DNA of 64,000 bases, taken from positions 4,650,001-4,714,000 of the forward strand of contig JAGIQG010000027.1 in NCBI GenBank assembly GCA_024679065.1, written 5' to 3'. The notes beneath the pieces were generated by a model. It was not told the origin of the DNA. It saw only the letters and a program-made list of their open reading frames with translations, and ran no database searches. Shown in pieces: positions 1 through 64,000 of this stretch (positions are counted from its first letter, which is position 1; the number at the start of each line of letters is the position of its first letter). Position numbers and translations under genes: made by a program. The DNA is from Sphyrna mokarran (Eukaryota).

Positions 1-13991: not shown

Positions 13992-14418
13992 CTTGCGGTC
14001 TCATCCACGGGAACAGCTGTGTTGGAGATGAACTCTGTTCTGAATTCTCTGCTTCTTCTCCTAGGCTATTCGCCGTCGACTTGCAGTCGGGATATTGGAT
14101 CAGTTCGGCCTCTTGCTGGGCGGCGAAAATTGGCTGTCTTTGCAGGGCATCGTAGCTGTAGAAACTGCCGGCATCCCCGTGACACGTCACCGCACACGGA
14201 TTTTGTTGGTACGCGGAGGTGGAGAGGGTAGCAGCGCCGTGGTGGTAAAAATCCGGGATCTGGCTGGGATGTTGGAAGCTGCCCCCGGTGCCGGGTCCAT
14301 AAACCACAGTGGGTCTGCCGCTCAGGTCCTGAGTGAACCCACAGTCATAATAATTGGGGCGCAGAGTCTCCCCACTTTTATACTTGGAAAACAGCGAATT
14401 CACAAAGTAGGAGCTCAT
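13992..14418 (-). CDS. hoxb8: HoxB8 exon 1
   Basis: [40 protein letters not shown], donor G|GTGAG at 13992/13991. Confidence 0.97.
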
Positions 14419-15264
14419 TGGGAAGGACTAAGATCTTTCTGCTCAACGGAAGGAACTTAGTGTTTGCTAATCAGAGAAAAAAACAAGCCAAGATTTTTTT
14501 TAAAAATTAAATCTTCATCTTATTGATCTCAACAAATAGGGTCCTGGTATCACATCTTCGTGAAGAGGTTCACTCATAAACAGTTTTCTGTGATTTACTT
14601 CAGCCCAAATGAGTTGTTTCATATTTTGCCGTCTCTTTTCATGATAATTTGCATTTATTACCTCAACCACGTCCTATTGGCTTCGCCTACTCCGTACGGA
14701 CACTGCACCGCGTGAAAAGGGAATGGTGAGAGAGAGAGAGGGAATGAGAGAAAGATAGAGAGGGGGGAATATGCGGATTAATATATTCAACCATGTTCAT
14801 TACCGGGATATCAGCCGCTTTACAACAGATGAAATACATACGCCACCAAAAGATTGATAAGGGGAAGTATCCGCGCTGTTGTGAAGTAAAGGATAGACAT
14901 TCAGATGTTAATTTCCAAACCATTTAATGAGAATATGCGTCTCTTTTAAAGGTCAGAGTTACATCAACAAGACATGGCAATACAGTAGCAAACCAAAAAT
15001 CTAATTACTATCAACTTTGGATCTAATTGCTATTTTTCCTTCCAAGTTATTGCAGCATAGCGACAAGTACACTAATTGACAAACGCAAATTATTTGGGTT
15101 TTTTTTATAAAAAAATGTTTTATCTTAAGGAAGGGGGAAACTAGTGGTATTTAACAATTTAATGACCCGTCTTCCTATTATTAATAAAGCTTTTTATCTG
15201 GTACTTGGACGGACCTTGGAACAGTAACAGTCATCTGAGAACTATAGGAAAGAGATTAAGGAAC

Positions 15265-15445
15265 TATAAAGCGTAATAAAAGCACAGCCTGTTATTGTTT
15301 ATAACATGCAGTGAACGGCAGTTAGTGTTTTTACGAGAGGCTCTGCGCGGAGCTGTAAAATATAGGTTTTCTGAAGAGGGCACTCTATTGTCGCTTAATA
15401 TTTTAAATATAGGGCATTTTTATACAAAACAACTGTTATGGACTA
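15265..15445. promoter_or_regulatory. Cdx-site cluster upstream of HoxB8 (putative enhancer)
   Basis: GTAATAAAA, TTTATAA, TTTTACG, TTTTATAC and TTATGG within 180 nt, about 0.9-1 kb upstream of the ATG; a Cdx-dependent enhancer is known upstream of mouse Hoxb8. Confidence 0.5.
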
Positions 15446-17567
15446 TTTGCTATTGGATGGCATGTTACACCTCACATTTGATCTAATTAGAGGAGTTTTA
15501 CTTACCAATCCAGAGGTTTCTTAGTGAAAGCAAATGCACTGGCTCCTAATAAAGGTTCTTGTAAGCTAGCACAAAGCTCGCTAAGACGCGCATTAATTTG
15601 CTTCGAAAATATTTTTCTTTTTATCGTAGATCTGATGTTTATTTATGTTTCCGTATACATATAAAATATAGTATGTACAGTTGAAGTGATTTATAAAGTG
15701 TTAACATTACATTTTAAAATCGAGTATAAAGTTGAGTATTGTAACCTTTGCTCACGTTTTCAAATTGACCATTTAGTTTGAAACCACTAACGAAACATCG
15801 TAGTGATGATTTATGGTAAACCTGCATTATTTTAAGTTGATTTTTTGGGGATAATTGAAAACAAGGTATTTCCTATCGCCAAATAATCAGAAATCGGGTA
15901 TTACCAAGCCGAACCATTTTTCTAGCAAACCTCTTTGATTCTTTGATTTTGTGAAGTAGTCAAAATAAGTTATAATCGATCTGACACATCTTGGCAGATC
16001 TCCCGATGCATACTAAATCTAATCACGTATTTCAATTATGTACAAAAGGCTTACTTTGGGTTAGCATTCGAATTGTCCATAAAAAAAGGTCTCCTCCAAT
16101 CAACAGACTTTACGCCTCCGTAACAGTTAAAAAGCTAGTCAAAATAGAACTTGTTAGAATGCGAAGTGTAAAAGAAACTGTCGCATATCGGTGACAATGC
16201 GAATCTATCCAAATATTATCACAACCAGCGCATAATATATACCGATATTGGAAAGTCACATATTCTTTTTCTGATTATGAATCTTCCAATCATCTAGTCT
16301 TTCTATCTACCTATTGTTAATTTGTCTATGCATCATTTTATCCCTCGATTTATCTCCAGTCTATATGTACATAATGTTCCTTTATAGTCTCCCAATAATT
16401 CGGTGTTGCAGAAACACTGGTGTTTCTTGTGCTGCAGGCTTTCTTCCCATTCTGCAATGTAATGGCATATTTCAGGTGGCGAGGAAAGCACCGATGTTGT
16501 AAAAGTATCATTGTCTAAAGTTACTGAGTACAGCTGAGGTAGGGAATAATGAAAAGCACTGATAAGAAAATGTTATTAACTTCGAGCACGTGTAGCCTGT
16601 GAAATCTGCTGAACTGATCAAGTAACCCAATAAGATAACAGTGATAAAAAGGCGATCGAATGCCTTTTAAAGGGGCGGTGTGTGAAGTACCTCATCAATT
16701 CTAAAAAAACGATTCCGTTCTACAAACGCTGATGCTTTGTAGATTTGCTTTTTCTATAAGTGGCCTTCTGAAAAAAAAAACTGCTCGTAATAGGACTGAA
16801 TGAACTCAGTAGTTCAATAATTCATTGGTAGGTTCCTCTTAAAAACTTTTTCCTTTCTGACCATTGATACCTTTGGCTCAGCTTAAACTATTTTAATATT
16901 ATCTTTTTCTTTTCTCAAGGATCAAGGCCAGCGTTTCGTTTGTAATGTAAACTTTTACTTTCGATTTTAGTAACAGGATTTACTTTTTGTATCCGCTTCA
17001 TCCTGTTGAAATGTTCCTTGACCTTGACGCTATTAACGCTAAATATAACGGAACCGATTTAAAACAGGTTTACTGTGTTCAAAAAGCTAAGTTGATTGAA
17101 ATGTACTAGTGGTGGGGCATAGACCAAGCAAATACTTAAGAACGTGGCGAAGTTTGCACAAAAATGCTTTGTTAAGACGCAATCAGCTAGTTCCTTGCTA
17201 TTGTAACTGATTAATTATTTGAAGATCTTTTTGACGTTTGTAGAAATAAGATGATTTTTGGCGATAAAAGTAAACAATATCTACGACTTGCCCACCGTCC
17301 GGTCCGTGAGGGCTCACGTGATTGCTGTTTATTAGGTTTCAGGGCCATGACGTGCTTTGGAGGGTTCTGGACTGTTTACTCAATATTGTTTTTCCTTGTG
17401 TTTTGATGTATTTAATCTCTTTATCAGCAGCATGATTCATTTAATGGCTGAGATTCCATTTTGTTTGAAAGTGTTCAAATACATTTCCCGAGTTTAATTA
17501 TGAATGCATTCACATATTGTGAATTTCATTTGAAATCTCTATCAATCGTTCTCTCTCCTGCACATAG

Positions 17568-17603
17568 GCGCGCGCGCACACACACACACACACACACGTG
17601 CGT
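17568..17603. repeat. (GC)n(AC)n alternating purine-pyrimidine tract
   Basis: GCGCGCGCGCACACACACACACACACACACGTGCGT; could form Z-DNA. Confidence 0.85.
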
Positions 17604-19588
17604 AATGATATTCCAAGTATCTATCGTGAATGTAGATACATTTAAACATATGCATCTTAGTGAGAGTTACTTGCAAATGAGTTTTAAAAAGTAAACCTTC
17701 TTCCAATGACACTGTTTACAAATGGGGCTCTTTCTATCTATTTCTATATATTCTATGTATTTCCTCTATATTTATAATCGAAGCAGATTTCTCGTATTTA
17801 AGCACTCTTCTGAAACATGTAAAACAGCACAGCGAGATAGGATATTACAGGTGTTAATATTAACACATTAATTTCACTTTACATTCAGCTGTGACTGTTG
17901 TCTGTTATAGTAAATGGGATGACACAAATATTACTGATATATTTATGGATCTGTATTATTCTGTATTTATGTAACTTAATCAGCTGGGATATTATTGATG
18001 CGTTAAGCAAACGCAAATAATCTAATTGGAATTTAATCTAAAACTAATAGAAAGCAGGATCTTGTGCACAACTGAAAACATTACTAACTTTGTCAGATTT
18101 GGACTGTAAAACCACGGGCGTGTTATGTTCCTATTAGTGTGTCATATTTACAGACACAAAGGTGGAAATAAAGGGATGTACACGCATACAAGCATCTTCA
18201 TTTTTATGGGTACGTACCGCGCGGGATTGCAATTGTAAAATAACGTTGTTTATTTTCTATATACCTAATCATATGTCTTCATTTCTTGGGAGAATCATGT
18301 GAAATAATTAAAAAGCCAAAAATAAAGTATTACCGGAAATGTTTTATATTCGGCGTCCTTGTGTTCAATTTTATTTTTAATTAACTTATAGGTAACCTGC
18401 TATCCATAAAGTTATTGGAGGAACATGCGGTGCAGGGAAAGACTGAAATAGATGGTGGGGGGGGGGGGGGGGACAAGAGCAAAAACAGAGAAAGAGTAAC
18501 CCTATAAAAATATAGTTCTGCTGTTATTTTGGGCGAAATTCCAGTTTTGATTTTACGTAAGGTTATAATGAGGACAGTTCAATGCAAATTCGAATTCAAG
18601 AAACTGTCACACGCATCCTTTCGGTTATATATGAAAAAACTGCAAAGCTTGATTGAAGTAGCGAGACAAACAGATAAAGAAGTGGTTACCTAAATTGTTC
18701 GTGTTTTAAAATCATGCAACAAATAAAACGAAATCAATAACTTCTGAGAAAGAATAAATCAACAAGATCTTGGAACTAGTCCGGAGAAATTGTCCATGCG
18801 GCTGGCTATTACACTGAAAATGTGTGTGTGTGTGGCTTGTTGAAAGGAAGACAGTGTCACAAACAATAATCGATATATATACAACAGTGGAGGATGGATT
18901 CAATCGAAAGGCATGTGCACTGAGATGTGAGAAATGTAACGGGCCTGCAAGTTCATTTGGAACCGAAGCTTCCCGAGGTGTATTTTTTCGACGTAACTTA
19001 CTTCTACAAGTAAATACAATACGTTAGTCTCCCAATTCACAATGTATTCACAATTTCAAATAGGCAACTGCGAGTCAAACACGCAGTTTATAGGTTTTTA
19101 GTTGTGTGGAGGTATATTTAAAAGTGCGAATTCCTATCATTTTATGTATTTTCCAAATGTAGCAAACCTCGTGATTTCTCCATAATGGGAACCCGTCTGT
19201 AGTTATTGACGTTAGTCGTAGATTGTGGAATACTTTGCCGTAAATGGGCGAACTTACTTTATTGTGCTTTCTTCTCGTGCTTATACTGCAGTTTGAAAAT
19301 AACAGGATTGCATAAAACGTGGACCAGATGAAGTCATTGTAATGAAGATAAGTTTCAAATTATCATTAGTGATCAGTTGCATTCGAAATACTGAACAAAA
19401 TAGTTGACTGTGGTAAAGTTTTTTAGGATTAAAAAAATGTATTATTTTAGAAGAGGATCAATCAAGAAAGGCGGGGGAAAGTAAAGTGGAAGCTGGATGT
19501 TTTTTTTAATCTGGGTGTTGTATCTATTGAATTCCAGGTTCTAATACCGTGTCTGCGGATTTGCCACGACTGAGTTTTGGTGGAACAA

Positions 19589-19605
19589 TGCTGCCACCTA
19601 CTGGA
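19589..19605 (-). promoter_or_regulatory. CTCF motif between HoxB8 and HoxB9
   Basis: Minus strand TCCAGTAGGTGGCAGCA matches the CTCF core CCASYAGRKGGCRS with no mismatch. Confidence 0.75.
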
Positions 19606-22600
19606 ATCAGGGCGAAGTATTCTGGACTTCAAAAAAAGGGTGAAAAAAACATTAGCAAATATGCGCAATAGCGCGATAAAATCTGACTGTAAAGAATTCA
19701 TTAGGCTCAAACCGTGGCAAAGGAAGAGTGTTTAAGCTCTTCAATTCCTTCGACAAATACAATCGGAGATCGTACAATAAACCACATCCTAAGTGTCGTG
19801 CTGCAGTGAATTGATAACAATCTGAATTCCTGAAGAGCTGTAAAGTGGGGTAAGAAGAAAAAGAAAAAAGAGGGAAAGAAAGCTTTCAGGACTCTATTGT
19901 CTCTGAGTCCGAGTCTAAACAATTGAGCATTCTGCTTTAGAATAAAGTCCCAGGCATGGGCGCGGGGCTGTAAACACATCCAAAGACCTTACTCCAGACG
20001 TCTCGCCAGACTCTGTATAGCTTTTTATTGCAGCAATTTCTGGCAGCCTGAAATGGTTAGGAAGTAGAACAAAAGAGGGCGTCGCTTGCTTTAGAGTCGA
20101 AAATGCATATTGGTTACACCACAATATTCACCGCGATTTTCCCTAAACAAATTCAGTTCCTATATATATTTCCCTTCAGAAATAAAACACGAAGTTATAT
20201 TTTTATTGCTTGGAGCCTCCAGTTGTAAGTTTAATTTAATAGCTTCTGAAAGTTTTCCCTTTGCTGTGTTTGTTTTACAGACGTTCAATTCTTAACCTTC
20301 AGAAATTTATACCCTATAAACTTTTACAACGGTCATATTATTTTATTGCAGCACACCACACTGAATTTCCTATAATGATAGACAACTTCCTAACTCCTCC
20401 TCCACTGTGCTAGGCTCATTTCTGCCTTCCCCTTTTAAGTGTTTGTGTCTCCTGTGTTTGGGAAATAATGTTGAACTGAAAATAACTGATATTATATTGT
20501 TTCTAATATACGACACGCTGATACTGTAATTATTTAGTTCCAGAGCAGTAAAGGCTGTTTAAACGGCCACGTAATCCTTTTCTCTGCTATGGAGGTATAA
20601 AACGCTAAGCATAGATTTATTTTTTAATATAGCCACCAGAGATCCATGGTAGCACTTCCACTGAACCAACATAAACAGCAAGCTTTTAAAGTGGCGAGAA
20701 CCCCTCCCTCCCGCCTAATTATCCCTTGTTGCGTTGTCAACAATATGATAGTAACAAGAAATGTAATCATCTATATGCCATCTATATGAATATTCGATAG
20801 AATTGAGCAGCTTTTCTTTCCAAGATTGTGAAACAGACATCTTACTATTAGAGATTTGTGGAAAGGAATGTTATTTCTTGTTTAAAATGTAATTCCTTTA
20901 AGTTAAAGACGCTTCATTAAAATGTCCCATTAGCTATTTGTGGACACATTTTTAATGACATAGTCTAATTGAGTGTGTAATATTTAATTTCGTTTTTACA
21001 TTTTGTTCTTTTATCACATCTGTCAATGGAATGTATAGTATATAGGTTGATAGGCTCCTGCATTTATTTATTTTTGTTATGTTATAATTCTAATCTATAA
21101 TGTCTGTGTGCATAAATCCATATCTGCCTATGCATAAAGATATATATATATATATTTACACACATATATATGCACTCATACGTTGATAGGTAGATAGATA
21201 GAAAGATAGATGGATGGATTATACATACAGACAAATATAAACTATTTCATCTGCTAAATGGTGAGGTCGACTTAAACCCTCCAAAGAGAATAAGATTTCA
21301 GAAATAAGGTCTCATTTGTTACAAAATCAGCTTAAATATGTCGATTGGAGAAATATTAATTAGCACATTGATTATAATAGTGAGCAATGCGAATAAACTA
21401 TCAGAATATCAATAACATTTCCTTGTCAATAGTGTATGGAAGTTATTTCAGAATATGCAATCTCCTTCATGTGGAAGCACACGAAGAGTCTACTTTTGAA
21501 TTTCCAGAGCAATTCATATTATTGCAAAGCTGTTACGCTTAGTGTGCAAAACAAAAAGTAATGAGCTCACCACTTTCCGATATACATTGGATGATGAAAT
21601 ATGCAAAGTAATCAGCATTTAAAAACCTTCAGGAGTTTTGTTTCGAATTTGTTTTATGCAGAGGACAAAACAAAACCCAGAATGTTTCAGGTCCTCCAAT
21701 AACAAGTATATGGAAAATAAGTGAGCAACTTACAAAATATCGACCAATTCTGCCACGTTGAAACCATAATTTCTGCTTTTTACATTCATCTCAACAACTT
21801 GAGAATATGTCACACTCAGCGAGGCTCTGTGTTTGAGATTCCTTCATAAGAGGGAGGCATTTCATTGTTTGTGGGGTCACTTTGCTAGTTTTAGGCTTCC
21901 CCGCAGTTGCAGGCGTTACTCTACTGATGGCCCGCCATTGTGCCCAGTCTTGAGAAAGAATTTATCGGGAAAATGGGATAAAAATATTGAGCTGCTTTCT
22001 ATCCGTTGTCCGGTATAAGCACTGGCTTTGTCCTCAGAAATTGCTTCGTGGTTTATCAGATAAATAATCTGGTTTTGTTGAAAATTTAAGAATTGACTTT
22101 CTGCTCAGGCTTCTAAATGCCTCTGTTCAATGTTTGTAATTATTCAGATACCTTATTTAATAAATACCGCGATTTTCCTTTGTTTTTCTGGGTCTGGTTC
22201 TTGTGCATGAGTCACACAGAGAGCTTCACATTCACAATCAAGAATGAGACAAGACTTTAACAGGAGACACAAGGTCACGGGGAAATACCGTTTCCAATTT
22301 TTCAGCAGCATTTTATTTTGCAGCCGTTTTTGATACATTCACATATTTCCATCTAATGATTGTGATGCTAGGTGTACAAAGAACGGTGGGTTCAAAATAT
22401 TTTATACCATTCAGTGGGTTTAATTTATTATTATTATTAGTAATAAATCACATTAAAGTAGTGCAACCGCGCGCTGCTGTTGTCGGAGAGCTCCGGAAAA
22501 AAATAACTAAAAGTGAAGGTCACCTAGAAATAGCAATCATTTCATATAAAATAGTTAGTTCTTTTACCTTAAATGCAAAATTTGCACAAACACAGGAATA

Positions 22601-23682
22601 TAAACAACACTTCCACATCAGACAGAGACAGAAAATACTGAGAAATATTTAACAGGCTGTCAGCAGCAATGTTACTGCTTCTAAAATGTATCCCTTTGAG
22701 CTGAATCGTGTTGTCACCCTCTTTTTATATAACCCGTTCGTCAATCATAATTCGCCAGATTATTCCTAAACAATATTTTATTTCTAAAATGTCATGACAT
22801 TCTATACGACAAATGGTTAAACTTCGCTTCGACAGTTGAACTACAATATTAGAACAACGTTAAGAACGAGCCACGTGGTAAAACTACCCATAATTGTACA
22901 AACTCTTAGCAAAGGTGAAAGCTACTAATTTAAACCTTAACAGCATCGTACTGCTCATTAAAACAAAACCGCTAGGCCCACACTCGAACACACAGACAAG
23001 GGATTACAAAAGAAAGAGATCGTGAAATAGACTATCAATCGGTTTAAACAGTAGTTACAATTCCATTGAAAAACAAAAAATCTCAAATCAAAGAGATACA
23101 GGAATCGGAAAAACAGTACTTAAATCAACCGCATTATGATACGTCTTCGAAATGGATTATAAACATTCGTTCTTGCATGTAAACAATTAAAATAAAGTCG
23201 TGCTAAATCATTAGGAACAATAAAGATTAAATACATATATTTAATCGGAGGTTAAAAAAAATCCAAGCGCTGCTTTGGAACGCGGTCCATCCGGGTCTCG
23301 CGTCAGAGGCCAACACCAAAGCATTCACAGAAATTGTAGCAATTTATAAATAAAGCGAAGTTTCTTTTTAAGCCATAAAGAGAGAAAAGGTGGCGGGATA
23401 AAAGGCTCGCTGCTCTCTCTGTCTGTTACAGTGGATGAGAATGAGAGGAAGTTGTATCTCTTAATATCCTGCAATAAAATCCTTTACACGTGACTCTATT
23501 CCCTGAATGAATGCACTAAAATGTTCGAAATAAATAGCTGAATTGCTGGATGTTAAAACCTTACATTCTAGCCATTCTTTGCTGTGGATGCATGTTGGTT
23601 CTCTCAGAACTACCGTGCTTTAAGGATATATTGCAGTGACAGCAAAAACCTGCTACGCACTAAAGTTTAAACTTAAAGCTAG

Positions 23683-23924
23683 TCACTCGAACTCTTTTAC
23701 GTGCTCCTTACTGAGTCTTTTCATCTTCATCCTCCTGTTCTGAAACCAGATTTTGACTTGTCTTTCAGTCAGGTTGAGAAGCCGAGCTACTTCGTGCCTC
23801 CGGTCCCTGGTGAGGTACATGTTGAACAGAAATTCCTTTTCCAACTCCAGGGTCTGATACTTGCTGTAAGGACATCTTTTTTTCCTTGTCGAGCGAGCGT
23901 GTAGCCAGTTTGCAGAAGGGTTGT
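23683..23924 (-). CDS. hoxb9: HoxB9 exon 2 (homeodomain; not in the ORF track)
   Basis: Manual translation after TAG|AC: [83 protein letters not shown] at 23685-23683. Spliced CDS is 759 nt (252 aa). Confidence 0.96.
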
Positions 23925-24600
23925 CTAAGGATGAATGAAGGAAAAATAATCAGATCAGAATAAGAATAATATTGCTATCATATTTTCTCAATGCACTTCT
24001 AACATTATAATGTTTATGGTAGGATTTTCCCAAAATGATATCGATAGAGCTAAGGATTCAACTAGCATATGTGCATGTATGTATGTGCTGTACTGAGTAT
24101 TTTCTCTCAGTAAAGTGTATAAGTAAATTGGAAACATTTGTGTGGCTTAGTTTTTTTTCATCATCAGGCTTGCATTTGGGAAGTAAATTGGAAGATCCGA
24201 TTGCACTGCATAAGTTGTTTGATTTCTGCCTTGTCTGCAGCTTGACACAAAGATAATGTGCCGCACATTTTTTTTGTTCACAAGTTCTTCAGTAGATTAA
24301 TCCAAACGGAAAATAACAAGGGGGAATAAGTTTTATTCATTCAATAATTTATTTATTGCCTCCTGGAAGACAGACTGGCAAACCCGTCATTAAAGGTTTG
24401 CAGGTGGTTACTTTTGTAACCCATAAAACAGAACGGAGGCGTATAAAATAACAAGCAATATAAAACCAGTTAAATACTTGTGGCTAAACTGGAAGCAAAC
24501 TGCCTTTTAATTGGAACCTTATTTCAGTCGCGTTTTTGCGTGAGCTTCCTAAACTATTTTTATTCTAAGATAAATCAAGTACATTTCCCGAACAACTTAC

Positions 24601-25117
24601 TTTGTTCTGATGCCTCTTTGTCTCCCTTCTCTTCACATATACTGTCTTCATAGCACGGCGCTTTCCCGGAGCTAATGGTTTCGCTCTCCAAATACTCGCC
24701 ATGTATTTTTTGGAGCGCTGCTGGTAAGGTTTCGCCGCCGGGACCCGCGAGTACCTCTGTTTTCAATGAATCGTGACCGCTGGAAGGCATCCCGGGTAGG
24801 GAGACGGCCCTGGGGGTCGGGTCCAACCAGGACCGCATGTACCTGCTATCAGGCTGAATGGGGTGAGACTGGACGTATGGATGGTACAAAGTGGAGACAT
24901 TGGTAGAGGACTGAGCGTATACGGGGGCCCAAGAAGGACCGAACACGGGGGATTTCGGTTGAAAATTGCAAGCAGGAAATTCAGGGTGCTCTGGGACCCC
25001 CGGCTGTCTGGAGACTATATACTGGCCCGAAGCAAACTTTGTTGCAGGCGATCCCTCGCTTTCATGACTTATAAGTGAATCGACAAAATAGTTACTAATA
25101 GCACCAGAGATCGACAT
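24601..25117 (-). CDS. hoxb9: HoxB9 exon 1
   Basis: MSISGAISNYFVDSLISHE N-terminus, FQPKSPVFGPSW and DSRYMRSWL group-9 motifs, donor A|GTAAGT at 24601/24600. Confidence 0.96.
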
Positions 25118-25271
25118 TATCAAACATCATACACTTCGATTCATTGGGAAATTATATGTAAGAGTAGAAATTGTTCTCTCAACTTCTCAACTAACAAAGT
25201 AGAGTTAGCTAATATGTTGTGGGCTATCTGCGAAACGATTGGTTAAAGTTTTCATGAGGCCGACAAAGCGA

Positions 25272-25290
25272 CAATAAAACGTAAATCAAT
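25272..25290 (-). promoter_or_regulatory. HoxB9 promoter PBX/HOX plus Cdx composite site
   Basis: Minus strand ATTGATTTACGTTTTATTG (TGATTTAC next to TTTATTG), with a CCAAT box at about 25240. Confidence 0.55.
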
Positions 25291-28200
25291 CCGCAATGGG
25301 GGTTAAACAATTAACAGCGCCCCCGTATTAACTTCTTTTAGAGGAGAAATGGGGATTACACAACGAACAGTATTACACATATATATAGATTGTGCAACTA
25401 TCCTTAACAATATAAAATGCGATTAACTTTATAAGACAATCTTTTAAGGGACTATTTTGCTTCCTAATTAATCTTATCTCGTGTGACAAATTCTCACACC
25501 GGTCTCATAATCGCCAGTCTTATTGTTGCTGTTATTTGCTTAAACCTATAACGTAAGAAATGTTAAATGCAACAATTGTAGCAGATAATTCTTGTGGTAT
25601 TTGTGTTTGATGGGTAGAAGAAACTGGTGAGATTGGCGGTTTGGAACGCCCCAGATTTCCTTGACAATATTAGCTCGAGGTTTTAGTCCCATTGAAAGAA
25701 ATATGTGTCCGTTGTCTGATAACAACTACAGACATTGGATTGGTGTGAAAATGCGCATCACAAACCATGAGAAACCTTTCCGCCACATTTTCTTCAAATT
25801 TTAATTTGGACGAAAGTCCGCAATTAAGCAAGATTAGAACCAATTGGATTTAAGATAGTCTCTCGTTCCAGTTCCTGTATTTTCAACCAAGTATTTTAGA
25901 CCCTATTGTGATCTTTCAATGCTCGCAGTTATACTAAAAGACACGCTATCTATTATTTTGTATTATCACGCTGCGTGACTTTAAATTACCCACGAATGAG
26001 AACGGCAAGCCGATATTTAAGCAATATTGAACTCCGGTGAATGAGTGAATAATTCCAATGTATTAAAATTCTCCATGAATAGTTACAGGTTAAAGCCACG
26101 TCTTCCCCTGTTATCGTTTTCATTTGTTTTAGGAGACGCCATTTCCATTAGAATAAGTGCTAGGAAAGGTACTTGTATTTGTGCCGTGGAGCTAGAGTGA
26201 AACTGTTAATGGAAGTTCTAAGATCACTTTCGACTAGTGAAACGAGCAAATACCGAAAAAGTCATTGAGCAGTGGGGGATTTATTTGGGGAGAAAATCGT
26301 TCGGATACTCAATTTACAAAACCACTTTCTTGATGCAACTCATTAATGAAAACTAATAATATTTAACTTTGCATTTAACAAATTCATTTAGAAGATTGAA
26401 TGAAAAGAGTTTGATTGACATAATTGAGCTGACGCAAAGAAGTTGGGTTTGAAGAGACTTGGATATTCGTCAAACCGCAGAATGAGCAATGGCGGAAGCA
26501 AAGGGAACAAACACAAGTGGTGAATGGCTCGTGTGCAGTTTTAAAGTATATTTTTCATAGAATCAATTTTGGCATTGGCAACGTTTGATTTTATAAAATT
26601 GCTGATGAAAAACAATTCATTCAAGGAAGAAATAGGTTTAGGACAAAAATAGATGTTCGTTTCTTGGGATTCATGATGATACGGCTAATATTTCAGTTTT
26701 AATTTTTGGATTGTTATGGTGCTTGGCAGTGGATTCGTTACAACAGTGGTCTCTGTTAGGCTAGCATTAGGGAGGATAAAGACATTGAGTAAATTATAGG
26801 TTGAGGTCAACATCTGATTATTCGTTAATGTGAAGACATCCTGAATCTCCAGAAGGATCCTTTCGTTATAAAAATATTTTTCAATATTTGCAAGAAGTTG
26901 GCTAAGCTATAAGCCTCTATCATGTGAGTACCATTGAGAATATCCAAATATTAGAACATATCAATGTAAAACTTAATCAATGCGCTTAAGCTGGCCGTTT
27001 GCATCATGTAAGATGTATTTTACATACTTGTTTTGTATTTTAATTTGACTTGTTGGTATTGTATTAAATTAAAAACAACTACCGTAATCTCTTAAGTGCA
27101 TTTTCATTCAAAAAGTTCATTCCGCTTCTTTAATGATATCAAAAATTTAGGATAAATAAACGAGACTAAAATTAATTTAGGTCTATTTTACACTTCAAAC
27201 TGCATTTTAAAACCTGTTCTTAAAATTAGTAAGATGCTGACAGTTATGTTTCTGCTTAACGTGAATAGTATCCAGTCTAAATAGTTTAGGGAGAGTATTT
27301 CAACGGGAGAATTTTGCAGTTTAGGACCAAGACTTGCAAATCTAGTCCGAAAATTGGCATTAAATGGGTGTTTTAGTCAGCATATGTTGGTGATTGCTGT
27401 ATATGTTGTCAAACATTGCGGGTTCGAGCTGCGATTATTCAACAGCTTCGTTTGAAATGCATTTATAGAAACTTATTCTACTTATTTTGAACTCAATTTC
27501 AAAACTATCACAAATATGTATTTTCCAAAGTGTGAACTACCAGAAAATTAACTCATCATTTCATAGATCAAATAAATCTAAATAAATTATTTTATCTGTT
27601 TACTCAAAGTATGCCGAGGTTATCCCCTTATTTTCTGCTGAGAACGACAACTGTACTATGCAAATTACTGCACAGAGACACTCGCCTGTCTTTTAACTCT
27701 ATTATAAGAGGCAACCTGACACTAGTTTCATCTTTGTCCCTTGCCGTTGAGAATAAAATTCTGGATATCAAATAGACTCTTGCAATGTACTTTCTTTATA
27801 ATTAAAACTTGTCTTAAACGTACAAGCCGCAGTTTATATGAAGTGTTGAATAACATTGTCTCACGTTAAATCAAGTAAAAATATGCACTCTCAATCAGTT
27901 AGTAACAAGGAATAATTCTGTATTAGTAAGTAGATTAAGAGAGATTTTTTTTTAATTTAGAAGCAATATATCTTTTTAGGATAGAAACAAAGTTTAACCT
28001 GGGCAACAATGATTGGGAACCGCATTTTAACAATAATATATAAAAGGATAAATGAGCATATTGGTCCATTTCCAGTATAATTTCTGTCACAATAACATAT
28101 TTGTATGTTATTTGGGGCAAATTGTTTGGCTTTTCGTGCAAGTTGTGACTTCGTGCATTATATTTTAAACGTCCTTTAAGAATCACAGATTCGGATCTCT

Positions 28201-29785
28201 GACACCCAAAAATGGAATGTCTTCAAACAACAACAATTGACATTTTGAGTAGGAAAGACCCATCCTCCGACGTCACCTCAGGTCATTTCGGTGCAAACAC
28301 TAGATTTAGATTTAAAGAATGCAATTCAACTTCGGCCAAACTATACAAGAATTGAGACTCCTTGCGCTTGAGTCAACAGCACTTGTGCAATTATATCAAC
28401 TTGAGTTTTTCAAAGCAGTTATAACGTTCTAACATATTTAACAGCTAAGGATTATTTGTGGCATTCTGCCTTTTAGCTCAATTTAGAATCAATTGTTTGT
28501 TGCAAGTCAGTAAAAAAAAACAAACACCATCACATTAAATTGTATACTGCAGATGGTGGAAAATGACAATCAGCTACAGTCTATAATTGGACGTTCTCTG
28601 TAATCAAATTGCTGTTAAAATGTGAAATCATGGTTTTCCTTTTTCCTTTGATGAGGTTCTATTCTACAAATCACTCGGCAGGCTCAGTGACCACTGTGTA
28701 TGTATCTCTGCATGTGTTTTAAACAGTAGCTGATACTTAATTTTCAGTTTCCAAACTGACAGAAAATGAACAAATTGAAGAACATCTGCGCAAACCCCCT
28801 GAAGTTATACCTTCATACATAAAACAAAGAAAAAATAGACGAAGGCAACATTAAAGCCTAATTGGAGCCTAGTCTTATGCCTTCCTGCAATTGGATGCCT
28901 CCTGTGAGATATTGGCAGATGTGGCTCACTGCAGCAATATGGATCCGGCCTCTTTCATTTAATGTAAAGCAACGTTGTGATAAACTGAGGATCCATTGTG
29001 AATGATTGAGTAATATTTAAATTATCATTTATGATTGAACACACTACATTATAACTAAACAAAGTCATGCCACTACAACAAAGCTGCAAACCATAATAAC
29101 TTGACACAGTGGAACTGTAAAACCCTCTGACCTGCCAGTGTATAACATTTGTTTCCATGCGACCATATTCCATGTGTTCAAATATATACGAAAACTAAAT
29201 TAAGATGGTAGAGAAATGAACCGTGCTGCTTTTCTGCTCATTTTCAAGCTCCCTTGATGTATTTCCAATTTGCCTGTTTTTAAAACATAAAGTAACTTCT
29301 TTAATGCACGTAGGCATTATCAGCGGCTACTTAACCTGATAAAACACTTCACACAACTGCGCAATCTACCTCTATCCACCTATCGGTGTTGTTGACCTAT
29401 ATATCTACCCGTTTATTATACCTTCGCAGTTATTTCTAAAGAATAAAAAATTGGATGCAACTAGTTATGTTTGCAATTACAATACAATTCCAAAAGTATA
29501 CGTTTACAACTAGAAACATTCACAATTTGCGTTATTTAAAACTTTACTACACTATCCATGCACATGAATAGTTACTTTAAATCTATCCGCATATCGAGCA
29601 GATGGCTAATTAACTAGGTGAATACTTCAGGTAATCTGCAATAACAATCCGTTCCAGGCATTATTAGTGGGACCACTTTCCATAATTTATAATACATAAA
29701 ATGTTTTGTCACAGAAACCATTCCTTCGGTTAGCAAAATACCAGAAATTCTTGTTAACTAATATCCATAAGTTTGCGATGACAAT

Positions 29786-29869
29786 AACTGGAGTAATTCA
29801 GGCAGTTTCTTGTCACTGCGATCAAACAGAATCCCAACAACATGAAACTACCTAAGTCACACAACAGTT
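29786..29869 (-). ncRNA. mir196a: miR-196 precursor hairpin (mature 5p at 29833-29854)
   Basis: Minus strand reads TAGGTAGTTTCATGTTGTTGGG (miR-196a mature sequence), a loop, then the complementary arm CAGTGACAAGAAACTGCCTGA and lower stem AACTG...CAGTT. Canonical position between Hox9 and Hox10. Confidence 0.97.
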
Positions 29870-32800
29870 CCATTTCACTTGCACCATAGATTGGTTCTAA
29901 CGAGTTGAGCTCAATTCGTCATTAAAATGAAGACCATCATTGTGAATTATGTATTTTACCAGACATTATTAAAGATATTATTAATTAATAAAAAAGTTCT
30001 CACATTTACAAGAAAGGAAAGGAAGGGAAACTATTTAGAAATTGCATAGTTATAGGCGGCTTCAACATTGTAACCATCTCTGTTTAATTATTCTAGCAGG
30101 AGAGATCACCCCATTTTGGCCATATTTCGGCAGTATTTAGTGTGCAAATAGATATGTAAGAAGCTGAAACAATTGGCGTTACTAACTGAATCAGTACCAT
30201 GTTAAAGAATCAAAGATTTCACTTCCTAACACAGAATCGGCTGACTGCTGCAAAAGCAAACTTAGCAGATCCAAACATTCAATTTTCTACAAAGCCCATA
30301 TGAGTGAAACCGGCCTTAAAGGGTCTTTGGGAAAACGACGTTAACGTGACAACAATGCCCTACCATTCTCATCATGTTTTCCAAAGTCTTGAAAACAAAT
30401 TTGGACAAGTTAGCGAGTTTCCACTTGGAGTTTGTCAAGGAAAGTAAAGTGCGACCATTTCCTGATCTCAAAGCTATGCTGTGCAGAATGCCGCTCGGAG
30501 CCAAACTGCCCAAGTCCAACAAGTCCTACATGACAGCAAATTGCCAAACATATTTATAAGCCATAAAACTTTACAAAAGCGGACGTGGTCGTCCTTGGAG
30601 CATCGTCAGTGCCCACAGTCAGTTACAACCGTCTGGATGGTATTTAAATCACCGACACCGGATACCAAATAAATTTCAAACTGCAGGGTTTTCTTTAGGG
30701 GTGGAAGCATCGGAATTCCCTGTCTTTTTTTCTCAACCATCAACTTGTCCATTTCAGGTCAATTTCACGGGTTCACAATCAGCCAACCAACGTCCATGAT
30801 ATATTCGAGTCAGACTTGATGAAAGAGCCACTAAAGAGCAAATGGCCACAACAAAACTTAACAGGCTTTTAGACATTAAAAAAAATATTGAAATGCCAAA
30901 CACAATTTTATTGTTATCTTTATATCTGCATTTTAATATTAGTCTGTGATCAGGCCCAGAAATAATGCAATCAATTTAAGACGTGAAATATACAGGACAT
31001 GCTATTCAAAAAAAAATACTTTTAACACTTACTTTGCACCATGAAGGTAAAATATTCATTTTAACAGTTATTTCTGAATGGTCCCCAAATATTAACTGTT
31101 TCTTTCCTGGCCCTCTCCTACAAACGAATTGTGCGGAATTCAATGTGCATAGCAGTAGACGTCAGGTAATGGAAAAAAACCTTAAATTCTTTGGTATAAC
31201 AAGTTTCCTTACATATTTTAAAAATAAATATTACATCTTATCTGCCATTACACATTTGTCAATCTGAAAATCTCTACCTAAAAAGACACATGCCAAACTA
31301 ATTGAGAGAACAGAGTATCATAGTTTGTCAGATAATTTGATGAACATTTCAGAGATACATTATTCTTAAGCACAAACACATTTTAATTGCAGTGTATAAT
31401 CTCCAGTAAGATTGTAGTTCATTGCAAGAATGATAATCGACATTCATAATAAGTTGGAAGTTGAATTTTAACAGTTTGCTGTATATTCACATCATTTACG
31501 CAACAGGAGTTCAAATCAACAACTATTCATCTTCCCCAGATCAGTGGCTGACGAAACAATTGCCAGGGATTTTATCTATTTCAGTTTTCTGCTGTATTTA
31601 AGCTGCAATTTGTTCTGTGAGTTCATGTTAATTTATTGGTCTTTCAAATTCCATTCACATTTAGATGGGAAGCTTTACGTCACATCTTTAGTTTGGAACA
31701 GAATCAGAAATTAGACCATGAAATTAGGACTAAGTCTTGTTAAACAGGTTGGTGTCCAATTACACCCCACTAAAAATTAGATCAATGGAAGTTTTCAGTA
31801 ATAAAATTGAACTAGTAGCTAATAGGAATCTATGCCTTTTCAAGGGATATGCGCCAGGTGTGGAGGCCAACTCATGAATATTTTAGTTATTTGACGTTAG
31901 TCAAAGGGGCACAAAAGCTGTATAAGCATCTGCTTTCTCATAACAATTGTAATAAGATCATTAAAAAGTGTTCTGTCTTGATTTTTGTTTCTTAGTTTTA
32001 AAAGCCTCTGTTAATCAATTTGTATCCAATTGATGTTTTATGTCTCCTGCAAATCTTTATGTAAATCAAGTCTTCAGTTATGAGATGCTGTTTTAAGCCG
32101 ACAGAACAGTAAAATATGTTGTTAATCTGCAATACACTGAATGCATTCCTAAATAATTTATCGTTAACATTTTAAGACGTTTCGGTATGAAATACGTTGG
32201 ATAATGCAAGGATTGGTATTATAATCGCTATGAAGTCCACGTGCAATATTCATAGTTTGGATATTTTCATGTACTGCTGTGTCTGTGTATTGATAAATAA
32301 CAATAAAGTTAATTTTGGAATCCCTCGAAACATATTAATAATAAAGATAATACTCGACATTAAATTGGTGAATTTATCTACTGAATGTACATAACACCAA
32401 CGAAAACAATTGTACATTGTTTGATATTATCGTTGCAATGCCCATTCAATAACCTATATAAATAATAGATCTTGCATACTAAGAAGCAAGAAGGATTCAT
32501 GGTAGGCCGACCATCTCTGGAAATAGATTTTCACATTTATACCTTCTCATTACTTTAAGAAACAGCTTTATTTTAAGACGATTCATAATGCATATATCCA
32601 TGACTACGTAGTAATTCAAAATATACCCTTTGATAGACGAGGATTTCCCATAATAATCGACCTCTAATTGTTTCAATATGCCTGCCTATTTTGAGGCTAG
32701 TTTCAAACTATAATTTAACAAGCGCTTCACTCTTGTGCGTGAAGTATGCATACGCAGATGGCGTAGTATATTTATATTAGGTGTCGATTTTTCTGGTGAC

Positions 32801-33295
32801 CCCTCAGTAAGAGGAAGTGGCTGGCAGACGTTAAAATGATTACTTTTGTAAGCGTTAAACATAAACGTGGTATTAACTATACATCGATTAAATCCAAGAA
32901 AAGGACCAAATGGATGAAGCAAGTCAGATTTTATTGCATTTGTGGAACATTCTTTCAGCTCCTTTCCTCATAGTAAAGCGATAGGACATTAAATTATTTG
33001 ATGGCAATTAATGACCTTGCCAGTAAACGAGTCTTCAGATTGTTCCGTTTCAACAGCGAACCAGTAACTTTTTGTTATGTTCAGTTATTTTGAACTTGCA
33101 AGTCCTTCATCCGGCTATGTCCCTTCTCCTTTGCTGGCTTAATGTTGTTCTAGCGACTAGACTTCTGAACTTGCAACCTCTCCCCCTCCCCCAACCCCAT
33201 TAATATTGTTGTAACACAGCAACCACTTCAACGAGACGCTTTATTTCGTCCACCATCTCGTATATGTTTGATTTTGCAAAACACCAATTCTTTCA

Positions 33296-33567
33296 TCAGA
33301 TGGGGAACGTTGCCGATATTTCTCGAACTCTGTGCTCTCTGCTCATCTTTTTTAGTTTCATTCTTCTGTTTTGAAACCAGATTTTGACTTGTCTGTCGGT
33401 TAGATTGACGCTCCGGCTGATCTCCAGGCGGCGCTCTCGAGTTAAATACATGTTAAAGAGGAATTCCTTCTCTAATTCCAGTGTCTGTTGCTTGGTGTAC
33501 GGGCAGCGCTTCTTCCTTCCACCCTTCGCCGTCAGCCAGTTTATCGTATTTTCAGCCTTTGCACTCT
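33296..33567 (-). CDS. hoxb10: HoxB10 exon 2 (homeodomain)
   Basis: Acceptor GACAG|AG; [87 protein letters not shown] at 33298-33296. Confidence 0.95.
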
Positions 33568-35170
33568 CTGTCAATCGGGAAAAACAAATTGTCAAACGAC
33601 CTGCAGAATAAAATGGATTCTGTTCTTCCTCCCTTTTTTTTAATCACCAACGAGACCAGGGGTTGAATAAAGGAATCCCAATTGAGAGCGGGGAGGGGTA
33701 AGGCTGTCGGCACACAGTCAACGAGTTCATATTTTATCCTGATTCTCATTAGCACGTTATTTCAGATCGCAGGATTACCTGTCCTAATGTAACTTCATAT
33801 CGTATCAAAATAAGGGTTTCACCAACTTAAATAGGAGTCGGGCACTTGGGTAAATGACTACAGTGAAGGCCTAAGGTTTGATCTAATACAGGTTGTACTA
33901 ATATTCGATTACTAACGAGATTGAAATGGAAAGTAATGAAATAAGACGTGACAAAAAATTCATAGCACGCCTTTCTCTTACAAAAAAAGTCCCAAAAATT
34001 AATTGCGAATATATTGTTGAGTTTAAAATACAACTGATATTAGCTTGACCATGGCAGACCATACGTCTCAAGTTTCAATTAATGATACCATTTTTCTGTT
34101 AAGAAATTGTTTACACAGTTGAAAATAGACAAATTTAATTTCTGGGTGATCTCAGAGCATTTAAAAGCCTATTAACTTTCCTGAACTAATGTTTTATCCA
34201 GGCGACCTTATTAACGCTTGTTTTAGAATAGAACGGTTGCATTGCAAAATAACCTTTAGCCCTTACAATTTCGCCTTTAAACTGGATTTTCACTTAAAGA
34301 TTATGGCTTGTGTAAATGAGGGGATAAGATCATTCTCGGAAAGGCAACGGGAAAGCACAAACATAGGGACAATCGTTTTCAACAGAAAGTCAGATAAAAT
34401 TTCTCCAAGCTTTTAATTCTTCATTATTTGCTGAAAATCTTACATCCCTTTGATTAATTTTAATGCAAAAGTTGACATTTTTCATGATGTAATTCGACAT
34501 CCTGTTGTAAGTTTTGTGATGAAATGTTTTTTGTTGAACTGTTTCTACATAATCTTTTAGATTGATTCGCAGTTTTATTTTTAAATGTAACATGAACTCT
34601 GGGATAACCTTACTGTATAAAAGGCAGATATTGTTGATGCCACGAATATCGTTGTATTCGAATTGAAATTGTATGAGCTAATCCAATATTAAGAGAAAAG
34701 CTCAATCTTTCCAAATTTACGTTTATCAACATCTTTAGAGTTTGCATTTGTAAAGCACAAGCTATTTGAACTTCTAGAAGACGACAGTGTGTTTTGATGA
34801 AATGCTATACTTAAAATATAAGTGGACATAAAGGCGATAAACCACTAAATAGGTGGTTTTCAGGATCAGAAAACATTAAATGTAATTTCGCTAATGAAAG
34901 TTACGGTCACACAGCAGACACGCTCTTGACTATGTTGAAAGAGTTTAAAACAATGGGACACAGGAAATGGTTTATCAGTCACTAAGTGCATAAACTTGCC
35001 AAACTAATAATCTCCTAAAGAAGGGATCGATATAGGTTAGATTTTCGGCTCATGCGAGAAGCAACGAATGTGATGCAGGGGCAAGTTCCTTACCAGCCAA
35101 ATTTCATTCAGCTTCAAAGGAGAAATACAAGAAAAAAATCTGAGTTTCTGTTCAAAGACATTATGAATTA

Positions 35171-35325
35171 AATAAATGCAGAAAAAACTCAATAGGTGTA
35201 GCAGCGTTTCTGGAGGGAGAACATTTCAGGTCTTGACCATGCATCAGAATGACCCTGAAATCCTAACTTGTTCTCGCTCCCTCCACAGATGCTGCAAAAC
35301 CTGCTGTGTATTTTCAGCATTTTTA
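35171..35325. mobile_element. Palindromic (hairpin) interspersed repeat in the HoxB10 intron
   Basis: Arms at about 35171-35232 and 35251-35325 are imperfect reverse complements; CTCCACAGATGCTGC...CCTGCTG..TTTTCAGCATTT resembles a common chondrichthyan repeat (recalled, family not verified). Confidence 0.65.
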
Positions 35326-38300
35326 GTTTTTCTTTGAGATTTGCAGCATTCACTGCATATTGCTTTTAACCCACACATGAATATTGATTGGCTAGACTGT
35401 TCCTTAGGCCTCAGGGTAGTATTTTATCTACTACATTCCGCATCCAATCGTAATTCCCCAGTATTAAAGCCATTTGCACAGGACATTCCTGTTCTTAAAC
35501 ATTATTTACTACCAGAAACTGGTATTTAACAATTCGCAAATTTTAGCAACCGGGCTCACATTAGGAAAGTTGCTGGCGCCTGCTTTGACCATCCAGTAGC
35601 AATCCATTTATTTGTATTTGTCATATTTTCCAAATGGTTTAGGGGAAAATACGTGAACAACTGAGGGTTTATTTTTCCCCCTTTTGAACTGCGTCTACCA
35701 AATGTTCTGAAAGGTCCAAAATGCAAAGAACTATGTGATAATCAGTGTGAAATCACGTTAGACTTGTCCAAATAATTTTCTTTTCTGGATGTTGCATGTC
35801 AATTTGTTGTTTCTTGTGCTATGGGTGAAAATTGCGTCACGTGCTATATTTTCTATTTAACTGCTGTATCCTGTTGGGGTGGCTCCCGAGATGAAGATGG
35901 AAGCTACATCCTGTGAACAAATAGACCTGAACGCATTTAAAATGTGGATAATGACTCAACAAGATTAAAGTGACCGGAATAGCAAGGGCTTGGAAAGAAA
36001 TACGGCCCTACAGAGTCCGGGGTTCAGTTTAAATATTTCAATGCAAATTTATATTATGTTATAAGCAAACAGCTAAGTATTCACTTATGAAAGTATGTTA
36101 GTGGCTTGCTATTAAGCTTTATTGTACAGTAAATCATGTGACTGAATCCTGCTATCGAGCTTATGAAATAACCATCCTTATTATTTTATGACAACAAATT
36201 AATTATTATTAGAAACTGTGGAAATTTACCAAGCGCTGTCAATGACAATAAACTTTTCCGTTTAATTTTCACTTTGTTACGTACAAGTTCAATTTTAAAA
36301 GGAGTTAAAATTTCAAGTCAATATAAGGCCTCCATCTTTATTAGCTACTTTGTCACGTCATTAGTCTTTGTGTGAAGCTGACGTTACTTCAATGCAGCAA
36401 AGATGGCGGCAGCATTGTTGTAATAGCGTGTAGTTTTCTCTTAAGAGGTTTTTGACATCTATTAAGAATGGAAATTCCATGAAAGTCAAATAACCTGAAA
36501 CTAGGTACACCAGCTAAGCTATGCAATAAATGAAATACAGGAGTTATATGCTGCAAAAAATTAAATAAACCAAAATTGTTCAATTATATGGCACCATACA
36601 AGAATTAAAAGTCAACGAGGACTGAATGTTTTCTTTGAGATCAACTAATTGATGAAAAGAAATCAGGAGATCCCCACAGCTGCAGAAAAAATGCATCAGT
36701 AAATTGTAACAGTCCCCAAACAAGTCTAGTTGTTAGATTGAACAAAACTTTCCCAATTCAGAATCACCCAGTCTGTGATTTGAGTGCTCACTGCTGATTT
36801 CGTCTAGTTCAATGAATGCACCATTGCGTCCATGCACAGTTCAAGATGTGACAAGAATGAAATACAGGTTTCTCTCCCCTTAATTAGGAGATAATTTAAC
36901 TTCGGAGGTGCTCTATGGGTATTCACTGGGCCAAGGGGGCACCTATGACTATTTACAATACTTGGACTCAAATTCTAAGTTTAACGTGTGTTTAACATGT
37001 CTCAGATTTGCATAACAATAAACGCATTTGTATAGCCCATTGTTACTTGATGCTTAGCACAGTTTCCTCGTTTGTGTCATTTGATTGTGTGGGCAAATAC
37101 TCAATAAAACCAATGTTTGCTAAAAAGAGCCCCTTTCAATTCACCATTTATGTTTAGATCTCAACAAAACACAAAACAGACACAAACCGGGAACCAGCCA
37201 CTTGAACTGTTAGGGATTGCAAAGTTTTTACAAAGAGTTTACCGACTTTTTCGTAACTGAAGTGTCGTTGCTTTGCAATGTTTCATTATTTAATGTGTCT
37301 GAGAGGAGGTGAAGGAAATCCGTTATGGTAGACCCACGTTAATTATAACTTCCTCCCAGTTATTGCATCCTGGTGTTTATCCACATTTTTTTCTGCATAG
37401 TGTTTCAGCGTTGGGAAGTGGAAGGGTTACAGATTATAGTTACTTCTTCTGAAAAGTTTTCTCTGAAGATGCAGAAATGCGTCTTATTGATTACCTTAGA
37501 AAGAATCGGCCAATTACTGTTTTGATACTCATCTCATTTCTCATGTGTTAGAATCAGATCAGAGCCATTGGAATCATAAATACCTGCAAGGGAATAGTAT
37601 TTAGAGTGCCTTGGATTACAAATTAGCATGTCCGTTCAATTTGTTTGCCCCTGTGGTTCTTTTATTTCTAACTTACTGAGCAGCAGTTGCCATACATTAC
37701 CGCAATACCTCTGCAGCCCTGTGTGATGTAATTTCTCTTAGGCGCCATAATCTAGTTCCATGGTAACAAATAGAGCTGAAGTAGACATCACGCAGGGCCA
37801 TCTAGCTCATTTTATTTATATTCAGAATTTAGAATTTAGAATTCCATTTCAGATTGTTTTTATACACGAACCTGTCGCTCGGATACTTGCTCGGCAACTG
37901 TCAGACTCAAATTCAATATATCAACACTCACAATTGTTTATTTTAAACATCGCTGGTTGCCAATGCAGTGCCTGCATCAAAACTTTAAACTTGAATATTT
38001 GTTTGTGTATTCATTTAAAATAACATTTATCAGTACATGTGTACGTTTTTGTAAATGTCTACACTAACTAACAATCCCAGCAATATTACACGCATATATA
38101 TACACATTGCTGCATATACTAAGATAACTATACGAGCGGGTAGATTATTAATTATCCGATCAGTTCAATCCGTTCGCCTCTATGTATAGTGCATTACACA
38201 CATCTGCAACCATATAGATAGACGCACTTAACGGAATTATAATATGATACATATGTATATTTGTGAACATTTACCTGTGCATATAATTATTTATTTATGT

Positions 38301-38772
38301 TCATAAAATCATTTAGCTATATGTAAGTATATACCTGCATTTACATAATGTTTTACCTTTGCAATGCAACCTTTGTAATTTTAATTGTATCGGTACTTGA
38401 TCTAACTGCAGTATTCTTCTTAAGCATGTCTTGCTTTTGATAATGCTCATTGTTTTTGCCTAGGCGAGTTGTTTGTATTGGGGACTTTTGCAGCGATTTC
38501 CACTGCAGCTAAGGAGTGGCCTTCAGGAGAGGAACAGTCCGCTGTTTTGATCTTCAAAAGGACACTTAAACGTAATTTACTCTGTCGTAAGGGGCCGGTC
38601 CTATAAACTACTCAAGGTATTAATTTGTACTGAGGGGTCATTGTGCTAGGGACAAAAAGGCTCCTTTATGACCTAAATAAAGTCACCTTGCTGCGGATGA
38701 AATTGCGGTAAATGTTGCTTTTCCGACTGCCTTGTAAATGTTTTTCTTCCTTTCGTTCATGGTTTTACCCAC

Positions 38773-39496
38773 CTTTCATTTCCTTCTCGGGGAGGATTTT
38801 GTCGGAACCACGAAACTGGAAAGAGGCTGTGTCTTGTACAAATGCACTTTCTCTTCCCCCTGCGTTCTTTCCTGGGTCTCCACGGCCCGGATCTTTGGCT
38901 GTGCTCATTTTTAATTCTTTTTCACTTGGTTTTGAGGAGGACGACGTGGCGAAAGAAGAAGTGAAGGAAATGCTGGATTGTATAGAGCACGGAGCAGTGA
39001 CTGGCGGTGGCTGGTTGTAATCCGTCGGTTTGTTTGATGAATAGCTCGGTTCGGAACGGAAATAGCTGGGTATGGGAACGCTGCCACTGTCACTTGTGCA
39101 GCTTTCAGAAATCACCCTTGGATAGACTGAGACCTCAGGGTGCGTCTTCGAGTGCTTACCACCGTCTAATAAACAATAGTTGGCTTCTTCCTTCACACTG
39201 GACGCGAAGGAAAAAGAGTTTATCTGCTGAAGTCGGCCTGTGTGGATGGATGGTGACTGGTTTACCCACCCTGCCATGCCTGGCACGTACTGATGTGGAA
39301 CCAAAGCTATACCTTGCTGGCTGTTCATCTCCCCTTGTTTATGATGTGATTGGCCAACTTGCCAGTTCTGAACCCCGTAGCCCTGGTTCGCCCTGGAGGA
39401 CAAATAACCCCCAGGACAATAAGGTTCAGCCCTTCTGGAGCAAATTAAAGACTTCACTGAAAAGGAGCTGGGAGCTGAATTCTCCGAACATGACAT
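38773..39496 (-). CDS. hoxb10: HoxB10 exon 1
   Basis: MSCSENS... N-terminus with group-10 motifs VKEE..YCL and VPIPSYFR; donor G|GTGGGT at 38773/38772 gives phase 1 matching exon 2; spliced CDS is 996 nt (331 aa); intron 5205 nt. Confidence 0.92.
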
Positions 39497-42400
39497 AGCT
39501 GCAGCTTAATTTGCTGAGGGGGGCTGGGGGGTGGGTGGGGGGAGGAAAAAAAAGGTCTTTATCAAACTGACATTTCACTTGGACTCCTCAGATGCCGGCT
39601 GCGTTCAACTTCCTCCCAGCCAGCCAATTAAATTCATGGCAGCTCCCCGTAGGCCCCGCCTACATCACGAGGGTTTAGAAATGAGAAGAAAATTGATGTA
39701 TTTGTGAGACTCTGAAACACCCGGTCGTTGTGACAAGTACAAGATTGTTAATTCAGCTATGATAACCAAATTAGACAGAATCATGTCTTAGTCCACAAAT
39801 GCAGGCTCACCAGTTCAAATTAAAGAACGTGGTTGCCATGTTCTATGACAAAGTAAAACAGAACAAGGTTATTATTTGCAGTTTTTTTCACACAGTATGG
39901 CGACAGTGGGGACGCGAGAGGAGTTTTGTGCTTTTTCCGAGTCGGTTATATGGGAACCCATGACTGAAGTAAGGGTTCAGTGGAAAAAAGGGGAAGGTTG
40001 AAGTGAGAAATGTACCTGTAGAAACAATATATTTGTTTTCAGGAAGAATAAATATTGACTACACCTCCAGAAATATCCACATTTATAGTAATGCGACAGA
40101 TAAACAAATACATATTAAAACAGTTGCATGCTAACTTATGGTTTTAATTATGATATTAAGTTAAGTGTCATTTACAACATCCCTTTTGGGACATAGAACT
40201 AGCAGTTAACTTAAGATGAAGTCAAGTATATATATTTGACACACAGACACCCACAGGACATTAAAAGTTTGTGCTTGCTTTATTTGCTAATGGGGATATT
40301 TTTCACATGATGATAGCCCTAGGGTGTGGAATCTGCAGTTTCCAATCCCTGAGCATTCATACACAACTGCATGAAAATATACAGCTTAAGTAGTTTGTAA
40401 CCTGCAACAAATGTTTAGCTTTAGTTCTAACTTCACCTCTTGGTCCTCTGTTGGATTAAAAGAGAAGGGGTTCAGAAATAGCCACTTTTCCCTTCACCTA
40501 GAGTCATTTTAATCTTTTTAGCTTTAAAATAAGCTCTAAAAACAGCAGTTAGATTTGATCCATTTTTCCATTTAGAAACTTGTTGTCATCTTGTGTTTCT
40601 CAATAATTGGCAATGGCAACATATCTTCATAAAGCTTCGATTTTATGTTCCGGAGTCTTTCTTCTTTTTGTCTTTTTTTTTGGAAATTTTGAGTCCTGTA
40701 TTTGTTCTTAATGTTTCTTAATGTTTCATGCTTCAACACATCTAATTATTCTTGTACTCACATTTGCTCCAGCGAGTTAGAGAATTGGACACATAAATAA
40801 ATAATCAAACAAATAAACGAGTAGATCATTTTACGAATGAGTATGTGAATATTGTGTCTCAAGGAAAGGAATCTCACGCTTACAGTGCAGTTGTGCCGAG
40901 CTGCGCATTAAGAGGCCAATCGTTTCGTCATTTATACATAAGCATTAAATCTGACTTTATACACCCCTAAGGTTTTCAACTAAGATCAAATCTCCTTTGC
41001 AAACATGTTTTGCAACAGCAGTTGAATTAAACTAGTGTTTTTTTTAAAGAAAAGCAATGAGTATGTAAGTTGTCTGTTTCCCGAGAGTGGAATATTTTTA
41101 TATCTGTCAAATTCAGGCACAGACGCCAATGCAGTATAAAAAATCTATATTAACAAAAAATGAAGTTTTGACTCTGAAATACTATACCCCATGGGAGGGG
41201 GGGGGGTGTTCACGCTCCCAACTGTAAATATATAAGGAACAGAAAAAAAATTAAATCTGACGATGACACATAGGGGCATATTTATTGGCAATTGGCTAAC
41301 TAACTATAGATTTGGAGCAATTGTCCTTTTCAATGCCAATTAAATCTGTTTTCGTGACTCAAGTTAAATGTGTACACTCCGCACATTTGTTCATCGTCTG
41401 GAAGCAATGCCAACGAAATCCGACCGGAACTCAATTGGTTCGCCCATTACTAATTCGAGCGGAGGTAAGATTCGACACTTCTCACACTGTTTGCTGCCCC
41501 CACCCCCGAAAATCATATCTTCTAAAATGCAAAGAAAGCACCTTTGTATGGATAACTGGACTTAGTTACAATTTGTAACCCAGTAATATTTCAGAGCAGC
41601 AACAGGGGATTGTAGCATGTTATTGCCACGTGGACGGGGCACGCGTGGGGGCAATTTCCGTCCCGAACTTGCAGCAATAATTTCACAGAAATGACTGAGA
41701 AGCTGCCTGTGAGAGAATAAGCAGAGGATTATCCTGGCTCAAGCTCATTACAAGGCCCCGGAGTACGGTATTCTGGACAGCCGTGTAAAACAATCTAAAG
41801 CGTGGTCGACAAATGTGGATTCATAAGCGTTATACAGTGACAGGAGTGCAGTATCTGAATGAAGAACATCACACTGAAACCTGCATCACTAACTCTCAGC
41901 AAGACATGTCAATAGCGAGCATTATCACTCCCAAATTAGCGAATTAAACAGGAATAAAAATGCAGGACTCAGAACTGTACACAATGCTCCCACACTACTT
42001 GCAAATCTCTGAGTATGTGTGCAATTCATACTTCACGTAACTGCGATCTGAAATCTCATTTACTTTCTATGATTCACCTGAACACAACATTGCACACTTC
42101 TATTGATCGATACAACGCAGTAGATGTTGTAACCAAGGTTGCATACGATATATTTGCAAGTATATGATCAGTGAGCCTGTTAGAAGTTAAAATTTCTGCT
42201 GTCATACTTTATTAGGAAAGTACACTGGCGAAATTAGGGATTCGTAACCTCTTGAGAAAAATTGTAAAAACTGCGTTTAGAAATCATAAGGCGATAGGGA
42301 GGCGTCAAATAAATCTCAAAAAACCATAGGATTTGGGGTGTTTTAATGAGCAATCCCGCCTCAAATGTGACTAAGTAAATAGAGAAGTGAAATGAGTATA

Positions 42401-44056
42401 ACCATTATTCGTGATTACTTTGGCCTCCAAAACTTACATCAAGCCGTTTGCTTATTTAATTCTAAAACACAATCTCTTCCTCAAGAACTTACGCGGCATT
42501 CATGCACGTAGGCATTAATAAACAATGCATACTTCCAATTTTAAAACATACGCCGCTGAAAGGCAGGATTTAACTTGGTAAATATGTGTTGAGTTTAAAT
42601 AACATTTATTTTGCATCCCCTCCCATAAAACCCTTGGGATTTTGAACAATTAAAATAACGCGTATCATCCACAACATCACAAAGAACATCCTTGCACAGA
42701 GCTTTTTTTAATATGTTACATGACTGGTTTATCTTTATCCCGATGATGTTGAAATTTGCCACGGAGGCCACAAATGTTCTGAAATCTAAAGCTCAGAATC
42801 CAAGAGGTTCAAGATAAGAATTATTGCGCCGATTAAAGGACACGGAGGCAGTATTGAGTGCAGAACATCGTCTGATGCTGGTGTCTGCTTGGTGAAAACG
42901 AGCCATATATAATTCTAAGATATTTTAAATCAGATTTATACAATTACGGTGACAGCAATTGCAGCAGGAACACCGCGCAGTGATTGTTTAAGGAAGAATT
43001 GCAATCACAACGCTGAATGTAATTGAAGAAACCGTTTTGAAAGGGTGACATTATTTTTCTAGATTGGAAACACGGTTCAGTAGCGACTCATTAACAGAGC
43101 TTCATTGAACGGGGTTGGGGAGGGGTGGGGGTGGGGAGCTGCAGTGGGGGTGGGTGAATGGCGGGGGTAGGAGGGTGGAAGGAAAGCGATGGGCACTTAC
43201 AGCAAAATGGCGTCCGAAGACTAATTGCCTGGGAGAAACATACATATGCTGATCTCTAGAAACTTACGCAAATGCTGTGTGTTACACGATGCCAAATAAT
43301 AGTATGAGATTCAACAATAGACAGTCAATGCTAACGGAAAGTTAGTTCTAAACTAACACCTGAACTAATACTTTGCCTGGCTTATTCTAAGCGTTTATAA
43401 TTCAAAATCTAAATAAAGTGACTTTTGCATTTAAACTGATTAAACGTTTGGCCCTCGCCTCTGAGTCCAAACTAATGGTTGTGATCTGATCATCCACGAA
43501 CCCCCCATTCCCCCACCCCTGCTCGCCCAACTCCCTCACCTCCTCTGTTTCTCCTTGTCTCTCTCTCAGTCGTTGGGGGTCGTTTTCGTAGAAATGTACA
43601 TATATAGGGAATTTTAAATACTGAACCGTTCCATATACAACATGTTTACTGGGTATATCAGTGACATTGTAATGTTATCGAATATTCAAATACTTGCATT
43701 TGCGCTGCTCCTTTAATAGAGAAAACAAACTTCCAATGATAATATCTACATAGTACTCAAGAAAAATCTAAATTAACAACCACATTGGAATATCAACATT
43801 TTAGGCCTGTACGAATCTGTTCATTTTCAGTTTCTTCATGCGGAGTCCGTACAAAGTGACTAAGAAGGAAACTTGCCTATTTTCTCTTAGAAAACCGATT
43901 GTCAGTAAATAAAGTTAAAGCAATGGAAGATGAACTCGAATCTCTGCACAATGGTTGCTAACAACACGGATTCGTATTTGTTACGAAGCGGTAATTGTAG
44001 TCTTTTATTTTCCAAGATGGGTGTATATTAATGCATTTAAAACATAATGGAAACTG

Positions 44057-45690
44057 CATGTTAATTTGAAACGACCCAATTATATTGACTTACAAATATT
44101 AGCCAATTTTGCCAATTGTAAGCTCGGAGTGCCTCATAACTAATAGATTTCTAATTTAAAATTATGTTGAAACAGAAGTGAACTTCATAGTTAATCAATT
44201 TCTTGCGATATTTCTGCATCTTTAATGTAATTTCGTTGCAATGTAACCACTGTACAATGTTCCAGCCAGACTCCTTTGGAAACCAATCCAAGCTCGGTCG
44301 GTAGCGTTCAAAACAGAGCTTAAAACTACAGAACTTACAGGAAGACGGTGTCATGGTTAAGTTCGGAACTTGGATCCCGGCACTTTTTTACATTTAATTT
44401 CGGGATCTCACGTGAATGAAATGAATGAAACGCGACACAACGAAACAAACCATGGAACAGGCCACACAATGAACCAGGAGACTACTTTCCGACAGAAATT
44501 TTCCCTCGAAACATCGGTTTACGGTTAACCGCGTGAAATGGAGTCAGTTCACATTTCGGCTCGTGATTAATATGTCCCTTACTGGCAGCATAAATCAAAC
44601 TGGCTTAGTCAAGAATGCTCCTCTGTATTTAACTATTTGCCTGTCTTTCTATTTTGTCACAATTCTGCCAATTGTAGATGACGTGATAATTTGCCGTCTT
44701 TCAGCCCTTTAATCCATGATTGCAAAACTGTGTAATCTTTTTCCCGGATTGGCCTGTTTCGCAGGCAGGTCAAATTCAAACTTCGTTCAATAAATTACAG
44801 TTTGCTGTTCACCTCTGTTGTGCGAATCTTTCGATGTCCTTCTATTATTTGTTCCCTGAACTTTTAAATTCAATTCCAATCAACCCTCCGCATGTGTCCA
44901 CTTCAATTCCCTCGAAGTGGAGGCGATATCTCCGCATCTTTCTTTCTATAGACTATTTGAAACTCTTCCATGCTCCTTCTGAAGTAAAGCAAAGCTGTTC
45001 TGCATAATTCTCCAGGATAATAAACAGAAACTCGACACCCACAAAAGTGAGGCCTGAACATTCTAACAATAGTTGAGTAAGATATATGAACGTTCTGTAA
45101 TACAGCCCAACAATAACCCCTCCTCTTACCTAAATTAAGCAATGTTCCAGATTGAACTGTAACCGACATTTTTTAAAAGCCATTGATACTTTTAAAGGTA
45201 CAAATTCAGATATGAGAGAGATATGTGCTCAATTCCGGGATTTGGAAAATGGCGTCTCTAAATGAAATGCAGATTCCGAGTTCATTAAGTTAAATGAGAT
45301 CTGACAACTGATTGGGCGATCATCAGTAAGTTACAGTTTGTTAGCTTCCCATCATCATCAAGCCAGAGTTCTCGCCGTTTTATAGAACGAAGATAGCAGA
45401 ATGATCACTGGTCAACACTTCTGACTCATTAATAGTCCAAATAAATCCGTCCACTGGCCTATTTGTCGGTACCCAACGGCCCTGCAGTGCATCATTTGCA
45501 CCTATTCCTCTCTGAACTTGTTTCTCACAAAGAAATATGCCGAAACTATTCGAAGACGTGTTTTTTCTAATAAATTTGCACATTTAGAGCCGTGAAGACC
45601 GAATCCTCCTGCTCTTTTCAAACCCAATCCACATTAATGATATTATGATCTCAAGTTTGCGTCTCTAAAAAAAACCCTCTCGAAGTGGAA
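44057..45690 (-). pseudogene. Possible very degenerate Hox11-like relic (candidate psi-HoxB11)
   Basis: By-eye motifs in Hox11 order: FERV (ERV at 45681), SSN-x6-VR..FRE (45556-45508), FYKT-GEN (45387), donor AG|GTAAGA (45130), then QKYRKKLINY, EVHFCFNIILN, LQLAKLANI, VNI..SFQ (44216-44057). Needs several indels, so chance cannot be excluded. Confidence 0.28.
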
Positions 45691-47280
45691 ACACTTGCAG
45701 TTTTAGCATTTGCTAAGATTGCAAATGTATCTAAATGTACCTGTCTACAATCTACATCCGTGAAACTGATCGTTTCCCGCTCAGGTGCAGACGGACAGCA
45801 AGAGAGCATCATTCCTTCGCAAAACATTCAACTCAACTCACAGAGGATCACCGTTACATTATTTTCAACTCTTGGTTTGTCTGATAGTGTGTATAACTAT
45901 AATAATTTCTCTTTCTCCCTCGAGGAACTCCAAACACTGAGTTTGACATTGACGCCTCCTGCTGCAGTCAGTCAGCCGTTCAAACTTTTATACCTGTTTT
46001 CGCAGTGTAACATCTAAGCTTTAAGGATACTCCAGCATAATGAAAAACTGCATTTCTATTTCTCCGTTAAAAAAAGTTTAAATCATTTCGTTTAGATATT
46101 TCTCAGCCACCGTAACAGCAAGGTGTTCTCTCTGTAAATGGAGAAAGAATTATAGATTCGGAACACCTGCAGATTTGTTGTTTGATTGTCTTGACTTCAC
46201 TAATTTAAGCTATATTTTTTCAGTACGTTTGAGATTTCATCAAAGCGACATTTACTTGACGCAGAATTAAAAGTTTGATTTTAGTTATTATTCTTGTTAT
46301 TACCGCTCGAAAATTAGAATAAATAAAAATTAAAATGATCTTCTCAATCGCCAGTTTTTCAGTTTTATCAGATTGAAAAGACTTATATATAACCCGGTCA
46401 TCTTAGCCAAACTAGCAGCCAGAAAAATGCGTCCGTGTTAATTCCATCTCAAAGCCAGTTTTAAATCATTACAAACAACGTATTTTATCTCGGCAAAGAT
46501 GGAAAAGGAGAATTTCATGTAGAATAAAAGGAATAACATTGCTTATTTGTTTTACTTGGTTCCATGTTCGCGGTAGGCTATATTATTTATCTATATTACT
46601 TAATTGTGAGCAAACTTCTCACAACCTTGCCATAAATTCGCCGATTTTGACTTTCTGGTATCACTTTCAACATGAACTTGGAACAATAAGGATCTTATCT
46701 GTCCGTACATGCAACCTTAGACAGTTATGAGCATTTACTACACATAATACTTTATGAATGACTTTCCAAAGAATATTTGGGACTGTAAACTGATTCTGCA
46801 CAAAATAATTTTTGAAAACACCATTCAATCAGTTCAGCACATAAATAAAGTTGCAACTATTTCACTGCACAAAATTAAATGTAAGCTCTTCCTCAATAAA
46901 TATTTTTGGTCGTGTTACAAAATTAAGGAACACTGTCACATTGTTCGAAAATAATGGACTCTTTCACTGTCGCTCGCGAGACGATATTTACTCCATAAGC
47001 TAGGAGGATTTTGTAAGATCTTTTCCTGAGGATTTTCATGTGGCACTTCACAAGAAATGATGCAAACCTATTAAAAGATACTCTCCATTATCGGTTTTAA
47101 TTTAGTCATTGGAATAATGTAATTTATAAATGGGGCTGGTAAGTTCGTAAAGTATGATTTTTATTTTTACAATATAAATTATTCGTGAAGCTGTGTATCC
47201 CTGTTAGTTGTGCGTTAGTTAACATGCATATCGGATTAAACATTGCAAAGGCAGAAAGATTCATCACAAAGGTGTACTAG

Positions 47281-47294
47281 AGGTCAAAAGGTCA
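47281..47294 (+). promoter_or_regulatory. Perfect DR2 nuclear-receptor element (RARE-type)
   Basis: AGGTCA-AA-AGGTCA. Confidence 0.5.
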
Positions 47295-49880
47295 ATAATT
47301 TTGTACCGATTATACATCCAAATAGGTAGTCAAAGATTCTGGTTGCTTAAGGTTTGGAAATGATAAGTCTTCGGCATTTGTAAAATCTATTTGCAAATTG
47401 TCTCCATATCGAAACTATTTTGTCATAGGTTCACACAGCATTGGACAAACTGGAAAAAGAAGTCGTAACAGCAACACTTCAAATTTCCACTTGAGGTCGC
47501 TGTTGGTTCATAAATGAGCCGAAGGAGACCTTGACCTTTATGCGTCTATCTGGAATTCAATTCGAGGATACAAAAGCATTTTTTTGTACTTCTATCGGTA
47601 GCATTAAAAACATTAGCAAAGTTAGATTCCATAGCATATCACAATTTCAGAGGCTTTCACATCTGTTTATTATAATTATAAAATAAAATACAAAAATAAA
47701 ACAGCTAAAGAACTCGCTTCCTAATTGCTTTTAATAACATTCATATGTGAATCGCTTTTTTGTCTTACATGTTTTATATTTAACTTCTATCGATTTAGAA
47801 TATGGTGTGTGGGGGGGTAACGACCACTGTGTTGAATGGATTGTCTCTTTATATATTATAGAATAACAGATCAGTTATTTTTAAAGCTCTGGTTGAAAGG
47901 TTGTCTGTGAATTGTTCAGTACGTGTCGGGGCTTCCTGCCAGGGTCAACGGTTGATGCTGGTATTCATGCAGTTTTAAGTTACAAAATAGGAAGGTCGGG
48001 AAATATATGCCACTTTGAAAGATCACTGTACATTAAGCTGTCTTTCATTCTTTACTATTTTTCCAATTAGCCACTTCAAACTCTTAGACTAACCTTCCTG
48101 CTGCTTTCAGTTAGTGACTCACAAAACAAAAACAGGCTATTCAACTGATGCAAAACATTTTTATCAGTCTGCACATTTTTCCCTGGTTCAGCATCCACTA
48201 AAGTTCGATTATCATAAAGATAACGAGCAAATTAGCATAATTAGCAGATTAACCTGAAATGAAATGAATCAGTCCTTTAATTGTGAGTAATACTGGCAGC
48301 AACATTGCGATTAACATTTACTTTCGAGCTTTTTTTTTCAACGAACTTGGCGAATTCTACACTTAAAATTATAACTGAAACAAGATATTTCTTGCAGAGC
48401 GGATCATCTGCAATGCAATATCAGGCAGAATGTTGAGCGTGTTTATTTTTTCGATGCTTTTCTTCAGCAAAGGATAAAAAAACACATTCTGTGATCAGTC
48501 TCGAAAACTAAATATTAAAAAATAAAGAAAGTTTGTGTAAAATCAAACTTTGTTGAAAAACTTGAAACTACTCCCAATGCCAGGGATCGAAAACAAACAC
48601 TGGAACCCCAATGGAGCAGCTGAAAATCAAACAATTGATTATAAATTGGAGCATTATTTGTAAACAGCGCAAATCAGCAGCAAATTAGGCGAAACTAAGC
48701 TAACCAAACATATAACAAAATACCTGGACTTAGTTGGTTTTAAAATTAGGAATCTAAAATAACGAGCTTGGGAGTTCTAACATCAGGTGTTACTGAAATG
48801 GAAGATTTGCCAAAGCAAGGCAGATCGAGCACATTTGCTCAGTTGCGATATTTGCTTGTTAACAAGATGAAATTGCAGAACTAAAAATCAACGTGGGGGT
48901 GAATGTCAAGCAGGAGGTCCCCGGGAATTATACTACTGCGCGAGAATTCTGAAAATGCAGTGAAGGAGTTAGAGTCCGATATAAAGGCAGCGGGGTTCTG
49001 ATTTCCCGAGGTATCTGGATTTTCTGGTTTGCTGGCTGCCTTTAATTTGTCTGATGTGTTATTCCCGCCCTTGCGTTCATCAATCTCCCGTTTCAATTTA
49101 ATAAAAGCTTCAACAATCCACACAGGGCCCAAAACATTACGTCTAAGAATCCCTCTCTCGCCAGAGTAATCTCTGGCTACCAGAAACGTGCAGTCACTCA
49201 CCTGTCAGATTGTTACGGTCTGTTTAGAGGTTTCCCCCAGACACTCATTTGTTGCTTTAGTGCAGCATTTCTCCAACCCCTCAATGACCATGGGCCGTAG
49301 GCACTGTGCTCGTTTCCTCTCGCCGTTCGAATACCCGCTGCAGAGTTGATAGCACAGTGCATAATAATACTGCTATTAGGGCTTGACGCTGATTGCGCCA
49401 CCCTGCGCATTATGCAGATTTCCCGCCGTTACTGTTAAGCTTTTCAAAAGAACGCTTCGGCTTACACAGGCAGCTGTTGTATTTATACGAAGTCGGTGCG
49501 GTGTGTACTTTCCGCCTCGTTTAATCAGTGGGATTTATGCCAAGGAAGGTACATTTCAAAATGAGTCGTTAACATGTTATTAAAGATCAGTGAAATCTAA
49601 CTGTAGCCATGGCAACGGTTGTTGTCTCTTATTGGCGTAACATGGCAAGGTTACAGAAGACTACCTACTGCGTCAGTCGCTGGAAGAGTCATCTTCCACA
49701 CAGATTGTTACTAAATAGATTCACTTTCCGTCAATGGGAAAATCCAGCGCCAACGTTGAACTTCTTTTTAATTCTTCTTTCTTCTGCTTTGAGGCCACTT
49801 GGAACCATTAACAGATCGTGAAATTGATCCGTTTGCGGAGTGTTTTAGAAGTTTGTTCTGTTAATGGAATGTGCTTGTCT

Positions 49881-49910
49881 TGACCTCGGGGTCAAAGGTG
49901 ACCTTGACCT
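49881..49910. promoter_or_regulatory. Dense nuclear-receptor half-site cluster
   Basis: TGACCT-CG-GGGTCA-A-AGGTGA overlapping TGACCT-TGACCT: five half-sites forming a DR1, a perfect DR0 and a TCAAGGTCA (ERR/NR5A-type) site. Confidence 0.5.
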
Positions 49911-51099
49911 GAAGGAAGTTCAAAGACAGTGCTTATTAGACCAGAAGAAGAAAAGGCGGTTAGGCATTTAAAGCAGCTGGATTTTCTGAGAAAGAGGCAG
50001 AGAGAAAGAGAGGTAAGATAAAAAGCGAGATGGGAAAGAATGAAGGCGAGACAAGGGGATGAAGAAAAGGAAGATGCGGAGAGGAGGACACAGAGTGAGA
50101 AGGTTAAAAAAAAATGGAAGCAGAAGTTTACTGTGAATCGAGCAGCATCTTTGAAGGAAAGAATGATATCATTTTGGCAGAATGATACAATTCCTCTTTT
50201 AATTATAAATGCTCAGTCATGGTAGTTTTTTTTATTAAATAGGCCAGGCAGCGGGGATAGAAAAAGGCGGAGAGTCAGATAGTCCCAGGTAGAGACATGA
50301 AAATAGAAGTCAGAAAAAGACGTGGAAAAAATGAAAACGGAATCGATAACTGTACATCACGGGGCTGGGGGAGGGGTGACACAGGCAGGGAAGAATGAGA
50401 TCATAACATATCAGAGAGCCAAAAAATAGGAAATATGGATCATTAATTGAATTGTCAGAAAATGCGTATGTCTCTTTCCCTATTACACGGATCTCGAAGA
50501 ACAATCTAAGTCTGATTTCATTGATATAAATGCACCAAAACAAATGCACGTGGCAGAGAAATAAAATTAGCCGAAAGATTAAACCACAATGATGAACATA
50601 GCCCAAATGATCAAAACTCCACCTCAAGAAGAAAGGTGGAAAATTTGTACAGATTTTTGTACACACTGTTGAACTTATTGTCCCCAAAAAACCCGTTTAT
50701 TTCACCGCATAGCGTTCTGGTCTTCCCCATTTCAATTGTACATTTGGGAAGCTGAGCATCACAAAGTGGCTCTCGTGTGGAAGCAAAGCCAGTCAGTGCT
50801 TAAAAAGTTTGCAGGATTGTATCCAAGGGTCAACATGGCCGCTCCAGTTCTCACTCCCCACCTCCCTCCCCGCCGCACCTCTCGCTACCCCCGACCTTGC
50901 AGTAAGAACTTGAATTTTTGGATTAATCTTCGTCCAATCAATTAGTTTTAGTTTAAAGAACAAATAAGTTTAAACTCAGCAGGAGAGGGAGAGAGATCTT
51001 GTTTTAGCTGATAGTCACAAAGAAACAATTGGCGTGCGTCAGGGTGGTTCTTAGCTTCTCCCCACACCCATTTAATGACTTCAGTTCAACTTTCCACAG

Positions 51100-52085
51100 T
51101 CACACAGACAGGGAGATATAAGAACGGACAATAGTGGAGAAAGAGACACGGACAAGGAGAGAGGTACAAGACACAGACAAGGAGAGAGAGAGAGACAAAC
51201 ACGGACAGAAGGAAAGAGACAGGCACAGACAAGGAGAGGAAGAGAGAGGCAAACACAGACAGCGAGAGAGAGAGACAAACACAGATAAGGAGAGGGAGAA
51301 AGAGAGACAGTCACAGACAAGGAGAGAGAGANNNNNNNNNNNNNNNNNNNNNNNNNNNNNNNNNNNNNNNNNNNNNNNNNNNNNNNNNNNNNNNNNNNNN
51401 NNNNNNNNNNNNNNNNNNNNNNNNNNNNNNNNNNNNNNNNNNNNNNNNNNNNNNNNNNNNNNNTCACAAAGAAACAATTGGCATCGTGCGTCAGGGTGGC
51501 TCTTAGCTTCTCCCCACACCCATTTAATGGCTTCAGTTCAACTTTCCACAGACACACAGAAAGGGAGATATAAGGACGGACAATAGTGGAGAAAGAGACA
51601 CGGACAAGGAGAGAGGTACAAAACAACAGACGAGAGAAAGAGAGAGACAGACACAGTCAAGGAGAGGGAGAGAGAGAAAAACAAACACAGACAAAGTGAG
51701 AGAGATAGACGGAGACAAAAGAGAGAGACAAACACAGACAAGGAGAAAGAAAGACAGGCACAGACAAGGAGAGCCGGAGAGAGAGAGACAGACACAGACA
51801 AAGAGAGAAAGATACAGTTAAGGAGAGGGAGAGAGAGAGACAGATACAGACAAAGAGAGAAAGATACAGTTAAGGAGAGGGAGAGAGAGAGACAGATACA
51901 GACAAGGAGAGAGAGAGACAGACAGAGACAAGGAGAGACAGACAGATAAGGAGCGAGAGAGAGAGACAGAACAAACAAGGAAAGAAAGACATAGACAAGG
52001 AGAGAGAGAGGGGCAGACACAGAGAAGGTGAGACAGGCAAACACACAGACGAAAGTATCAGAAACGGATAGGGAGAGAGACACAG
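51100..52085. repeat. GA/CA-rich compound simple repeat containing a 132-N assembly gap (51332-51463)
   Basis: Reiterated ACAGACAAGGAGAGAG-like units on both sides of the gap. Confidence 0.9.
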
Positions 52086-52739
52086 AAAATCTTTCAGAAT
52101 GTTGACAAAGAAGTACATCTTTATATCTTTACAAACGTGCTGGACGCATACCATGTGTACACTGCGTATACGTTGGACACGATTTATGTATATGGTACGG
52201 AAATGTCGAGTGCGTGCAGAATGATAATAGGTTAGACACATACCATGTACACAATGGATACAAGTTGGATACATGTTGAGTCGGCGCCAGTGTTTGCTGG
52301 TCCAGTGTTAGGCGCATGATGGGTTTGTTAGGTGCATAAAGATTACATGCTGGCTGTTGGCAATATATGATGGGCACATGTTTACTGCACGCTAGCTCCA
52401 TGATAAGCACATGGTGTACATCAAGACTACATGTTCGCTACATGTTTGGTATACGCTAGGCGTATGCTAAATACGCGTGCGCAATATGGTGATTTGAGTC
52501 ATCTTTGCGCACATTGGGTCTATGTAGCGGTATGTGGTTTCCATGTGTAAGCTGAAGACATCCAATGCCAACTCGCCACCATTTCCTATAAAAGAAAAAT
52601 GTTTTTAGAGTGGAATTAGATGAGCAGAAAATTCCTCCAACGAAGTATTGGGTAGGTAGAGGCATTACATTCTGTCCCACAGAGCCACTGACCTCACTCC
52701 TCTCCCAGGAAACTACTTAAGGCTCTCTTTGACAGTACG

Positions 52740-53250
52740 AAAACTTAATGCCATATTAGACACCGGAAAGGGCTCGCAAAAAACATATCTACAACCTCAC
52801 TAAGACTGTTTGATTCAGCCTCCATAGCATTGCCAACGTCATCTCCGCCTCAACTCATTTACTAGTGAAACCCTAAACTTTCCCTTTGTTACTTCTGGAT
52901 TTGACTATCTCAAAAAAACTCCAGACTGGCTTCCTGTCTCCTACCGCGCCTCCCCACCCCCCACCATTACCTTGAGGCTATTCAAAAAGGCTCAACTTTG
53001 ACCAAGTTCCATCCACCCATCACCCTTGTGCTTCTTGAACTAACTGATCTCGAGTTAACCAACATCTCAATGGTAAAATTGTCATCCGAATTTAAATCTC
53101 TTCATAACTTCGCCCCTCCTTATCTCTGCAACCGCCACCACCTCCTGCTCCAGCAACCTCCCTCCCGAACCCTACATCCCTCCGATGTTTAAATTCATGT
53201 AATTCTGGCTCTTCTACATTCCAATTCAGATGCATTAAAAGCGTGAGCTC
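52740..53250 (+). mobile_element. Degenerate LINE (L2-like) 3' fragment
   Basis: Segments such as TTGACTATCTC, CACCCATCACCCTTGTGCT and CGCCCCTCCTTATCTCTGCAACC resemble the 3' part of L2-clade elements; no intact ORF. Confidence 0.5.
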
Positions 53251-53271
53251 GCCTTCCTAAATCTTCCTTAA

Positions 53272-53563
53272 GATAGAGTTCCTACAGTGCAAAAGCAGTC
53301 TACACCTCCCCAATAATCCCAGTGAGGCTCTTTCCCCGTAACGCCACGCATTTACCCTGCTCAGCCCCCTGATTCTAGCATGACCAATCTACATAACCTG
53401 CACATCTTTGGAGTCTGGGATGAAACCGGAGCACCCAGAGGAAACCCTGGCAGACACGGGGTGAATGTGCAAACTCAACATAGTCACCCAAGGCCGGAAC
53501 TGAACACCAGTCCTTGGAACTGTGAGGCAGCAGTGCTAACCACAGTGCTACCGTGCCGCCCCC
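53272..53563 (-). mobile_element. tRNA-derived SINE (HE1/V-SINE type)
   Basis: Minus strand GGCGGCACGGTAGCACTGTGGTTAGCACTGCTGCCTCACAG head with A/B-box-like motifs, V-domain GAGTTTGCACATTC...GGGTGCTCCGGTTTC...CCAAAGATGTGCAGGTTA, tail TGCACTGTAGG. Confidence 0.9.
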
Positions 53564-55234
53564 CAAGTGCTGATTCAAATTTACATCCGCGACCAAATTT
53601 GTCATCATCTGCTCTTTTATCACTTCATGTAGGTCACTGGGATGGGGGGTGGGGGCAGTTCTATCTGATAATTGCTCATGTGAAGCTTATTTCGGCCGTT
53701 ATAACATTAATGGTGCTTTATTTGTTGTTGCCACAATCTGGATATAAGCGGATCAGTATAACTACAGAAGTATTTTGTGGAATCCCGATCCCTTTCGGTG
53801 GTGACTCTTTTTTTCGATTGGATGGAAGGAAGCACATGGATTTCCACCTCGACAAATAAATGACTTATCTTTAGTAATTCCAAGAATTGCTTGTTTCTTT
53901 AAATAACATTAGAATGCGAACTATATGAAATCAGCTGGATCCTTAAGTGGAATTAAATTCTGGCGCATCTGCTATTCTGGGCCTTTAGGGTCAGCCTGTA
54001 AAATTGGTAAGAAGAGAATTTGAACAGCTTGTCATGTGATGATCCGCCACACAGTTTCCTCCGATTCATAGATCAGAAATAGAAACAAGTGTAGAAGTGT
54101 TTATTTTTCAGTGGAAATAGTTAGACACATACTTCAGGGAATTTTGCATTATCAGACGCTTTTTTTACATGGCAATACGTTATTGATGAAGCAATTCGCA
54201 ACAGAATATCTATTAAACCAGCTTTACTACTTGTTACATATTATACTGCGTTCCCAAATAAGGTGCCACGACGGTGAATCCACGAGGCAGTTCTCATAAT
54301 TGAAATATGTTTAACTTTATTATAACTAATAATTCTAAGATTAATAATTAATAAACTGTTCTCTTTAAATATCTGTTGAGAGCGATCTGTGGGACAGTGG
54401 ATCATTTGAGGTCCATGGCTCGCCATCAGTTAGCCTGGGAGGCAACGCACATTCCTCTTCTTGATATAATAATCTGTTTATGTCACCAAGTGTACCCAGT
54501 GTGCCCTGTTTTTATGACTGAAAGCACGTATAGTAAAGAACTTAATGTGAAAAATGTGACAGAATGCCAGCAAGCCCGTTATTGTTTAACCTCAAAGCGC
54601 AGAAGGAACTTCATATGACCTGATGTGGCTTTTGCACCCTTCCGTCTTTTAATCAAATGGTCATAGGCCCAATTTCAGTTCACTTCTCGGCAGGTACTGA
54701 TACACGCATTCTCAGGAAATTAAAATATCATTAAAATAAAGATGCAATGAATTTACACATTGTTTTATAATATTTAAACAAGATGGAATTTATAACAAAG
54801 AGGTCTGGGCAGCGAATATTCCACTTGGGTAATTACCTACATTCTAACCTGAATCTGAGCCTTCAACGTTTATCCTCGGCACTACATTTAAGTCTTGGTA
54901 TAATTAATTAGGACCACGGATACATTTTTCAATATATGATGCATAAATCGTTAACGATTCTGAGATATTACCTGGACAGCGTATTCGTTTTCCTGCAATG
55001 CAATGCAATTCAGAGAAAGTCCTCATGACTGGACTGCTTCAGCATATCCGAGGATATCATTATAAAGTGCAACTTCATGGATTGTGATCGTAATGCACTA
55101 ACGCTACACCGTGATTCGAGCCTCGGTTGCTAATGTGAATAGACTGACAGCAAGATTGCCTACTACATATCTACTGTTCGTTTAAAAAATGCTTTTGTAA
55201 CTTGCAGTATTGTTAAAGTGTTGTCCTTGAACTA

Positions 55235-56700
55235 GAATTACACAGAATCTGCAGCACAAATGCTCCCCGTGATGCTCCACTCCACTTCCAAGTCAGACCC
55301 TACACCTCTTTCCCACCCCTTCTGTCTCAATGCTATTTCGTAAAGATATTGGTCCGAGATTCTTTCTCTCACCAGTTAATGACGGTCTTCTATTTGTACC
55401 CCATAACTCAAAGATAGGAGACTCTCTCCCCTCACCCTATTGAACCCTATCCTAATTTTCGACCTTTTATCTTGCCTTCCTCCAAATCAAGTTATTCAGA
55501 GAAAAGAGATCGAAAGTGTTTAATCTTGCTCAGAATAGATCTTCGCAATTCCAATAATATCCTAGTAAAGACTGTTGAACTTTCTTTATGCAGCAATCTC
55601 ATTTCTTAGAGTGGAGATATTCCATATTTGGTCTAACAAAGGTTCTATTTTCATTTATCATTATCTTCTGCATTTGTGCTTAATTATCTACTAGTGCACC
55701 CCAATATTTTTGTTTACAATCTTTATAGTGCTAGAGACTCGTCTTGCTACTTTTAATGACGAATGCACCCATAATGCCCAAACGCATTTGTCATGCAACA
55801 AATTCCTGCAGAACTACACTGTCCACTTGCTGCCAGGCCGAGAATCTTCCGATTCTGTCTTCTAATTTTTGGCCATCTTTCAATTCATATTATGTGGCTC
55901 CTGGATCCACACATCTTGATGTTTGTCAAGGGCCTAATTTGTGGCACCCTCTCAAAAACATTAAAAAAGCCCAAATGTCCAAATGCTTGCCTTTGTGTAT
56001 TCTTCAATAATTCAAGAGGATGGTTTAAACGCGATTCTCCTTTTTCGAAATAAATGCTGCTGTTTATCTTGTTAACTGATTTTTTTAAACAAATCTTTTG
56101 GTATTATTTTGGGTGGCACGGTAGCACAGTGGTTAGCACTGCTACTTCACAGCTCCAAGAACCTGGGTTCGATTCCTGACTTGGGCCACTGCCTGTGTGG
56201 AGTTTGCACATTCTCCTTGTGTCTGCATGAGTTCCTCTGGGTGCTCCGGTTTCGTCCCACAATCCAAAGATGTTTCGGTTAGGTTAATTGGTCATGCTAA
56301 ATTGCCCCTTAGTGTCCTGGGCAGTGTAGGTTAGAGGGATTAGTTAGTAATATATGGGAATAGGGCCTGGGTGGGATTGTGGTCAGTGCAGACTCGGTGG
56401 ACCGAATGGCTTGTTTCTGCACTGTAAGGTTTTTATGATTTCTATGATTATTCCTATCACCGATGTTAAGGTATAATCCTTTTTTCCCCCAACTCATTCC
56501 AACACACATTTTGGAGACAGAGATTTTATTTGGTGTCAGTAATTCTACTGGATCTGTTCCATTTCGTTATGGTTTTATCCCAACTTGGCTATTAGTAGTC
56601 CTGATATCTATGTTCTATGTAACGGAATATCTACTGCCATAATCCATCTGGACCTGGGGAATTGTCACACTTGGGTTTGCCTAGTATCTCCTTTCTCTCC
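55235..56700 (-). mobile_element. Degenerate CR1-like LINE fragment interrupted by a SINE
   Basis: Starts with a tail-like AGAATTACACAGAATC; later segments (ATCCTAGTAAA..., GGTCTAACAAAGGTT, CACATCTTGATG..CAAGGGCC, ATAATCCATCTGGACCTGGGGA) resemble antisense CR1 ORF2. Heavily decayed. Confidence 0.45.
56111..56447 (+). mobile_element. tRNA-derived SINE (HE1/V-SINE type), full length
   Basis: GGGTGGCACGGTAGCACAGTGGTTAGCAC head, B-box GGTTCGATTCC, V-domain, and a 3' tail ending TGCACTGTAAGG...TTCTATGA; homologous to the copy at 53.3-53.6 kb. Confidence 0.92.
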
Positions 56701-58309
56701 AATCAACTGTTGGAATAACATAGAGTTTTGCTGAATTGACGTTGTGCAACATGCTTGTGCATTGGTTTATGATGTGAAATGTATAAGTTCCCTATTCTTG
56801 GAAACCTATATATAGTTAATACATAGCACTTGCAATGGTTGTACAAAACAGAACATGGAACCGCATAAGCAAGCACTTGCCCACAAAAGTGTTTCAAAAC
56901 TCCAGTACCTGCAAAGTTAAATTCAAAGAGAATGTGAGATGGTAGGTTTGTGAGAGAGAAAGGGAGTGAGGAGGGAGTGCTGTGCGCACTTGGAGAGGGG
57001 AGATTGTTGTGGGTGTGGCTGTTTATACATTTACGTTCCCAATATGGGCAAAAGTTTGTTTTCCCCAAATTAACGTAGAATTTTCCACTGATGAATACGT
57101 TTCTAGTATGTTAAATAGATTGAGAAATTGAATATTTAAAGAGTCTCGAACAATTGTTTACTAGTAATATCTCTGAAATTTTACTTCTATTTAAAGGATC
57201 AGAACATATTCTACTTTTCTTATTTAATGGGTAACTTGCATTGACATTGCTCCCGATTCAAATATTTATTGCATCCTGAAATTGCGTAGTGGAATTGTGT
57301 TTATCTAACATTTAAGATCTTGAAGTTCACGCGCAACTTTGAATGCAATATAAGGTAGTCTTTCGTGCAACAAATTTTCCATTGGGGTTGTAGGAAAGAA
57401 TAAATAGTATCAAATAATTTCTTTCTTAATTTTCAGTACTTTCCTATTTTGAGAAACATTATATTCAATTCTACAATCTTATATTCTTACCAAGCTTCTT
57501 TTTTTCCTGACATGGGCGACTATTAAAGCCTAATTGTCCTGCATGGCGCTCAAATGGAAATGGGGGGGGGGGTTCATTAACTGGGATAATTTAAATTGTG
57601 TTTTATGTCACTTAAACATCGATACACACGGTTTGACTTTTTTAGTGGAGTTAATGCTGGAAGGAAACAATGTAATATATGGCGTCCGTTGTGAATATGC
57701 AATATTCGGAAGGTGAGCAAGTTAAGCATTTCCGTGAATCGTTGCTTTATAGCTTTAAAACGTTTCTTGAAGTGCGCCATGCATTTTAAATCTATTGTAT
57801 TGAATATTAAAGCGTGAAGTTGCTTTTCACTGATCAAAAAAATATGAACTTCATTTACATCCTGATGACGATCCATGCTGTAGGGTGGTTTCAAAACTAA
57901 TTCTGATCTAGTACGAATGTATCTACATTATTAATATTTGTGGGCAAGTTTATACAACCGAGGAATTTCGGTGTAAACCACAAGCTGAATATAGGTATCA
58001 AACAGAACGCGAGTGCCCTCATACTCAAGACTGAATGTTGAATTCAACTTATGATGAGGTTTGTCTTGTTAGCGTTTAAAGTTATTTAGAACCACAAGAC
58101 TTTCGACATTCGGTCCCATCTACAGACGAACTGTTTTGTCAAGTTAAAAACTCAGTTTGCAAGTGAATAATTCTGAATTTGCATAATTGCTGATTAAAGT
58201 CCAGTAAAAATGTGTTCCAGAATAGAGACTGTAGCTACCTTGTTGGGGTGGGGGTGCGCAACAGGCCGCTAAAATCGGCGCCTCCAGTGTAATGTGTTCA
58301 ATCTATCGA

Positions 58310-59432
58310 TTTCAAATTTTAAAAAGTGTTTTTTCCAGACCGAAATTGAACTTGTCTGTTACGTTTTTCTACTCACCCAACAATAACAAGAATTTCGACT
58401 TATCGCGTCAAATAAACTCCAGATTCCTGGAGTAAAAGCTGTTGTCCCTTTGTTTATGTTCAGTTGGGAAATCTTTCTCCTCGCTCCAATTTTGCTGTTT
58501 GTTACAAGAGGCACCCCAGTCTCTGTCTCTTTTTTCCGTCAGCCAGTTGTCTGTTCGCACATAAAACGTGTACAGACAGGCAATAAAGTGTCTGGCTGCC
58601 GTGTGCCCTCTTTACACAATGCCTTGAAAAACGATTGGTTTTAAAATTCTGCAACGGCGCAAGATATTTCTGCTTCTACCCGCATTTACATGTCATAATC
58701 TCAACATATTTTTGGAAATGTTAAAACTTTGCTGCTTTGGTGAATGGATATTTTAAAACAACTCTAAAAAATACAAGCAGCGTCACTGCAAAAACAAGGT
58801 TGTAAATTGTATTTGATCGTGGGTGTTTCGTGAGAGGTTATCAAAGTTAAAGTACCAAAGGATAATTTAAATTTCAATTCCTCCATATGGGTAAAATCTT
58901 CAGATTTTAAAATGCGGGATTGATAAACAAGAAGATGTATCTTATTTGAACTTTGTTGCCTCGGCCAGCACTCTGGGCAGTTTATGGCCGTATCTGGGGC
59001 GACTGGCTGCAAAGGAGTGAATTTCTCTTGTTATTTCTGTCGCGCAATTGTTTTCCCTCCTGCAGCTTCTAACCTTGAAACGATTCCAGACTTAAACTTT
59101 ATTTCCTGGACGCATTCCCCTGTGGAACTTAGGTGTCCCTCATTCTGAGCGGATGTTTATTTGAGTGAAAATTTAACGCGTTTGGAAACTCAAGCGAAGT
59201 GATTCTATGACAGTCTTGTCTCCTGCAATTTTGCTGGTGGTGATCACAGAAGCCCGTTTCTTTTTTCGAAGGGGCAAGGTCTAGTTAATACAAGTAAATC
59301 TGCATGGTCAACATACATTGCCAATGATCACGTTAAAAACACTACCTAAAATCAAAAGGATCTGTCTCTGCAGTTTGGAGTGCCAGGTAATTCAAAAAAA
59401 TCTGAATCTGGACTATCTTTAGACCCAACTAC
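58310..59432 (-). pseudogene. Degenerate Hox10-like (HoxB10 duplicate) pseudogene
   Basis: Colinear decayed motifs: GSKDSPDSDFF (59426), CRDRSF (59372), MYVDHAD (59318), W...RSCRRE...EIHSFAAS (59088 to about 59000), LPRVLAE (58980), IPHFK (58920), then CAG|AC NWLTEKRDRDWGASCNKQQNWSEEKDF (58548; 12/27 ungapped identity to HoxB10 in this window) and NVTD-QV (58365). Several stops and frameshifts. Confidence 0.7.
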
Positions 59433-60807
59433 AATATTTACTATTCATTTGTATTTTTTTCACTTTTGAGGACAATGTTTGTAGCCTCGTGTTACAATGT
59501 CGTTCAAGGTAGCGAACCACGTGATCTGCTGTATGACCATGTGATCTGTTCAAGCATGCAACATTACTGGTTCCAAACACCTTCGGAGCCAACACTGGTT
59601 CGGAGGCAACGCAAAGTCTTCAGCTTTTAAAACAGACGCTGTTGCTATCTTTTATTATTGCCTTTATTGTGGTGTTGATTTGAAGTGGTAACCATCTAAC
59701 GACAGAACATAAATATTCGTTTGAAAATGCTCCTGCTAAGTTCGTTGCTCAGCTCTTGAAACTATCAAGAAAAAATGCCAATTTTGTTGTAAAGGCCTGT
59801 TGTAGGCGATTGTCCCTTTAATAAAAATAATCTTGGCAGAATCATGGACATTCACTGAATAGCTATTTCAAAACATCTCCTAATTATTTATTTTACTAAA
59901 TTGTTTGCCAAAGTACCATTCAATTTTTATGGATCGTGATATTTGATTTCCAATGTTCTTTCCAGGTGACTTGAGCAATCTGTCTTCCCAAGGAACAGTA
60001 GTTAATTTGTACCAGTCTGGCTGTTATACAATAATTTTAATTACAATTCTATTGAGACGTAGTAATCCAACCAAAAATGAATGTTCCAGTAAGAGCGTAC
60101 AAGTATTAGCTTGTGATTGCCACTGTTCTGCCAATCAAGCATGTGGAATGTGGCATAAATCTCTTTGTTTATTTTCTCTTGAAATTGAAGGCAAAACTGC
60201 AACAGAAGCTTTGAAATATGGATTACCTCCTGTGACTTATTTAAACTTTTCATTGTTGAATGCGTTCCTCTTTTTATATTAAGGACCTGTTTTATTCCCC
60301 ACATTGCAAGAAAGGGAATTGCTCCATATTTCATTATATTGGCTTGGCTCGCACACATTTGCTCAGAAGCTTTTACTGAATTCAGCCTTTTCTTTTGTGA
60401 GCGGGCAAGGTGGGGGAGGGGGGTATCGCTAATGCACCTTTATAGTTAGTTGTATCCGCGAAAAATAATTAATTGAAGTAAAACAAAGGAACACAGAAGA
60501 ATATCATTCATTCATCTGCACGTCGTTGAGTATAGCATAAATTTGAAACTAGATTTATTTTTAATTGCAGTTTATTGAAGAGGTTTGACTCAGGCCTGCG
60601 CCTTAAACATGAGTATGATGAAAAGTTGCAATCATCTTAAAAATAACTCGATACTTAGGGCTAATTAGAATACTGCGCCACAGCAGAAGAGCAATCTTGG
60701 GAACTCGGCTGAGAGCTGAAACAGGCTTGAAAAATAGTCGGTATCGAAAACAATCAATAGAAATATTAGTTATTTTTCGGAAAGAGTGGCTAAGACACTC
60801 TTCGCCA

Positions 60808-62443
60808 CAATATTCTAGCACTCAGAGGGAAGACATAATAAGCATTTTAACGAATACAATTCACCCTGTCGTTAAAGCAACTACAATTTGAGTTAGCTCT
60901 TTTCCCCAACACACGGTCAGAGTTTATTTATCTATTCTCACCCTGCGTATCTTCGACAGGTTAATGGTATTTTAAATGTAATTTTACAACTAAATTCTAC
61001 GCGCATTTTAGGAAACAGAAACATTTGCTCTACATAATGTTCAGCAAAGATCGGGATGTACATCCGTCAGAATCGCGGTTTATATTGTTCTACGTTTTGT
61101 GAACATTATTTTTGCCGATGCTCTGGAAAATAATATTCGATGTCTATACCAACATCGAAACGAATCAATTAATTTGCCTACAAATAAATTGCCGATGTTC
61201 GGACATGCTTCTCCTTGCACTTGGAGCACCCATTACATACCAAGGTCATTATTATCTGAGCTTGTAGAAATGATTATTAAAGAAATTTAACTCTCAATTC
61301 GATCCAGTCACAAAAATATCTGAAGCGGTCGTTTCGGCTATTTTACTGGTACCTAGACATGTATCTTATTTTAACTCTGTACTAATAATGCCCTCCTAGA
61401 AAAAAAGTGAGGGCCTCCTCAAAAATAAACATCTCAAACATTTTTCACCGGCTTACTGTTTATATTATTACATCAAATTCCTTTTTGCGAAAAAACTCTA
61501 CGCATAAGATCACTCCTTCTAAAACACCTCAAAAAACTGGAAGTTGGGAAGTTCTCTGCTTTCAGAAAAAGTTTTAAAATGTAATATTTGTTACAATTAA
61601 ATACGTGTCGACACAGAATAGGTGGCAGGCAATATTCGCAAACATAACACCAGATTAATCTAAAATTGTACCGTTGGTGAGAACATCTCAATAAATGATA
61701 TATCGGCATGATAACCGTAACATTGTGTTAGTTGACATTAGTTCTGGTAACAGAAAAGTATGGAATTCAAGAAGGAGATTAAGGATCTGATTTATCCTCG
61801 AATAAGATCAGCAGATCAGTTGACATTGATGGTGACAAGAGGCCTGTTAACTCTTCATTTACACTTGAAACTTCGCCTAAGTTTTACTATTTACAGTTTG
61901 CGTAATTTTCTGTGCAATTTGAGCATGTTGCATTTAATTCCAGTGTTTAACATTACTCAGTCATTAGTCCTGTGGATGAGACTGTTTTGCACGAAATCAG
62001 TGTTTAGAAACGACGGATTTTCATAAACAGAAATAAATAACTTTAAATGCATCATAAACACGACAAAATAGGCTAGTTAATATCGCATGATTTAATAGGC
62101 CGGGTTAATGTGACAGGTTGGCTTTTTCGTTCTAATGGCTACCCAAGTGATCTGAAAGAAGACTTTAGCAATGCAGGGTGCTCACACTCACAAACTCCAA
62201 TCGCCATTATTGTATGGCAATATTCTAGCACTCATAGGGAAGACATAATAAGCATTTTAACGAATACGATTCACTCTGTCGTTAAAGCAACTACAATTTG
62301 AGTTAGCTCTTTTCCCCAACACACGGTCAGAGTTTATTTACCTATTCTCACCCTACGTATCTTCGACAGGTTAATGGTATTTTAAATGTAATTTTACAAC
62401 TAAATTCTACGCGCATTTTAGGAAACAGAAACATTTGCTCTAC
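60808..62443 (+). repeat. 226-nt direct repeat pair (60808-61033 and 62218-62443)
   Basis: Two copies 1410 nt apart with 5 substitutions counted and no indels. Confidence 0.92.
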
Positions 62444-64000
62444 GAAGCAAATTGCAGCACATTTTAATAGCAGCTCTTGTTGTACAAGTATACTTGTTCC
62501 CGATCTGAATTTTAATGATTTAGCTCGTTCAGAACTATCCTGCTCCTTCAGTCCAAACAGATCAATCAATGCGGATTGGTGCAACAGGGGAGATTGGATC
62601 AGAAGATAAAATGCTTTCAGACTATTTTCACAATTTGTACAAGACATACTGTTTCTTACCCATTCCAAAAAATAAATTGGAGTGAATAACGAACAAATTC
62701 ATCCCGATTTACGTTCAGCTTCGCAGGAATGAGATCCATAACAACTGCTTTTCGGTCAAGGTGAAAAAGGTCCCGCAAAAATTTCAACGTTGGCGAAAAA
62801 AGAAAAATAATAAGTTTTTTTATTGTAAGGCGGTGATCGCTGATTTCCCTTCCTCCTTTTAGAGCTAAAGGTCAACGCGAGGAACGAAGCCGCACCATCA
62901 AGTCCCCAAAGAGTTAAACTTAAATGGAGGAAGTCGATTAAAAGATGATTCGCTGACACCAATTATAGGATTTCAAAATCGTGATAACAATACTAAGGTA
63001 AATGAGGGAGGTGAGAAGTTACACGGTTCAGGAACTGCAAAGGAAACCTGTGAAAGAGTGTCGAAGATGCGGTGAGAAGGAATAAAGGCAGGAAGCACAT
63101 ACTTGTAGCTTAGAAAAATAAGCAACAGAACTTCACAGATGCAATAATTATAGCAGAAAGGCAGATAGACAAAGACTATAAAGGCCGGGATGAATAAATC
63201 ACTTACTGTTACTAGGTTTATATACTGGAAGCAATTAAAAACAAAAGAGTTGATGAGATTCATTTTACATCGTGCAGCGTTGAACTTGAATCTGCAAGAA
63301 CAGAAATACAAGGCGTCAGCATTCACGCAATGTATGCGCATCGTGTTAACTCTTTCGGTGCTCGGAATTCGAATTTCCAATTTACATTAGTTGCAAACGT
63401 TTTGTTTTTTATCTTAAGATGTACTACAAAGTTTCCGGTCTTTGTTGCTATTTGGACAATGCTGCATAGTCATAAAGAGCCAAATTCTTTTGTGATAAAT
63501 TTCAATCATTAGAATATCTCTTGTGACACACACCAGCTGCGGATATGTGCACAATGTGTGTTTCAGTATAAACTCACACGCAAGTACATGAAGATTTTGC
63601 CTCACGAACAAGCAAGTACAATCTCTCCCACATAAAATATATATTCTAGTAGCCATATACACAGATATACAAATACAATATAAGCTCATATCTCCCAGAA
63701 AGACCTGAAGATAAAATACATAATACTCTGTCAAATATAAAAACATGGGTATGGAAATGGTTGCGTATCACCGATCTATTTACTTCCAGTATCATTATAT
63801 AAAAGAAAAGTTAACGTGAGGATATCAACTTAAAATATAAAAGTTGGAGAGGGAAAATAATTACAAAGTTAAATGAATATTTTCCAAAAACATTCACTAA
63901 GAAACACAACACATTGAGCATACAATTATCTTACTTCAAGTAACAGAAGTTTGTAGTTAATAAGATCGAGTTACTTGCCAATTAAAAAGAATTTTTAAAA

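What the first reader, a model, noticed from the sequence alone, without database searches (positions are those of the whole stretch)
58310..59432. Fossil second Hox10 gene about 19 kb upstream of HoxB10
Seen: on the Hox strand, directly after a phase-1 acceptor (CAG|AC at 58551/58550), the sequence reads NWLTEKRDRDWGASCNKQQNWSEEKDF. This aligns ungapped to this window's HoxB10 [27 protein letters not shown] at 12/27 residues, and the first 13 nt (AACTGGCTGACGG) are identical. A local 1-nt shift restores LE (TTG GAG). Further on, AACGTAACAGACAAGTT looks like NLTDRQV with one ACAG unit slipped out. Upstream, exon-1 motifs appear in the right order: GSKDSPDSDF (HoxB10 CSENSAPSSF), EIHSFAAS (INSFSFASS), LPRVLAEA (YPRVISES) and IPHFK-SE (IPSYFRSE). 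Established: jawed-vertebrate Hox clusters normally hold one gene per paralogue group, and slowly evolving cartilaginous fishes can keep old Hox pseudogenes. Inference: an old tandem duplicate of HoxB10 that decayed. I know of no description of it but could not search.
Basis: partly seen in the sequence, partly recalled or inferred. Interest (0 to 1): 0.92.

Follow-up and report, generated by a model that had tools for sequence, protein, structure and literature searches.

The report
Fossil Hox10/Hox11 hybrid in shark HoxB
Between HoxB10 and HoxB13 of a shark lies a decayed Hox gene whose homeobox begins like Hox10 and ends like Hox11, probably the first trace of the HoxB11 gene thought absent from jawed vertebrates.

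Summary
The fossil is real. A full decayed homeobox exon lies at 58548-58319 on the Hox strand, 18.8 kb upstream of HoxB10 in a shark HoxB cluster. It is single-copy and the only non-gene homeobox hit clearly above background in 146 kb (53.5 bits; next 26.1).

It is probably not a plain HoxB10 duplicate. Its first third (NWLT to helix 1) is Hox10-type. From about homeodomain position 26 it is Hox11-type (INK, L34, S35, L38, tail, stop position). A Hox10-to-Hox11 model beats pure Hox10 by 11 bits and pure Hox11 by 22 (1 of 500 and 1 of 490 controls reach this).

Best reading: recombination between HoxB10 and a since-lost HoxB11, by unequal crossover or conversion, then decay. Exon 1 is only weakly recoverable (about 59.8-59.0 kb, leaning Hox10). 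Contigs from probable RNA runs of two organisms suggest a spliced antisense RNA over the old exon 1. I found no description in the searchable literature, but three key shark Hox papers were not held and a fourth was not opened.

The parts
58467..58548 (-). Fossil exon 2, 5' part: NWLT motif, N-terminal arm and helix 1 (homeodomain -6 to about 20), Hox10-type
   Evidence: 13.2-18.1 bits against A10/B10/C10/D10, 0 of 300 shuffles each; Hox11 1.1-3.9 bits, Hox9 0.6-5.8; cumulative LLR +28.7 bits for group 10 over 11 by position 24
58319..58466 (-). Fossil exon 2, 3' part: helices 2-3, tail and stop, Hox11-type (INK at 58457-58449, TDRQVKI trace 58412-58391, tail trace 58360-58319); several frameshifts and stops
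   Evidence: Anchored 3' model: Hox11 40.6 bits (0 of 150), Hox10 29.6 (5 of 150); LLR swings about 21 bits toward Hox11 after position 25; whole exon 138/226 identical to the mosaic profile, ending on TAA at the Hox11 stop
59030..59810 (-). Probable exon-1 remnant, leaning Hox10-type; best-supported core about 59620-59100; no open frame over 66 codons
   Evidence: Glocal B10, A10 and joint Hox10 profiles 0 of 40 shuffles; Hox11 profiles 11-25 of 40; collinear posterior alignment; rank 1 of 115 genomic windows for the B10 profile only; amino-acid-only profiles 3-8 of 100. Tentative.
58549..59029 (-). Inferred intron remnant (about 0.5 kb); no splice donor recognised; the CAG before NWLT may be chance
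   Evidence: Inference from the positions of the two exons
59113..60403 (+). Probable antisense spliced RNA across the old exon 1, with an 84-nt GT..AG intron at 59387-59470
   Evidence: Joint seen in 2 of 2 probable-RNA runs (two organisms, two studies) and in 0 of the 2 genomic-type runs; canonical donor CAG|GTAATT and pyrimidine tract plus AG
38768..39496 (-). HoxB10 exon 1 (intact neighbour, likely donor of the 5' part)
   Evidence: ORF; 15 of the 16 homologues found are shark, ray or chimaera Hox10-type proteins by exon 1, several named HoxB10
33296..33567 (-). HoxB10 exon 2 (intact)

Best explanation
A dead hybrid Hox gene. The ancestral HoxB cluster still carried a HoxB11 next to HoxB10. 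The two recombined inside their similar homeoboxes, with a breakpoint between homeodomain positions about 14 and 26. The product joined Hox10-type upstream sequence (probably exon 1, certainly NWLT and helix 1) to Hox11-type helices 2-3, tail and stop. My preferred mechanism (about 0.4 overall) is an anti-Lepore-type unequal crossover giving B11 - [B10/B11 hybrid] - B10, after which the intact B11 was lost and the hybrid decayed. Conversion of HoxB11's 5' part by HoxB10 (about 0.28) gives the same exon 2. Shown: the fossil, its position, its mosaic signal and its broken frames. Inferred: HoxB11 as donor, the mechanism, the date. It makes no protein now. The old exon-1 region appears to be reused by a spliced antisense RNA under mild constraint (inferred).
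For: Mosaic model 40.6 bits versus pure Hox10 29.6 and pure Hox11 18.8; 10-to-9, 10-to-12 and 10-to-13 hybrids do not beat pure Hox10. Simulated decayed pure Hox10, pure Hox11 and half-Hox10-plus-random reach the observed gain in 0 of 110 each. Real 5' part plus shuffled 3' part: 1 of 500; plus other genomic DNA: 1 of 490. The mosaic beats pure Hox10 in 12 of 12 single-paralogue pairs (10.6-15.7 bits), with amino-acid-only profiles (13.4) and in 6 of 6 parameter settings. The ungapped in-frame stretch 58460-58407 scores BLOSUM +9 to +11 against the three Hox11 and -6 to -8 against the four Hox10. It sits in the slot where Hox11 lies in clusters A, C and D. The genome's three Hox11 genes are on the A, C and D contigs, none on the B contig. 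Exon 1 leans Hox10, as the crossover model predicts.
Against: The Hox11 signal rests on few sites in a stretch with about 40% mismatches and several indels; alone it is only 2.8-5.5 bits unanchored (1-5 of 300). Allowing for four candidate groups, p is about 0.01. The tail alone is not significant (69-221 of 300), and frameshift-aware BLOSUM alignment finds nothing for Hox11 (96-270 of 300). No second Hox11 remnant and no duplicated intergenic DNA were found upstream, although the crossover predicts both. Exon 1 is weak, and its best local nucleotide hit is to HoxA11 (34/56 at 59677-59622; 0 of 100 and 0 of 60), which fits conversion better than crossover. No intact NWL-plus-INK protein was seen among the homeodomain proteins listed. 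All profiles and nulls are my own code, from one genome.
Confidence: 0.68

Rival explanations
1. Plain tandem duplicate of HoxB10 that decayed; the Hox11 look of the 3' part is chance drift in AT-rich DNA.
For: Strong Hox10 5' part. Exon 1 leans Hox10, best to B10. The fossil has Gln at homeodomain 11, as do galeomorph-shark B10s (one site). A pure Hox10 3' model still gains over shuffles (5 of 150).
Against: Decayed pure Hox10 gave the observed mosaic gain in 0 of 110 simulations (mean -15, max +2.4). Random 3' parts gave it in 1 of 500 and 1 of 490. Diagnostic codons I26, N27, K28, L34, S35 (TCC class) and L38 match Hox11.
Confidence: 0.18
2. A HoxB10 duplicate whose 3' homeobox was overwritten by ectopic conversion from HoxA11, C11 or D11 on another chromosome, so no HoxB11 need have existed.
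For: The 3' part matches all three extant Hox11 about equally, C11 slightly best; no other B11 trace was found.
Against: Needs two rare events, one between chromosomes; the fossil lies exactly in the Hox11 slot.
Confidence: 0.07
3. An unrecombined HoxB11 pseudogene, or a lost old paralogue between groups 10 and 11 that kept ancestral NWLT/TLELEKE features.
For: Position; the A11-like local hit in the exon-1 region.
Against: Pure Hox11 simulations reach the observed 21.8-bit gain in 0 of 110. None of the Hox11-type proteins listed carries NWL. Hox11 exon-1 profiles score at shuffle level.
Confidence: 0.05
4. Chance resemblance or a repeat.
For: A Pfam scan of the open 55-codon piece and a protein database search find nothing.
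Against: 53.5 versus 26.1 bits for the next non-gene hit in 146 kb on both strands; single copy; right strand and slot.
Confidence: 0.02

Closest known systems
Chondrichthyan Hox14 pseudogenes (HoxA14 and HoxB14 of Callorhinchus milii; PMC3707753, passages read)
   Same: Recognisable Hox fossils kept in the slowly evolving clusters of cartilaginous fishes, revealing genes of the gnathostome ancestor
   Different: Those lie at the 5' end of the cluster and belong to one paralogy group; this one lies between B10 and B13 and is a 10/11 mosaic
Paralogy group 10 (HoxA10/B10/C10/D10)
   Same: NWLT motif, TLELEKE helix 1, probably exon 1
   Different: Lacks the [12 protein letters not shown] helix 2 and the RE.R.RE tail; broken frames
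Paralogy group 11 (HoxA11/C11/D11)
   Same: INK..L.LS..L helix-2 region, tail and stop position, cluster slot
   Different: Has the NWLT motif and Hox10 helix 1 that Hox11 lacks; no B member is known (bioRxiv 10.1101/2024.07.20.604409, passages read, states that amniotes lack Hoxb10, 11 and 12)
Anti-Lepore globin hybrids (recalled, not from a call)
   Same: Hybrid gene made by unequal crossover between neighbouring paralogues and left between them
   Different: Here between Hox paralogy groups, ancient and dead; the predicted intact upstream partner is missing
HOXA10-AS, HOXA11-AS, HOXB-AS4, PRAC2 (PMC8293171, passages read)
   Same: Antisense RNAs at posterior Hox genes or in the HOXB9-B13 gap
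   Different: Homology with the shark RNA was not tested

Membership tests
Hox pseudogene (unprocessed) | Homeobox homology beyond chance, on the cluster strand | tested here: met
Hox pseudogene (unprocessed) | Disabled reading frame | tested here: met
   Frameshifts and stops in all three frames of both exons
Hox pseudogene (unprocessed) | Two-exon layout with exon 1 upstream of an intron | tested here: inconclusive
   Collinear exon-1 signal at p about 0.01-0.08 depending on model; no splice sites established
Hox pseudogene (unprocessed) | No sense transcript or protein | not testable with these tools
   Only contigs were available; they cannot show absence or strand except by splice ends
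Hox paralogy group 10 | NWLT motif and Hox10 N-terminal arm and helix 1 | tested here: met
Hox paralogy group 10 | Hox10 helix 2 ([12 protein letters not shown]) and tail | tested here: not met
   LLR about -21 bits against Hox11 after position 25; BLOSUM -6 to -8
Hox paralogy group 11 | YINKEKRLQLSRML helix-2 region and LNRDRLQ..GNPLL tail | tested here: met
   0 of 150 anchored; 1 of 500 and 1 of 490; the tail alone is not significant
Hox paralogy group 11 | No NWL motif; QIRELERE helix 1 | tested here: not met
Hox paralogy group 11 | Hox11 N-terminal domain (PF12045) in exon 1 | tested here: inconclusive
   Profiles at shuffle level, but one 56-nt A11 hit
Orthologue of a HoxB11 (cluster B origin of the Hox11 part) | Phylogenetic position as a fourth Hox11 ohnologue | not testable with these tools
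   No related genomes are held; one decayed copy is too noisy for a tree

The most novel reading that the evidence does not exclude
HoxB11 existed after the second vertebrate genome duplication and survived into the cartilaginous-fish lineage, where it recombined with HoxB10 to form a hybrid between paralogy groups. The gnathostome ancestral Hox inventory gains a gene. HoxB11 was lost separately in bony and cartilaginous fishes, and other sharks, rays or chimaeras may hold a better preserved or intact copy.
Probability: 0.6. Interest if true: 0.85.

Novelty: new variant of a known kind. Interest (0 to 1): 0.72.

Why it matters
HoxB is the odd vertebrate cluster, with a long gap before Hoxb13 where groups 10-12 are missing in amniotes. 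In the literature I could search I found no HoxB11 gene or remnant. A Hox11-type remnant in that gap would add a gene to the reconstructed ancestral jawed-vertebrate Hox set and date its loss after the shark/bony-fish split. It would also show recombination between paralogy groups inside a vertebrate Hox cluster, which is normally viewed as frozen since the genome duplications. The claim is directly testable with existing shark, ray and chimaera assemblies.

Tried and rejected
Frameshift-aware BLOSUM62 alignment of 15 exon-1 proteins: none significant. An early idea that exon 1 is Hox11-type, from the A11 56-nt hit, was not upheld by multi-species Hox11 profiles, but the hit remains unexplained.

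A shuffle z of about 4 for exon 1 was checked against real genomic windows. With a fixed background 7 of 78 windows beat it. With local background the B10 profile ranked 1 of 115, but the A10 profile did not. Single other-shark B10 proteins gave 2-17 of 30, with 5 of the 9 not trimmed of exon 2 by a script slip; this was redone as profiles. No single exon-1 segment is significant.

A second possible Hox11 tail at 58307-58270 (DRL..YTG..P.L) was not preferred by the profile alignment and is unresolved.

No further Hox9-13 fossil was found in 146 kb, including 28 kb beyond B13; no Hox14 model was used. No paralogous non-coding DNA was found around the fossil. No annotated protein from this locus was found (weak evidence). 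No CTCF-like site near the fossil with a recalled pattern. No RNA holder is on record as RNA, and the two RNA runs do not cover exon 2; neither is evidence on expression. Earlier scan findings: none. The script stopped on an index error after printing its table; the display was redone.

Full report
SETTING. The window holds Hox10, 9, 8, 7 and 6 homeoboxes on the minus strand and miR-196 at 29790-29863. The genome search finds four Hox clusters. This contig also carries Hox13, whose homeobox lies 59 kb beyond the fossil, so this is HoxB. The exon-1 homologues of the window's Hox10 are all from sharks, rays or a chimaera; the closest is 96% identical and from Mustelus. The genome has three Hox11 genes, on the A, C and D contigs.

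OBSERVATION. The 27-residue match is real and significant: 7 of 235,834 windows score 35 or more, six of them real homeoboxes. In a blind profile scan of 146 kb on both strands the fossil is the only non-gene hit clearly above background: 41.3 bits with the Hox10 model (next 26.4), 35.5 with the Hox11 model (next 25.2) and 53.5 with the mixed model (next 26.1). It is single-copy.

WHAT IT IS. Splitting exon 2 shows two signals. The 5' segment scores 13.2-18.1 bits against the four Hox10 genes (0 of 300 shuffles each) and 1.1-3.9 against Hox11. The 3' segment scores 5.5, 4.4 and 2.8 bits against D11, A11 and C11 (1, 2 and 5 of 300) and -1.3 to 1.2 against Hox10 (11-193 of 300).

With codon profiles and a glocal pair-HMM, pure Hox10 gives 29.6 bits, pure Hox11 18.8, and a 10-to-11 switch near homeodomain 21-27 gives 40.6. 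Switches to groups 9, 12 or 13 do not beat pure Hox10. A position-by-position ratio under a neutral 50:50 alignment rises to +28.7 bits at position 24 and falls to +7.5 at the end. The fall comes from I26, N27, K28, Q33, L34, S35, L38 and tail residues. The breakpoint optimum is 25-26. With a one-base variant seen in both genomic-type runs the plateau widens back to about 14-16. The full exon aligns at 138/226 and ends on a TAA at the Hox11 stop.

CONTROLS. Simulated decay of pure Hox10, pure Hox11 and half-Hox10-plus-random reproduced the pattern in 0 of 110 each. Replacing the real 3' part by shuffles or by other genomic DNA reached the 11-bit gain in 1 of 500 and 1 of 490; allowing for four candidate groups, p is about 0.01. 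Anchored 3' models gave Hox11 0 of 150, Hox10 5, Hox9 8, Hox12 25 and Hox13 57 of 150. The result held in 12 of 12 paralogue pairs, without codon information, and in 6 of 6 parameter sets. Against this, protein-level frameshift alignment sees only the Hox10 piece and the tail alone is not significant.

EXON 1. Local searches find nothing for Hox10. They find one in-frame 56-nt match to HoxA11 at 59677-59622 (0 of 100 and 0 of 60 shuffles, best of 15 queries). Glocal profiles favour Hox10: B10, joint Hox10 and A10 0 of 40; A11, joint Hox11 and D11 15, 25 and 11 of 40. B10 and A10 profiles fall on the same diagonal over about 59620-59470, and the B10 profile continues to about 59100. Stricter tests weaken this: rank 1 of 115 real windows for B10 but not for A10; 3-8 of 100 for amino-acid-only Hox10 profiles against 45-56 of 100 for Hox11; no single segment significant. 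I put a Hox10-type exon 1 at about 0.7.

MECHANISM (inferred). Misalignment of adjacent B11 and B10 with a crossover in the homeobox yields B11 - [B10 5'/B11 3'] - B10. This matches the fossil's make-up and position. It predicts an upstream B11 and duplicated intergenic DNA; neither was found, so they would have to be deleted or decayed. Conversion of B11 by B10 needs no such loss. It fits the apparently lower decay of the 5' part (best distance 0.2 versus about 0.45), though the 5' part was also selected for being the best preserved.

DATING (rough). Whole-exon decay is about 0.3-0.35 substitutions per site. Fourfold sites between ohnologues differ at 88 of 142, about 0.65 per lineage. That puts gene death very roughly halfway back to the second genome duplication. 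This is crude: the sites are near saturation and the region may be constrained.

RELATIVES AND RNA. Of 24 listed runs, 23 hold 5-21% of the sampled words and one may be the source. I laid 4 of the 24. Two genomic-type runs from other organisms cover all 30 bins at about 93-95% identity, so the locus is shared among related species. Two probable-RNA runs (two organisms, two studies) skip 84 nt with GT..AG ends on the + strand; neither genomic-type run does. The sites are canonical. This indicates an antisense spliced RNA over the old exon 1. Divergence is lower over about 58.9-60.4 kb than downstream in X17 (54/1422 versus 64/904, p 0.0006), and over 58.4-60.4 kb than in its flanks in X14 (105/2030 versus 100/1341, p 0.008), which suggests mild constraint. 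Most per-site differences (275 rows) were not shown, so no ancestral reconstruction was possible.

LITERATURE. Ten searches. 'HoxB11' with 'pseudogene' gave 0 papers. 'Hoxb11' alone gave 11; 10 were listed, none on fish Hox evolution by title, and I opened one. I read term passages only, not whole texts or supplements, of PMC1845163, PMC3707753, PMC5054437, PMC11979771, PMC8713815, PMC8293171, PMC10115646, PMC2746220, 10.1101/2024.07.20.604409 and 10.1101/2023.04.08.536076. None of those passages mentions a pseudogene between B10 and B13. PMC3707753 lists only two Hox14 pseudogenes for the elephant shark. Ravi 2009, King 2011 and Hara 2018 were not held and Oulion 2010 was not looked up. An earlier mention there or in supplements cannot be excluded.

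VERDICT. Real Hox fossil: about 0.98. Hox10/Hox11 hybrid implying a lost HoxB11: about 0.68. Plain HoxB10 duplicate: about 0.18. New variant of a known kind; interest 0.72.

Noticed in passing
window 60808-61033 and 62218-62443: A 226-bp direct duplicate, 97.8% identical. Both genomic-type runs have 1182 other letters at 60798-60808, close to the 1184-bp spacer between the copies, so the first copy may be a recent lineage-specific insertion.
   Followed up: partly
P0121: An annotated Mustelus isoform joins HoxB10 exon 1 to HoxB9 exon 2; P0143 and P0144 look like Hox11 exon 1 joined to a Hox10 homeodomain. Read-through splicing or annotation artefacts.
   Followed up: no
G000:C1648 (L004, L010, L045): This shark has HoxC10 and HoxC11 on a 111-kb, repeat-rich contig, 34 kb apart, in line with reports of a retained but divergent HoxC cluster in some sharks (PMC11979771 passage).
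   Followed up: no
G000:C771:95954885-95955097 (-): A weak homeobox-like match (E 5e-4, with 4 stops) about 100 kb 5' of HoxA13 on the opposite strand; possibly Evx1 read across an intron, or another fossil.
   Followed up: no
HoxB10 homeodomain position 11: Gln in five galeomorph sharks, His or Tyr in squalomorphs, batoids and the chimaera; the fossil has a Gln codon. One site only, hinting at a late contribution from B10.
   Followed up: partly
window 58307-58270 (-): A second stretch resembling the Hox11 tail (DRL..YTG..P.L..stop) about 50 nt after the first, preceded by a second TDRQV-like stretch; possibly an old internal duplication of the 3' end.
   Followed up: partly
window 19591-19604 (-): One exact match to a recalled CTCF-like pattern between HoxB9 and HoxB8; 18 of 100 shuffles also give a match.
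   Followed up: no
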